Shown: piece by piece, positions 1 through 32,117 of the stretch
Position numbering within the stretch: the stretch's first letter is position 1
Layout of the letters: the number at the start of each line of letters is the position of its first letter
Made by a program: the position numbers and the translations under genes
Origin: an uncultured Candidatus Saccharibacteria bacterium
Lineage (GTDB): Bacteria > Patescibacteriota > Minisyncoccia > Phycocordibacterales > UBA2100
Assembly: GCA_964520015.1 (NCBI GenBank)
Contig: CAZFMA010000027.1
Coordinates: forward strand, 1 to 32,117
Direction of reading: 5' to 3'
DNA: 32,117 bases
The notes under the pieces: generated by a model
The model's database searches: none
Told to the model about the DNA's origin: nothing
What the model saw: the letters and a program-made list of their open reading frames with translations, nothing else

Positions 1-7
1 AATGGAA

Positions 8-160
8 TCCCGTTAGAAGTCACGGAAGTTCATACGTATAGGGAAACCGTAATACAGATATGTTCATCAGAAAATTACTGGCCTCGATAGCGGAGATGGA
101 AGCGCAAGCCCCGTTAGAAGCGAAGCTTCTAACGGGGCAAGCTTCCTACTTCTAACGGGA
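8..160. mobile_element. Family-1 palindromic-terminus element, copy 1 (terminal inverted repeats TCCCGTTAGAAGT / ACTTCTAACGGGA)
   Basis: The 13-nt arms at 8-20 and 148-160 are exact reverse complements. TGGAA at 3-7 is repeated at 161-165 directly outside the arms. The terminal A160 supplies the A of the arginase ATG. Confidence 0.6.
109..137. repeat. Family-1 minimal palindrome nested inside copy 1 (CCCCGTTAGAAGC-GAA-GCTTCTAACGGGG)
   Basis: Perfect 13-bp stem with a GAA loop. CAAG flanks it on both sides (105-108 and 138-141). Confidence 0.6.
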
Positions 161-1173
161 TGGAACGAGATTCGCTTTCTTTTTACAAACGATCAACCTC
201 TCGTGACCCAGTCACTCTTCTCTCGGTTCCTCTTGAGATCGGCTCTGACGAGCGCGGATTAGCAGAAGCCCCAAAATATCTTTTCGATCAGGGGCTAGAA
301 AAAGTCCTCGCTTCTTTAGGGCGCGAGATTTCTCAGGCGAAGACAATTTCAGTTCCGCAGGTGAAGCAGATAGCGAGCGCAGGACGAATGAAATACGCGG
401 AAGAGATTGCGGCCGTTGCGAAGCGTGTTGCGATTGCTACCGAAAAGGCGTTAAAAAGAGGGGATACGGTAATCGCGCTTGGCGGGGACCATTCGATTTC
501 GATGGGCACGATCGCGGGCGCTGCCGCGGCCCATCAATCTTTGGGAGTGATCTATATCGATGCACATCCCGACTGCAATACCGATGAAACGACGATCTCG
601 GGTAACGTCCACGGGATGGTGACCGCCGCCGTAATGGGAGTGGGACATGAGATCCTCACGAAGATCGCAAAGCGACACGTTGCTCCGGAGGACTTCGTTT
701 TCCTTGGCCTCAAAGATATCGATGAGGCAGAAATAGAATTTTTGCAAAAGCGATCGATTTCATGCACGACGGTCTTCGATATTGCGAGACATGGGCTCGC
801 ACCCGCCCTCGCAGCGATCGATCGGCTCGCACACAAAGTGGATGCCGTGTGGATCTCTCTCGACATGGACGCAATTGACGCCGCATACGCTCCCGGGGTG
901 GGGCTTGATTCTCCTGACGGGCTCACAAGGCGAGAAATTGTGGCGATCGCGCAATATATCGGAAAGGTCTGCCGTGTCGCAGGACTCGATATCGTTGAAA
1001 TGGTGCCTAAAAAAGATAAAGACGCAAAGACCGCGGGTCTCGCCCTCGAACTCCTCGCGCGTTTGCTCGGAGGCGAATACAGCTGGTACAAGGGCTACAT
1101 GGATACGTATCGAGAGACGAACGTCACGGCGCCTGAGCGACTACCTATGCACGTGCGAGGGCGAGGAGTGTAA
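160..1173 (+). CDS. Arginase/agmatinase/formiminoglutamase-family ureohydrolase
   Basis: 337-aa ORF carrying the family metal-binding motifs GGDHSIS, IYIDAHPD and SLDMDAIDAAYAPGVG. Confidence 0.85.
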   Translation: MERDSLSFYKRSTSRDPVTLLSVPLEIGSDERGLAEAPKYLFDQGLEKVLASLGREISQAKTISVPQVKQIASAGRMKYAEEIAAVAKRVAIATEKALKRGDTVIALGGDHSISMGTIAGAAAAHQSLGVIYIDAHPDCNTDETTISGNVHGMVTAAVMGVGHEILTKIAKRHVAPEDFVFLGLKDIDEAEIEFLQKRSISCTTVFDIARHGLAPALAAIDRLAHKVDAVWISLDMDAIDAAYAPGVGLDSPDGLTRREIVAIAQYIGKVCRVAGLDIVEMVPKKDKDAKTAGLALELLARLLGGEYSWYKGYMDTYRETNVTAPERLPMHVRGRGV

Positions 1174-1810
1174 CTTCTGCTCCAGCACGGCGGAGTGGCG
1201 TCGCCGCGTTCGCAAGTGTTGCGCCTGTCGTTGTCACGTCATCGATAAGAAATACATGAGTTTTGTTGACGAGTGCGGCATTTGGCGCAACAAATGCTCC
1301 CGCGACATTACTTAATCGCTCTGAACGGGGAAGGCGAGTTTGCGGTTTGGTATCTCGCGTGCGCGTGAGCGCCTGAGGCGCATAGGTCGCACGCGTACCG
1401 TCACGGAATTCTGGCGGCAATGCCCGAAGAACGAGTTCTATTTGATTAAAACCACGTTCACGCGCACGCGATGCATGCAGTGGCACCGGAGCAATAAGGA
1501 TTTTATGCTTACCGAAAGCCCGATGCGATGCGATCTCTTCCGTTAAATAATCTCCAAGGAGCTGGGCGCCAAGCTCGGCCGCATGAGCCGAACGATCGTA
1601 TTTCAGGGCACGAATGAGATCTTGTACCGCTGTGTCTCGGTAATCCATAAGCGTTGTGATGCTCGTTCCCAAAAGCTCATGCACGGTGGGGGTGAGAGGA
1701 ATATCCCGCACGGTGCGGGCCTTCGTGCGCGCGCTCCGCTCATGAAGGGGCAAGACCGCATCCAGAACAGATTCACAGGCGTATCGTATTATGGCGACCG
1801 TTTTATACAT
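1145..1810 (-). CDS. comFC: ComF-family protein (phosphoribosyltransferase domain, competence-associated)
   Basis: 221-aa ORF with the C-terminal PRTase motif VFLIDDVTTTGATL. Its 3' end overlaps the convergent arginase gene by 29 nt. Confidence 0.75.
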   Translation of the reverse strand: MYKTVAIIRYACESVLDAVLPLHERSARTKARTVRDIPLTPTVHELLGTSITTLMDYRDTAVQDLIRALKYDRSAHAAELGAQLLGDYLTEEIASHRAFGKHKILIAPVPLHASRARERGFNQIELVLRALPPEFRDGTRATYAPQALTRTRDTKPQTRLPRSERLSNVAGAFVAPNAALVNKTHVFLIDDVTTTGATLANAATPLRRAGAEVTLLALARA

Positions 1811-1888
1811 CGGGGAGAATTGTACGCATATCTCTCAAATAGTCGAGAATTCCTGATTTTAGCCGTCATGGTAGAGTAGTGGTATGGA

Positions 1889-1966
1889 CCCCGTTAGAAG
1901 CTTCGAGAATTGTGCCTCGGTCGGCATTATTGAAAAACTTTTAATATCTTATGGCTTCTAACGGGG
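1889..1966. mobile_element. Family-1 palindromic-terminus element, copy 2
   Basis: Arms CCCCGTTAGAAGC (1889-1901) and GCTTCTAACGGGG (1954-1966) are exact reverse complements around a 52-nt AT-rich core. TGGA flanks both sides (1885-1888, 1967-1970). Confidence 0.65.
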
Positions 1967-2298
1967 TGGATTTGGCGCAGAAAAGGTGTGTTGCATGCGA
2001 AGGTGGGGCACAGCCCATGACTTCTATGGAGGCAGAAGCAATGTTCAGCCATGTGAAAGACTGGATACTTTCTCCAGATAGCAAAAACATCTCCAAGCAG
2101 TTCAAATTCAAAAATTTTAAAGATGCAATGATGTTCGCAAATAAGATAGGAGACATTGCAGAATCGGAAGGACATCATCCTGACCTCTTGATCGGATGGG
2201 GAAGAGTCGGCGTAGAGCTTTCGACCCACGCCATCAAGGGCCTTTCCGAAAACGATTTCATTATCGCGGCAAAGATTGACTTGATTGAAAAAGGATAG
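1951..2298 (+). CDS. phhB: Pterin-4-alpha-carbinolamine dehydratase (PCD/DCoH)
   Basis: 115-aa ORF with the ESEGHHPDL motif and a typical PCD length. The start is ambiguous: ATG 1951 lies inside the element, and GTG 1966 is formed at the element end. Confidence 0.85.
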   Translation: MASNGVDLAQKRCVACEGGAQPMTSMEAEAMFSHVKDWILSPDSKNISKQFKFKNFKDAMMFANKIGDIAESEGHHPDLLIGWGRVGVELSTHAIKGLSENDFIIAAKIDLIEKG

Positions 2299-2431
2299 TA
2301 TAGTCTCGTTCCTTGTTCTTTGAGAAAAAAGTATTGCCGCAGCGCAAAGGAGCTTGAGATCAGGCTCTTTCCCGCTGTGGCAAACTCCGGATGAGCCGGA
2401 GAGCCAGCAGCGCAACAGAAGGAACTCCCAC

Positions 2432-3088
2432 ATGAGTGGCACTCCCTTCTCGACCGGGCAGCTCGGCAAGCTGCAGAACATCGTCAATATCGGCATCGCC
2501 ACGGCGCTGCCGAAGGTGGCGAAGCGTTTCGAGCCCAAGAGCACCCTCAAGGCGCTCGAGGGCAAGGGTGAAGTGTTTGCCGGCCGTATCGAGGGCGCTC
2601 TCGAGAAGGCCATCACGAGCATGCTCGTGTTGCGCCGCATCGGCACGGCGACCGTCGTACTCGACGGGCCGCACGACCCCGACTCCTACCACCGGACCCG
2701 CGAGGGCCTCTGGGTCTACGGCGACTATCGGAGCCGCATCGTCGCCGAGGCGAAGCCGACTCCGGCAGGTACGACCTTCAAGGTCGACATCGCCGAGATC
2801 GGGCAGGAGGGCGGCGCGACGGACGAGGAGATCGAGGACGCGTTGCCCAAGAACCACCTCTTCGGTGAGTCGCAGGTCTGCGCCGTCATCGCGGGCCTCA
2901 TCGCCAAGCAGCCGCGCGGCGAGGAAGGCGACCTCGACAATCGGGGCTATGCCAATCTCTTCTACACGTCTTCCTGCGTCGTCAACGTCGACTGGGGCGC
3001 CGTCCGCCGGGAGTGGAACGTCATCACGTGGAATCGCGACGACAGCAGGTGGGGCGCTGGCGTTCGCGTCCTGTCTCCCGCCAACTGA
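2432..3088 (+). CDS. DGR target (variable) protein with C-terminal VR
   Basis: The ORF ends in the VR. I prefer ATG 2432, which is preceded by AGAAGGAA, over the TTG at 2354 in the ORF track. About 65 percent GC, so spurious ORFs fill the other frames. No signal peptide or TM segment is visible. Confidence 0.8.
   Translation: MSGTPFSTGQLGKLQNIVNIGIATALPKVAKRFEPKSTLKALEGKGEVFAGRIEGALEKAITSMLVLRRIGTATVVLDGPHDPDSYHRTREGLWVYGDYRSRIVAEAKPTPAGTTFKVDIAEIGQEGGATDEEIEDALPKNHLFGESQVCAVIAGLIAKQPRGEEGDLDNRGYANLFYTSSCVVNVDWGAVRREWNVITWNRDDSRWGAGVRVLSPAN
2972..3083 (+). repeat. DGR variable repeat (VR)
   Basis: 112 nt align without gaps to 3416-3527. There are 15 differences, all at TR adenines. The VR covers the last 37 codons of the target gene. 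Confidence 0.92.
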
Positions 3089-3103
3089 CCCCTCGCTCAC
3101 TTT

Positions 3104-3122
3104 GTCCCGCCGGAGGCGGGAC
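3104..3122 (+). promoter_or_regulatory. GC-rich hairpin 20 nt downstream of VR (candidate DGR target-recognition hairpin)
   Basis: GTCCCGCC-GGA-GGCGGGAC: an 8-bp GC stem with a 3-nt loop. DGR systems are known to use a hairpin/cruciform 3' of the VR. Confidence 0.55.
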
Positions 3123-3174
3123 GGAATCTTCGGTCCCTTTGACACTGTGTCACTTGGGCCGAGGATTCTTTTTT

Positions 3175-3183
3175 TGATACAAT
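3175..3183 (+). promoter_or_regulatory. Extended -10 promoter element TGATACAAT, candidate promoter for the TR RNA
   Basis: Matches TGnTAnAAT. It follows the T-run after the target gene and lies about 230 nt upstream of the TR. Confidence 0.4.
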
Positions 3184-3415
3184 AGAGAAGAAATTTCCGG
3201 CACTGCGGCGGTTACGGCTTCCGCGTGGAGATTTTGGAACGAAGCGTGCCGGAATTCTTTTGGCTACGGCTTGAAGGCGCGCGCGTGCTTCGCTTTCAAC
3301 AAAAAACATTGGTCAGTTGGTATCCGCAATCGGTGGGCTTCGAGACCCCACGTCAGGTTCACTCCGGAGAGTATTCGACGGAGGGTGGCACGGATGGCTG
3401 CGGATACGAGAGGGC

Positions 3416-3527
3416 TCCTGCGTCGTCAACGTCAACTGGAACGCCGACAACCGGAAGTGGAACGTCAACACGTGGAATCGCGACGACAACAGGTGGAACG
3501 CTGGCAATCGCGTCCTGTCTCCCGAAA
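3416..3527 (+). repeat. DGR template repeat (TR)
   Basis: Invariant copy of the VR. It holds 30 adenines, many in AAC/AAT codons, and 15 of them are substituted in the VR. All 82 non-adenine positions are identical. Confidence 0.92.
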
Positions 3528-3538
3528 CTCCCAAGTTT

Positions 3539-3561
3539 CTCCCGCACTTACCGTGCGGGAG
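3539..3561. terminator. Hairpin after TR (CTCCCGCAC-TTACC-GTGCGGGAG) followed by TTTTCGTTT
   Basis: 9-bp stem with a T-rich tail on the plus strand. It overlaps the 3' end of the antisense Avd ORF. Confidence 0.45.
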
Positions 3562-3895
3562 TTTTCGTTTCGAGGCCTTTCTTCCAGCCACCTATCATGC
3601 GACCGAGCTCGTCGAGCCTTTCCGATAGAAGGGTGTACTTCTTAGTATCGATCGCGCAAAGCTCCCAAGCAATACGGAGTAGAAACTTCAACAAGTCAGT
3701 TTTCTTGAGCGCGGCGGTTATCGTAGGCAATTTTTCGTGCCTGCTCTGATAACTCGCGATGAAAAGGTATTCGAGTATAAGGATGAACGTCATGTCTATC
3801 TTATCGCCAAGCGTATATCGCGAGCTTTTGGGGAAGTCGTTCCGGAAGCCGTGCCAGAGTTTGTATACTGTCACTGTATGTTCGATAACAGGCAA
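3548..3895 (-). CDS. avd: Avd-like accessory variability determinant (four-helix-bundle / 23S rRNA IVS protein family)
   Basis: 115-aa basic ORF with [24 protein letters not shown] near the N-terminus and a GGWKKGL tail, both typical of this family. It uses a TTG start and lies between the TR and the RT, but on the opposite strand. Confidence 0.75.
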
Positions 3896-3924
3896 AATGC
3901 GTCGGTGGGGGGCATTCTAGGATT

Positions 3925-4920
3925 TTGTTCGCTCATACCTACGACGATATCATCTCCGTCGAGAATGTGCTCGGTGCGTGGAAGGAGTTCGTGAGAGGAA
4001 AGCGGAAGAAGAAAGACGTACAGAAATTCCAATACCGATTGATGGATAGCATTCTTGCACTCCATCGGGACTTGCAAGAAGGATCATACTGCCACGGCGG
4101 CTACCAGGCGTTTAAGATCAGCGATCCAAAGCCGCGCGACATCCACAAAGCAACAGTACGCGATCGCCTCGTTCACCACGCGTTGTACCGACAACTCTAC
4201 CCGTTCTTCGACCGTACCTTTATTTCCGATTCGTATTCTTGCAGGAAAGGTAAAGGTACACACCGCGCGATGAATCGCTTTCGCTCATTTGCGTACAAAG
4301 TCTCTAAGAACCACACGCGTACGTGCTGGGTCCTCAAGTGCGATATTCGCAAGTTCTTCGCCTCGATTGATCAGTCCATCCTACTGGGAATTATTGAACG
4401 ATATATTCCCGATCAAGATGTACGTTGGCTCATCGGACAAGTCGTCACTAGCTTCTCAACTACGGCAAGGCCGGGCCTTGCCGCATCGCGTGTTGGACTG
4501 CCACTCGGCAATCTCACAAGCCAACTTCTCGTCAACATCTACATGAACGAGTTCGATCAATTCGTAAAGCACAAACTGAAAGCGAAATACTATGTCCGTT
4601 ACGCCGACGATTTCGTGATTCTCTCGCATGACAGGAAACGACTCACATCAATAGGGCGATATATCGCTATGTTCTTACGGGAGCGGCTGAAGCTCGAATT
4701 GCACCCCAATAAACTATTCCTTAAGACACTTGCATCCGGCGTTGATTTTCTCGGCTGGGTTCATTTTCCCGATCATCGAGTCCTGCGGACGGCTACAAAA
4801 CGAAGAATGCTTAAACGCATGGAAGATTACGACAATGAAAATGTCATCAACTCATATCTCGGCATGCTCTCACACGGGAATGCGCGCAGACTTGTCGGGA
4901 AGATAAACAAAATCACGTGA
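3925..4920 (+). CDS. DGR-type reverse transcriptase
   Basis: 331-aa ORF with the RT motif 5 YVRYADDFVIL and the DGR-typical motif 4 LPLGNLTSQLL. There is no maturase or endonuclease extension. TTG start. Confidence 0.9.
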   Translation: MFAHTYDDIISVENVLGAWKEFVRGKRKKKDVQKFQYRLMDSILALHRDLQEGSYCHGGYQAFKISDPKPRDIHKATVRDRLVHHALYRQLYPFFDRTFISDSYSCRKGKGTHRAMNRFRSFAYKVSKNHTRTCWVLKCDIRKFFASIDQSILLGIIERYIPDQDVRWLIGQVVTSFSTTARPGLAASRVGLPLGNLTSQLLVNIYMNEFDQFVKHKLKAKYYVRYADDFVILSHDRKRLTSIGRYIAMFLRERLKLELHPNKLFLKTLASGVDFLGWVHFPDHRVLRTATKRRMLKRMEDYDNENVINSYLGMLSHGNARRLVGKINKIT

Positions 4921-5049
4921 CCCCGCACTAAACTTTGGCATTGCTCCCTTCGCGCCACACGTTCAGTCGACACCTTTTCTCTTTATTCGAGAAAACGGAG
5001 CGATTTGAGGGAATATATTCGCACAAAAATGCCGAAGTTAGTTCATGGG
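4921..5049. mobile_element. Family-2 inverted-repeat element, copy D (TTGGCAT...ATGCCGA termini)
   Basis: AACTTTGGCAT (4931-4941) pairs with ATGCCGAAGTT (5029-5039) with one G-U position and an 87-nt spacer. CCC/GGG outer ends match the other copies. No flanking direct repeat. Confidence 0.45.
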
Positions 5050-5051
5050 CA

Positions 5052-5060
5052 TGGTATAAT
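5052..5060 (+). promoter_or_regulatory. Extended -10 element TGGTATAAT placed 7 nt before the pilM ATG
   Basis: Perfect TGnTATAAT. The last T (5060) is 7 nt from A5067 and no SD lies between them, which implies a leaderless or near-leaderless mRNA. Confidence 0.5.
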
Positions 5061-5066
5061 TTCAGA

Positions 5067-6227
5067 ATGGCGTTTTCGCTCGATGGTCTGGTACAAAAAT
5101 TTTCCTCTCTCTTAGGTCAAGGTGTGAAGGGGGGAGGAGAGAGTGTCTTGGGAATTGATATTGGTGCCTCGAGCGCCAAGATCGTGCAACTACGCCCTTC
5201 CCGCGGGGCAGCGGTTCTTGAGACATATGGTGAAATAGCCCTCGGCCCGTTTGGCGGACAGCCGATAGGAAAAGCAGTGAAAATCTCGCCCGAAAAGACC
5301 GCGGAAGCACTCCTTGAAGTTATGCGCGAGGCCAATGTGACAGCGACCTCGGGTGGGCTTTCCATTCCGTTTTCTTCGAGTCTCGTCTCGGTCTTGGATT
5401 TGCCCAATGTCCAGCCGGAGCAGCTCAAGCGCATGATCCCCATTGAGGCGCGCAAGTATATTCCTATTCCGGTGAATGAAGTGACACTTGATTGGTTTGT
5501 GATCCCGCGCGAGGAAGGAGAGCAGAGCGCCTTTGATCGAGTGGAGAAAGAAACACCCCTGCAGGCAAAGGGACAGGAAGTGCTTCTCGTCGCAATCCAC
5601 AACGATGTACTCCAGAATTATCAAATCATTGCGGCAAACGCAGGTGTCACGATCAATTTTCACGAAATAGAGATTTTTAGCGCGATCCGCTCTTCGGCCG
5701 GGCATGGCATCGCCCCCGTCTTAATCGTTGATTTGGGTGCCGCGACGACGAAAATCTATATCGTTGAGCGGGGAATTGTGCGTCTTTCACATCTTCTCTC
5801 GATCGGGGGGCAACACATGACCGAGAACCTTGCGCGTTCTTTAAGTTGGGATTTTGAGAAAGCCGAACGCATCAAGCGTGAACATGGCCTCGTGACGTCG
5901 ACTGCGTATAGTCCCGAAGAGAACGACAAAATCAAAACCTCTTTGTTATCAACACTAACGCGTGTGTTTTCCGAAGTGAATCGGGTACTATTGAGCTACG
6001 GACAACGATACAATAAAAATGTATCGCGCGTGATCCTTGCGGGTGGCGGGGCGTCGCTTCTGGGATTGAGTGAGGTGGCACACAGCTCGCTTTCGGTTGA
6101 GGTAGAAATAGCGAACCCTTTTGTGCACGCTGAAGCGCCGGCGTTTCTTGAAAAGGTATTGCGCGACATTGGTCCGGGTTTTGCAGTTGCGGTGGGAGTC
6201 GCACTCCGCAAACTCAAGTCAAATTAA
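5067..6227 (+). CDS. pilM: Type IV pilus assembly ATPase-like protein PilM
   Basis: Actin-like fold signature (VLGIDIGASSAKIVQL, VDLGAATTKIYIV, ILAGGGASL). The TTG-start extension from 4935 is rejected because it runs through the repeat element. Confidence 0.85.
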   Translation: MAFSLDGLVQKFSSLLGQGVKGGGESVLGIDIGASSAKIVQLRPSRGAAVLETYGEIALGPFGGQPIGKAVKISPEKTAEALLEVMREANVTATSGGLSIPFSSSLVSVLDLPNVQPEQLKRMIPIEARKYIPIPVNEVTLDWFVIPREEGEQSAFDRVEKETPLQAKGQEVLLVAIHNDVLQNYQIIAANAGVTINFHEIEIFSAIRSSAGHGIAPVLIVDLGAATTKIYIVERGIVRLSHLLSIGGQHMTENLARSLSWDFEKAERIKREHGLVTSTAYSPEENDKIKTSLLSTLTRVFSEVNRVLLSYGQRYNKNVSRVILAGGGASLLGLSEVAHSSLSVEVEIANPFVHAEAPAFLEKVLRDIGPGFAVAVGVALRKLKSN

Positions 6228-6252
6228 TGAGCGTAGCGAATATAATTTGCTT

Positions 6253-6359
6253 GACCCAGCACCAATTTTGAAACTTTTGAAAATATGAAAAACTATCGCG
6301 TTCAGTCAAAAATAGCAATAGTTGGCATACCGTTCTGGCACTCAAAATTGGTGCTGGGT
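6253..6359. repeat. Family-2-related element, copy C (18-bp perfect inverted repeat)
   Basis: ACCCAGCACCAATTTTGA (6253-6270) and TCAAAATTGGTGCTGGGT (6342-6359) with a 71-nt spacer. The left arm resembles the left end of copy A (CCCAGCAGCACAATTT). Confidence 0.55.
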
Positions 6360-6402
6360 GTAAGAGCTTCTAAGCTCGTTCTACTCGCTAAGAATCTCTA
6401 AC

Positions 6403-7104
6403 ATGGCTGAAACAAGCGTACCACCTTCGTTTATACCCCATGACACGGGAGTCGTTACTCCTGTCTCGCGCAGAAGAAGCGCTGGGTTGAGTGACCTGCT
6501 CCTTCTGTGTGCGATCGTGCTTTTTGTTGCCTCGGCCGCTCTCGCGGGCGGAGTCTTTTTGTACCAACAATTTCTTGCAGCTGAGAGTGCCTCCAAATTA
6601 TCTCAACTTGAGCGTGCAAAAGCCGCCTTCCAGCCCTCTTTAATTCAGGAACTCACCCGCCTGGATGACAGGATGCATGCAGCAGACCGCATTTTGGGAT
6701 CTCACGTTGCGCCCACCGCCTTTTTCTCTGCACTGGAGAAAGCAACCTTAGAGACAATCTCCTTTCAATCGCTTGATTTTCAATCACCCGATCCGCAGCA
6801 CATGACGATCAAGATGGCAGGTATTGCACAAAGTGTAAACTCGATTGCCCTCCAAGCAGATTTGTTTAGCAAGAACGGAGTCATTGCAAGTCCCATTTTC
6901 TCCAGTATTGCTCGCCAATCCGACGGTGTTCATTTCAATCTCTCGGCAGTGCTGAATCCTCTCTCGATTAACTATGGAACACTCGTCACGACCCCCCTCG
7001 AAGGGGCTACACAAGATCAAGTGCTCCCCCTCGAGAACCCTGAGGCACCAGCCAATCTTTCACCATTTGATGCGCCTGCTGGAGCGAAGGCTCCTCAAAA
7101 CTAA
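6403..7104 (+). CDS. PilN-like pilus assembly membrane protein
   Basis: One N-terminal TM helix (LLLLCAIVLFVASAALAGGVFLY) followed by a coiled-coil region. It sits between pilM and the pilO-like gene. Confidence 0.6.
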   Translation: MAETSVPPSFIPHDTGVVTPVSRRRSAGLSDLLLLCAIVLFVASAALAGGVFLYQQFLAAESASKLSQLERAKAAFQPSLIQELTRLDDRMHAADRILGSHVAPTAFFSALEKATLETISFQSLDFQSPDPQHMTIKMAGIAQSVNSIALQADLFSKNGVIASPIFSSIARQSDGVHFNLSAVLNPLSINYGTLVTTPLEGATQDQVLPLENPEAPANLSPFDAPAGAKAPQN

Positions 7105-7106
7105 TT

Positions 7107-7694
7107 ATGATACGGCTCATCATTACAATGATTGCAGTCTCTCTCGCGGGAGGTGTGTTTTTCTGGTATACAAAACCTGCGTACGACACGGTACAAGAGA
7201 CGCGGGCGCAGATTGCACAGTATGATGCTGCACTCAATAAGGCCGCTGAACTGCAAAAAATCAAGCAAGAGCTTCTTTCGCGATTCAATGCGTTCAAGCC
7301 CGAAGAGTTGAATCGCTTACATAAATTGTTGCCTGACCACGTCGACAACGTTCGTCTCATTCTCGATTTAGACAATCTCGCCGGACGCTTCGGTCTCGCA
7401 CTTCAAAATGTCGATGTCTCAAGCTCGGCAAGCGTCGATACAAAAAGTCAGACTGTCGTGGGTGCAATCGGCGCATCAAATCAAAAATATGATTCTTTGA
7501 CCCTTACATTCGGGACGCGGGCTACCTACAAGAATTTTGTTGATTTTTTGAGAGATCTGGAGTCAAGTCTGCGCATTGTGGACTTGGTGTCTCTTTCTAT
7601 TGCTCCCGAATCCGGAGTTACATCATCCTCGGTCAAGGGCGCCGAGCCGCAATACAGTTACAAGATTACCCTCCGGACGTATTGGCTTAAATAA
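7107..7694 (+). CDS. PilO-like pilus assembly membrane protein
   Basis: N-terminal TM helix, then a coiled coil, then a C-terminal domain. 2-nt gap to the upstream gene. Confidence 0.6.
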   Translation: MIRLIITMIAVSLAGGVFFWYTKPAYDTVQETRAQIAQYDAALNKAAELQKIKQELLSRFNAFKPEELNRLHKLLPDHVDNVRLILDLDNLAGRFGLALQNVDVSSSASVDTKSQTVVGAIGASNQKYDSLTLTFGTRATYKNFVDFLRDLESSLRIVDLVSLSIAPESGVTSSSVKGAEPQYSYKITLRTYWLK

Positions 7695-7695
7695 T

Positions 7696-8055
7696 ATGAT
7701 GCAAGGAATTTTACATCGCAAGTGGATATTGATAGTCATCGCTCTTCTTATTGCAGGCGGCACATGGTATGGATTGTCATCCTCGCCTTCCTCATCCTCA
7801 GATTTGGTTTCGACCCCCGTTGCATCTCTCGCTAATCCCGCAGAGCAGGGACTCATCGCAACATTGCTTACACTTCGTGCGGTCAAACTTGACGGAACAA
7901 TCCTAACCGATCCCATATTCATGAGTCTCAGGGATTTTTCTACGGAGATTGTTGAAGAGCCCGTTGGTCGCGAGAATCCTTTTGCGCCACTCTCACTGCC
8001 ATCTTCAGCGTCCGCGAGCAGTACCAAGGCAGCTCAAATTTTTAAACCCCTCTAA
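7696..8055 (+). CDS. Small single-pass membrane protein of the pilus operon
   Basis: Internal ATG 7696 gives MMQGILHRKWILIVIALLIAGG with a TM helix, 1 nt after the preceding stop. The longer ORF-track start overlaps the previous gene. Confidence 0.5.
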   Translation: MMQGILHRKWILIVIALLIAGGTWYGLSSSPSSSSDLVSTPVASLANPAEQGLIATLLTLRAVKLDGTILTDPIFMSLRDFSTEIVEEPVGRENPFAPLSLPSSASASSTKAAQIFKPL

Positions 8056-8063
8056 ATGCTATG

Positions 8064-8197
8064 CCCAGCAGCACAATTTGGCATTGCCTTGGTTGCGGTT
8101 ATGATCATGGGAGTCGGATCAACCTCGATATCCGTAATTTTCGTATGAAAACAAAAATAACAAGCGGCAGAAACGATGCCAAATTGTACTAGCGGGG
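8064..8197. mobile_element. Family-2 inverted-repeat element, copy A
   Basis: ACAATTTGGCAT (8073-8084) and ATGCCAAATTGT (8176-8187) with a 91-nt spacer and CCC/GGGG outer ends. TATG is repeated at 8060-8063 and 8198-8201, and the right copy contains the pilB ATG. Confidence 0.6.
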
Positions 8198-8198
8198 T

Positions 8199-9968
8199 AT
8201 GCCGGCAGAGGGAACAATAACAACTGTTGCACCACATGCAGGAGATGCAGCCGGCGTCCCCATTCGCTCCCTTGGGGATACCAAGATTCCGTTCGAGACT
8301 CTGCGGTACATTCCGGAAGAGTCGGCGATGCACTATCGGTTGGTGCCGATCGGCGCCTCAGAAGGAGTGCTTGAAATTGGAATGCTTGATCCCGAGGATA
8401 TTCAGGGGATAGATGCGCTCAATTTTATTGCGCGTACCTCGGGGATGCCATTTAAGATTTTCCAGATTACCCAAGAAGATTTTGACAGGGTACTTGCTAT
8501 GTATCGCGGATTAGGAGGTGAAGTCGAGCAGGCAGTCACTGAGCTTGAGTCCGAAGCGAAAATGGAGAAAGGTAAGGGTCGCGAGAGCGCAGCTGGTGAG
8601 AGTGCGCCACTTGATCTTGAAGATCCTTCCATTGGGAAAGGGAAGGGATTAGGAATGGCAAAGATCCATGAAGATGCGCCCACAATCAAAATTGTTTCCA
8701 CGATTTTGCGCTACGCTGTCGAGGGTAGGGCATCTGATGTGCATATCGAGCCACAACCCAACGGCGTGCGGGTGCGCTACCGAGTGGATGGTGATCTGCA
8801 TACAAGCGTGGTTCTTCCCCTCAACACTCATCGCGCGCTTGTCGCGCGCGTAAAGGTCTTGGCAAGCATTCGGCTCGACGAAATGCGCAAACCGCAAGAT
8901 GGACGCTTTTCGGCGACAATCGATAATCGTCAGATCGACTTCCGCGTTTCGACATTTCCTTCATATAACGGTGAAAAAGTGGTGATCCGTATTCTTGATC
9001 GAGAACAGGGTTTTATCCCTCTTGATCGAATCGGTCTTACACCGCGCAATCTGACGCTTCTCAGGAATGCAGTAAAGCAGCCACACGGCCTTGTTTTGAT
9101 ATCAGGACCTACCGGATCCGGGAAATCGACAACACTCTACTCAATGCTCACCGAGGTTGATCGCGAGCACAAAAACGTTGTGTCTCTTGAGGACCCAATC
9201 GAATACTACGTTGATGGAGTAATTCAATCGCAGGTACATCCCGAAATTGGATATACCTTTGCCAACGGCTTACGCACAACGCTGCGCCAAGACCCGGATG
9301 TCATCATGGTGGGTGAAATACGCGACGGCGAAACGGCAAAGCTCGCGATTCAGGCGGCGCTCACTGGTCACCTGGTGCTTTCTACCATTCACACCAATGA
9401 CGCGGTGGGAGTGATACCCCGCCTCATTGACATGGGTGTCGAGCCGTATCTCATTCCTCCTGTTCTCATTCTTTCAATTGCGCAGCGCCTTTTGCGCACG
9501 TTTTGTGAGGACGGAGGCGCACAAGAAATCTCCATCGGCGCATCCGAACGAAAACGCATTGAAGAGCGGCTCTCCACTCTTCCCGAGCAGTATCGTTTCA
9601 AAATACCGGATACAGCGTATGAAGCGACACGCACGCCGACGTGTCCTACAGGCCTCAAGGGTCGCATGGCCGTTTTTGAGGTATTGGAAATGTCGCCGGC
9701 AATTGAGCAAATTATTCTCGAAAATCCCGTGGATTCGCGCATCTGGAAGGCTGCGCGCGAACAGGGAATGCTCACCATGCAGGAGGATGCTATGCTGAAA
9801 GCGTTTGAAAAGCATGTGCCGTTATCCGAAGTAAATACCCTCAGTACGCTATTACTTGCGGAAGAGGAAGAGGAAGAGAAAGAAACAAAAAACGAAATTG
9901 ATTCAGGAGCGGAGCCAGGAACCCCAGCCCCGCCTAAAACTGAAAACACGTCCGTTGAGGCCCGTTAG
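8199..9968 (+). CDS. pilB: Type IV pilus assembly ATPase PilB (GspE family)
   Basis: Walker A SGPTGSGKSTT, the GspE-family Asp/His boxes, and an N-terminal GspE_N-like region. The stop codon TAG lies inside the left arm of family-1 copy 3. Confidence 0.9.
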   Translation: MPAEGTITTVAPHAGDAAGVPIRSLGDTKIPFETLRYIPEESAMHYRLVPIGASEGVLEIGMLDPEDIQGIDALNFIARTSGMPFKIFQITQEDFDRVLAMYRGLGGEVEQAVTELESEAKMEKGKGRESAAGESAPLDLEDPSIGKGKGLGMAKIHEDAPTIKIVSTILRYAVEGRASDVHIEPQPNGVRVRYRVDGDLHTSVVLPLNTHRALVARVKVLASIRLDEMRKPQDGRFSATIDNRQIDFRVSTFPSYNGEKVVIRILDREQGFIPLDRIGLTPRNLTLLRNAVKQPHGLVLISGPTGSGKSTTLYSMLTEVDREHKNVVSLEDPIEYYVDGVIQSQVHPEIGYTFANGLRTTLRQDPDVIMVGEIRDGETAKLAIQAALTGHLVLSTIHTNDAVGVIPRLIDMGVEPYLIPPVLILSIAQRLLRTFCEDGGAQEISIGASERKRIEERLSTLPEQYRFKIPDTAYEATRTPTCPTGLKGRMAVFEVLEMSPAIEQIILENPVDSRIWKAAREQGMLTMQEDAMLKAFEKHVPLSEVNTLSTLLLAEEEEEEKETKNEIDSGAEPGTPAPPKTENTSVEAR

Positions 9969-10034
9969 AGGCTTCGTGTATTGAAAACAAAAGATCCTAT
10001 GAACCAAGACAAAAATAAAGAGGCCTCTAACGGG
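9961..10034. mobile_element. Family-1 palindromic-terminus element, copy 3
   Basis: CCCGTTAGAGGC (9961-9972) and GCCTCTAACGGG (10023-10034) around a 50-nt core. Compared with copy 2, the arm change A to G is matched by T to C. The core shares TTCG.G.ATTGAAAA with copy 2. Confidence 0.6.
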
Positions 10035-10436
10035 GTGAATGATACATCCCACAAAGGAACAGTTCTCTTGCTCGATGATGATAAGTTTCTCTTGGATATG
10101 TATATTGCGAAATTTACCGCCGCAGGATTTGTCGTTGAAGCATGCTTATCGAGTACAATCGCCCTCACAACTCTGCGAAGCGGTTTAGAGCCCACGGTGA
10201 TCCTTTTTGATATTACGATGCCAGAATTAGACGGACTCTCCTTCTTAAGAACACTCTCCAGTGAAAAATTGGCACCGAATGCACTCAAAATTGCTCTCTC
10301 AAATCAGGATAATGAAGCAGAAAAGACAGAGGCACTCAAATTGGGGGCAGCGCGTTATATTATAAAAGCGAGCATGATTCCTTCTGAAGTTGTCACTGCC
10401 GTTGAAGAAGAGCTCGCTCACAGTCAATCACACTAG
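9999..10436 (+). CDS. Stand-alone response-regulator receiver domain (CheY-like)
   Basis: VLLLDDD, FDITMPELDG and a conserved Lys region. The start is uncertain: TTG 9981, ATG 9999 (both inside the element) or GTG 10035 at the element edge. Confidence 0.75.
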   Translation: MNQDKNKEASNGVNDTSHKGTVLLLDDDKFLLDMYIAKFTAAGFVVEACLSSTIALTTLRSGLEPTVILFDITMPELDGLSFLRTLSSEKLAPNALKIALSNQDNEAEKTEALKLGAARYIIKASMIPSEVVTAVEEELAHSQSH

Positions 10437-10466
10437 CCGCTCAGTGAGCGCACCCCGCGTGATACA

Positions 10467-11555
10467 ATGAAAGAGCAATTGTCACCTCGTATGAACGACT
10501 ATCAAGCACTTTTCAGAAAATATGTAAACGTTTTGGCGCACGAAGGAGGTTCGGACTTGCATTTCTCGACGGGCGCACATCCCACCATTCGTGTTGCGGG
10601 TTCTCTTGTTTCGATGCTCAAAGAGGATATCCTCACACCTGAAGACACTCGTGGATTCCTGCGCGCCCTCATTTCACCCGAACAGGAAAAAGCTTTTCTT
10701 GAAAAACAGGAGATAGATTTTGCATATGAAAGTCCCGATACTATACGCTTTCGCGGCAATGCATTTTTCCAACGCGGAGCAGTAGGAATTGCTTTGCGCC
10801 TCATTCCACGGAAGATCTTAACGATTCAAGAACTCAACCTTCCCGATGTATTGCTCTCATTTGCTCGAAAGGCGCAAGGATTCTTTTTGGTCGTAGGGCC
10901 CGTGGGGCAGGGGAAAACGACGACACTCGCAGCTCTCATAGAATTGATCAACACTGAACGGATGGAACACATCATCACGATTGAAGATCCTATTGAGTAC
11001 ATCTTTGAGCCGAAACAATCACTCGTTGATCAGCGCGAAGTGGGAATTGATACAAAAGATTTTGCCTCAGCGCTCCTCTCGGCATTTCGTGAAGATGTCG
11101 ATGTACTTTTGGTAGGAGAGATGCGCGGACCGGAAACAATGGCGGCGGCGGTGACCGCTGCTGAGACGGGGCATCTTGTGTTATCAACTCTGCACACCAA
11201 CAACGCCGCACAAACCATTGATCGAATCATTGACACCTTTCCAGGAGGTCAGCAAGATCAAATACGACTGCAGCTTGCCTCGTCACTTGCGGGGATTTTC
11301 TCGCAACGTCTTATTCCTCGGATTTCAGGCGGCCTCATTCCTGCGTATGAACTTCTCATCAATAACAAAGCGGTTGCGAACCTGATTCGTGAAAAGCGCA
11401 CACACGAGCTTAATACAGTGATTGAGACGGGTTCTACTGAAGGGATGATCGATATGAATCGCTCACTTGCCGAATTGGTCGCACGCGGAGAAATCACGCC
11501 TGAGAGCGCGTATCAATATTCATTGAATCCCAATGTACTGCAGAAACTTCTCTAA
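10467..11555 (+). CDS. pilT: Twitching-motility/retraction ATPase PilT
   Basis: Walker A GPVGQGKTTT, the LVGEMRG Walker B region, and PilT-family length. The second ATG at 10491 is an alternative start. Confidence 0.9.
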   Translation: MKEQLSPRMNDYQALFRKYVNVLAHEGGSDLHFSTGAHPTIRVAGSLVSMLKEDILTPEDTRGFLRALISPEQEKAFLEKQEIDFAYESPDTIRFRGNAFFQRGAVGIALRLIPRKILTIQELNLPDVLLSFARKAQGFFLVVGPVGQGKTTTLAALIELINTERMEHIITIEDPIEYIFEPKQSLVDQREVGIDTKDFASALLSAFREDVDVLLVGEMRGPETMAAAVTAAETGHLVLSTLHTNNAAQTIDRIIDTFPGGQQDQIRLQLASSLAGIFSQRLIPRISGGLIPAYELLINNKAVANLIREKRTHELNTVIETGSTEGMIDMNRSLAELVARGEITPESAYQYSLNPNVLQKLL

Positions 11556-11557
11556 GT

Positions 11558-12766
11558 ATGGCGTTGTTTAAATATTCGGCGTTGGATGAGCAGGGAAATG
11601 AGCGACACGGCACGATTGATGCTGTCAACATGGATATCGCAATTGCTGCCCTGCAGCGACGCGGACTCGTTCTATCCGGCATTGACCCCGCAGAGAGTTC
11701 ATCGCTCTTCGGAAAGCGAATCGCTCTTTTCGATCGTGTCACCAACGCGGATGTTGTGATGCTTTCGCGTCAGGTGACAACGCTCTTCGAAGCGCAGGTG
11801 TCTGCCTTGCGGGCCTTTCGACTGCTGGCGGCAGAGGCGCGAACTCCTGCTTTGGGAGAGAAACTGACCGCAGTCGGTAACGATCTGCAGAGCGGAAGCT
11901 CAATTTCCGCCGCCTTGAGCAAGCACCCGGAAGTCTTCTCGGCATTTTATGTAAATATGGTGCGCGCCGGAGAGGAATCGGGAAAACTCGATGAAACGTT
12001 TGCCTTTCTCGCTGATTACCTTGATCGCAACTACGAGCTCAACCAAAAAGCCCGCAATGCGCTCGTCTACCCGGCGTTCATCATGCTCACCTTTATTGTC
12101 GTGATGGTGCTCATGATGACGCTCGTCATTCCAAACCTCGCAAACATGCTCTCCGAGGTCGGGCAGGATATACCGGTCTATACAAAAATCGTGATCGGCA
12201 TGTCCCAATTCATTTCACGGTACATTCTACTGATCATCATATTATTAGTTATAGGAGGGTTTTTCCTTTTCCGATTCTCTCGCACAAAAGCGGGAGGCGA
12301 AATGCTCTCACGAGCACGCCTCGAAACCCCCGCAATAGGCGGTATTTATAAGAAGATTTTTCTTTCGCGTCTAGCGGACAACCTCTCGACCATGCTTCGA
12401 AGCGGTATCCAGGTATTGCGTGGTTTGGAGATCACCGGCTCTGTCGTGGGAGATCCTGTCTATCAAAAAATCCTTGCAGAGACTGCCTCCGATGTAAAGG
12501 GCGGACTTCCACTCTCTGAAGCGTTTCGCAAACATCCGGAGATTCCGGGAATCGTTGTTGCAATGGTCAAGATCGGAGAAGAAACGGGTAACATGGGGAA
12601 AATTCTAGAAACCATGGCTCGATTTTATCGCCGTGAAGTCAATAACGCAGTTGACACCTTAGTCGGACTCATCGAACCACTGATGATTGTGGTGCTTGCT
12701 CTTGGAGTTGCCATACTTTTGGCTTCCGTGCTTCTCCCTATCTACAACATTGCGTCCAGCTTTTAA
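11558..12766 (+). CDS. pilC: Type IV pilus platform protein PilC (GspF family)
   Basis: 402 aa with two GspF-type repeats and three TM regions. 2-nt gap after pilT. Confidence 0.9.
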   Translation: MALFKYSALDEQGNERHGTIDAVNMDIAIAALQRRGLVLSGIDPAESSSLFGKRIALFDRVTNADVVMLSRQVTTLFEAQVSALRAFRLLAAEARTPALGEKLTAVGNDLQSGSSISAALSKHPEVFSAFYVNMVRAGEESGKLDETFAFLADYLDRNYELNQKARNALVYPAFIMLTFIVVMVLMMTLVIPNLANMLSEVGQDIPVYTKIVIGMSQFISRYILLIIILLVIGGFFLFRFSRTKAGGEMLSRARLETPAIGGIYKKIFLSRLADNLSTMLRSGIQVLRGLEITGSVVGDPVYQKILAETASDVKGGLPLSEAFRKHPEIPGIVVAMVKIGEETGNMGKILETMARFYRREVNNAVDTLVGLIEPLMIVVLALGVAILLASVLLPIYNIASSF

Positions 12767-12780
12767 GCCCTCATACGCGC

Positions 12781-12792
12781 GGGGGGGGGGGG
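12781..12792 (+). repeat. G12 homopolymer in the pilC-pilin intergenic region
   Basis: Twelve consecutive G residues, read directly, about 183 nt upstream of the major pilin start. Confidence 0.95.
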
Positions 12793-12974
12793 TTCGCCTG
12801 CACGTACTCGGGGAGGCTACCCGTCTCGCATCGGCTTTCAGCCGACACTCGACCCGCCTAGGCGGGCGCGCTCGCGCACGGGGTTATCCACACGGGTACG
12901 GAAGGGGGTCTGAAGGGGGGTATACAATTGACTCCATATTATTGTCGATTTAATGGCTAAAGTAATCTTAATGT

Positions 12975-13436
12975 ATGATGAAGTCTTATAAGAGAGGTTT
13001 TACACTGATTGAACTTCTGGTCGTGATCGCGATCATCGGTATTCTTTCTTCGATCGTCTTGGCGTCTCTTAACAGCGCACGTCAAAAGGGTCGTGATGCT
13101 CGTCGCATTTCGGATGTAAAGCAGCTCCAACTCGCACTTGAACTCTTCTATGATGGAAACGGTCAATACGCGTCAACGACGGCTTCGCTTGTGACAGGTG
13201 GTTATATCGCTGCAATACCAACAGATCCTCAAACGAGCGCTGCCTACTCGTACGCAGCACTTCAGGGGAGCGCATCTTCTGTTGCGACCTGTGGTTCGTA
13301 CCACATTGGTGCGACACTTGAACAGACAACACATTCTGCTCTGTCGGCTGATGCCGATGCTGCCGCGGCTACAGCATGCACAGGTGGCGGCACTGACTTC
13401 GCTGGTACGGATCCTGTCTACGACGTGAAACCGTAG
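12975..13436 (+). CDS. Major type IV pilin (class III signal peptide)
   Basis: MMKSYKRG/FTLIELLVVIAIIG prepilin motif with Glu+5. 153 aa. Followed by a very strong hairpin. Confidence 0.9.
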   Translation: MMKSYKRGFTLIELLVVIAIIGILSSIVLASLNSARQKGRDARRISDVKQLQLALELFYDGNGQYASTTASLVTGGYIAAIPTDPQTSAAYSYAALQGSASSVATCGSYHIGATLEQTTHSALSADADAAAATACTGGGTDFAGTDPVYDVKP

Positions 13437-13456
13437 GAATTGTTTTTAGCGAGAAC

Positions 13457-13495
13457 AGCACAAAACCGTCAGCCCAGGGCTGACGGTTTTGTGCT
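13457..13495 (+). terminator. 18-bp perfect hairpin downstream of the major pilin gene
   Basis: AGCACAAAACCGTCAGCC-CAG-GGCTGACGGTTTTGTGCT. The 3' arm is U-rich, and there is no separate T-tract. Confidence 0.55.
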
Positions 13496-13582
13496 GCCAG
13501 CCCCGCACCCAACTCAAGTTTGCAAGATACTTACACATACAAACAAGAGCGTGAGAGGTGTGGTGCGGGGTATACTTCGGCA

Positions 13583-14425
13583 ATGATTCCGCTCACGTTT
13601 GGGCTCTTTGGTCTCATCATAGGGAGTTTCCTCAATGTGCTTATCATTCGACACGGTGTCCGCTCTCTCGGCGGCAGAAGCTCTTGCATGGCCTGCGGAG
13701 AGTCGCTCGCATGGTCCGAGATGATTCCTGTCCTCTCGTGGATCATCCTTCGCGGCTCGTGTCGTCACTGCAGGGCGCGCATCTCCGTTCAATACCCACT
13801 CGTCGAAGCTTTGACAGCTCTTTTGTTCGTACTTATCGGAGGCTCCGTATCAGCTGGCGCATATCCGGAAGCACTCCCCCTCGTTCTCGTCTATCTTGCA
13901 ATTGCGGCTTTTCTTGTTGCAATTACCGTATATGATTTTCGTCACACTATTATTCCTGATTCATGGGTGTATTCGTTTGCAACTCTTGCGCTTGTCTCGA
14001 CTGCATTAAACAATATCCCCCATGATAGCGTTGCGCTCCTCGGAGTTCTCTTTGCTGGTCCTCTTGCAGCGTCTCCGCTTTTTCTTCTCTGGCTTGTCTC
14101 TCGCGGACGATGGATGGGTTTGGGCGACGCCAAGCTTGCCCTCGGGATCGGCTGGCTTCTGGGTCCCTCTCTCGGGATCATCTCAGTCTTTTTTGCCTTC
14201 ATTATTGGCGCCATCGTATCTGTCGGCATTCTTATTCCGCTTCCGCATCTTATCCGCTTTTTTGGGCTAGCTTCTCTGGATAAGCTCCGCGGAGGGTTTA
14301 CAATGAGAAGCGAAATCCCATTTGGTCCGTTTCTCGTATGTAGCTGCATTATTATATGGCTCTCTCTTCTCTATCACGTAGACCTTCCGTATATCTTCGG
14401 GGATTTACTCTTATTGAGCTCTTAG
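13583..14425 (+). CDS. pilD: Prepilin peptidase / N-methyltransferase PilD
   Basis: MIPLTFGLFGLIIGSFLNV start, the Cys cluster CMACGESL...CRHCRARI, and a polytopic membrane region with GLGDAKL. Confidence 0.9.
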   Translation: MIPLTFGLFGLIIGSFLNVLIIRHGVRSLGGRSSCMACGESLAWSEMIPVLSWIILRGSCRHCRARISVQYPLVEALTALLFVLIGGSVSAGAYPEALPLVLVYLAIAAFLVAITVYDFRHTIIPDSWVYSFATLALVSTALNNIPHDSVALLGVLFAGPLAASPLFLLWLVSRGRWMGLGDAKLALGIGWLLGPSLGIISVFFAFIIGAIVSVGILIPLPHLIRFFGLASLDKLRGGFTMRSEIPFGPFLVCSCIIIWLSLLYHVDLPYIFGDLLLLSS

Positions 14426-15003
14426 TTGTAACCGCCATTATGGTGGTCATCACCTCAATCGTTCTGGTAAGTAGCGGCAGGTTTGGCGGTGTTGTGCAAC
14501 TTGAAAATCTTGCCTATGACGTAGCGCTCTCAGTCCGCCAAGCGCAAGTCTACGGCATATCGGTTGCCAGGTTCGGCACAGGCATATTTACCGCAGGTTA
14601 TGGAGTACATTTCGATATTTCAAGCCCCACCACCTATGCGCTTTTTGCCGACGCCTTGACCTCAAATGGTTTGTACGATTGCGCGAATCCTGTGAATCCG
14701 ACACCGGATAATTGCGAGTTGGTCCAGACAACAAGCATGATGGGCGGGCACAGTATCACCGGATTGTGCACGAAACCCCTCAATGGCCAGGAAAATTGTG
14801 GGGGTGTCACAAAAATCGACGTGGTCTTTATTCGTCCCGAGCCAGACGCGTGGATCAGTGTCGGAGATGTTTCGTGCATACTTCAAAACGGATCATGTCA
14901 GGGAGGTATGCGCGTCATCCTAACTTCACCGCGGGGGGACACGGCAAGTGTCGTGGTGGAGGCGAACGGACAAATTACCGTACGGCGCGGCGCGCAACAA
15001 TAG
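14356..15003 (+). CDS. Minor pilin / pseudopilin
   Basis: LRG/FTLIELLVV prepilin motif. The ATG start overlaps the pilD 3' end by 70 nt. Confidence 0.7.
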   Translation: MALSSLSRRPSVYLRGFTLIELLVVTAIMVVITSIVLVSSGRFGGVVQLENLAYDVALSVRQAQVYGISVARFGTGIFTAGYGVHFDISSPTTYALFADALTSNGLYDCANPVNPTPDNCELVQTTSMMGGHSITGLCTKPLNGQENCGGVTKIDVVFIRPEPDAWISVGDVSCILQNGSCQGGMRVILTSPRGDTASVVVEANGQITVRRGAQQ

Positions 15004-15004
15004 T

Positions 15005-15598
15005 ATGAGGAGAAAAAAAACACAGACTGCGGGGTTCACGCTTGTTGAGATGATTGTCGCTGTCGCGCTTTTCTCTGTGGTTATGCTCGTTTCCGTAAGC
15101 ACTCTTCTCGCACTCGTAAATGCAAATCGCAAAGCACAGGCACTGCAATCAGTCATCAACAACCTCAACATTGCTCTCGACGGCTTAGTGCGCTCGGCCA
15201 GAATGGGCAGTATCTACCATGGGGCTGATGCGGAAAATGGCGCGTGCAGCAATCACGACTATACGAATCCGCAAGACTGTTCGGATGGCGGCGCAATTTT
15301 TGCTTTCAAACCCTACGGCAGCACTCAATCGGATCCGCCCTGGATTTATGAATTTGATTCGGAGACGCACACGATCAAGAAATCGGTAAACGGCACGACG
15401 ATTGATGCCGCGCCGATTACTGCCCCAGAAGTAACCATCGATGACATGAAGTTCTACGTCGTTGGTACGACCGCAGGCGACGCCATTCAACCCAAGGTAG
15501 TGATAATCATCAAGGGAAGCGCGGGAGCTCTCGGCACCACCGCCCGTACGACGTTCCATATTCAGGCAACGGCAGTACAAAGATCATTGGATATATGA
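15005..15598 (+). CDS. Minor pilin / pseudopilin
   Basis: MRRKKTQTAG/FTLVEMIVAVAL. The start is 1 nt after the previous stop. The longer ORF-track start is rejected. Confidence 0.75.
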   Translation: MRRKKTQTAGFTLVEMIVAVALFSVVMLVSVSTLLALVNANRKAQALQSVINNLNIALDGLVRSARMGSIYHGADAENGACSNHDYTNPQDCSDGGAIFAFKPYGSTQSDPPWIYEFDSETHTIKKSVNGTTIDAAPITAPEVTIDDMKFYVVGTTAGDAIQPKVVIIIKGSAGALGTTARTTFHIQATAVQRSLDI

Positions 15599-15663
15599 AA
15601 AAAAGAGGATTTACCCGGTCAGTGAAGTTTGCCGTAGGCGGGCCCAATACGATGTAAAGTAAT

Positions 15664-16305
15664 ATGCGAACTTTTTATGACACAATTCGAGACAGCTTTC
15701 GTCTCTCGCCGCGGCGCAAAAGCCCCGCAACGGCAAACTCTACTGCGGGGTTCACACTCATAGAAACCCTCGTCGCGATCTCTCTTCTTACCGTTTCCAT
15801 TGTTGCTCCGATGGCGCTCACTTCCCAGAGCCTGGCAGCGGCATACTTCTCCCGCGACCAGATCACGGCATACCATCTTGCTCAGGAAGCGATTGAAGCA
15901 ATGCGAAGTATTCGTGATGCTCAGATTCTGCAAATCGCACTCGGCCTCGGCGGCTCCTCCATTGATATTTTTGATCCCTCCATTATTCCTATCAGCAGTT
16001 CCGGTTCGGATAATCCGTTTCGAATCGACGCTCGGCAACTCGATCCCGCGCAAGCAATTACCCGCTGCGCGCTTGATCCGGGCAGCGTGTGTGCACCACT
16101 CCAGACCGATGGCACATTGTATGGATACGATCCAAGTTGGGCAGCGACCCACTTTACGCGGACAGTACGCGTCTCCTCCATTGGTCCTGATGAGTTTCGT
16201 GTGACCGTTACAATCACATGGAAAACCGGCGCATACAAGATCCGCACCTTCAACATTTCCGAGAATATGTATCGCTGGATCAATGACGGTGTAAGCGAAT
16301 CATAA
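15664..16305 (+). CDS. Minor pilin / pseudopilin
   Basis: Long leader, then AG/FTLIETLVAISLL. Confidence 0.7.
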   Translation: MRTFYDTIRDSFRLSPRRKSPATANSTAGFTLIETLVAISLLTVSIVAPMALTSQSLAAAYFSRDQITAYHLAQEAIEAMRSIRDAQILQIALGLGGSSIDIFDPSIIPISSSGSDNPFRIDARQLDPAQAITRCALDPGSVCAPLQTDGTLYGYDPSWAATHFTRTVRVSSIGPDEFRVTVTITWKTGAYKIRTFNISENMYRWINDGVSES

Positions 16306-16307
16306 CC

Positions 16308-19210
<2,903 letters not shown>

Positions 19211-19212
<2 letters not shown>

Positions 19213-19228
19213 TATGATATATCATACT
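19211..19228. promoter_or_regulatory. 18-bp perfect palindrome AGTATGATATATCATACT between gatC and gatA
   Basis: Exact self-complement. It contains TGATATAT/TATCAT -10-like hexamers on both strands and ends 10 nt before the gatA ATG. Confidence 0.4.
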
Positions 19229-19238
19229 CGAATTTCTT

Positions 19239-20660
19239 ATGGATCTTTCTAAATTGACGATTTCTGAGGCGCGTCGAGCGCTCGATGCGAAGGAATGTTC
19301 CGCGCTCGATCTCACGAATGCGTATCTGGAGGCGATAGAAAAAAAAGACGGAGACATCCATGCATACCTTGAAGTGTGGGCGGATTCTGCGCGAGCCGAG
19401 GCCAAAACGGCTGATGCAATGATAGCGGCGGGAAAATCAATGCCACTTACCGGCATCCCGCTCGCCATCAAAGACAATATGTTGATTGAGGGACGTATTG
19501 TAAGCGCAGGATCAAAAATTCTCGAAAAGTATCGCGCATCGTATGACGCGACTGTCATTCAAAAACTCAAAGCGCAGGGCGCTATCTTTCTTGGCCGCAC
19601 TAATATGGACGAATTTGCGATGGGAAGTTCCACCGAAAATTCGGCATATGGGCCGACTAAGAATCCTCGTGATGTAAGACGAGTACCTGGCGGCTCATCC
19701 GGCGGTTCTGCTGCAGCAGTTGCGGGCAATCTCGCTCTCGCCGCGCTCGGGAGCGATACGGGTGGTTCCATTCGTCAACCTGCGTCTTTGTGTGGCATAG
19801 TCGGTCTCAAACCGACGTACGGTGCGGTGTCTCGCTATGGGCTTATGGCACTCGCTTCTTCACTCGATCAAATCGGCCCCCTTACGAAGACCGTTGAGGA
19901 TTCAAAAATGCTTTACGACGCCATTCATGGGCACGATGCTATGGACTCTACATCATTGCCGGATGTGATGATGGAACGCATGAATATAAAAAAGATATCA
20001 AAGGTTGTTGGTGTGCCGCGGGCTTTCCTCAAGGAGGGGAGCGACCCTGATACGTTGGAGCGTTTTGAATCGGCGCTTACGGGTCTACAAGAAAAGGGGT
20101 ATGAAATACGAGATATCGAATTACCAAATCTACAATACGCTCTTGCTGTCTACTATGTCATTCAGCCAGCTGAAGCCTCGACGAATCTTGCGCGGTATGA
20201 TGGTATTCGATATGGACTTTCGGTTTCGGCTGACGATATTGGGAGTGTCTACTCTCAAACTCGTGGTGCCGGTTTTGGCCCCGAATCGCGGCGTCGCATC
20301 CTCATCGGCACCTTCGTTCTTTCATCAGGGTATGTCGATGCGTATTATCGAAAAGCTCGAGCGGTACGCGAGCTGATTCGGGCGGATTTTGTAAAAGCCT
20401 TTAAAACTGTCGACGCTATCGCTCTTCCGACAACACCCGATGCCGCATTCACCTTTGGTTCCAAAGCAAGTCCCCTCGCGATGTACGCTGAAGATATCTT
20501 CACAGTACCGGTAAATCTCGCGGGAGTGCCTGCCATATCAGTGCCATCGGGAGAAGTGGTGCGCGACGGCGTCAAACTTCCCGTAGGTTTTCAGATCATC
20601 GGAGCGTGGGGGAGAGAGGAATCTTTGTTTACAATCGCCAAGGATATCGAACGAGCATAA
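19239..20660 (+). CDS. gatA: Asp/Glu-tRNA amidotransferase subunit A
   Basis: Amidase signature GGSSGGSAAAVA and DTGGSIRQPA. 473 aa. Confidence 0.92.
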   Translation: MDLSKLTISEARRALDAKECSALDLTNAYLEAIEKKDGDIHAYLEVWADSARAEAKTADAMIAAGKSMPLTGIPLAIKDNMLIEGRIVSAGSKILEKYRASYDATVIQKLKAQGAIFLGRTNMDEFAMGSSTENSAYGPTKNPRDVRRVPGGSSGGSAAAVAGNLALAALGSDTGGSIRQPASLCGIVGLKPTYGAVSRYGLMALASSLDQIGPLTKTVEDSKMLYDAIHGHDAMDSTSLPDVMMERMNIKKISKVVGVPRAFLKEGSDPDTLERFESALTGLQEKGYEIRDIELPNLQYALAVYYVIQPAEASTNLARYDGIRYGLSVSADDIGSVYSQTRGAGFGPESRRRILIGTFVLSSGYVDAYYRKARAVRELIRADFVKAFKTVDAIALPTTPDAAFTFGSKASPLAMYAEDIFTVPVNLAGVPAISVPSGEVVRDGVKLPVGFQIIGAWGREESLFTIAKDIERA

Positions 20661-20665
20661 TATAA

Positions 20666-20798
20666 CCCATACACCAACATTGGCATTGTTTCTTACTGCG
20701 CCCCCTATCTGGGTCCAGAAGATGGTTATAGATGCAGGCGGCATGGCTTCTCTCCACTAGAAGGTTGAAACGCAGTGATGCCAATGTTGGTGTCGGGG
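20666..20798. mobile_element. Family-2 inverted-repeat element, copy B
   Basis: The 21-nt ends CCCATACACCAACATTGGCAT and ATGCCAATGTTGGTGTCGGGG match at 19 of 21 positions (16 perfect), with a 91-nt spacer. TATAA is repeated at 20661-20665 and 20799-20803. Confidence 0.65.
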
Positions 20799-20834
20799 TA
20801 TAATCCTAGAATGGAACCGACTACAGGAGGCTCA

Positions 20835-21515
20835 ATGGGATGGGCGCTTTGGTTTATAGGTGAAGTAGCATTCAAATGGATACCGGGCGCTGTCGTGACC
20901 GTTGCCGGGACCGGAGCGCCTCTTCCTGAAGGTGTCGCTTCTCCTGTTACCACTGTAATCACTCAGCCGGTAAGTGCACCAGAAATCGTCCAGTACCTCC
21001 AGCTCGCCTCTGCACCGGGAGTATATGAGACGCTTTTTCAAAAATGGAGCGTCTTTGTCGCGATCTCGCTTTTGGTTTCGCTCTGTCTCGCCGCGATTAT
21101 CATTTACTGCGGTATCCGTGTTTTCCAGATCCGCCAGATCGAGCGACGTCGATTCGCCGCAGCGCAGAACACTGTTGTTGCGCACGATGTGCCGAAAACC
21201 CAATTACGATGGAGGCGGATTCTGGAACAAGCGAAGTCAGATTCTGAAAAATCTGCTCGTCTTGCGATCCTCGAAGCCGACATCATGCTCAACGAACTTC
21301 TCGATGTGCGCGGGTATAGGGGAGAGACGATGGCGGATAAGATGCGCGGTGTCGACAGGGCGACATTCAATACGATCGACCTCGCATGGGAGGCACACAA
21401 GATTCGAAACAAAATCGCTCACGAAGGCGACGCGCATCGCATCAGCACGCGCGAAGCGCGCCGCGTCATCGCGCTCTACGAGAGAGTTTTCAGGGAGTTC
21501 AATTTTATCCAATAA
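20835..21515 (+). CDS. Membrane protein of unknown function
   Basis: I prefer ATG 20835, 4 nt after AGGAGG, one of the few SD-like sites in the window. Central TM helix (VFVAISLLVSLCLAAIIIYCGI) and a helical C-terminal domain with AHKIRNKIAHEG. Confidence 0.55.
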   Translation: MGWALWFIGEVAFKWIPGAVVTVAGTGAPLPEGVASPVTTVITQPVSAPEIVQYLQLASAPGVYETLFQKWSVFVAISLLVSLCLAAIIIYCGIRVFQIRQIERRRFAAAQNTVVAHDVPKTQLRWRRILEQAKSDSEKSARLAILEADIMLNELLDVRGYRGETMADKMRGVDRATFNTIDLAWEAHKIRNKIAHEGDAHRISTREARRVIALYERVFREFNFIQ

Positions 21516-21835
21516 CTATGCTGGGGTTGGTACTAAAATACGTATTCAAAAAATTGGTACATTACTACCGAATCATCCGTTTGAAGTGGTTTTTTTGGAC
21601 GGGACTGTCTATAAAACTCAGCTTTGCCGGCCCTCTTTAGTAAAGGCAAAACAAAAAACTATCCGCTCACACGGGATTTTCTCTATCAATAAACGGCTTC
21701 TTCGGCTAATGCTGTTGCAGGTACCCGACTTGCACCAGTGCAAGTCCCGTGCCCTTGTCCGTGGCTCAAAGTATGGGCTATTGCCTTTTCTCATAAAATC
21801 TAATAGAATCTAATACGTTAGAAATAGTAGCAAAT

Positions 21836-22918
21836 ATGCCAGAAGAGCAACCTAAATTCGATCATCGTGTCACAAATCCCGATCCTCATATCGTGGCACT
21901 TTTGGCGTCCATAGATGAGATGAGAGGCGTATTTCGCGTCGGTTTGCGCATGACACCGCAGGCCATTACCAGTCTGCGCAGGTCAGTCTTAATAACCTCA
22001 GCCGGTTCCTCAACCCGCATTGAAGGAGCAAGGCTCTCTGATGAGGAAGTGAGAAAAATAATGCAGGGACTCAAAATTCAAAAGTTTGCCGATCGCGATT
22101 CGCAGGAAGTGCAAGGTTATCTCGAAACGCTTCAAAACGTATTTGAGGATTACAAGACGATGCCGCTTCGCGATGGGATGATTAAGTCGCTCCATAAGGA
22201 ACTCCTCAAGTATTCAACGAAGGATGATGTGCATCGCGGCGACTGGAAGCAAAAGGAAAACGTTGTGGGCATCTTCGATAAGGATGGGCAGGTCGCTCGA
22301 ATCATGTTCGAGACAACGCCCGCATATCTTACGGGAAAAGAAATGACGGAACTCCTCGACTGGACGTATGAGGCCCTCGAAAAGGAGCGCTTCCATCCGC
22401 TTCTCATACTAGCGAATTTCATCATCGAGTTTCTGAGAATTCATCCGTTTGAAGACGGCAACGGGCGACTCTCCCGCGTCCTCTCAAATCTCTTGCTTCT
22501 GCGCTCTGGCTACACATTCGTAGAGTACGTGTCGCACGAACAGATCATCGAGGCTCGAAAGGACGAATATTATTTCGCACTGCGCGCATCGCAAGAAACG
22601 TTCAAGTCGCAAAAGAAGCCTGTAGGAGACAGGGAGACGATTGCGCCATGGCTCAACTTCTTTCTCTCTGTCGTGAAGAAACAGGCCGCAGATGCGATAG
22701 CGCTCATCGAGGATGAGACACAGGGGGATATGTTGTCGCCAAAACAAAAAGCGGTCTTCGAATACCTCTCAAAAGTGCGTGAGGGGATCCGCATGGAGAT
22801 CGCTAGAGCGACCGGTATTCTTTTGCCGACGGTAAGTAAGGCTCTTGAGCGGCTAGTTGAACTTGGAAAGATCAAGCGCCTAGGTCGCGGCCGCGCGACG
22901 CGGTATCAGAAAATCTGA
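21836..22918 (+). CDS. Fic-family protein (AMPylase-type) with C-terminal winged-helix domain
   Basis: Fic motif HPFEDGNGRLSR. The N-terminal STRIEG matches the (S/T)xxxE(G/N) auto-inhibitory helix motif. The C-terminal HTH-like region ends in RLGRGRATRYQK. Confidence 0.88.
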   Translation: MPEEQPKFDHRVTNPDPHIVALLASIDEMRGVFRVGLRMTPQAITSLRRSVLITSAGSSTRIEGARLSDEEVRKIMQGLKIQKFADRDSQEVQGYLETLQNVFEDYKTMPLRDGMIKSLHKELLKYSTKDDVHRGDWKQKENVVGIFDKDGQVARIMFETTPAYLTGKEMTELLDWTYEALEKERFHPLLILANFIIEFLRIHPFEDGNGRLSRVLSNLLLLRSGYTFVEYVSHEQIIEARKDEYYFALRASQETFKSQKKPVGDRETIAPWLNFFLSVVKKQAADAIALIEDETQGDMLSPKQKAVFEYLSKVREGIRMEIARATGILLPTVSKALERLVELGKIKRLGRGRATRYQKI

Positions 22919-22921
22919 CCT

Positions 22922-25042
22922 ATGTTTTCGCGAGAAGAGCGGGTCGAGATTTTCAGATCCCTCTTCAGGGGGCGCGAAGACGTGTTTGCACGACGATGGG
23001 AGAAGTGGAGTGGTGGTGTGAGCGGATATGCGCCCATGTATGCGGATCAAGATAAGGAATCATACGCCCCGCTCACGACAGGATGGATTGAGAAACACCT
23101 CATTGGTACTGCAACACTTGGAGCATATCCGTTGCTTAAGGACAATACGTCACTTTTCATCGTCGCTGATTTCGATGGAGATAGCTGGCGCAAGGCCGTC
23201 CAGAAATTTCTTGATGTGTGCAAAAAGCACGAACTCCATGTTGCCGTAGAGCGATCGCGTTCCGGAAAAGGCGCACATGTGTGGTGCTTTTTCTCTGCAT
23301 CATATCCTGCATACAAAAGCCGCCGCATTTTCCTCGCACTGCTGCGCGAAGCAGGATGCATTGACCCGCTGGAAAAGAACGAGGGATTCGACCGTCTGTT
23401 TCCGAATCAGGACTACTTGTCAGGTAAAGGACTTGGAAATCTCATCGCGCTGCCACTTCAGGGAGAATCGAGAAAGCGTGGCAACACTGTTTTCCTCGAT
23501 CCGGACAACAATTTTAATATCGTAGCCGACCAATGGCAATACCTACATGATATCCCGCGGGCTAGTATGGAGGAGCTTGACCATCTAGCGAGTCTGGACT
23601 TTCCTGCAGAAGAAAAGTCTCCCTCGAAACCCGCCCGCTTTGGTAAGACACTTGTTCTGACGCTCGAAAGCACGATTTCAATCCCCAAAAACATTCTGCC
23701 ACCCCACCTCGCTTCGTTCTTGCGGGAAGAACTCAACATTCTCAATATCGGCTACATCGTCAAAGAACGTGCGGGTCTGCCGACCTATGGCGAAAAGAAA
23801 TTTATCAAGACGCTGGAACAGACCGCCGACGCAATTCTCGTACCCCGCAGGTTCCTCAAAAGTCTCTATGCATGGCTCGACGAACGAAAAATCAAATATC
23901 GCATCATCGATAATCGATTGACGCTCGACCCTGTCGGGCTCCGGTCCACGCACACTATGCTGTCCTATCAGGAATCGGCAGTAGCCGCCTTTGATTCAAA
24001 GGAGCAAGGAATTCTCGTAGCCCCTGCAGGCGCGGGAAAAACATTTATGGGACTTGAAATCATCGCGCGGAAAAAGCAACCTGCGATAATTCTGACGCAC
24101 CGCAGACAGATATACGACCAGTGGCTGGAGCGAGTCGAGCATGGCTTTGGAATTCCTAAAACCAAGATCGGACAAATCGGCGGAGTGAAGAAAAATCCAA
24201 GCCAACCGATCACAGTCGCTATGGTACAAACACTCGCGCGTATGAAAGACATACATACGATCGCGGCTCAATTCGGCATGGTTCTTATTGACGAATGTCA
24301 CCATATGCCATCACGGATGTTCCGCGATGTGATTTCGAAATTCCCTGCACGGTATCGATTCGGACTCACCGCGACTCCATCGCGTAAGTATAATGACGAG
24401 AAATTAATTGGAGCATATCTTGGAGAGATTATTCACACGATCGACAAGGCAGAGATGCAAAGAGTTCCACAATCGCACGAACAAGTAGAGGACAGCGATG
24501 CAGTCGTCGTGAGGACGACAAGTCTTGCAACGCCATTCGGTACCTCGTCCCGTGATTTTCAACTTATATCGAAAGTACTTTCAAGCGACGCAAACCGAAA
24601 CGCGCTGATCGCCGCGGATATCGCGCGTGAGGCGCGGGAAGGCAGGAAATGTCTCGTGCTCACGGAGCGCAAGGAGCATGCGGAAATGCTTCGGGCATAT
24701 TTGCGACGCGATTTCGAGACAATCATGTTTTCCGGCGACCTGTCATCACGGCAACGCGCCTTCGCGCTGCAAAAAATAAAAGGTGGGAGGTTCCGTATCC
24801 TGATCGCGACGGGACAAATTCTGGGAGAAGGGGCAGACATAGCAGATCTTGAAGTTCTCTTTCTCGCATTTCCAGTTTCATTCCACGGCAAGCTTGCGCA
24901 ATATATCGGGCGTATTCGCAGGGAGGGAGGTGCCAAGAAAGTCTATGATTACCGGGATGCGGACGTACCGATCCTCGAAAAACTCTGGAAGAAACGAGCA
25001 ACGTATTATCGTAAGAACGATTTCGCAATAGAGGGTGTGTAA
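22922..25042 (+). CDS. Archaeo-eukaryotic primase (prim-pol) domain fused to an SF2 DEAD/DEAH-type helicase
   Basis: The N-terminus has FRGREDVFARRWE, ADFDGD (DxD) and SRSGKGAHVW (sGxGxH). Helicase motifs are APAGAGKT (I), LIDECHH (II), GLTATP (III) and QYIGRIRR (VI). It starts 3 nt after the Fic stop. Confidence 0.85.
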   Translation: MFSREERVEIFRSLFRGREDVFARRWEKWSGGVSGYAPMYADQDKESYAPLTTGWIEKHLIGTATLGAYPLLKDNTSLFIVADFDGDSWRKAVQKFLDVCKKHELHVAVERSRSGKGAHVWCFFSASYPAYKSRRIFLALLREAGCIDPLEKNEGFDRLFPNQDYLSGKGLGNLIALPLQGESRKRGNTVFLDPDNNFNIVADQWQYLHDIPRASMEELDHLASLDFPAEEKSPSKPARFGKTLVLTLESTISIPKNILPPHLASFLREELNILNIGYIVKERAGLPTYGEKKFIKTLEQTADAILVPRRFLKSLYAWLDERKIKYRIIDNRLTLDPVGLRSTHTMLSYQESAVAAFDSKEQGILVAPAGAGKTFMGLEIIARKKQPAIILTHRRQIYDQWLERVEHGFGIPKTKIGQIGGVKKNPSQPITVAMVQTLARMKDIHTIAAQFGMVLIDECHHMPSRMFRDVISKFPARYRFGLTATPSRKYNDEKLIGAYLGEIIHTIDKAEMQRVPQSHEQVEDSDAVVVRTTSLATPFGTSSRDFQLISKVLSSDANRNALIAADIAREAREGRKCLVLTERKEHAEMLRAYLRRDFETIMFSGDLSSRQRAFALQKIKGGRFRILIATGQILGEGADIADLEVLFLAFPVSFHGKLAQYIGRIRREGGAKKVYDYRDADVPILEKLWKKRATYYRKNDFAIEGV

Positions 25043-25132
25043 AGTGATCACGACCTCAATTCATCTCAATAGATGCTTGCGGAGTTGCTTTTATGTGATA
25101 TTCTCCATTAATAATAGTTAATAAGTATTGCT

Positions 25133-25378
25133 ATGACAAACAGCACTATCATACCTGTCTCGATGCCACATCGCATGGCGGCTATAGTCGATGTGCGAGC
25201 ACGGAGACTTGCGATGACACGCTCGGAGTATATCCGCACACTCGTTAGGCGCGAAGTTGAGGGAGGTGAGTCGCACGGTGCGACCGTAGCACGCGCACTA
25301 CAAGTCGCGGCGCATGAGCTCAAGGCAGGCAAGGCGCGCGTTCTCAAGAGTGGCGGACTCTCCGCGATGCTGAAGTAA
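25133..25378 (+). CDS. Ribbon-helix-helix (CopG-like) antitoxin
   Basis: 81 aa. IPVSMPHRMAAIVDVRARRLAMTRSEYIRTLV fits a beta-strand plus two helices. The stop is 1 nt before the toxin ATG. Confidence 0.7.
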   Translation: MTNSTIIPVSMPHRMAAIVDVRARRLAMTRSEYIRTLVRREVEGGESHGATVARALQVAAHELKAGKARVLKSGGLSAMLK

Positions 25379-25379
25379 T

Positions 25380-25649
25380 ATGCGGCCGGTAGCCATCATC
25401 CTCTATTCATCACATTTTCGTCGACGGTTCAAAAAATTGGATACTACCCTTGCGAGCGAAGTAGCCGCACGTGAAAGACAATTTCGTGCGGACTGTTTTC
25501 ATCCATCGCTCGACACGCATAAGCTGAGCGGAAAACTCAAGGGATTTTGGTCGTTTTCGATCACTCGGAAATACCGCGTCATGTTTCAGTTCCTCTCGGC
25601 GCACGAAGTGTACTTTGTCGATGTGGATGATCACGACCTATACCGATGA
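25380..25649 (+). CDS. RelE/ParE-superfamily toxin
   Basis: 89 aa with HPSLDTHKLSGKLKGFWSFSITRKYRVMFQF, typical of RelE/YafQ-like mRNA interferases. Confidence 0.7.
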   Translation: MRPVAIILYSSHFRRRFKKLDTTLASEVAARERQFRADCFHPSLDTHKLSGKLKGFWSFSITRKYRVMFQFLSAHEVYFVDVDDHDLYR

Positions 25650-25766
25650 GATGCCGGGTTCACTCGTAATATTTGCTTACCTTTGTATTGCTGTCCGTAC
25701 GATATATGTCCTTTGAAAAATTGTAGAGGTTTTTAAGAAGTGTCACCTGCGCTTCTGGAGAAAGCG

Positions 25767-26384
25767 CTAGGAAACGTTTACGGATTTCGGAGAAGCAGGG
25801 CCATATGCACACTTTATTAACACGCCTCGCGTTTTTCTGGAATATTGAGAACGAATCCAATCATAGTTTTTTACGGCCGCTAAAGCTTCTAGATTTGCAG
25901 GATCGGTAACCATCTTCCCTGCTTCTTCTAAGGTCATCCATTTCGTGTCGAGAAACTCCTGCGGATCAATAGTAGAACCGCTTCCATCGGTAGGAACTAA
26001 GTACCAAACATCATAATGCGTTTTGCACGACTGAACTTTGTTTTCGATCCGCGTAATCGTAAGAAGGAATGGTGTTGGTGCTTCCTTGAAAAGATCTTTG
26101 ACCCCAAGCTCCTCATCAATTTCTCGATTCAATGCTTCCAAAAGCGTCTCTCCCTCATCAATGTGACCTCCGGGCGAAATCCAAAGACCTGACTTCTTGT
26201 GGTAAACAATAAATACCTTCTTCGCACCAGGGTCAAATGGAAGAAAATACGCGCAAAAATGACTGGTAGGATTTTTGTCTCGTGTTGGCAGGCCTTCAAT
26301 CAGTCTCAGCTGGAAAGCCTTGTAAGTACTCTTGTCGCAAAGAGAGTAGCCTATGACATTTGTGATTGATCTTATTGTTTCCAT
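25767..26384 (-). CDS. Nudix hydrolase
   Basis: Nudix box GGHIDEGETLLEALNREIDEELG. It starts 9 nt after the Pif1-like stop. The C-terminal 30 aa are of doubtful quality. Confidence 0.8.
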   Translation of the reverse strand: METIRSITNVIGYSLCDKSTYKAFQLRLIEGLPTRDKNPTSHFCAYFLPFDPGAKKVFIVYHKKSGLWISPGGHIDEGETLLEALNREIDEELGVKDLFKEAPTPFLLTITRIENKVQSCKTHYDVWYLVPTDGSGSTIDPQEFLDTKWMTLEEAGKMVTDPANLEALAAVKNYDWIRSQYSRKTRGVLIKCAYGPASPKSVNVS

Positions 26385-26393
26385 GGAATTCGC

Positions 26394-28085
26394 CTAATCG
26401 CTATCATACAGCATTCGCGCGAGGCGAAGAGCATCGTAAGTATACGCGCCACCAAGTTTTTCAAAGACAGGCGTGAGACGTTCAAGGCCGAGTTCGCGGA
26501 ATGCGGCGTGGATGATGGGAAGAGATTGTTTGAGCGTGGGAGAGACGAGCGGTTCTATGTCGGAGCGGCCGATGCGGCTTTTTGAGTAAAGATCGAAAAT
26601 GTGCGAGGAAATGGTTGTCTCGACCAATCCCCGTGCCTGCGCGATCTCGCGAATCGATTTGCCGCTTTTCAAAAGGGCGAACGTTGCTTCGAGTGTGGGA
26701 ATGCGGACTTCTTTCTTCTTCGGCCCCGCCCCGGCTTTCCCGCCGCATGCGCGGACAAAGTTTTCATGCATGGTTTCCAGCTCTTGCTTTGACATTGCTG
26801 CAAACTTTTCTCGCGATTTTTGTGAGTAGTCGCGAAATTCCGAGTCTTTCACCAGAATCTCGGGATGCACTTCGAGCGCACGTTGGTTCAAACCGGCGAG
26901 CGAGAGTCCGGCGAGCGTGCGCACGCGCGAGAGGGCGACATACCCTTGTCCGTATTCAAAGGTATCGGAGAGGTCCATGTGTGCGGCATCGAGCGACATC
27001 CCCTGGCTTTTATGCACGGTCATCGCCCACGCGAGCCGCAATGGAACTTGGATGATCCGCGCGAGGACTCGTCCGCCGTCTTCGATGCGCCATTCGTCCG
27101 GCTCTGCGAATATTGCTTTCCCGGCGTTGGTCTTCACGATCGGATATCCAGTGTCCGCGAATCCTGTAACGATGCCGAGCGTACCATTTACATATCGGTG
27201 CGTCGTCACATCGTTCTTGGTGAACATAACTCGTGCGCCGATCTTGAGCGAAAGTATTTCGGGCGAAAGGCAGCCGCGCTTCAGTGCCGCGACGAGCACC
27301 TCCCTGCCGCGACTTTCCATTTCAAATTGTTTCGTCGTGCCTACAAGTTTCGCTAATTCCGCATCATTGATCGCGTTGACATCGGTATTGTGCGAGTAGA
27401 GTTGTGTAATGCCGTCTTTCGGTGTGCGGGAGTAGCGCGTACGAAGTAATTGCCGATGTGGCTCTACTACGGTTGCGCGTCGAATTGCCGAGAGAAATTC
27501 GAGAAACACTGCATCTTCCTGCCGATGCTGCTCCGAGAGGTAGCAGACGAGCGGATTGAGCGTATTCCAGGTTGGAGAGAAAAATGCGAATTGTTGCTTT
27601 CCAACATCGGGAGTGAACGATTCCTGATCTTCGTCGTTTTCTCGTCTGTTGATCGGCGGAAGCTGGAAGAAATCGCCGACTAGAATGACTTGCAGCCCGC
27701 CGAAAGGTTGCGGGTTGTGGCGGACCTCTCGACACACCGCTTCTACCATCGAGAGCGTCCGCGCCGAGAGCATTGAGACCTCGTCAATAATGAGTATCTG
27801 TGCATTGCCGACTCGCCGGACGACATTTCTGTTCTGTCCGATGCGGTCGAGATCATACTTTGTGAGATCACGTCGTATACCGATACCGCTCCATGAATGG
27901 ATCGTGAATCCGCCGATATGGGTTGCGGCAATGCCGGTCGATGCCGTGATCGCGGGCTCGATGCCGCAGGAGCGCAAGTGCGCGACATATTGATTGATAG
28001 TGTGCGTTTTTCCGCTTCCTGGCTCGCCGGTCAAAAAGACATTTGCGCCGGTTTTCAAGATTGCGAGAGCTTCGGCTTGAGTCAT
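26394..28085 (-). CDS. Pif1/RecD-like SF1B DNA helicase with C-terminal HTH domain
   Basis: Walker A GEPGSGKTH, LIIDEVSM, VGDFFQLPP, the TVHKSQGMS and YVALSRV motifs, and a helical C-terminal extension. Confidence 0.85.
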   Translation of the reverse strand: MTQAEALAILKTGANVFLTGEPGSGKTHTINQYVAHLRSCGIEPAITASTGIAATHIGGFTIHSWSGIGIRRDLTKYDLDRIGQNRNVVRRVGNAQILIIDEVSMLSARTLSMVEAVCREVRHNPQPFGGLQVILVGDFFQLPPINRRENDEDQESFTPDVGKQQFAFFSPTWNTLNPLVCYLSEQHRQEDAVFLEFLSAIRRATVVEPHRQLLRTRYSRTPKDGITQLYSHNTDVNAINDAELAKLVGTTKQFEMESRGREVLVAALKRGCLSPEILSLKIGARVMFTKNDVTTHRYVNGTLGIVTGFADTGYPIVKTNAGKAIFAEPDEWRIEDGGRVLARIIQVPLRLAWAMTVHKSQGMSLDAAHMDLSDTFEYGQGYVALSRVRTLAGLSLAGLNQRALEVHPEILVKDSEFRDYSQKSREKFAAMSKQELETMHENFVRACGGKAGAGPKKKEVRIPTLEATFALLKSGKSIREIAQARGLVETTISSHIFDLYSKSRIGRSDIEPLVSPTLKQSLPIIHAAFRELGLERLTPVFEKLGGAYTYDALRLARMLYDSD

Positions 28086-28254
28086 TGCGACAGTTTAAAC
28101 TCCTCGGCCGCTTAATGAAAGTGGTGTCTTGAGAGCTGGTGCAAGTCCTGCCCCCGACAAAAAACACGCGATTTTCATCTCGATTACAACACACATTGCT
28201 TCCGAGCACGAGAATCAGACTTGCGCTGAATATATCTTGGCAATGCTGTGCCAT

Positions 28255-28286
28255 CAAAAAACCGCGCACGGATGTGCGGGTTTTTT
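28255..28286. terminator. Bidirectional rho-independent terminator
   Basis: AAAAAA-CCGCGCAC-GGAT-GTGCGGG-TTTTTT: a GC stem flanked by an A-run and a T-run, between the tRNA and the helicase operon. Confidence 0.7.
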
Positions 28287-28330
28287 GAGTGACTATGGGG
28301 ACCGGAACTGGTTCCGGCATCACAATGCTG

Positions 28331-28402
28331 TTGCGGGGGCGGGACTTGCACCCGCGACCTCAAGGTTATGAGCCTTGCGAGCTACTACTGCTCCACCCCG
28401 CT
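28331..28402 (-). tRNA. tRNA-Met (CAU), initiator-like
   Basis: Manual fold: AGCGGGG-TG-GAGC-AGTAGTA-GCTC-G-CAAGG-CTCATAA-CCTTG-AGGTC-GCGGG-TGCAAGT-CCCGC-CCCCGCA-A. It closely parallels E. coli tRNA-fMet, including an unpaired 1-72 position (A x A). CCA is not encoded. Confidence 0.8.
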
Positions 28403-28458
28403 TTTTCAAATCTACTACAAAGAGAGTGGTGTTGCAATGAAATGGTACTATTTTCTGT

Positions 28459-28878
28459 ATGAAGAAAACGGAAAGTGCCGGCGGCATCGTACAAAATGTT
28501 CGCGGTGAGATTGCACTCGTTCTTCATGGCACTGGCGAGGCTTGGTGGGGCTTCCCCAAAGGGCATGTAGATAAGGGAGAAAATGCAGAGATGGCAGCGC
28601 GCCGCGAGATTTTGGAAGAAACGGGATTAAAAAGTACGACACTCTTGAAAGACCTGGGATCATATAGTCGATACAAGGCGAAAGTGGGTGGGGGAGACGA
28701 TGAAAGTGAATACAAAACGATTCATATGTTTCTCTTTTCGACAACAGAAGAAGCGCTTGCGCCTCTTGACCCAGCTCATCCAGAAGCCCGCTGGGTTGCC
28801 CCAAAAGAAGTAGCGCAGATGCTCTCAAATCCCAAAGACAAAATATTCTGGCTGGACGTACTGTCGCAGCTCTCTTAA
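28459..28878 (+). CDS. Nudix hydrolase
   Basis: Nudix box GHVDKGENAEMAARREILEETG. 139 aa. Confidence 0.85.
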   Translation: MKKTESAGGIVQNVRGEIALVLHGTGEAWWGFPKGHVDKGENAEMAARREILEETGLKSTTLLKDLGSYSRYKAKVGGGDDESEYKTIHMFLFSTTEEALAPLDPAHPEARWVAPKEVAQMLSNPKDKIFWLDVLSQLS

Positions 28879-29054
28879 GCCTCTATGATCGCCGCGATGA
28901 CGATTTGAAGAATCCCAAAAAAAACGAAGAGAAGAAATCCGAGGAGGAGTTGTTTCCACTCACCCCTCAAGAGGCCGGCCCCGATGCAGTAGATGAGAAA
29001 GACGCCGGATAAGGCAAAGAGGGCATGATTCACTTGCATGACGATACCCCACAT
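28875..29054 (-). CDS. Possible 59-aa two-TM membrane peptide
   Basis: My own translation, below the ORF-track cutoff: MWGIVMQVNHALFALSGVFLIYCIGAGLLRGEWKQLLLGFLLFVFFGILQIVIAAIIEA. Its stop shares a TTAA with the convergent Nudix stop. Confidence 0.35.
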   Translation of the reverse strand: MWGIVMQVNHALFALSGVFLIYCIGAGLLRGEWKQLLLGFLLFVFFGILQIVIAAIIEA

Positions 29055-29104
29055 AGCCGTGAGCGTATCACGGAATATTTTGATTGTGGAGTCTCGAAAT
29101 TATT

Positions 29105-29178
29105 GCGCGAGTGAAGGGACTCGAACCCTCGACCTTTCCCGTGACAGGGGAACGCTCTAACCAACTGAGCTACACCCG
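29105..29178 (-). tRNA. tRNA-Asp (GUC)
   Basis: Manual cloverleaf: GCGGGTG-TA-GCTC-AGTTGGTTA-GAGC-G-TTCCC-CTGTCAC-GGGAA-AGGTC-GAGGG-TTCGAGT-CCCTT-CACTCGC-G. Discriminator G73. Confidence 0.9.
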
Positions 29179-29236
29179 CAATAGAGACACAATACTTTAA
29201 AATCTGATTGGTATCAAATCAGCAGGTGTCGGCAGG

Positions 29237-29308
29237 TGTCGGGGGACGGGAACGATCCGTCGACCTAGCGCTTATGAAACGCTCGCTCTACCACTGAGCT
29301 ACCCCGAC
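29237..29308 (-). tRNA. tRNA with CAU anticodon (elongator Met or lysidine-dependent Ile2)
   Basis: GTCGGGG-TA-GCTC-AGTGGTA-GAGC-G-AGCGT-TTCATAA-GCGCT-AGGTC-GACGG-ATCGTTC-CCGTC-CCCCGAC-A. Full 7-bp acceptor stem. The T-loop is unusual. Confidence 0.8.
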
Positions 29309-29421
29309 AGGGAGCTAAATGAGAATATCGCATATTCCCATTTTCTGCGAGGCCCTCGGGGTACGGACCGCACAAATTTCGCAGGTTTGCGGCCTGTCTA
29401 TTTTGATGTATAAAGGCCCAT

Positions 29422-29745
29422 ATGAAGAATACAATAAAGTACCTCATAGCAGGGGCATGTGCCGGGGCGATGCTTATGAGTGCGATGCCAGCGTTCGCAG
29501 CGGGAGGTGTTGGTGGTTCGGTAAACGGAATTGGCTCATTTAATAATGGCGGAGCAAGTGCAGGGAACGGAGGCAACGGAAACGCTGGTTCAGGTGGGAA
29601 TGGAGGCAGCGTCAGTTCGACAGGGGCATTTAATAACGGCGGTGCATCAGCAGGAAATGGCGGTAGTGGCGGTAGTATTCAGAGTTTCTACACCTCGCGA
29701 ACAATTGATCCCCACGCCTTCAATGCTCGTCTCCAGTCACGCTAA
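29422..29745 (+). CDS. Secreted Gly/Asn/Ser-rich repeat protein
   Basis: Sec-type signal MKNTIKYLIAGACAGAMLMSAMPAFA/AGG. The mature part of about 81 aa has two roughly 30-aa repeats (G-S/A-FNNGGASAGNGG-N/S-G). Confidence 0.65.
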   Translation: MKNTIKYLIAGACAGAMLMSAMPAFAAGGVGGSVNGIGSFNNGGASAGNGGNGNAGSGGNGGSVSSTGAFNNGGASAGNGGSGGSIQSFYTSRTIDPHAFNARLQSR

Positions 29746-29793
29746 AGTGTATTTCCGATAATCGCCATAGAGGGACATGATAAACTATCCTGT

Positions 29794-30432
29794 ATGGACA
29801 CACGCGGAGGAAAATCGGAAGTGACGCTGAGTGACGGCAATGAGCATTTCAGTGGAATGGCAATAACACGTTTAGATCAGGAAAAATTGAATGCCCTCAA
29901 GTCTCAAATAGCTGATTTGGACCATAATGTTCTTGATATCGGGAAAAGTAAAAATAGGATCGGCCCATCGGAACAACTTCAGATCCTTAAGAAATTCAGT
30001 GGCGCTCTCCATGAATCGGGGGGTCATGCGGTTGTTGCGGAAGAGAACGGAAAAATTGCGGGGTTTATTGCGATCGAAAAAGATGGAGAAGGAGTACCGT
30101 GGGTACGTCACATGTGGGTAAGCCCAGGAGAAGGCAGACAAAAGCATGTCATCAAAGAACTCATAAAGAGAGCCTGGAGTGACTTGCAACCTGGGATGGC
30201 ACCGGGCATGAAATTGCATATGGATTTTGATAATCCTTCGAACGATCTTCTCGAAGTTTGTAAGGAAAAAGAATTCAAGAATCGGCTGGAAATTCACAAA
30301 CCTGAAGAGGAGGAGAAACAGCCTTCCCTAGAAAAAAAGAAAAAGGCCGCGAATGACAACGGAGACTCACTCTTTAAGGAGCCAGCAAATGATAGTGAGT
30401 TGCCATCCTCGAAAATGGACGAAGCAGCGTAG
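29794..30432 (+). CDS. Hypothetical protein, possibly GNAT-like acetyltransferase with a Lys/Glu-rich tail
   Basis: The segment ENGKIAGFIAIEKDGEGVPWVRHMWVSPGEGRQKHVIKELIKRA weakly resembles GNAT motif A. Function is not established. Confidence 0.4.
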   Translation: MDTRGGKSEVTLSDGNEHFSGMAITRLDQEKLNALKSQIADLDHNVLDIGKSKNRIGPSEQLQILKKFSGALHESGGHAVVAEENGKIAGFIAIEKDGEGVPWVRHMWVSPGEGRQKHVIKELIKRAWSDLQPGMAPGMKLHMDFDNPSNDLLEVCKEKEFKNRLEIHKPEEEEKQPSLEKKKKAANDNGDSLFKEPANDSELPSSKMDEAA

Positions 30433-30444
30433 CGATAGGATTTC

Positions 30445-31107
30445 ATGCAGACACCACGAGAGATATACACGGCATATAAGATAATGCCGAATCTACAACT
30501 GCATCAACTGCGGGTAGCGGCGGTGGGGAAGGTGGTGAGTGACACGTTCACTCGACCCATCAATCAGAATGATGTGGTTCTCGCCGGCCTCTTTCATGAC
30601 ATGGGGAATATTTTGAAATTCGATTTTTCACATTTCCCAGGATTTACTGAGCCGGAGGGAATCCACCACTGGGAATCTATTAAAACTGAATATCGTAAGA
30701 AGTATGGCCCCGATGAGCACGTGGCACATGTAACTATTGCGAGGGAGATAGGACTCCCCGAAAGGGTAATTTCCTTGATCGACGGAGTGGGATTCTCGAA
30801 GATGGAGCGGATCCGCGATAGTGATTCGTTCGAGCAAAAGATAGTCGAATACGGAGATGCGCGGGTCGGACCACACGGAATCCTTGCCCTGAAAGACAGA
30901 TTAGAGGAAGGTCGCACACGGTACAACAAGAATCCAAATCAAGACGTACCCCGTTCTCCGGAGGAGTTCGAAAAGATCGTGCTCGCTGCGGCGGAGATCG
31001 AGTCACAAATTTTTGCACAGACACGTATACGACCCGAAGATGTCGATGACGCAGCTATAGCTCCGATCATCGAAGAATTATGGGAGTATCCTGTTATAGT
31101 TTCCTGA
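30445..31107 (+). CDS. HD-domain phosphohydrolase
   Basis: H...HD signature (LHQLRVAAV...GLFHDMGN). 220 aa. Confidence 0.7.
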   Translation: MQTPREIYTAYKIMPNLQLHQLRVAAVGKVVSDTFTRPINQNDVVLAGLFHDMGNILKFDFSHFPGFTEPEGIHHWESIKTEYRKKYGPDEHVAHVTIAREIGLPERVISLIDGVGFSKMERIRDSDSFEQKIVEYGDARVGPHGILALKDRLEEGRTRYNKNPNQDVPRSPEEFEKIVLAAAEIESQIFAQTRIRPEDVDDAAIAPIIEELWEYPVIVS

Positions 31108-31333
31108 TCTCTTTCAAATCCTTGTCCGGCAGGTAGAGAATGAGGAGACCAAGCACGATGCCACCCAAAGCGGTCAGCGTGTGCGAACCGGAAAAAAAGA
31201 AGAGATCAACACCATCAAGCATGTACCAGATGCCGCGCCAGATAAAGACGAGGCCGATGACGATGCTGAGATTGCTGGCCAAGTAGCGCAAGGGGTTTCG
31301 CTTGAACTGCTCGTGGTCACTCATGTGATTCAT
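31094..31333 (-). CDS. Small two-TM membrane protein
   Basis: Internal ATG 31333 gives MNHMSDHEQFKRNPLRYLASNLSIVIGLVFIWRGIWYML...GGIVLGLLILYL. The longer ORF-track version runs antisense through tRNA-Thr and is rejected. Confidence 0.5.
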   Translation of the reverse strand: MNHMSDHEQFKRNPLRYLASNLSIVIGLVFIWRGIWYMLDGVDLFFFSGSHTLTALGGIVLGLLILYLPDKDLKEIRKL

Positions 31334-31407
31334 AGGAAAAGTGTAGCATGGAGAGCGGAGAGCAGGTGTGATAGTATCGTTTTTGCTGCTGCCATCTCGA
31401 TGGTGAA

Positions 31408-31480
31408 GCCGACGTAGCTCAGTTGGTAGAGCACGTCCTTGGTAAGGACGAGGTCTCCGGTTCAATCCCGGACGTCGGCT
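31408..31480 (+). tRNA. tRNA-Thr (GGU)
   Basis: GCCGACG-TA-GCTC-AGTTGGTA-GAGC-A-CGTCC-TTGGTAA-GGACG-AGGTC-TCCGG-TTCAATC-CCGGA-CGTCGGC-T. Canonical cloverleaf. Confidence 0.92.
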
Positions 31481-32117
31481 CAAGAATCAAACTCAACGGC
31501 TTTTCAGAGGCCGAAATGCGCGCGGCGCGAAGCGCCGCGTAGGGGGGAATGGGGTTTCCGCGCGCTTCGCGCGCGTGGATTGAGAGATTCAATCCGAAAA
31601 CTTTTTGGAGGGGGGATTTTTTGGAGGGGATGTCTTCTGATTTTGCTATTTCATCAAGACGCGAAGCGTCTTGTATCCAGTTTCTGACAGGTTCAACCCA
31701 CGCGGCGGGGGCTCGTTCAAGACGGACGATTTGCTCCTCAATCGTCCGGCGCTCTCCCATAAGAGCGCGGCGGCGGGACAAGTAGTCCTCACGTTCAATA
31801 TCCTCGGCGACGTACAAGTCCGTGAGACGTTCAAATTTGTTAGAAATATCAAAAACTTTGTCCCGCAGTCCTTGAACGGCCTCCGCCGCCGTTTTTGAGG
31901 CGCTAGCCGCTTCTATGTCGAGCATCGCCAAGAGTGGCGATATCCATTCTTGCGGCATGGCGTACTCGCCAAGAAGCGCCGAAAGTTGCGAGTTCAACAA
32001 CTCGCTTCGCATCGGCGCTTCTTTGCATTTCACGGCCTTATTTTTTCGAGTACAGCGATAATAAGTGTAGTAATGCACATTGCCGTTCTTTTGGTGCTTC
32101 TCTTTTACCTCGGCCGT
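31419..32117 (-). CDS. Large serine recombinase, C-terminal part (partial; N-terminus beyond the window)
   Basis: Zinc-ribbon segment HYYTYYRCTRKNKAVKC followed by a coiled-coil region typical of large serine recombinases. The frame stays open to the window edge (TAEVKEKHQKNGNV...). The last 62 nt of the ORF are antisense to tRNA-Thr. Confidence 0.8.
   Translation of the reverse strand, partial: TAEVKEKHQKNGNVHYYTYYRCTRKNKAVKCKEAPMRSELLNSQLSALLGEYAMPQEWISPLLAMLDIEAASASKTAAEAVQGLRDKVFDISNKFERLTDLYVAEDIEREDYLSRRRALMGERRTIEEQIVRLERAPAAWVEPVRNWIQDASRLDEIAKSEDIPSKKSPLQKVFGLNLSIHAREARGNPIPPYAALRAARISASEKPLSLILEPTSGIEPETSSLPRTCSTN

What the first reader, a model, noticed from the sequence alone, without database searches (positions are those of the whole stretch)
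1..166. Palindromic-terminus element inserted exactly at the arginase start codon, carrying a nested copy
- Arms TCCCGTTAGAAGT (8-20) and ACTTCTAACGGGA (148-160) are perfect reverse complements.
- TGGAA occurs immediately outside both arms (3-7 and 161-165).
- Removing the element plus one TGGAA restores aATGGAACGAG, an intact ATG GAA CGA start.
- In the present state, the A of the ATG is the last base of the element.
- Inside sits a minimal 29-nt version of the same palindrome (109-137), itself flanked by CAAG/CAAG. That looks like a nested second insertion.
- The pattern suggests a small non-autonomous mobile element with a 4-5 bp target duplication.
Basis: seen in the sequence. Interest (0 to 1): 0.75.

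Follow-up and report, generated by a model that had tools for sequence, protein, structure and literature searches.

The report
Tiny hairpin transposon at start codon
The sequence at the start of the arginase gene is a small non-coding mobile element carrying a second copy nested inside it, and it belongs to an apparently undescribed family found in many bacterial phyla that often inserts exactly at start codons and rebuilds them with its own last base.

Summary

- **Element anatomy.** Window 8-160 is a 153-nt element with perfect 13-14-nt terminal inverted repeats. It is flanked by a 5-bp target duplication (TGGAA).
- **Empty sites.** Two syntenic relatives (89% and 72% arginase identity) carry the uninterrupted site aaATGGAACGA.
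- **Nested copy.** Six paralogous copies of the same about 120-nt subfamily, found in groundwater metagenomes, lack the 29-nt inner hairpin and one CAAG. The nesting is therefore a real second insertion.
- **Other copies in the window.** One sits at the start of the pterin dehydratase gene (1889-1966, duplication TGGA). One sits at the PilB/response-regulator junction (9960-10035, duplication TGAA, partly decayed). Both have empty sites in relatives.
- **Wider family.** The ends YCCCGTTAGARGY occur in at least 120 loci from Patescibacteria, Planctomycetota, Omnitrophota, Desulfobacterota, Nitrospirota and others. Flanks are typically R|TNNA|Y.
- **Start codons.** About a third of copies abut a start codon.

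No transposase, Rfam family or publication was found. I classify it as a MITE-like non-autonomous transposon, a new variant of a known kind. What mobilises it is unknown.

The parts
3..7 (.). Left copy of the 5-bp target-site duplication (TGGAA). With base 2 it preserves the original ATGGAA start of the arginase gene.
   Evidence: relatives read aaATGGAACGA without interruption.
8..160 (.). Outer element A (153 nt). It belongs to the roughly 120-nt 'A-type' subfamily and carries a nested 33-nt insert.
8..20 (+). Left terminal inverted repeat TCCCGTTAGAAGT.
148..160 (+). Right terminal inverted repeat ACTTCTAACGGGA. Its last base, A160, is the A of the arginase ATG.
98..146 (.). Subterminal hairpin of the A-type element (GGAAGC GCAA GCTTCC in intact copies). 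Here it is split in its loop by the nested insertion.
105..108 (.). Left copy of the CAAG target duplication of the nested element.
   Evidence: intact paralogs have a single CAAG.
109..137 (.). Nested minimal element (29 nt): CCCCGTTAGAAGC-GAA-GCTTCTAACGGGG.
   Evidence: Near-identical solo hairpins occur at L011 3720-3753 and L128 2557-2590.
138..141 (.). Right copy of the CAAG target duplication of the nested element.
161..165 (.). Right copy of the TGGAA target duplication.
160..1173 (+). Arginase-family gene (337 aa). Its start codon is rebuilt from the element's last base plus the TG of the duplication.
1889..1966 (.). Element B (78 nt) at the start of the pterin-4a-carbinolamine dehydratase gene. 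Target duplication TGGA lies at 1885-1888 and 1967-1970.
   Evidence: relatives read ATGGACTTGGCA / ATGGATTTAGCA without interruption.
9960..10035 (.). Element C (76 nt) at the PilB stop / response-regulator start. Right duplication TGAA lies at 10036-10039. The left copy has decayed to TGAG at 9956-9959. PilB now stops at the TAG inside the left arm, and the regulator is called from an ATG inside the element (N-terminus ...EASNGV).
   Evidence: L134 is the empty site (gtATGAgtgat). L135 is an intact orthologous copy with TGAA on both sides.

Best explanation
Window 8-160 is a non-autonomous cut-or-copy-and-paste DNA element of the MITE type.

**Shown**
- It consists of two 13-nt terminal inverted repeats (consensus YCCCGTTAGARGY) around a non-coding interior.
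- It inserted into the sequence A|TGGAA|C at the first codons of the arginase gene and duplicated TGGAA.
- A second, minimal 29-nt member of the same family later inserted into the GCAA loop of a hairpin inside the first, duplicating CAAG.
- The family prefers the quasi-palindromic target R|TNNA|Y.
- The element ends in R and the duplication often begins with TG. An insertion at ATGNA therefore recreates an ATG or GTG directly at the right-hand junction and leaves the gene intact.

**Inferred**
- This start-codon rebuilding, together with the scarcity of other tolerated sites in a compact genome, explains why about a third of all copies sit exactly on start codons.
- A transposase supplied in trans recognises the conserved ends and makes a 4-bp staggered cut.
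- In the mRNA the arms form a long stem that partly buries the new start codon. Ribosomes that load at the preserved upstream ribosome site and the left-hand ATG would unzip that stem.
For: - **Anatomy and statistics of the window copy:**
- **Empty sites in syntenic relatives for all three window copies:**
  - arginase:
  - dehydratase:
  - PilB/regulator junction: with an intact orthologous filled site
- **Independent hit at the same site:** a different interior inserted at the same PilB/regulator junction in another lineage.
- **Nesting:** proven by alignment to six A-type paralogs that lack the 33-nt insert.
- **Family census:**
  - at least 120 loci in many phyla
  - terminal pair C/G or T/A in 144 of 154 copies
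  - clean 4-bp duplication in 88 of 154
  - T..A on both sides in 84 of 154
- **Start-codon junctions:** 47 of 138 outermost copies.
- **Coding capacity:** none. Copies are 27-183 nt, median 72.
- **Rfam:** no family matches.
Against: - No autonomous copy or transposase was found in the window. None was found in about 0.9 Mb of DNA around 120 other copies. None was found among 10 metagenome hits to the A-type end.
- Interiors differ greatly between copies, even within one genome. This is unusual for MITE bursts.
- Some subfamilies keep two internal hairpins despite sequence divergence. A double-strand DNA transposase would not require this.
- The outermost base of the element varies (C or T) and correlates with the base beyond the duplication. 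A simple 4-bp staggered cut does not explain this.
- The left flank of the window copy is only 7 nt long, because the contig ends there.
Confidence: 0.85

Rival explanations
1. The same elements are mobile, but not through a classical double-strand DDE transposase. They would move as folded single strands, in the manner of REP/REPIN elements with a RAYT enzyme, IS200/IS605 elements or integron attC sites, or through an RNA intermediate. This would explain why internal hairpins are conserved.
For: - Interiors are more structured than shuffled controls: mean z = -1.3, and 26% fall below -2.
- A 'two-hairpin' subfamily keeps its fold and its junction bases at a median of 57% sequence identity across phyla.
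- No DDE transposase was found nearby.
- Palindromic duplications are almost absent, 2 of 88.
Against: - The regular 4-bp duplications and perfect terminal inverted repeats are hallmarks of staggered double-strand integration. REP/RAYT and IS200/IS605 elements make no duplication.
- The attC polarity (RYYYAAC...GTTRRRY) is the reverse of what is seen here (GTTAGAA...TTCTAAC), as read.
- AT-rich interiors, including the window's B and C copies, are unstructured.
Confidence: 0.15
2. The inverted repeats bound an invertible DNA switch, a phase-variable promoter or leader flipped by a site-specific recombinase upstream of the gene.
For: - A short segment flanked by inverted repeats lies immediately upstream of genes.
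- Interior orientation relative to the downstream gene is non-random: 19 of 21 similar pairs share the same orientation.
Against: - Orthologous copies in different samples always have the same orientation.
- Insertion polymorphism with target duplications and nesting is transposon behaviour.
- No promoter-like site was found inside the elements.
- No recombinase gene is nearby.
Confidence: 0.03
3. The region is a native, conserved structured leader (a cis-regulatory RNA) of the arginase gene, not an insertion.
For: The predicted fold is very stable and overlaps the start codon.
Against: - Relatives with conserved synteny lack it entirely.
- The same ends occur upstream of unrelated genes in many phyla.
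- No Rfam family matches.
Confidence: 0.02
4. The palindrome at the contig end is an assembly artefact.
For: The element starts 7 nt from the end of the contig.
Against: - Three further copies lie well inside the contig.
- Ten independent metagenome contigs carry the same subfamily internally.
- The 7-nt flank matches the relatives' native sequence.
- A contig break at a dispersed repeat is expected.
Confidence: 0.01

Closest known systems
Bacterial MITEs (for example Correia elements of Neisseria, ERIC/IRU, bcr1 of Bacillus cereus)
   Same: - Small and non-coding.
- Terminal inverted repeats and a short target-site duplication.
- Many dispersed copies, presence/absence between strains, and nested copies.
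- They fold into hairpins in transcripts.
   Different: - The known families are each confined to a genus or family and have homogeneous interiors. They have an identifiable parent insertion sequence, or at least a family assignment.
- Here the 13-nt ends are identical across several phyla, while the interiors are almost unrelated.
- Functional-looking units can be as small as 27-29 nt.
- No parent element was found.
Rickettsia palindromic elements (RPE)
   Same: Palindromic mobile elements in compact genomes that end up inside reading frames and are translated. Here the right arm is translated as ...(A/T)SNG(V/M) in at least 13 of 120 response-regulator ortholog clusters.
   Different: RPEs insert in frame within genes, are 100-150 nt long and are specific to Rickettsia. 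The elements here sit at the start codon and regenerate it.
piggyBac superfamily and its bacterial relative, the IS1380 family
   Same: - A 4-bp duplication of the form T..A (piggyBac: TTAA). IS1380-family elements make 4-5-bp repeats and have ends beginning CC; this is recalled from ISfinder and was not tested here.
- The ends resemble each other: CCCTAGAAAG... in piggyBac and CCCGTTAGAAG here. The piggyBac repeat is quoted in papers found.
- The piggyBac/IS1380 relationship is stated in PMC5718144.
   Different: - TTAA itself is almost never the target (1 of 88).
- An extra variable base precedes CCCG.
- The IS1380 members examined (ISEcp1, L133) share only the initial CC.
- No IS1380-like gene lies near any copy.
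- This is a lead, not a membership.
REP/REPIN elements mobilised by RAYT transposases
   Same: Short hairpin-forming repeats, often in inverted pairs, at gene boundaries. They are non-autonomous and abundant.
   Different: REPs carry a GTAG-type 5' motif, make no target duplication and depend on a single-copy RAYT gene that is itself flanked by REPs. Here duplications are regular, and no such gene was seen in the window.

Membership tests
MITE (non-autonomous inverted-repeat transposon) | Terminal inverted repeats | tested here: met
   The window copy has perfect 13-14-nt arms. The same 11-13-nt arms occur in 154 copies.
MITE (non-autonomous inverted-repeat transposon) | Target-site duplication of fixed short length | tested here: met
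   TGGAA, CAAG, TGGA and TGAA in the window. A clean 4-bp duplication is present in 88 of 154 copies.
MITE (non-autonomous inverted-repeat transposon) | Presence/absence at orthologous loci | tested here: met
   Empty sites were found for all three window loci. The nested insert is absent from paralogs.
MITE (non-autonomous inverted-repeat transposon) | Too small to encode a transposase | tested here: met
   Copies are 27-183 nt.
MITE (non-autonomous inverted-repeat transposon) | A cognate autonomous element with the same ends | tested here: not met
   None was found in the window, in the 120 genome loci or in the 10 metagenome loci. The search was limited to pairs no more than 400 nt apart within 8-kb stretches.
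piggyBac / IS1380-derived element | TTAA (piggyBac) or 4-5-bp duplication, with CC(C) termini | tested here: inconclusive
   The length and the T..A form fit. TTAA itself occurs in 1 of 88 copies. The ends are CCCG preceded by a variable base.
piggyBac / IS1380-derived element | Ends resembling those of family members; a DDD/DDE transposase of PF13701 type nearby | tested here: not met
   The ends of ISEcp1 and of one other IS1380-family member share only CC. tblastn with the ISEcp1 transposase found nothing in the loci that carry elements.
REP/REPIN-RAYT | No target duplication; an associated RAYT gene | tested here: not met
   Duplications are regular. Pfam scans of the window's main ORFs found no Y1 transposase.
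Integron attC site | Polarity 5'-RYYYAAC ... GTTRRRY-3', at the 3' ends of cassettes | tested here: not met
   The order here is GTTAGAA ... TTCTAAC, and the elements lie at the 5' ends of genes.
Any Rfam RNA family | A match to a covariance model | tested here: not met
   No hit over any element, either at gathering scores or at E-values up to 1-5.

The most novel reading that the evidence does not exclude
The most novel reading not excluded is a pan-bacterial family of ultra-small hairpin transposons with universally conserved 13-bp ends.

- The elements would actively home to start codons (ATGNA) and rebuild them.
- They would be retained in a fixed orientation because their structured interiors act as modular translational leaders for the downstream gene.
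- They would be moved by an enzyme class not yet linked to MITEs. This could be a distant piggyBac-like transposase or a single-strand hairpin-recognising enzyme.
- That enzyme would be shared, or horizontally exchanged, among Patescibacteria, Planctomycetota and other groundwater and sediment phyla.
Probability: 0.25. Interest if true: 0.85.

Novelty: new variant of a known kind. Interest (0 to 1): 0.66.

Why it matters
- **Genome biology of small genomes.** Patescibacteria are thought to carry few mobile elements. Here a 32-kb contig carries four copies of one family, with two insertions more recent than the split from a relative at 89% arginase identity.
- **Breadth of the family.** The ends are the same across phyla. 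This implies either a very conserved mobilising enzyme that is still unidentified, or frequent inter-phylum transfer.
- **Annotation.** Gene callers extend proteins into the right arm. This gives spurious or newly evolved N-termini of the form M...(A/T)SNG(V/M), and upstream genes can acquire new stop codons inside the left arm.
- **Assembly.** The elements also break assemblies.
- **A natural experiment in translation.** The start-codon-rebuilding geometry shows how ribosome loading tolerates a 70-150-nt hairpin between the ribosome site and the start codon.

Tried and rejected
- **Source contig.** Look-ups of the arginase, the dehydratase and the 221-aa neighbour gave no record. The window turned out to be the whole contig.
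- **Known RNA families.** Nothing was found.
- **IS1380/piggyBac parentage.**
  - ISEcp1 and two other family members were fetched from plasmids.
  - The ends of ISEcp1 and of the Ligilactobacillus member (L133) share only CC with this family. No terminal repeats were resolved for the other two, IS1247 and ISSsu5.
  - The homologue search returned only close ISEcp1 relatives.
  - tblastn against all element-bearing loci was negative.
- **Recurrent neighbouring genes.** Only housekeeping genes and pilus genes recur.
- **Translational coupling by design.**
  - Element length shows no bias modulo 3: 15/18/19.
  - Openness of the upstream reading frame is the same for real and flipped interiors, 17 versus 15 of 37. 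Both exceed shuffled controls at 23%. This was rejected as the cause of the orientation bias.
- **Promoter or terminator consensus inside the elements.** None was found.
- **Extra degenerate copies in the window.** None was found.
- **Literature.** Exact-sequence and keyword searches found no description. One query timed out.
- **My first guess for locus C.** I guessed the empty site was GAATGATA, with the regulator starting at ATGATA. That was in the wrong frame. The true empty site is gtATGAAT/gtATGAGT.

Full report
**1. The observation**

- Arms 8-20 and 148-160 are perfect reverse complements. The match extends to 14 nt, 7-20/148-161.
- TGGAA flanks both arms, at 3-7 and 161-165.
- The 337-aa arginase-family ORF (PF00491) starts at 160, so its A is the last base of the right arm.
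- A 29-nt hairpin at 109-137 repeats the same arm sequence and is flanked by CAAG on both sides.
- The 11-mer CCCGTTAGAAG occurs six times in the window, and the variant CCCGTTAGAGG twice. None of 100 shuffles reached the observed count.
- The region folds far better than shuffled controls, with z = -7.2 as RNA and -7.5 as DNA.
- The window is an entire 32,117-bp contig. The element therefore sits at a contig end, and only 7 nt of left flank are available.

**2. More copies in the window**

The motif search found two further pairs. No additional degenerate copies exist.
- Element B (1889-1966) lies at the start of a pterin-4a-carbinolamine dehydratase gene. Its flanks read ATGGA|C...G|TGGAT.
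- Element C (9960-10035) lies between the stop of a PilB-type ATPase and the start of a response regulator.

**3. Empty sites in relatives**

The closest arginase homologues come from Candidatus Kaiserbacteria, at 89% and 72% identity. Their contigs keep the gene order phosphatase / arginase / 221-aa gene / dehydratase / PilM.
- **Arginase start.** Both relatives read ...cggaaATGGAACGA... without interruption. This is exactly what the window gives after removing 8-160 and one TGGAA.
- **Dehydratase start.** The relatives read ATGGACTTGGCACAG and ATGGATTTAGCACAA. This is the window sequence minus element B and one TGGA.
- **Locus C.**
  - Most response-regulator orthologues are 132-133 aa long.
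  - A subset carries an N-terminal extension containing ASNGV, which is the translated right arm.
  - L134 shows the empty site gcagtATGAgtgat, a classic stop/start overlap.
  - L135 shows an intact orthologous copy, gtATGAA|CCCCGTTAGAGGC...GCCTCTAACGGGG|TGAATGAC, with TGAA duplicated.
  - The window copy is the same insertion with a decayed left duplication. As a result PilB now ends at the TAG inside the left arm.
  - L137 carries a different interior inserted at the same gtATGAAT site. The site was therefore hit at least twice independently.

**4. The nested copy**

A metagenome scan with the first 20 nt of element A returned ten contigs. They carry roughly 120-nt elements that share both subterminal regions with the window copy. 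They lie at six or more different loci, each next to a start codon.

All of these copies read GGAAGCGCAAGCTTCC where the window reads GGAAGCG-CAAG-[29-nt hairpin]-CAAG-CTTCC. The inner hairpin is therefore a second insertion into the GCAA loop of a subterminal hairpin, with a CAAG duplication.

**5. The family**

By record title these include many Patescibacteria lineages, Planctomycetota, Omnitrophota, Elusimicrobiota, Nitrospirota, Nitrospinota, Desulfobacterota and some Gammaproteobacteria. Only two viral contigs matched.

Allowing one mismatch gave 154 copies with enough flank to analyse:
- Copies are 27-183 nt long, with a median of 72. Seventeen are nested.
- The base outside each arm is C/G or T/A in 144 copies, so it belongs to the inverted repeat.
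- The next four bases are duplicated cleanly in 88 copies and are mostly TNNA.
- The bases beyond the duplication favour R on the left and Y on the right.
- Palindromic duplications (TTAA, TATA, TCGA, TGCA) are nearly absent, 2 of 88.
- In 47 of 138 outermost copies the element's last base plus TG forms the ATG or GTG of an ORF of at least 70 codons. I estimate that a few percent would be expected if R|TNNA|Y sites in intergenic DNA were hit at random. This estimate is inference, not a computed null model.

**6. Interiors**

- Interiors are highly diverse. Elements A, B and C share only their arms with the other copies.
- GC-rich interiors are more structured than shuffled controls.
- One subfamily, found in several phyla, keeps two hairpins and fixed junction bases (T / CA / TTA) at a median of 57% identity.
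- Among similar elements at non-orthologous start-codon sites, 19 of 21 pairs share the same orientation relative to the gene. This corresponds to roughly 7 of 8 independent comparisons.
- That bias suggests orientation-dependent retention. It is not explained by reading-frame openness or by length modulo 3.

**7. What moves it**

- No transposase lies in the window.
- No long copy and no recurrent neighbouring gene was found in the other loci.
- The ends and the duplication recall piggyBac, with its CCCTAGAAAG... ends and TTAA target. They also recall piggyBac's bacterial relatives, the IS1380 family.
- The IS1380 ends I examined share only CC, and no IS1380-like gene lies near any copy.
- The mobilising enzyme is therefore unknown. 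A DDE-type enzyme acting in trans is the most economical inference from the regular duplications. The conserved internal hairpins keep a folded-strand mechanism open.

**8. Comparison and verdict**

The element meets every structural criterion of a MITE except a known parent. It differs from described bacterial MITEs in four ways:
- its ends are invariant across phyla
- its interiors are almost free to vary
- its minimal units are very small
- its junctions rebuild start codons

No Rfam family matches it. No paper in the held library describes it.

I rate it a new variant of a known kind.

Noticed in passing
window 2354-4920: A complete diversity-generating retroelement. The target gene is at 2354-3088 with its variable region at 2972-3080. 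The template repeat is at 3416-3524, and every difference from the variable region falls on a template adenine. An Avd-like gene lies at 3548-3895 (minus strand) and a reverse transcriptase at 3925-4920. The whole cassette is absent from the dehydratase-PilM interval of both relatives.
   Followed up: partly
window 21836-25042: A Fic-domain gene followed by a 706-aa protein with a TOTE conflict-system primase domain plus a helicase. A PIF1-like helicase lies at 26394-28085 (minus strand).
   Followed up: no
response-regulator orthologues P0241-P0360; window 9999-10436: At least 13 of 120 orthologue clusters carry N-terminal extensions containing (A/T)SNG(V/A), the translated right arm. One (P0281) carries it twice. 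The motif M...SNG[VM] near a protein's N-terminus could be used to mine databases for these insertions and for mis-called starts.
   Followed up: partly
154 family copies: The variable terminal base pair of the element correlates with the base just beyond the duplication: A with T-form ends and G with C-form ends. Twenty-four of 88 clean cases look like 6-bp duplications. A simple 4-bp staggered cut does not explain this.
   Followed up: partly
L121 14545-14680: The 89%-identity relative has an insert of about 170 nt between PilO and the next gene that the window lacks. It contains a different inverted repeat (CCCAGCACCTTCT / AGAAGGTGCTGGG), and its left arm includes CTTCTAACGG. It may be another hairpin element type, or a chimera.
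   Followed up: no
L128 2496-2590 and L129 4877-4942 (IMG/VR contigs): Two contigs classed as viral carry family members, one of them nested. They could be a route for transfer between hosts, or they could be misclassified cellular DNA.
   Followed up: no
120 genome loci: PilB-type ATPase and PilC genes are among the most frequent neighbours of the elements, in 9 and 7 loci. This is consistent with recurrent hits at pilus-operon gene junctions such as gtATGAAT.
   Followed up: no

What the first reader, a model, noticed from the sequence alone, without database searches (positions are those of the whole stretch)
1885..1970. Second copy of the element splits the PCD start codon and supplies replacement starts
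- CCCCGTTAGAAGC (1889-1901) and GCTTCTAACGGGG (1954-1966) bracket a 52-nt AT-rich core. TGGA flanks both sides.
- Deleting 1889-1970 in silico gives ggtATGGATTTGGCGCAG, that is M-D-L-A-Q-K-R-C-V-A-C. This is a canonical PCD N-terminus in the correct frame.
- After insertion, the gene can start only in two ways:
  - at GTG 1966, whose G is the element's terminal base;
  - at an element-internal in-frame ATG (1951), which adds MASNG.
- Copies 1 and 2 both sit after the A of an ATGGA start. This suggests target preference for, or selection at, translation start sites. The element also appears built to preserve expression of the gene it lands in.
Basis: partly seen in the sequence, partly recalled or inferred. 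Interest (0 to 1): 0.8.

Follow-up and report, generated by a model that had tools for sequence, protein, structure and literature searches.

The report
Mobile palindrome inserted at start codon
A 78-bp mobile palindromic DNA element sits just after the start codon of a pterin dehydratase gene and rebuilds a start codon with its own last base. It belongs to a large family, for which I found no published description, that occurs in many uncultivated bacterial phyla and lands on gene starts about ten times more often than chance.

Summary
Window 1889-1966 is a 78-bp palindromic, MITE-like insertion with 13-nt arms (CCCCGTTAGAAGC / GCTTCTAACGGGG) and a 4-bp target-site duplication, TGGA.

Related Kaiserbacteria carry the uninterrupted junction ATGGAYTTGGCNCAG (MDLAQK). 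Six others carry a homologous element at the same site.

The element belongs to a family found in at least 120 genome loci from at least 8 phyla:
- ends YCCCGTTAGARG...CYTCTAACGGGR;
- duplication TNNA, target RTNNAY;
- nested copies, including an empty and a filled site in one locus.

About 26% of copies sit exactly on a gene start, with the element's last purine as the first base of the start codon. Only 2.6% is expected from random RTNNAY sites. T..A-ended copies rebuild ATG in 27 of 53 cases; C..G-ended copies rebuild GTG in 6 of 72.

Other copies lie in frame inside essential genes (DnaE, CarB, MetRS) and encode PVRS...SNG.

PCD can start at the element-internal ATG 1951, which is invariant in the orthologous copies, or at GTG 1966. 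The old leaderless-type promoter and ATG now open a conserved 25-codon uORF that ends in the right arm.

No transposase was found, and no description of the family turned up in the databases and papers searched. It is best classed as a new variant of the MITE and Rickettsia-palindromic-element kind.

The parts
1869..1877 (+). Extended -10-like box TGgTAGAGT. It ends 6 nt before the original ATG, which suggests a leaderless-type promoter for PCD.
   Evidence: TGnTAnnnT followed by 6 nt and then ATG is present in all 6 filled orthologues and in the empty ones. The simple sigma-70 scan did not report it because the -35 is weak. That it is a promoter is an inference.
1884..1886 (+). Original PCD start codon ATG, now the start of a uORF.
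   Evidence: It aligns with the ATG of ATGGAYTTGGCN in the empty-site orthologues L121 and L128-L134.
1885..1888 (+). Left copy of the 4-bp target-site duplication TGGA.
   Evidence: The same TGGA flanks the six orthologous copies.
1889..1901 (+). Left terminal inverted repeat CCCCGTTAGAAGC.
1902..1953 (+). AT-rich interior of the element. It contains the in-frame ATG at 1951-1953.
   Evidence: The interior is 59% identical among orthologous copies, against 96% for the arms. TATGGC is invariant.
1954..1966 (+). Right terminal inverted repeat GCTTCTAACGGGG. It contains the uORF stop TAA (1959-1961). Its last G is the first base of GTG 1966.
1967..1970 (+). Right copy of the target-site duplication TGGA.
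1884..1961 (+). uORF of 25 codons (MDPVRSFENCASVGIIEKLLISYGF) running from the original ATG through the element to the TAA in the right arm.
   Evidence: It is stop-free and ends at the same TAA in 6 of 6 orthologous copies. Element length is 78 or 81 nt.
1951..2298 (+). PCD (pterin-4a-carbinolamine dehydratase) ORF starting from the element-internal ATG. The alternative start is GTG 1966.
   Evidence: Pfam Pterin_4a, E = 2.4e-29. The gene callers' product P0001 starts MASNG.
8..160 (+). Copy 1, the outer element (TCCCGTTAGAAGT...ACTTCTAACGGGA). It is flanked by the 5-bp duplication TGGAA (3-7 and 161-165). Its last A is the A of the arginase-family ATG at 160.
   Evidence: The empty site in L121 reads ggaaATGGAACGAAAT.
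109..137 (+). Nested 29-nt minimal copy, made of two arms and a GAA loop, flanked by CAAG (105-108 and 138-141).
9960..10035 (+). Copy 3 (GCCCGTTAGAGGC...GCCTCTAACGGGG), flanked by TGAG/TGAA. The TAG at 9966-9968 in the left arm ends pilB. The last G starts the response-regulator GTG at 10035. There is an in-frame internal ATG at 9999.

Best explanation
**What it is.** Window 1889-1966 is one copy of a small, non-autonomous palindromic mobile element of the MITE type.
- Its ends are YCCCGTTAGARG...CYTCTAACGGGR.
- It integrates at the palindromic target R|TNNA|Y and duplicates the 4 bp TNNA.

**Where it landed.** Here it landed at A|TGGA|Y, immediately after the start codon of a pterin-4a-carbinolamine dehydratase gene. 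That gene looks leaderless: an extended -10 box ends 6 nt before the ATG.

**Why a start codon survives.** The duplication begins with TG and the element ends in a purine. The right junction therefore re-creates a start codon (GTG 1966) in the original frame. This subfamily also carries its own in-frame ATG 15 nt upstream (1951, adding MASNG).

**The uORF.** The old ATG and promoter remain. They now open a 25-codon uORF that reads through the element and stops at the TAA in the right arm, 8 nt after ATG 1951 and 4 nt before GTG 1966.

**Most likely route of expression (inferred).** Initiation occurs at ATG 1951, which lies at the edge of the single-stranded AT-rich loop, or at GTG 1966. Ribosomes translating the uORF may help by melting the stem and re-initiating.

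**Shown versus inferred.**
- Shown: the insertion, the duplication, the empty and filled orthologous sites, family membership, the start-site enrichment, and conservation of the ATG and of the uORF.
- Inferred: which start is used, the leaderless transcript, and the mobilising enzyme. A DDE-type transposase making 4-nt staggered cuts is presumed, but none was found.
For: **The insertion.**
- Anatomy and in silico deletion.
- Empty orthologous sites reading ATGGAYTTGGCNCAG behind the same promoter: L121, L128-L134, L136, L138, L140 and others.
- Filled orthologous sites with TGGA on both sides and alignable interiors: L122, L123/L135, L124, L125, L137. Decayed versions: L126, L127.

**The family.**
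- At least 120 genome loci.
- Perfect 4-bp duplication in 79 of 135 copies. Consensus: T 71/78 and A 69/78 at the outer positions, flanked by R 56/78 and Y 57/78.
- Empty site (L093 1279-1350) against nested filled site (L093 865-1007, duplication CCTG).
- Frequent nesting.

**Start-site association.**
- 40 of 65 outward-facing RTG ends open ORFs of at least 80 codons, against 23% of random RTG.
- 33 of 125 copies sit on starts, against 2.6% of random RTNNAY sites, p = 1e-23.
- T..A copies 27/53 against C..G copies 6/72, p = 1e-7.

**Expression features.**
- The uORF is open in 6 of 6 copies; each has a chance probability of 0.26-0.40, and the other frames carry stops. Element length is 78 or 81 nt.
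- The internal ATG is invariant. Arms are 96% identical against 59% for the interior.
- TGnTAnnnT plus 6 nt plus ATG is present in all.

**Tolerance when translated.** In-frame copies lie inside DnaE, CarB, MetRS, RsmH, UvrC and a pseudouridine synthase, with Pfam domains spanning the insert.
Against: - No transposase or full-length partner with these ends was found in the window or in 120 loci of 8 kb. The mobilisation mechanism is therefore untested.
- 31 of 135 copies have no recognisable duplication.
- Copies of 27-29 nt seem too short for a classical paired-end transposase complex on duplex DNA.
- The arms are much better conserved than the interior in orthologous copies. A purely selfish, decaying insertion does not predict that.
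- The stem (-37 kcal/mol) starts 5 nt from the presumed 5' end. It includes the G of GTG 1966, so both leaderless initiation and GTG initiation could be inefficient.
- There are no expression data.
- The PCD tree rests on only 108 residues, so 'one old insertion plus precise losses' cannot be separated from 'recurrent insertion'.
Confidence: 0.8

Rival explanations
1. The copy started as a mobile insertion but is now a domesticated cis-regulatory hairpin. The host keeps the stem, the internal ATG and the uORF because they regulate PCD translation, for example through start-codon occlusion relieved by uORF translation or by temperature. This does not exclude the best explanation.
For: - Among six orthologous copies the arms are 96% identical against 59% for the interior.
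- The ATG and the uORF frame are conserved, and a 3-nt indel keeps the frame.
- L126 has a paired change in both arms (TTAG to TTGG with CTAA to CCAA) that keeps the pairing.
- The stem is very stable.
Against: - The arms decay in L124, L125 and L127.
- At least three lineages nested among the filled ones have a clean empty site, so the element is dispensable.
- The same arms occur at hundreds of unrelated sites, including inside coding regions.
- Templated repair within a palindrome can mimic compensatory change.
- There is no Rfam match.
Confidence: 0.25
2. The element is mobilised as a single-stranded or cruciform hairpin. The enzyme would recognise the closed stem, as an HUH/Y1-type or other structure-specific nuclease does, rather than two separate duplex ends as a DDE transposase does.
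For: - Minimal copies of 27-29 nt, made of two arms and a 3-nt loop, carry a 4-bp flanking repeat (window 109-137).
- Only the arms and their complementarity are conserved across phyla, while interiors are free.
- No DDE partner was found.
- GC-rich interiors keep their hairpins through many paired changes.
Against: - Known single-strand (Y1) transposons make no target duplication, whereas 4-bp duplications at a palindromic target are typical of staggered duplex cuts.
- There is no strand asymmetry of G:T pairs (36 against 35) or of folding energy (p = 0.09).
- The one Y1_Tnp gene seen nearby (L123) is flanked by unrelated palindromes.
- Minimal copies could be internal deletions made after insertion.
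Confidence: 0.3
3. The element is removed from the RNA like an intron, which would restore AUGGAU... In that case the DNA insertion would be silent at the mRNA level.
For: - Removing the element plus one repeat restores the original reading frame exactly.
- The element forms a closed stem with both junctions side by side.
Against: - Copies inside coding regions are strongly biased to lengths that keep the frame (21 of 23 have a core length that is a multiple of 3).
- They are all stop-free in one frame, PVRS...SNG. Neither feature would be needed if the RNA were spliced.
- The PCD copies keep an ATG and an open uORF.
- No ribozyme or intron model matches.
Confidence: 0.03
4. The inverted repeat and the TGGA flanks are a chance feature, or part of a conserved 5' motif of PCD genes unrelated to insertion.
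For: None beyond the small size of the repeat.
Against: - Chance expectation is 0.15 such repeats per window.
- The motif count is 11 against 1.4 expected.
- Most PCD orthologues lack the repeat.
- The same arms flank unrelated genes in at least 8 phyla, with different flanking 4-mers.
Confidence: 0.01

Closest known systems
[quoted passage not shown]
   Same: - Small (27-150 bp) and multi-copy.
- Perfect terminal inverted repeats.
- Short target-site duplication.
- No coding capacity for a transposase.
- Nested copies.
- Folds into a long stem-loop in transcripts.
- Can change expression of the neighbouring gene (review PMC10969869).
   Different: - No parent IS with matching ends was found.
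- The same 11-13-nt ends occur in at least 8 phyla rather than one genus or family.
- A quarter of copies sit exactly on start codons, with the terminal base completing the codon.
- Minimal copies are only 27-29 nt.
Rickettsia palindromic elements (RPEs)
   Same: - Palindromic repeats inserted in frame into unrelated housekeeping genes and apparently translated as extra peptide loops (PMC10969869). Here the hosts are DnaE, CarB, MetRS, RsmH, UvrC and SecA.
- No known transposase.
   Different: - Unrelated sequence: NCBIfam and Pfam, which include RPE domain models by my recollection, give no match to the PVRS...SNG peptides.
- About half the length of RPEs.
- A clear 4-bp target duplication.
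- Cross-phylum distribution (CPR, Planctomycetota and others) rather than Rickettsia.
- A start-codon preference, which the review consulted here (PMC10969869) does not mention for RPEs.
piggyBac / IS1380 superfamily transposons (a lead recalled from memory, not tested)
   Same: - A 4-bp duplication of the form T-N-N-A (piggyBac uses TTAA).
- Ends beginning CCC...GGG.
- Seamless loss would explain the clean empty sites nested among the filled PCD orthologues.
   Different: - No IS1380-like or piggyBac-like transposase was seen near any copy.
- The target is degenerate (TNNA), not TTAA.
- There is an extra variable Y..R pair outside the CCC...GGG ends.
REP/REPIN elements mobilised by RAYT (Y1) transposases, and IS200/IS605-derived palindromic elements
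   Same: - A short palindrome in which the stem itself seems to be the conserved unit.
- Very small functional size.
- Dispersed in many copies.
   Different: - Those elements make no target duplication.
- They have a conserved GTAG-type tetranucleotide and an associated RAYT gene flanked by the same repeats. None of this is seen here.
- The only Y1_Tnp gene nearby carries different palindromes.
uORF-mediated translational coupling (termination-reinitiation) and leaderless translation
   Same: - A short upstream ORF ends 4 nt before, and 8 nt after, the candidate starts.
- The -10 box lies 6 nt before the old ATG.
   Different: Here the uORF was created by a transposon insertion. Its use is inferred only from conservation of the open frame.

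Membership tests
MITE (non-autonomous DNA transposon) | Small size and no transposase gene inside | tested here: met
   The element is 78 bp. Family members range from 27 to about 150 bp.
MITE (non-autonomous DNA transposon) | Terminal inverted repeats | tested here: met
   The window copy has 13-14-nt perfect arms. The same arms occur in all 135 family copies analysed, although those copies were retrieved with a pattern that required the arms.
MITE (non-autonomous DNA transposon) | Target-site duplication that differs between copies, with matching empty sites | tested here: met
   - 79 of 135 copies have a perfect 4-bp repeat with consensus TNNA.
- Empty sites: PCD, arginase, L093.
MITE (non-autonomous DNA transposon) | Multiple dispersed copies per genome | tested here: met
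   - 4 copies in this 32-kb window.
- Several loci come from the same MAGs, for example JACRFK01, CAYHQI01 and JAZDMB01.
MITE (non-autonomous DNA transposon) | A related autonomous IS with the same ends that supplies the transposase | tested here: not met
   - No L...R arm pair encloses a transposase in 120 loci or in the window.
- No recurrent transposase family was found.
- Whole genomes could not be searched, so absence is not proven.
Rickettsia palindromic elements (RPE) | In-frame insertion into protein-coding genes with a conserved encoded peptide | tested here: met
   - 23 of 122 copies lie inside open frames, and 21 of those 23 preserve the frame.
- The encoded peptide is x-PVRS...(T/A)SNG-x.
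- Pfam domains span the insert.
Rickettsia palindromic elements (RPE) | Sequence homology to RPE families | tested here: not met
   The encoded peptides have no NCBIfam or Pfam match.
REP/REPIN-RAYT or IS200/IS605-type single-strand elements | No target duplication, and an associated Y1 transposase flanked by the same palindromes | tested here: not met
   - A 4-bp duplication is present.
- The Y1_Tnp gene in L123 is flanked by TTGGACATCGGATGTCCAA, unrelated to the arms.
piggyBac/IS1380 superfamily | DDE/DDD transposase of that superfamily recognising the ends | not testable with these tools
   The resemblance consists only of a 4-bp T..A duplication and CCC/GGG ends, recalled from memory. No transposase is available to test.
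Described structured RNA (riboswitch, ribozyme, thermometer, sRNA) | Match to a curated covariance model | tested here: not met
   - The Rfam gathering scan of the window finds only 4 tRNAs.
- Permissive scans of two GC-rich copies give only chance-level hits with E > 0.3.

The most novel reading that the evidence does not exclude
The YCCCGTTAGARG palindromes are a mobile-element family with no published description that I could find, spread across phyla and adapted to live inside genes.
- Their ends are shaped so that insertion at RTNNAY regenerates a start codon (terminal purine plus duplicated TG), or reads through as a harmless PVRS...SNG loop in either orientation.
- They are moved as a closed hairpin by an enzyme not yet identified.
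- In compact CPR genomes with many leaderless genes, they would be a recurrent source of new 5' ends, uORFs and N-terminal extensions.
Probability: 0.4. Interest if true: 0.8.

Novelty: new variant of a known kind. Interest (0 to 1): 0.66.

Why it matters
**A case where insertion at a gene start is tolerated.**
- Transposon insertions at gene starts are normally assumed to be knock-outs.
- Here an element's ends are built so that the gene keeps a start codon, and the insertion has survived through speciation in Kaiserbacteria.

**Family-level consequences.**
- The same 11-13-nt ends are shared by CPR bacteria, Planctomycetota, Desulfobacterota, Omnitrophota and others.
- A quarter of copies sit on start codons, and others lie in frame inside essential enzymes.
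- This suggests an unrecognised, widely shared mobilisation machinery.
- It also means an annotation problem: gene callers give these genes spurious MASNG- or TSNG-type N-termini and extra loops.

**What it makes testable.**
- How leaderless genes cope with a new structured 5' end.
- Whether start codons or transcription start sites are actively targeted by a transposition system.

Tried and rejected
- **Exact-protein look-ups of PCD.** Three start variants returned nothing. The homologue search worked instead.
- **Rfam.** No family matches the window or two GC-rich copies. I rejected a known riboswitch, ribozyme or sRNA.
- **attC (integron) site.** Rejected. The order of the GTT/AAC boxes is inverted relative to attC, and copies carry target duplications.
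- **Search for an autonomous partner.**
  - Arm pairs 1-2.5 kb apart enclose host genes: ValRS, a PHP-domain protein, Lgt and a sigma factor.
  - All-against-all clustering of 1,349 ORFs from 120 loci shows only housekeeping families, plus a DGR-type reverse transcriptase in 6 loci. I take the latter to be CPR background.
- **Y1_Tnp gene next to PCD in L123.** It is flanked by unrelated palindromes.
- **Plasmid and phage collections.** No match. Viral contigs give only 2 hits.
- **Pfam/NCBIfam models for the encoded peptide.** None.
- **Literature.** The arm sequence matched only two unrelated papers. I found nothing for MITE plus CPR or for TNNA targets.
- **Strand-specific folding of GC-rich interiors.** No asymmetry.
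- **General rule that element length places the uORF stop in the arm.** This holds for the PCD copies but not family-wide.
- **Terminator role.** No terminator-like site.
- **A 6-bp duplication model (RTNNAY).** Rejected. The outer bases differ between the two sides in many copies, including this one (ATGGAC / GTGGAT).
Full report
**1. The observation.**

The sequence is as described.
- CCCCGTTAGAAGC lies at 1889-1901 and its exact reverse complement GCTTCTAACGGGG at 1954-1966.
- They are separated by 52 AT-rich bases, and TGGA lies on both sides (1885-1888 and 1967-1970).
- Pairing extends by one A-T pair, so the arms are 14 nt.

Deleting 1889-1970 gives GGTATGGATTTGGCGCAG, which translates to MDLAQKRCVACEGGAQ. 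With the element present, the PCD frame can start only at ATG 1951 (MASNGVDLAQ...) or GTG 1966.

The repeat is not chance.
- Simulated windows contain on average 0.15 perfect 13-nt inverted repeats within 130 nt.
- The 10-mer core occurs 11 times against 1.4 expected.
- The fold is -37.3 kcal/mol, z = -5.2.

The window holds three more copies:
- An outer copy at 8-160. Its last A is the A of the arginase-family ATG, and it is flanked by TGGAA/TGGAA.
- A 29-nt minimal copy nested in it at 109-137, flanked by CAAG/CAAG.
- A copy at 9960-10035. Its left arm supplies the pilB stop, and its last G starts the response-regulator GTG.

**2. It is an insertion: empty and filled orthologous sites.**

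PCD homologues place the window in Candidatus Kaiserbacteria.

The closest relative (81% identity; L121 = L128) has the same gene order: arginase, a divergent ComF-like gene, PCD, pilM. It carries an uninterrupted ...GTGATAGAGTAATGAA|ATGGACTTGGCACAG. About twenty further metagenomic orthologues read ATGGAYTTRGCNCAG.

Six other orthologues carry a homologous 78- or 81-nt element at exactly this position, with TGGA on both sides (L122, L123/L135, L124, L125, L137). Two more distant ones hold decayed versions (L126, L127). Gene callers start these proteins at the internal ATG, which gives the recurrent 'MASNGVDLAQKK' N-termini.

The arginase start is also uninterrupted in L121 (ggaaATGGAACGAAAT).

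On a neighbour-joining tree of the 108-residue protein, the filled copies are paraphyletic and empty sites are nested among them.
- The tree is weak. It suggests one old insertion followed by at least three clean losses, rather than six or more independent hits.
- The alignable interiors (59% identity) point the same way.

**3. The family.**

I scanned one genome per species for CCCGTTAGARG-N40-70-CYTCTAACGGG. By record title these are:

| Group | Loci |
|---|---|
| CPR/Patescibacteria | 69 |
| Planctomycetota | 16 |
| Desulfobacterota-like | 6 |
| Gamma-/Pseudomonadota | 6 |
| Omnitrophota | 3 |
| Others | 5 |
| Unclassified | 15 |

Viral contigs gave only two hits. Plasmid and phage collections gave none.

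Across 135 copies:
- The base outside each arm forms a further pair: C..G in 72 copies and T..A in 54.
- 79 copies have a perfect 4-bp direct repeat next to it.
- The repeat differs from copy to copy but follows T-N-N-A (T 71/78, A 69/78).
- It is preceded by a purine (56/78) and followed by a pyrimidine (57/78).

The target is therefore the palindromic hexamer R|TNNA|Y. A few copies have 5-bp repeats (including window copy 1), 21 have only 2-3 bp, and 31 have none.

Nesting is common. One locus shows both states of a site: L093 1279-1350 is intact, while L093 865-1007 has a second element inserted with a CCTG duplication.

Interiors fall into two kinds:
- an AT-rich, unstructured kind, which includes the window copies;
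- a GC-rich kind with two internal hairpins kept through many paired substitutions.

No strand asymmetry was found in the GC-rich kind. No Rfam family matches.

**4. Start codons and reading frames.**

Reading outward from each end, 65 of 270 ends begin with ATG or GTG. Of these, 40 open an ORF of at least 80 codons, against 23% for random ATG/GTG.
- After removing copies that lie inside longer open frames, 33 of 125 copies sit exactly on a gene start.
- If RTNNAY sites in the same loci were used at random, 2.6% would do so (p = 1e-23).

The terminal pair matters.
- T..A-ended copies, which rebuild ATG, are on starts in 27 of 53 cases.
- C..G-ended copies, which rebuild GTG, are on starts in 6 of 72 cases (p = 1e-7).

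In 29 of 40 start-associated copies the old start codon is still visible on the far side. In 13 of 40 a -10-like box lies 5-8 nt upstream of it, against an 18% baseline. This hints at leaderless genes.

A second habitat is the inside of genes.
- 23 of 122 copies lie in frames open for at least 40 codons on both sides, and 21 of them have a length that keeps the frame.
- All 14 inspected are read in the same frame, as x-PVRS...(T/A)SNG-x, in either orientation.
- Pfam domains of DnaE, CarB, MetRS, RsmH, UvrC and a pseudouridine synthase run across the insert.

This is the behaviour known from Rickettsia palindromic elements (review PMC10969869). However, the peptides match no Pfam or NCBIfam model.

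**5. How PCD is probably expressed.**

In every orthologue, filled or empty, an extended -10-like box (TGnTAnnnT) ends 6 nt before the original ATG. This spacing is expected for a leaderless mRNA; that reading is an inference, and the simple promoter scan did not call it.

After insertion the same ATG (1884) opens a uORF.
- It has 25-26 codons (MDPVRS...YGF).
- It runs through the element and ends at the TAA inside the right arm (1959-1961).
- In all six orthologous copies this frame is stop-free. The per-sequence chance is 0.26-0.40, and the other frames have stops.
- The only length difference is 3 nt.

The internal ATG (TATGGC) is invariant, although the surrounding interior is only 59% identical. 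In another copy of the same subfamily (L090, valyl-tRNA synthetase) it is the only available start. It lies at the 3' edge of the AT-rich loop, whereas the G of GTG 1966 is paired.

My best reading has three parts:
- ATG 1951 is the main start.
- GTG 1966 is the fallback.
- uORF translation from the old ATG helps by opening the stem and delivering ribosomes 4-8 nt from the new starts.

None of this is shown directly.

**6. What remains unexplained.**

- No transposase or long element with these ends was found, in the window or in about 0.9 Mb of loci.
- The 4-bp duplication at a palindromic target argues for staggered duplex cuts, as DDE transposases make. The T..A duplication and CCC/GGG ends recall piggyBac/IS1380, but this is a recollection, not a test.
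- On the other hand, 27-29-nt copies and conservation of nothing but the stem suggest recognition of a closed hairpin.
- The arms are 96% identical among orthologous copies against 59% for the interior. L126 shows a paired change in both arms. This could reflect host-level function, templated repair within the palindrome, or re-insertion.
- The arms do decay in L124, L125 and L127.
- The terminal pair varies within interior subfamilies and correlates with the base outside the duplication.

**7. Comparison with known elements, and novelty.**

The element meets the structural definition of a MITE, except that no parent IS is known. It behaves like RPEs inside genes but is unrelated in sequence. 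It fails the defining features of REP/RAYT elements, IS200/IS605 derivatives, attC sites and any Rfam family.

I found no description of it. The arm sequence matched only two unrelated papers, and searches for MITEs in CPR bacteria and for TNNA targets found nothing relevant. Plasmid, phage, Pfam, NCBIfam and Rfam resources also hold nothing.

I class it as a new variant of a known kind: a cross-phylum palindromic mobile element whose ends regenerate start codons and read through as a neutral peptide.

**Verdict.**
- The insertion claim is very secure.
- The expression mechanism and the mobilising enzyme are inferred.

Noticed in passing
window 2354-4920: A complete diversity-generating retroelement.
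- Target gene 2354..3088, with a variable repeat at about 2972-3080.
- Template repeat at about 3416-3524. All mismatches fall at template adenines.
- bAvd-like gene 3548..3895 on the minus strand.
- Reverse transcriptase 3925..4920.

It is absent from the closest syntenic relative, L121, where pilM directly follows PCD.
   Followed up: partly
window 20665-20799: A second kind of inverted repeat with CCC...GGG ends (CCCATACACCAACATTGGCAT...ATGCCAATGTTGGTGTCGGGG). It is flanked by TATAA on both sides and lies between the amidase (gatA-like) gene and the next ORF. It is possibly another MITE family with a T...A duplication.
   Followed up: no
window 6254-6359; L121 5845-5945: An 18-nt perfect inverted repeat, ACCCAGCACCAATTTTGA...TCAAAATTGGTGCTGGGT, lies downstream of pilM in the window. 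An inverted repeat with the same ACCCAGCACC/GGTGCTGGGT ends lies within the pilus gene cluster of the relative L121, downstream of the pilO-like gene.
   Followed up: partly
L020, L044, L048, L001, L023, L095, L008, L041 (coordinates): Family copies are inserted in frame inside essential genes: DnaE, CarB, MetRS, RsmH, UvrC, a pseudouridine synthase, SecA and a leucyl aminopeptidase. They add 21-27 residues of the form PVRS...SNG. All use the same frame, although a second frame is also stop-free in the arms.
   Followed up: partly
L122 3344-3421 and L124 3345-3422: A second family copy lies between PCD and pilM in two related Kaiserbacteria. It is about 95% identical between them, while their PCD-start copies are only about 76% identical in the interior. 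In L124 the left arms of both copies are decaying.
   Followed up: no
L123 3364-4011: A Y1_Tnp (IS200/RAYT-type) gene lies directly downstream of PCD in one relative. It is flanked by TTGGACATCGGATGTCCAA palindromes, which are unrelated to the element studied here.
   Followed up: partly
window 28135-28156 and 28334-28355: An inverted copy of about 22 nt of the tRNA-Met gene (28330-28402, minus strand) lies 177 nt from that gene. It could be a remnant of an integration event.
   Followed up: no
window 21836-25042: A Fic-domain gene is followed by a gene encoding an AEP-TOTE primase fused to a helicase. The latter domain is annotated as part of a conflict system. A NUDIX gene and a Pif1-like helicase gene lie downstream. 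This may be a defence island.
   Followed up: no
L105 (1.1-kb contig labelled Nanoarchaeota): One family copy lies on a very short contig binned as an archaeon. This is probably a binning error rather than evidence for the element in archaea.
   Followed up: no

Follow-up and report, generated by a model that had tools for sequence, protein, structure and literature searches.

A small DGR target gene of a Patescibacteria genome without a detectable export signal and with GC-rich silent sites

The window, by which is meant the whole stretch of 32,117 nucleotides that was analysed, contains an intact DGR in which the target gene (2432-3088) and its VR are followed by the TR, by avd on the minus strand and by a reverse transcriptase (RT) gene. 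Its components are listed below in the coordinates of the window.

2334-2401, plus strand: structured 5' leader of the target gene, with a long hairpin (2334-2383) and a short hairpin (2385-2401)
2432-3088, plus strand: target (variable protein) gene, an open reading frame of 218 aa with no Pfam match
2972-3080, plus strand: VR, a 109-nt repeat 88% identical to the TR, encoding residues 181-217, the last three to four predicted β-strands
3101-3125, plus strand: GC-rich hairpin 13 nt past the target stop codon, with an 11-bp stem and a 3-nt loop
3416-3524, plus strand: TR, non-coding, the 109-nt partner of the VR, with 27 adenines
3539-3561, plus strand: hairpin with a 9-bp stem, then a U-rich run, just 3' of the TR and overlapping the 3' end of avd
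3548-3895, minus strand: avd, 115 aa (Pfam bAvd PF22296, E = 1.7e-13, 51.4 bits for a cut-off of 40)
3925-4920, plus strand: DGR reverse transcriptase, 331 aa (Pfam RVT_1, E = 1.4e-23)

The avd gene is thus on the strand opposite to both the target and the RT genes, and the RT is the only one in the genome. Ordinary chromosomal genes flank the DGR; the upstream neighbours are an arginase-family gene, a phosphoribosyltransferase-like gene and a pterin-4a-carbinolamine dehydratase gene, and further long open reading frames lie downstream. Homologs of the RT (E ≤ 1e-30) were found in 96 of the 401 genomes of the phylum, and 20 such loci from other genomes were fetched for comparison. An A-biased VR/TR pair was present in 17 of them, yielding 18 comparison targets. 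With the layout target - TR - avd (opposite strand) - RT, the locus is very likely an ordinary, currently active Patescibacteria (CPR) DGR.

There are 13 mismatches between the two copies of the 109-nt repeat. In each case the base of the downstream copy is an adenine, which identifies this copy as the TR and the upstream one as the VR. Every one of the 27 TR adenines falls at codon position 1 or 2 of the VR frame. They are distributed over 16 codons (ten AAY, three GAC, one AAG, one ACG and one AGG), from which about 5.8e15 peptides are possible. The substitutions found in the VR are from A to G in nine of the 13 cases. The motif W-N-x-x-x-R-K-W, quoted for the VR in the original prediction, is correct; it corresponds to the translation of the TR and has no Pfam match.

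VR and TR part ways after ...GTCTCCCG, the putative end of the IMH, and the GC-rich hairpin at 3101-3125 is found downstream. According to the available text of Wu et al. (2018, PMC5758913), an inverted repeat rich in GC is found at this place in DGRs. The hairpin occupies the same place, and its position suggests that it may play the same role. The predicted folding energy of the segment 3086-3135 is -19.9 kcal/mol, with a z-score of -1.25, and 21 of 200 shuffled sequences were as stable.

Natural variation of the VR was examined in two metagenome runs from two studies (X1 and X2), using assembled contigs rather than raw reads. The X2 contig, which covers 2506-3359, has no difference from the window. 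A 437-nt contig of X1 (2877-3313) has 15 differences, all located within 2985-3063 and all at positions where the TR has one of its 27 adenines. At two of these 15 sites, the X1 VR has the adenine of the TR itself. The flanks of the VR are identical, and three other contigs of the same run (2513-2848, 3313-3595 and 3625-4300) are also devoid of differences. Since the differences are confined to TR-adenine sites and the flanks are identical, one strain background holds two independent draws from the TR. The VR therefore diversifies in populations, on the thin evidence of the assembled contigs of two runs.

From DGR biology, we infer the following course of events, of which the end state is what is observed at the locus. 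An RNA containing the TR (3416-3524) would be copied by the RT with Avd, random bases being put in opposite the adenines. The resulting cDNA would replace the VR (2972-3080) at the 3' end of the target gene. Up to 16 codons would be rewritten, allowing about 6e15 peptides, on the last β-strands of a compact C-terminal domain. This domain with its rewritten strands is most likely the ligand-binding face of the protein.

Two other RNA structures are predicted in the cassette. The leader of the target gene (segment 2325-2440) folds with -49.4 kcal/mol and a z-score of -4.19, a stability reached by none of 200 shuffled sequences. Its hairpins are followed by a purine-rich AGAAGGA resembling a ribosome-binding site, about 8 nt upstream of the ATG. 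A similar leader, 81% identical over 69 nt, precedes a paralog of the target on contig C10. The possibility that the leader hairpin is a repeated mobile element was considered and rejected: the motif GCTGTGG[CT]AA occurs six times in the genome, and only two of these occurrences, those of the target and of the C10 paralog, lie within such a leader. The segment 3525-3575 folds with -19.5 kcal/mol and a z-score of -4.29, one of 200 shuffled sequences being equal. The hairpin and U-rich run that it contains are likely the 3' end, or a structured spacer, of the TR RNA. An Rfam search of 1900-5000 returned no match at E ≤ 1.

The original prediction had singled out the target gene and the TR as a compositional outlier. 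This is confirmed: the GC content of the target gene is 0.661, as compared to 0.507 for the genome and also 0.507 for the window. The genome assembly amounts to 772 kb in 92 contigs. Among 7159 sliding windows of 657 nt taken over the 92 contigs (mean 0.507, s.d. 0.032), the richest has a GC content of 0.664 and is located at position 2501 of the contig analysed here, inside the target gene. Taken by lines of 60 nt, GC ranges from 0.58 to 0.73 in the target and from 0.57 to 0.63 in the TR (0.596 overall), versus 0.42 to 0.53 in avd and the RT gene. The GC-rich block, at approximately 2335-3125, consists of the leader, the coding sequence and the downstream hairpin. The genome-wide comparison proposed with the original prediction leaves the target as the most extreme GC island, not the sole one, because 45 of the 7159 windows, on 11 otherwise ordinary contigs, reach a GC content of 0.60. 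Seven other GC3-rich reading frames were inspected; one encodes a CMAS-type methyltransferase, and Pfam has no match for the other six. A contaminant contig was rejected as an explanation, as all 92 contigs have a GC content of 0.47-0.53 and the island lies inside a 32-kb contig. The long stop-free frames over the target, correctly attributed at the outset to the GC-rich composition, include spurious reading frames of 261 aa on the minus strand (2360-3145) and 249 aa on the plus strand (2436-3185).

The GC excess of the target sits at silent sites. The GC contents at the three codon positions (GC1, GC2 and GC3) are 0.63, 0.47 and 0.89 in the target, versus 0.58, 0.42 and 0.54 in 497 long open reading frames of the genome, where the s.d. 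of GC3 is 0.066. The target ranks first of the 497 for GC3. Its third positions are 0.018 A, 0.546 C, 0.344 G and 0.092 T, and its two-fold purine-ending codons are 30 G-ending versus 2 A-ending. The bias is strand-asymmetric, C being favoured over G and T over A. Ordinary translational selection was rejected as its cause, as the rpoB, rpoC, S2 and GTPase genes of the genome have usual values (GC3 0.53-0.60, A3 0.19-0.24). No member of the L2 or GroEL family was detected in the genome, which is 82% complete.

One reading of the deviation, raised in the original prediction, is that the target and the TR form a recently acquired cassette, imported from a high-GC donor and not yet adapted to the composition of the host. 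The preferred codons (GCC, GGC, GTC, CGC, AAG, GAG) indeed resemble those of a high-GC organism. The distribution of the family is also patchy, with members in 13 of the 401 sampled genomes of the phylum, the source genome included, and in none of the seven genomes of the same order that were searched. Moreover, deviating GC content is used as a sign of DGR transfer in the available part of Wu et al. (2018, PMC5758913), and the codon deviation of whole DGR neighbourhoods is likewise taken as a transfer sign in published work on DGR codon usage, as far as the text of that work is available. However, the RT and avd genes, which stand beside the TR, have host-like GC3 values (0.58 and 0.61, respectively). 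The undiversified C10 paralog in the same genome is raised as well (GC3 of 0.67), and a pattern-limited scan detected no homolog outside Patescibacteria.

Comparison with other genomes is also at odds with an import. Homologs that share 37-63% identity with the target retain the excess. Across 13 family loci in 10 genomes, GC3 peaks in the family member at every locus, and its A3 is the lowest at 12 of them. At five further family loci, its GC3 is above the mean of the neighbours in all five and the highest in four. Overall, the GC excess is found in 17 of 18 homologous loci. The neighbouring reading frames used for these comparisons are mechanical, uncurated calls, and two of the 13 loci had just one and three neighbours. 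The excess extends to the 18 comparison targets, none of which is matched by a hidden Markov model of the target family. All 14 small ones (168-247 aa) have a GC3 above the mean of their neighbours; it is the highest of the locus in 10, and 13 have the lowest A3. The mean values of the 18 targets and of their neighbours are, respectively, 0.67 and 0.47 for GC3, 0.12 and 0.24 for A3, 0.36 and 0.22 for C3, 0.21 and 0.29 for T3, and 0.30 and 0.25 for G3. In the four large CPR targets (641-734 aa), GC3 is raised slightly or not at all, and the hallmark is therefore not general to DGR targets.

What was found does not have the features of a horizontally acquired island: the deviation is confined to the target, and relatives and unrelated small targets deviate alike. 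A recently acquired cassette is thus a very improbable explanation, and this part of the original prediction is not supported. Because the excess recurs in homologous loci and in all 14 unrelated small targets, it is regarded as a long-maintained trait of small CPR targets. The preferred reading of the locus as a whole (active DGR, protein family and composition), to which a probability of about 0.8 is given, takes the silent-site bias, with C3 raised and A3 nearly gone over the whole transcript, as a hallmark that small CPR DGR targets in general have kept. No report of silent-site GC or C enrichment with adenine loss in DGR targets was found in the searchable literature, and the available text of Roux et al. 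(2021, PMC8144416) and of Wu et al. (2018, PMC5758913) does not mention it.

The near absence of adenine raises the question of a relation to adenine mutagenesis, of which the bias could be a by-product or against which it could be a safeguard. In the by-product version, the RT would occasionally copy the target mRNA and erode its sense-strand adenines; in the safeguard version, such adenines would be selected against. Adenine is the most depleted third base in the target. This depletion, the lowest A3 of the locus in 12 of 13 family loci, the halved mean A3 of the 18 other targets, the rarity of A-ending two-fold codons and the match of the GC-rich block to the presumed transcript are all in line with this idea. 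Adenine mutagenesis of the transcript predicts the bias only partly, however, because T3 drops too and only C3 climbs: the gain is nearly all in C3 rather than shared by C, G and T, whereas the actual substitutions in the VR are chiefly from A to G. In addition, the bias persists in family members with neither a TR nor an RT within 10 kb, large targets are without it, and no known DGR step copies the gene body. Both versions are therefore considered improbable, and the maintained hallmark is retained as a description of the bias, whatever its cause.

The target protein consists of an N-terminal three-helix part (residues 8-64) and a conserved C-terminal domain (residues ~65-218). With a word-indexed search, 43 homologs were retrieved; their lengths are 156-253 aa, in most cases 214-221 aa, and they share the start of the target (MSGTPF or MGTPF). 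None has a Pfam annotation, and one is named a hypothetical protein of a Patescibacteria group bacterium. An exhaustive HMMER search with a threshold of E ≤ 1e-3 returned 596 cluster representatives; 310 of them remain at 1e-10 and 51 at 1e-30. As most representatives align only over residues ~65-218, the conserved unit is a C-terminal domain of about 150 aa behind variable N-terminal parts. The variable columns of the alignment are those templated by the adenine codons of the TR. In a pattern-limited scan of 185,579 genomes, one per species, with a 13-row alignment as query, five loci were found, all in MAGs labelled Saccharibacteria, Vogelbacteria or Patescibacteria. The family is large and unannotated, was found in Patescibacteria only, and is made of small signal-less proteins with interchangeable N-terminal parts.

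Relatives carry A-biased VR/TR pairs. The mismatches that fall at TR adenines number 18 of 21, 23 of 23, 16 of 16 and 15 of 16 in four genomes (G389, G023, G050 and G312, respectively). A second, remote target on another contig of G389 has 17 of 19 mismatches at TR adenines. Around other family members, neither a TR nor an RT is present within about 10 kb. The C10 paralog, 39% identical to the target, is undiversified and matched by no TR. The only recurring neighbours across the family loci are the RT and avd genes (four loci each) and one further family (three loci), which gives no functional clue.

The original prediction also held that the product lacks a signal peptide, a lipobox and a transmembrane (TM) helix. 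None of these was detected in the target by a hydropathy analysis, which is cruder than SignalP; the best 19-residue Kyte-Doolittle window scores 1.19, for a threshold of 1.6. The in-frame stretch upstream of the start, back to the preceding stop codon, consists of 36 polar codons, ...LRSGSFPLWQTPDEPESQQRNRRNSH. Family-wide, an N-terminal hydrophobic segment occurs in one of 178 sequences and a lipobox in none. From its sequence, the target looks non-exported; the absence of a classical signal is no proof of a cytoplasmic location.

Sequence comparison did not place the VR in the known C-type-lectin or FGE families, as had been foreseen. Pfam has no family for the target, and no Pfam family is common to more than two of 136 relatives. 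Lectin-fold families go by the names FGE-sulfatase, DUF1566 and Lectin_C. Profile searches of PDB sequences gave chance rows only (E ≥ 0.44). The 30 nearest clusters in the ESM Atlas have no Pfam family, and a search of residues 110-218 restricted to named entries scored at most 0.85. When the family was aligned with eight other small CPR targets using hhalign, the probability was 7%. For ten other CPR targets, Pfam had nothing above the cut-off, so that they offer no annotated anchor.

AlphaFold2 (AF2) models were obtained for the whole protein from 44 sequences and for the C-terminal domain from 136 sequences, with pLDDT values of 95.0 and 97.1, respectively. Foldseek comparison of both models with the PDB returned nothing at E ≤ 0.001. 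The best E values were 0.026 and 0.031, for SAS-6 head domains with TM scores ≤ 0.25, and no lectin-fold chain is among the best 50 PDB matches listed for either model. BFVD likewise has nothing at E ≤ 0.001 (best E of 0.14); three viral C-type-lectin-like rows, at ranks 5, 18 and 48, are insignificant with E values of 0.28-1.2.

In the model of the C-terminal domain, DSSP assigns β-strands at 54-62, 114-118, 122-128, 133-139, 145-146 and 151-155, and α-helices at 70-76 and 85-98. In the last ~105 residues, a strand and two helices thus precede four to five strands, the final ones of which carry the VR. The available text of Handa et al. (2016, PMC5006420) gives β1-α1-α2-β2-β3-β4-β4'-β5 as the core of AvpA, Mtd and TvpA. 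The order of elements in the C-terminal domain is that of this DGR C-type-lectin core; the match covers the order alone and not the pairing of strands. The fold check proposed with the original prediction thus gave no clear C-type-lectin prediction and no upstream signal peptide, but an order of secondary structures that matches the C-type-lectin core.

These results could mean that the target is a diversified binder built on a genuinely new, non-lectin fold, which would make it a separate structural class of DGR scaffold. Two very confident models without a significant match in PDB and BFVD, and the lack of a relative in Pfam, among PDB sequences or among named ESM Atlas entries, speak for such a fold. 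The identical order of elements speaks against it, although the comparison with Mtd, TvpA and AvpA was made by description rather than by coordinates. A new fold is considered unlikely. As judged from the models, the C-terminal domain is probably a stripped-down lectin-like scaffold, which is preferred over a new one although no structural match positively supports it; the fold is left unassigned.

The absence of an export signal and the GC-rich codons are therefore both real, and typical of small Patescibacteria DGR targets rather than marks of import. Regarding the proposal of a new class of intracellular diversified binder, the target does look non-exported, but signal-less CPR targets had already been published, as is apparent from the available text of Roux et al. 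(2021, PMC8144416) and Wu et al. (2018, PMC5758913), and a new class is not supported. The nature of such non-exported targets without an assigned fold is an already recognised open question in print. New at this locus are the second VR allele in another metagenome and the undiversified paralog with a common structured leader. A bolder view is that small signal-less Patescibacteria targets are cytoplasmic diversified receptors on a minimal scaffold without counterpart in the PDB, and that the silent bias, kept in unrelated target families and at differing GC contents of the hosts, is the trace of a process tied to the DGR and affecting the entire target transcript. The RT might, for instance, now and then copy the target mRNA, or sense-strand adenines might be selected against because they are mutable. 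Taken jointly, this is a long shot.

RT homologs are present in about a quarter of the Patescibacteria genomes sampled. The locus should be useful for studies of expression and binding, as it offers two natural VR alleles, a confident model, an unannotated family of ~600 clusters and an undiversified paralog. The silent-site enrichment in GC and C with loss of adenine appears to be specific to small CPR targets. If it were linked to the mechanism of the retroelement, it would provide a new mechanistic clue as well as a composition signature for orphan DGR targets.

Among known DGR targets with a lectin fold of the FGE type, Mtd of Bordetella phage BPP-1 is a phage tail-fibre protein and TvpA of Treponema denticola is a lipoprotein. 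They share with the target a C-terminal VR near the stop codon in which variation is directed by adenines, and a GC-rich inverted repeat downstream of the VR, to which the hairpin with a z-score of -1.25 may correspond here. In contrast, the target has no export or anchoring signal, no phage context and no match to FGE-sulfatase or any other Pfam family.

Intracellular DGR targets are described in multicellular bacteria as putative antigen-sensor NTPases, according to the available text of the report (PMC10907252). Like the target, they have no export signal, which suggests the idea of an intracellular diversified receptor. In that text, those are large multi-domain proteins of conflict systems, whereas the target has 218 aa and neither an NTPase or effector domain nor a conserved partner.

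AvpA of Nanoarchaeota, which has a divergent C-type-lectin fold, is likewise a small variable protein with a single domain, from an organism of nano size (PMC5006420, from the available text). The same source describes a fold that could not be predicted from the sequence, the same order of core elements, and a VR on the C-terminal strands, as at the target. No sequence or Foldseek similarity between AvpA and the target was detected, and the domain of the target differs by the absence of long inserts and by extra N-terminal elements together with the three-helix N-terminal part.

The first survey of CPR DGRs is said to be that of Paul et al. in 2017. As far as their text is available, Wu et al. 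(2018, PMC5758913) report that one architecture dominates among 126 CPR DGRs and that hardly any of the targets can be annotated; some of the VRs form clusters of unknown fold (UVR1-6), and 45 are ungrouped. Targets of the Patescibacteria DGR clade are typically without TM or other conserved domain in the corresponding part of Roux et al. (2021, PMC8144416), who leave open whether they are genuinely non-membrane-bound. Compared by these published descriptions, the locus shows no essential difference from the Patescibacteria/CPR DGRs ("DGR clade 2" of Roux et al. and the "CPR set" of Wu et al.): like them, it combines a chromosomal target with TR, avd and RT, and its target is small, devoid of TM helix, signal peptide or recognisable domain, with the VR at the extreme C-terminus.

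A paralog of the target gene was found on a second contig of the same genome:

Contig C10, 6766-7407: undiversified paralog of the target, 214 aa, 39% identity to the target, GC at third codon positions (GC3) 0.67.

In the assembled genome, neither a TR matching this paralog nor a second RT was found. The paralog is a target that has been retired or, alternatively, a member of the family with fixed specificity.

The two genes share a structured leader, whose layout recurs in a family member from another genome:

Window 2334-2401: target leader, from RNA folding and alignment to the paralog leader.
Contig C10, about 6650-6765 (fetched locus L014, 1385-1500): paralog leader, from RNA folding and alignment to the target leader.
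Fetched locus L025, 2115-2260: leader of the family member in another genome, from RNA folding.

The target and paralog leaders are 81% identical across the 69 nt preceding the ATG, and both consist of a long hairpin, the arms of which terminate in TTGCC(R)C(R)GC / GCTGTGG(C/T)AA, followed by a short one. Fold z-scores are -4.2 for the target, -4.1 for the paralog and -7.7 for the L025 leader. Fetched locus L027 has the 3' leader motif only, with no stable fold. No Rfam match to the leader was obtained in window 1900-5000 (E<=1). The leader may control translation or transcription in the target gene family.

In genome G389 of the phylum sample, two target genes of this family share a single TR. 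They lie on different contigs (C12, locus L022; C6, locus L021), and 18/21 and 17/19 of their respective VR/TR mismatches fall at TR adenines. One of the two is a remote second target.

Seven further ORFs of the window's genome have a GC3 of 0.74-0.81 on contigs of ordinary GC:

C15:9056-9697
C37:1578-2198
C6:3258-3977
C44:10971-12104
C77:2236-3189
C84:5848-6795
C40:6064-6867

Signal-peptide-like N-terminal sequences are present in three of them. Pfam identified one as a CMAS-type methyltransferase and gave no match for the other six.

At the window locus, a further structure lies immediately 3' of the TR, overlapping the 3' end of the opposite-strand avd:

Window 3539-3570: strong hairpin and U-rich run, from RNA folding.

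It looks like a terminator, which would stop the TR RNA ahead of the RT gene; TR and RT may therefore not be co-transcribed.

In many Patescibacteria genomes, the match to the RT is split in two (about residues 2-181 and 188-325), with both pieces inside a single longer open frame of 370-433 aa, for example:

G312:C1:61344-62393
G071:C5:107373-108398
G155:C12:19079-20122
G399:C5:39578-40606

This arrangement suggests that an insertion separates the two halves of these RTs.

Follow-up and report, generated by a model that had tools for sequence, protein, structure and literature searches.

We identified the 706-aa protein encoded at 22922-25042 of the window (the whole stretch of 32,117 nt analysed here; all oriented features below are on the forward, +, strand) as belonging to the IEE (IS-excision enhancer) family, here represented in Patescibacteria. 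The gene directly in front of it, fic (21836-22918), is predicted to encode a 360-aa class-II, SoFic-type Fic AMPylase with a C-terminal winged helix, and together the two genes occupy 21836-25042. The -1 same-strand slot of the IEE-like family is repeatedly filled by HTH-bearing toxin-type modules. Sequence comparisons indicate that the link between fic and the IEE-like gene is modular and one-sided, with different fic lineages swapped in before conserved IEE-like genes.

The gene pair and its products

Membership of the IEE family is argued for by an end-to-end BLASTP alignment with E. coli O157 IEE (32% identity, 747 columns, E 3e-113), a match to Pfam AEP-TOTE (PF22548) that is shared with E. 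coli IEE itself (329.2 bits), conserved catalytic residues and a fold that combines CAPP PrimPol and XPB. The Z1568-like/AEP-TOTE PrimPol domain (22937-23584, aa 6-221) scores 245.7 bits with PF22548 (cutoff 27) and carries the motifs FRGREDVFARRWE (aa 15-27), DFDGD (aa 83-87) and SGKGAHVW (aa 114-121). Its predicted catalytic residues D83, D85, H119 and D157, matching D142, D144, H178 and D216 of IEE, are invariant in the alignment of IEE-like proteins (A1). Foldseek relates this domain to the CAPP PrimPol (7NQD/7NQE, TM 0.79-0.82, 27-28% identity), and the PADLOC model for CAS-associated PrimPol gives 206.8 bits on the protein. A linker domain at 23648-23941 (aa ~243-340, the boundary being inferred) resembles the N-terminal damage-recognition-like domain of archaeal XPB, and Foldseek alignments to the 437-aa XPB chains 6P4O/6P4F extend over 480-490 columns. 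The XPB-like SF2 ATPase core follows at 23954-24937 (aa 345-672), with GAGKT (K373), DECH (457-460), TAT (483-485) and QxxGR (R664). Pfam ResIII (96.9 bits), Helicase_C (42.1 bits) and DEAD all match it, its best PDB matches are XPB/Rad25, and its motifs are invariant in A1. K373, DECH and the Arg finger R664 align with K451, DECH and R735 of IEE. The AF2 model of the whole protein has a pLDDT of 80.9. An earlier note on this DNA had assigned an AEP primase domain and a DEAH-type SF2 helicase to this gene, rightly, since the Pfam matches lie far above chance, with DECH as helicase motif II. It had also linked this architecture to the primase component of a TOTE conflict system and had not recognised the IEE family; the protein is no uncharacterised TOTE primase, as it has end-to-end homology with an experimentally characterised enzyme. 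According to its biochemistry and genetics, that enzyme is a polymerase of the repair/MMEJ type that does not unwind DNA, and transposase-dependent IS-excision enhancement with Mn-dependent polymerase and MMEJ activity is known only for E. coli IEE (PMC9943667; bioRxiv 10.1101/2023.06.07.543989).

The Fic protein was likewise recognised in the earlier note as an auto-inhibited enzyme with a C-terminal winged helix, and strong Pfam and PADLOC matches bear this out. It scores 54.5 bits with Pfam Fic (cutoff 24) and 139.6 bits with the PADLOC SoFic model (E 3.9e-41, aa 47-357), and its closest solved relative is PDB 8UQU (119 bits over aa 20-357). The N-terminal inhibitory helix carries the motif STRIEG (22010-22027, aa 59-64), which has the (S/T)xxxE(G/N) pattern of an intramolecular inhibitor and is invariant in 13 homologs (alignment A2). 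The active-site motif HPFEDGNGRLSR (22442-22477, aa 203-214) conforms to HxFx(D/E)GNGRxxR, and H203, P204, F205, D207, G208, N209, G210 and R211 are invariant in A2. The winged helix (22718-22909, aa ~295-358) has a weak Pfam DIP2311-like_C match in the window protein and MarR_2/HTH_IclR/HTH_24 matches in orthologs, and both the SoFic model and 8UQU reach aa 357. Orthology to S. oneidensis SoFic was considered and rejected (NCBIfam equivalog NF046030, 42.6 bits vs a cutoff of 550; phmmer to 3EQX, 26 bits only).

At the junction (TGA-cct-ATG, 22916-22924; in codons ...AAA ATC TGA cct ATG) the two ORFs share one frame and are separated by a 3-nt spacer. The ORFs, motifs and spacing given in the earlier note are all found as described, and the spacer upholds the proposed geometry of translational coupling. 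No terminator was found between the genes. The 3-nt gap, the lack of an internal terminator and a conserved promoter-like region with tandem boxes upstream of fic suggest that the pair is co-transcribed as a bicistronic cassette, in which a conserved promoter/operator would come with fic and the IEE-like gene would have no signals of its own. This promoter/operator-like region (21781-21822) contains a -35-like TTGCCT (21781-21786), a -10-like TAGAAT (21804-21809) and a perfect tandem AATCTAATA-g-AATCTAATA (21797-21815), the promoter-like match being of a kind no more frequent than in shuffled sequence. The region is kept in the lineage-C fic loci L170-L172 and L090, and the DNA homology of the window to these loci begins at 21774-21781. 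Further upstream lies a 44-nt element (21713-21756, no strand assigned) with a perfect palindromic core, GACTTGCAC-ca-GTGCAAGTC, at 21727-21746, which is a candidate protein-binding site. It is 93% identical to L178:3819-3862 and 82% to L176/L177, its invariant core is TTGCAC-NN-GTGCAA, and in lineage-B paired loci it always stands ~90-125 nt 5' of fic. Compensatory changes were not found in it (fold z-score -1.6); it is present as a single copy in the window and absent from the viral contigs searched.

The surroundings of the pair had been described as a defence or mobile island. Only the downstream side looks variable (a HigB-like TA pair, Nudix, Pif1-HTH_40, tRNAs); the upstream side, with the housekeeping genes ligA, gatC and gatA, is no such island. 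No integrase or flanking repeats were found in the window.

Toxin modules before IEE-like genes and the origin of the pairing

Homologs of the two genes are co-localised in other genomes, as a check proposed in the earlier note had asked: fic lies 2-4 nt 5' of the IEE-like gene in 7/8 relatives of the window's own clade (junctions of this length occur in L001, L003, L176, L178, L179, L181 and L182), in several unrelated genomic contexts. A broader survey of neighbourhoods took in the 80 best of at least 592 genome loci, with a bias to Patescibacteria and Bacteroidota. Across the 84 surveyed loci the -1 same-strand slot holds AbiEi/AbiEii in 12 cases, Fic in 8, an AlbA_2-wHTH protein (AlbA_2-HATPase_c_4-wHTH) in 5 and HipBA in 3. 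Toxin-type modules are found in this slot in 29 of their 47 occurrences, against a background occupancy of 12% (p ~1e-15). An Acinetobacter plasmid places HigBA upstream of the IEE-like gene, many of the surveyed loci have intergenic gaps of 0-11 nt, and an independent IMG/VR set repeats the upstream-toxin pattern, though less often. The neighbourhoods of IEE-like genes commonly contain R-M genes, integrases and IS elements. The IEE-like genes themselves are often split or decayed (L009, L052, L059, L062, L118), and the module is therefore dispensable.

Seen from the side of Fic, the association is much looser. A full IEE-like gene was found next to none of 80 metagenomic Fic loci (52 of which have at least 1 kb of downstream sequence) and next to none of the four closest Fic homologs looked up. 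These closest homologs either stand alone or precede a type I R-M operon, again at a distance of 3 nt, and a syntenic genome with the same Fic lineage has fic and lacks the IEE-like gene. The idea of a dedicated two-gene system thus fails on a Fic family that is overwhelmingly solitary or placed before other cargo; nor is Fic the dedicated partner of the IEE-like gene, which takes at least four other toxin-type partners and whose pairing in the window is probably mosaic. Where the IEE-like proteins share 68-84% identity, their Fic partners split into three lineages with mutual identities of only 44-54%. The tree of Fic disagrees with that of the IEE-like proteins, with no sign of co-evolution, and L176 and L182 are syntenic yet carry different fic lineages.

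The exchange of fic alleles before IEE-like genes probably proceeds by recombination in or near the conserved 3' end of fic, and the pairing in the window is probably itself one such mosaic. The upstream half, including most of fic, is syntenic with the genome that has fic without the IEE-like gene, and from the 3' end of fic onward the window is syntenic with paired loci. The putative seam (22839-22896) falls inside the conserved 3' end of fic: homology to the solitary-type L171/L172 stops at 22876/22878, L170 aligns past the stop codon to 22919, and homology to paired loci starts at 22839-22896 (L009: 22916). The final 30 nt of fic match L178 at 28/30 positions and the nearest solitary-lineage gene at 22/30, although the evidence for the seam is weak because informative sites are few. 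If fic genes are swapped by homologous recombination inside fic, the constancy of the upstream Fic is partly mechanical and no proof of selection.

How the pair might work

We give an even chance to a bicistronic cassette whose toxin front-end regulates itself and drives an enzyme that acts against mobile elements at the DNA level. The front-end would give tightly autorepressed, stress- or infection-responsive transcription, the winged helix of Fic probably having a regulatory role, and Fic would add a growth-arrest arm via AMPylation. By analogy with IEE, the DNA-level arm would be the IEE-like enzyme, which would extend and re-anneal 3' ends of mobile-DNA transposition or replication intermediates through error-prone synthesis, template switching and microhomology-mediated end joining, and the propagation of the mobile DNA would thereby abort. 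The same analogy suggests an anti-mobile-element role of the enzyme in this organism. In E. coli, IEE works with the transposase alone and lacks a toxin gene beside it, which shows that IEE-type activity can do without a toxin partner.

It seems unlikely to us that Fic and the IEE-like protein make up an obligate two-component conflict system in which they act directly on each other biochemically. Such a system would fit the 2-4-nt coupling that is kept in 8 clade members despite at least three replacements of the fic lineage. In one form the IEE-like protein would restrain Fic as a large antitoxin, comparable to the small AS1 of E. coli Sofic; there is precedent in that the gene directly 3' of Sofic encodes its antitoxin, and Sofic is not fully silenced by auto-inhibition alone. 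In another, it would sense foreign DNA, and its activity or nucleic-acid product would free the toxin in a retron- or DRT-like manner. Fic, AbiEii, HipA and HigB would be interchangeable effectors, and unrelated toxins do occupy one slot across phyla, as in effector-swapping defence systems. Nonetheless, the same Fic lineage is solitary in the closest relatives, including the syntenic genome, and is therefore tolerated without an IEE-like partner; the R-M operon fronted by Fic shows the 3-nt gap again; and E. coli IEE is active without any toxin. Moreover, a search for Fic-IEE fusion proteins found none, and the discordant trees speak against an obligate pair.

We consider it similarly unlikely that the two genes have no functional link, conflict- and MGE-associated genes simply clustering in variable regions where recombination between fic paralogs shuffles downstream cargo. 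The mosaic window, with an upstream half from a fic-only context and the rest from a paired one, would be expected in such a case, as would Fic before different cargo in different genomes, frequent R-M genes, integrases and IS elements, and frequent pseudogenisation of the IEE-like gene. However, several unrelated toxin families concentrate at the -1 same-strand slot, which is beyond explanation by recombination between fic genes, and the short gaps at many loci and the recurrence of the pair in unrelated contexts within the clade also argue for a link.

A more far-reaching possibility, which we regard as rather improbable, is that IEE-family PrimPol-helicases are the conserved core of a widespread modular defence class, in which interchangeable toxins (Fic, AbiEii, HipA, HigB, Schlafen/AlbA_2-like) are linked in function to a sensor that relies on DNA synthesis. 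If so, the PrimPol-XPB enzyme would detect the intermediates that invaders form in replication or transposition, and its activity or product would both abort them and license the adjacent toxin, as a primase-based counterpart of retrons and DRTs; the "IS-excision enhancement" known from E. coli would then be a single visible side of such systems.

Improbable to a greater degree is a replication primase-helicase of a small integrative or plasmid-like element with fic as its addiction module. L176 and L182 have a large serine recombinase directly 5' of fic and L004 has one near the IEE-like gene, full-length homologs occur on 98 plasmid records and ~28 IMG/VR contigs, and E. coli iee resides in the integrative element SpLE1. 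Against this, the helicase is XPB-like SF2 and not of the hexameric SF3/SF4/SF6 replicative type, the window has a housekeeping flank and neither integrase nor flanking repeats, the characterised IEE is a polymerase without unwinding activity, and a class-II Fic with an intramolecular inhibitor makes a poor addiction module. The class of MGE replicative primase-helicases was rejected for the protein on the first two of these grounds and because the full-length protein was found in 0/50,697 phage records. Nor do AEP-helicases regularly belong to replication modules of phages or plasmids, a possibility that the earlier note had itself raised.

TOTE conflict systems (TPR, OB, TBP, Effector) were reportedly described by Aravind, Iyer and Burroughs in 2022, and toxin associations may already stand in that original description. 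We used the definition given in PMC12458937. The TOTE label suggested earlier survives as a name, through Pfam PF22548 and the NCBI product names that borrow from it (e.g. homolog P0112), but none of the NCBIfam models attains its cutoff on the window proteins and the TPR-OB and TBP components are absent. We consider it very improbable that the AEP-helicase and Fic serve here as primase component and effector of a canonical TOTE system: the family and a homolog bear the name and candidate variable effectors (Fic, AbiEii, HipA, HigB) adjoin AEP-helicases, but the 5 kb to each side of the pair in the window contain no TPR, S1/CSD/OB or TBP protein, and no TPR, OB/CSD or TBP family recurs among 97 operonic neighbours or in the ±4-gene clusters of 84 loci (judged from the 25 most frequent families listed).

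Comparison with known systems

TOTE systems share with our locus an AEP domain family that was named after them and toxin-like "effector" genes nearby, and differ from it and from the surveyed relatives in their defining TPR-OB(CSD) and TBP components. AbiE (AbiEi/AbiEii), HipBA and HigBA take the same same-strand slot directly 5' of IEE-like genes as Fic-wHTH and likewise join a toxin to an HTH part that binds DNA. In these two-gene TA systems the antitoxin is encoded separately, whereas the window Fic unites inhibitor and winged helix in one polypeptide.

CAPP (Marinitoga; PDB 7NQD-7NQF) provides the closest solved structure for the AEP domain. Unlike CAPP, the window has no CRISPR-Cas context, and the domain is fused to an XPB-like ATPase with no link to Cas1/Cas2 or TPR; the NCBIfam model PrimPol_Msp scores 97.6 on the window protein (cutoff 200).

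SoFic-type Fic proteins are toxic single-gene anti-phage proteins, which is shown only for the E. coli protein and further homologs. SoFic/Sofic-AS1, a single-gene Fic defence against phages (Millman et al. 2022; Wu et al. 2025), and the window Fic have in common the class-II architecture with its inhibitory helix at the N-terminus, a canonical active site and a C-terminal domain. In E. coli, Sofic-AS1 has a functionally relevant gene (AS1) directly downstream, the position held here by the IEE-like gene, but AS1 is a 47-aa peptide and the window gene encodes a 706-aa enzyme.

The closest comparison is that with the IEE of E. coli O157:H7 (ECs_1305). Both are two-domain AEP + SF2 proteins that are collinear over their full length, with Pfam AEP-TOTE, ResIII and Helicase_C matches, conservation of all identified catalytic residues, and CAPP PrimPol and UvsW/XPB-type SF2 proteins as structural relatives. 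The window protein is 80 aa shorter, with no counterpart to the first ~45 aa of IEE or to an insertion in the AEP domain of IEE, and its host belongs to the Patescibacteria, a phylum not listed among IEE hosts. In SpLE1, iee follows AlpA, DUF3987 and a hypothetical gene, whereas the window gene stands 3 nt behind fic. The interchangeable toxin modules before IEE relatives give a hint at how a poorly understood anti-mobile-DNA enzyme may be deployed: the family has been characterised in E. coli, and here it is represented by a Patescibacteria relative with a Fic front-end.

The Fic protein and the IEE-like enzyme

The proximal gene of the pair, fic (21836-22918, + strand), is a 360-aa ORF whose product matches Pfam Fic (54.5 bits in a profile search) and, over aa 47-357, the PADLOC SoFic model (139.6 bits); the alignment with the solved Fido-wHTH protein 8UQU spans its entire length. 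In an alignment of 13 Fic homologs the STRIEG inhibitory motif (aa 59-64) is invariant, and the HPFxDGNGR active site (aa 203-211) does not vary either. These matches and motifs identify the protein as a class-II Fic, competent in catalysis and auto-inhibited, whose C-terminus is a winged helix. All motifs quoted in the earlier note, for this protein and for its partner, were found in the ORFs. A protein-level chimera was rejected, as the window Fic belongs uniformly to one Fic sequence lineage (lineage C) at 60-aa resolution. We also discarded an upstream fic remnant: the 14-nt exact copy of Fic-motif codons at 21573 is without tblastn support (~0.06 such repeats are expected by chance) and is taken as chance.

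The distal gene (22922-25042, + strand) encodes a 706-aa protein that matches Pfam AEP-TOTE over aa 6-221 (245.7 bits) as well as ResIII and Helicase_C; no NCBIfam model reached its cutoff in a profile search. The N-terminus of its AlphaFold model (pLDDT 80.9) resembles a CRISPR-associated PrimPol domain (7NQD/E, TM about 0.8), and archaeal XPB, including its N-terminal domain, matches the model over ~480-490 columns. For comparison, iee (ECs_1305), the gene of the IS-excision enhancer IEE, was taken from the E. coli O157 Sakai genome. The two proteins align end to end (32% identity, 747 columns, E 3e-113), and the catalytic residues D142, D144, H178, D216, K451 and R735 of IEE correspond to D83, D85, H119, D157, K373 and R664 of the window protein. 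Given this alignment and the 329 bits that E. coli IEE itself scores on Pfam AEP-TOTE, "AEP-TOTE", "Z1568-like AEP" and "IEE family" are three names for one family. Both proteins of the pair are members of known, partly characterised families.

IEE is among the few known host factors that actively remove insertion sequences. To our knowledge, work on it has been confined to essentially a single organism. It comprises a Z1568-like AEP domain and an SF2 helicase in one chain of 786 aa, acts as an error-prone, Mn-dependent DNA polymerase and joins 3' overhangs by microhomology, for which both domains are required; the helicase domain hydrolyses ATP in a DNA-dependent manner but does not unwind DNA (PMC9943667). 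Genetically, IEE raises transposase-dependent IS excision (PMC9943667; bioRxiv 10.1101/2023.06.07.543989).

The family is large, with at least 8000 matches in a word-indexed search, 5323 clusters when the AEP domain alone is grouped at 50% identity, and at least 592 loci from many phyla in species-representative genomes, and homology shows it to reach into Patescibacteria. There the proteins are about 700 aa long. Those of Bacteroidota (e.g. L017, L019, L024, L026, L036) measure about 985-1143 aa, with a C-terminal extension of ~300-400 aa without Pfam match, and in L066 and L087, proteins of the Planctomycetota type, the C-terminus is formed by a DUF559/Vsr-like (REase_MTES_1575) nuclease domain. 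In the representative library, P0248 (1104 aa) has a double-AEP architecture, in which an extra N-terminal primase-like domain (DIDP...SGNGCQLW) precedes a complete IEE-like protein. This extra domain is not Fic, and no Fic-IEE fusion of the Rosetta stone type occurs among the top matches of either protein. Split, truncated or stub-like genes at L009, L052, L059, L062 and L118, the last a decayed stub of 45 aa directly after fic (L118:949-1120), point to frequent decay or loss of the IEE-like gene.

Toxin modules ahead of IEE-like genes

ORFs were called at 84 non-redundant loci, gathered from contig look-ups and a genome scan, and clustering, Pfam and checks of motifs served to class the neighbours of the IEE-like genes. 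The next gene upstream, in the same orientation, encodes AbiEii at 12 loci (with AbiEi or DUF6088 ahead), Fic with an intact active site at 8 (plus L059, beside a disrupted IEE-like gene), an AlbA_2-HATPase_c_4-wHTH protein at 5 (L032, L039, L042, L043, L057) and HipA at 3 (with an HTH protein ahead); on an Acinetobacter plasmid, HigB/HigA lies 25 nt ahead. Toxin-type clusters occupy this slot in 29 of their 47 occurrences, against a background occupancy of 12% (p about 1e-15), and the gap to the IEE-like gene is often 0-11 nt. The motif recurs, less frequently, among 28 full-length loci drawn independently from IMG/VR. In many lineages, then, comparison of loci shows the IEE-like gene as the distal gene behind toxin modules whose autoregulation is predicted. 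The common denominator of these partners may be a shared DNA-binding domain. The Schlafen AlbA_2 protein with HATPase_c_4 and HTH/wHTH domains is a frequent upstream partner in Bacteroidota; its L032 member, the sole upstream representative scanned individually, has DeoR/HTH_11-type HTH domains, and at L071 a related AlbA_2 protein, whose gene comes directly after the IEE-like one, has the "Fic-like_C" winged helix known in Fic proteins.

Type I R-M genes, integrases, IS elements and a DUF4143 ATPase are further neighbours, and the IEE-like neighbourhood is a defence-island or MGE context. Family membership and the wiring behind toxin modules together suggest that the enzyme belongs to the defence or anti-MGE repertoire rather than to housekeeping repair. 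Large serine recombinase genes lie beside or a few kb from toxin-IEE-like cassettes (L176:2338-3675; L182:3330-4670; L004:11874-13229), and the L182 contig is viral according to IMG/VR; serine-recombinase elements may on occasion carry the cassette.

In the window, an 81-aa ORF without Pfam match (25133-25378, +) and, after a 1-nt gap, a HigB/RelE-like gene (25380-25649, +; 89 aa; 26.8 bits, slightly short of the cutoff of 27) look like a TA pair directly 3' of the IEE-like gene, which therefore has toxin modules on both sides. Beyond them follow a Nudix gene (25767-26384, -), a Pif1-like helicase with C-terminal HTH_40 (26394-28085, -), a second Nudix gene (28459-28878) and tRNA-Met, tRNA-Asp, tRNA-Met and tRNA-Thr in the stretches 28330-29308 and 31408-31481. 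For the Pif1-HTH_40 gene, synteny extends to L001 and L176 (82-83% identity). As a third component, PIF1-HTH_40 or RecQ-HTH_40 was rejected, being confined to the close clade with genome-level identity and found at 0/75 other loci; its place beside the pair is local synteny, not a general IEE-like partnership. Elsewhere in the window we noted a 22-nt inverted repeat (20665-20686 / 20778-20799; 91% complementary, with 91 nt between its arms) across the interval from gatA to the membrane-protein gene, and a marked AT-skew trough of -0.33 around 13500-14500.

Exchange of fic at the paired locus

Seen from the IEE-like side, the pairing proposed in the earlier note recurs elsewhere: fic lies 2-4 nt upstream at L001, L003, L176, L178, L179, L181 and L182, where the IEE-like protein shares 68-84% identity with that of the window, and these fic-paired loci occupy several different genomic contexts. 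The exception in the clade is L009, with a split IEE-like gene and an SNF2-SWIM helicase upstream. The IEE-like proteins share 68-84% identity with one another, whereas the Fic lineages share only 44-54%: lineage A at L001, L179, L181 and L182, lineage B at L003, L176 and L178, and lineage C in the window. These lineages are discordant with the IEE-like tree. L176 and L182 agree in their upstream serine recombinase, IEE-like gene and downstream Bles03 gene, yet L176 carries a lineage B fic and L182 a lineage A fic. Discordance and this contrast show that fic has been replaced repeatedly with the arrangement retained.

Seen from the Fic side, the reciprocal test was negative. Of the 80 Fic loci that a scan of metagenomes yielded (37-68% identity; 52 with at least 1 kb of downstream sequence), none holds a full IEE-like gene. 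The Fic of P0123 (79% identical) shares the window's ligA-gatC-gatA-membrane-protein synteny without the IEE-like gene, those of P0124 and P0138 are solitary amid housekeeping genes, and that of P0148 lies 3 nt ahead of hsdM-hsdS-SMODS/SLATT-hsdR. Solitary and R-M-fronting loci together show the window-type Fic-wHTH to be a self-sufficient module fronting varied cargo. At L172 (5001-11065), a Fic 72% identical to the window's sits 3 nt before hsdM-hsdS-[SMODS/AGS_C + SLATT_4]-hsdR, a CBASS-like nucleotidyltransferase/effector pair inside a type I R-M operon with Fic-wHTH in front.

The window itself is a mosaic. From 21774 to ~22876, i.e. the fic promoter and most of fic, it resembles solitary or R-M-linked lineage-C loci (69-72% nucleotide identity; the L170 alignment reaches the fic stop codon). 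Similarity to the paired loci (68-77%) begins at 22839-22896, 20-80 nt before the end of fic, and extends to 25019; farther downstream, the PIF1 gene matches those of L001 and L176. Over its final 30 nt, fic agrees at 28/30 positions with L178 versus 22/30 with the nearest solitary-lineage gene, and the junction sequence is identical in the window and L178. On the simplest reading, a fic of lineage C would have brought its own conserved promoter along and displaced the lineage-B fic of a paired locus; alternatively, recombination in the conserved 3' end of fic may have fused two synteny blocks. The mosaic shows, at the level of sequence, that Fic lineages are interchangeable ahead of the IEE-like gene.

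The fic/IEE-like junction reads TGA-cct-ATG, with no terminator in its 3-nt spacer. Although the window ORFs share a frame, stop-codon readthrough was rejected because paired loci vary in stop codon (TGA, TAA, TAG) and some have gaps of 2 or 4 nt. A conserved promoter/operator-like region lies upstream of fic only, not of the IEE-like gene. It includes a perfect tandem AATCTAATA-g-AATCTAATA (21797-21815) that overlaps the -10-like hexamer of fic and is kept in the lineage-C fic loci L170-L172 and L090, a candidate operator for the Fic winged helix. Approximately 90-125 nt upstream of fic lies a 44-nt palindromic element (window 21713-21756; L178:3819-3862; L176:3786-3824) with the invariant core TTGCAC-NN-GTGCAA, confined to the window and the lineage-B paired loci L176/L177/L178; the L182 copy is merely degenerate. 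It may serve as an operator or as a site of recombination. The L176 copy lies just 3' of the large serine recombinase gene; a check of the element as a possible serine-integrase att site found a single copy in the window and none in viral contigs. A structured RNA was rejected (no Rfam match, z-score -1.6, no covariation). No convincing flanking direct repeats mark an insertion in the window.

How the cassette may work

We propose that an autoregulated toxin front-end is coupled to an IEE-like arm acting at the DNA level. The cassette would be transcribed from the fic promoter and autoregulated by the winged helix, as in AbiEi, HipB and HigA operons, so that an error-prone, deletion-promoting polymerase would be kept tightly repressed and induced with the toxin upon infection or stress. 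Fic would then provide the growth-arrest arm through AMPylation, and the IEE-like enzyme would work on 3' ends of mobile-DNA intermediates. The observations behind this proposal are two enzymes with intact sequences, the terminator-free 3-nt junction, the promoter-like region ahead of fic only, the recurrent, position-specific toxin association and its one-sidedness; for the mechanism as a whole we see an even chance.

A direct partnership at the biochemical level, in which the IEE-like protein would serve as antitoxin or sensor, has a precedent in AS1, the downstream antitoxin of E. coli Sofic. However, the window's Fic lineage also occurs alone and IEE is autonomous in E. coli, and we consider such a partnership unlikely. 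Co-location plus recombination alone is likewise doubtful as a full account; given the mosaic, the retention of "a Fic" could be partly a mechanical consequence of fic-fic recombination. That the pair is an MGE replication module, a possibility raised by the earlier note, is very improbable: the full-length AEP-helicase fusion was found in no sequenced phage. Plasmids do carry it, in 98 records at ~33% identity. The same note had linked the protein's architecture to the primase component of a TOTE (TPR, OB, TBP, Effector; PMC12458937) system, which was not borne out: no TPR, CSD/OB or TBP protein lies within 5 kb on either side of the pair in the window, nor do such proteins recur among the neighbours of the 84 loci. 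Given their absence, membership in TOTE proper is not supported, the link is one of domain name only, and a canonical TOTE system is scarcely credible here.

In the accessible literature we found neither IEE-family operons with Fic, AbiE, HipA, HigB or AlbA_2, nor the IEE family in Patescibacteria, nor cassette-like fic swapping; the Aravind 2022 review that coined TOTE may cover part of this. Together, the reach into Patescibacteria, the identity with AEP-TOTE and the wiring to toxins yield a concrete, testable hypothesis on the silencing of a mutagenic enzyme and the timing of its deployment. Should the link be only regulatory or accidental, the locus would be an ordinary case of defence-island modularity. 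SoFic-type proteins elsewhere are toxic and anti-phage, in line with the growth-arrest arm proposed for Fic here, and the replacement of fic alleles, together with the fronting of R-M and CBASS-like genes, bears on how proteins of this type are integrated into defence islands.
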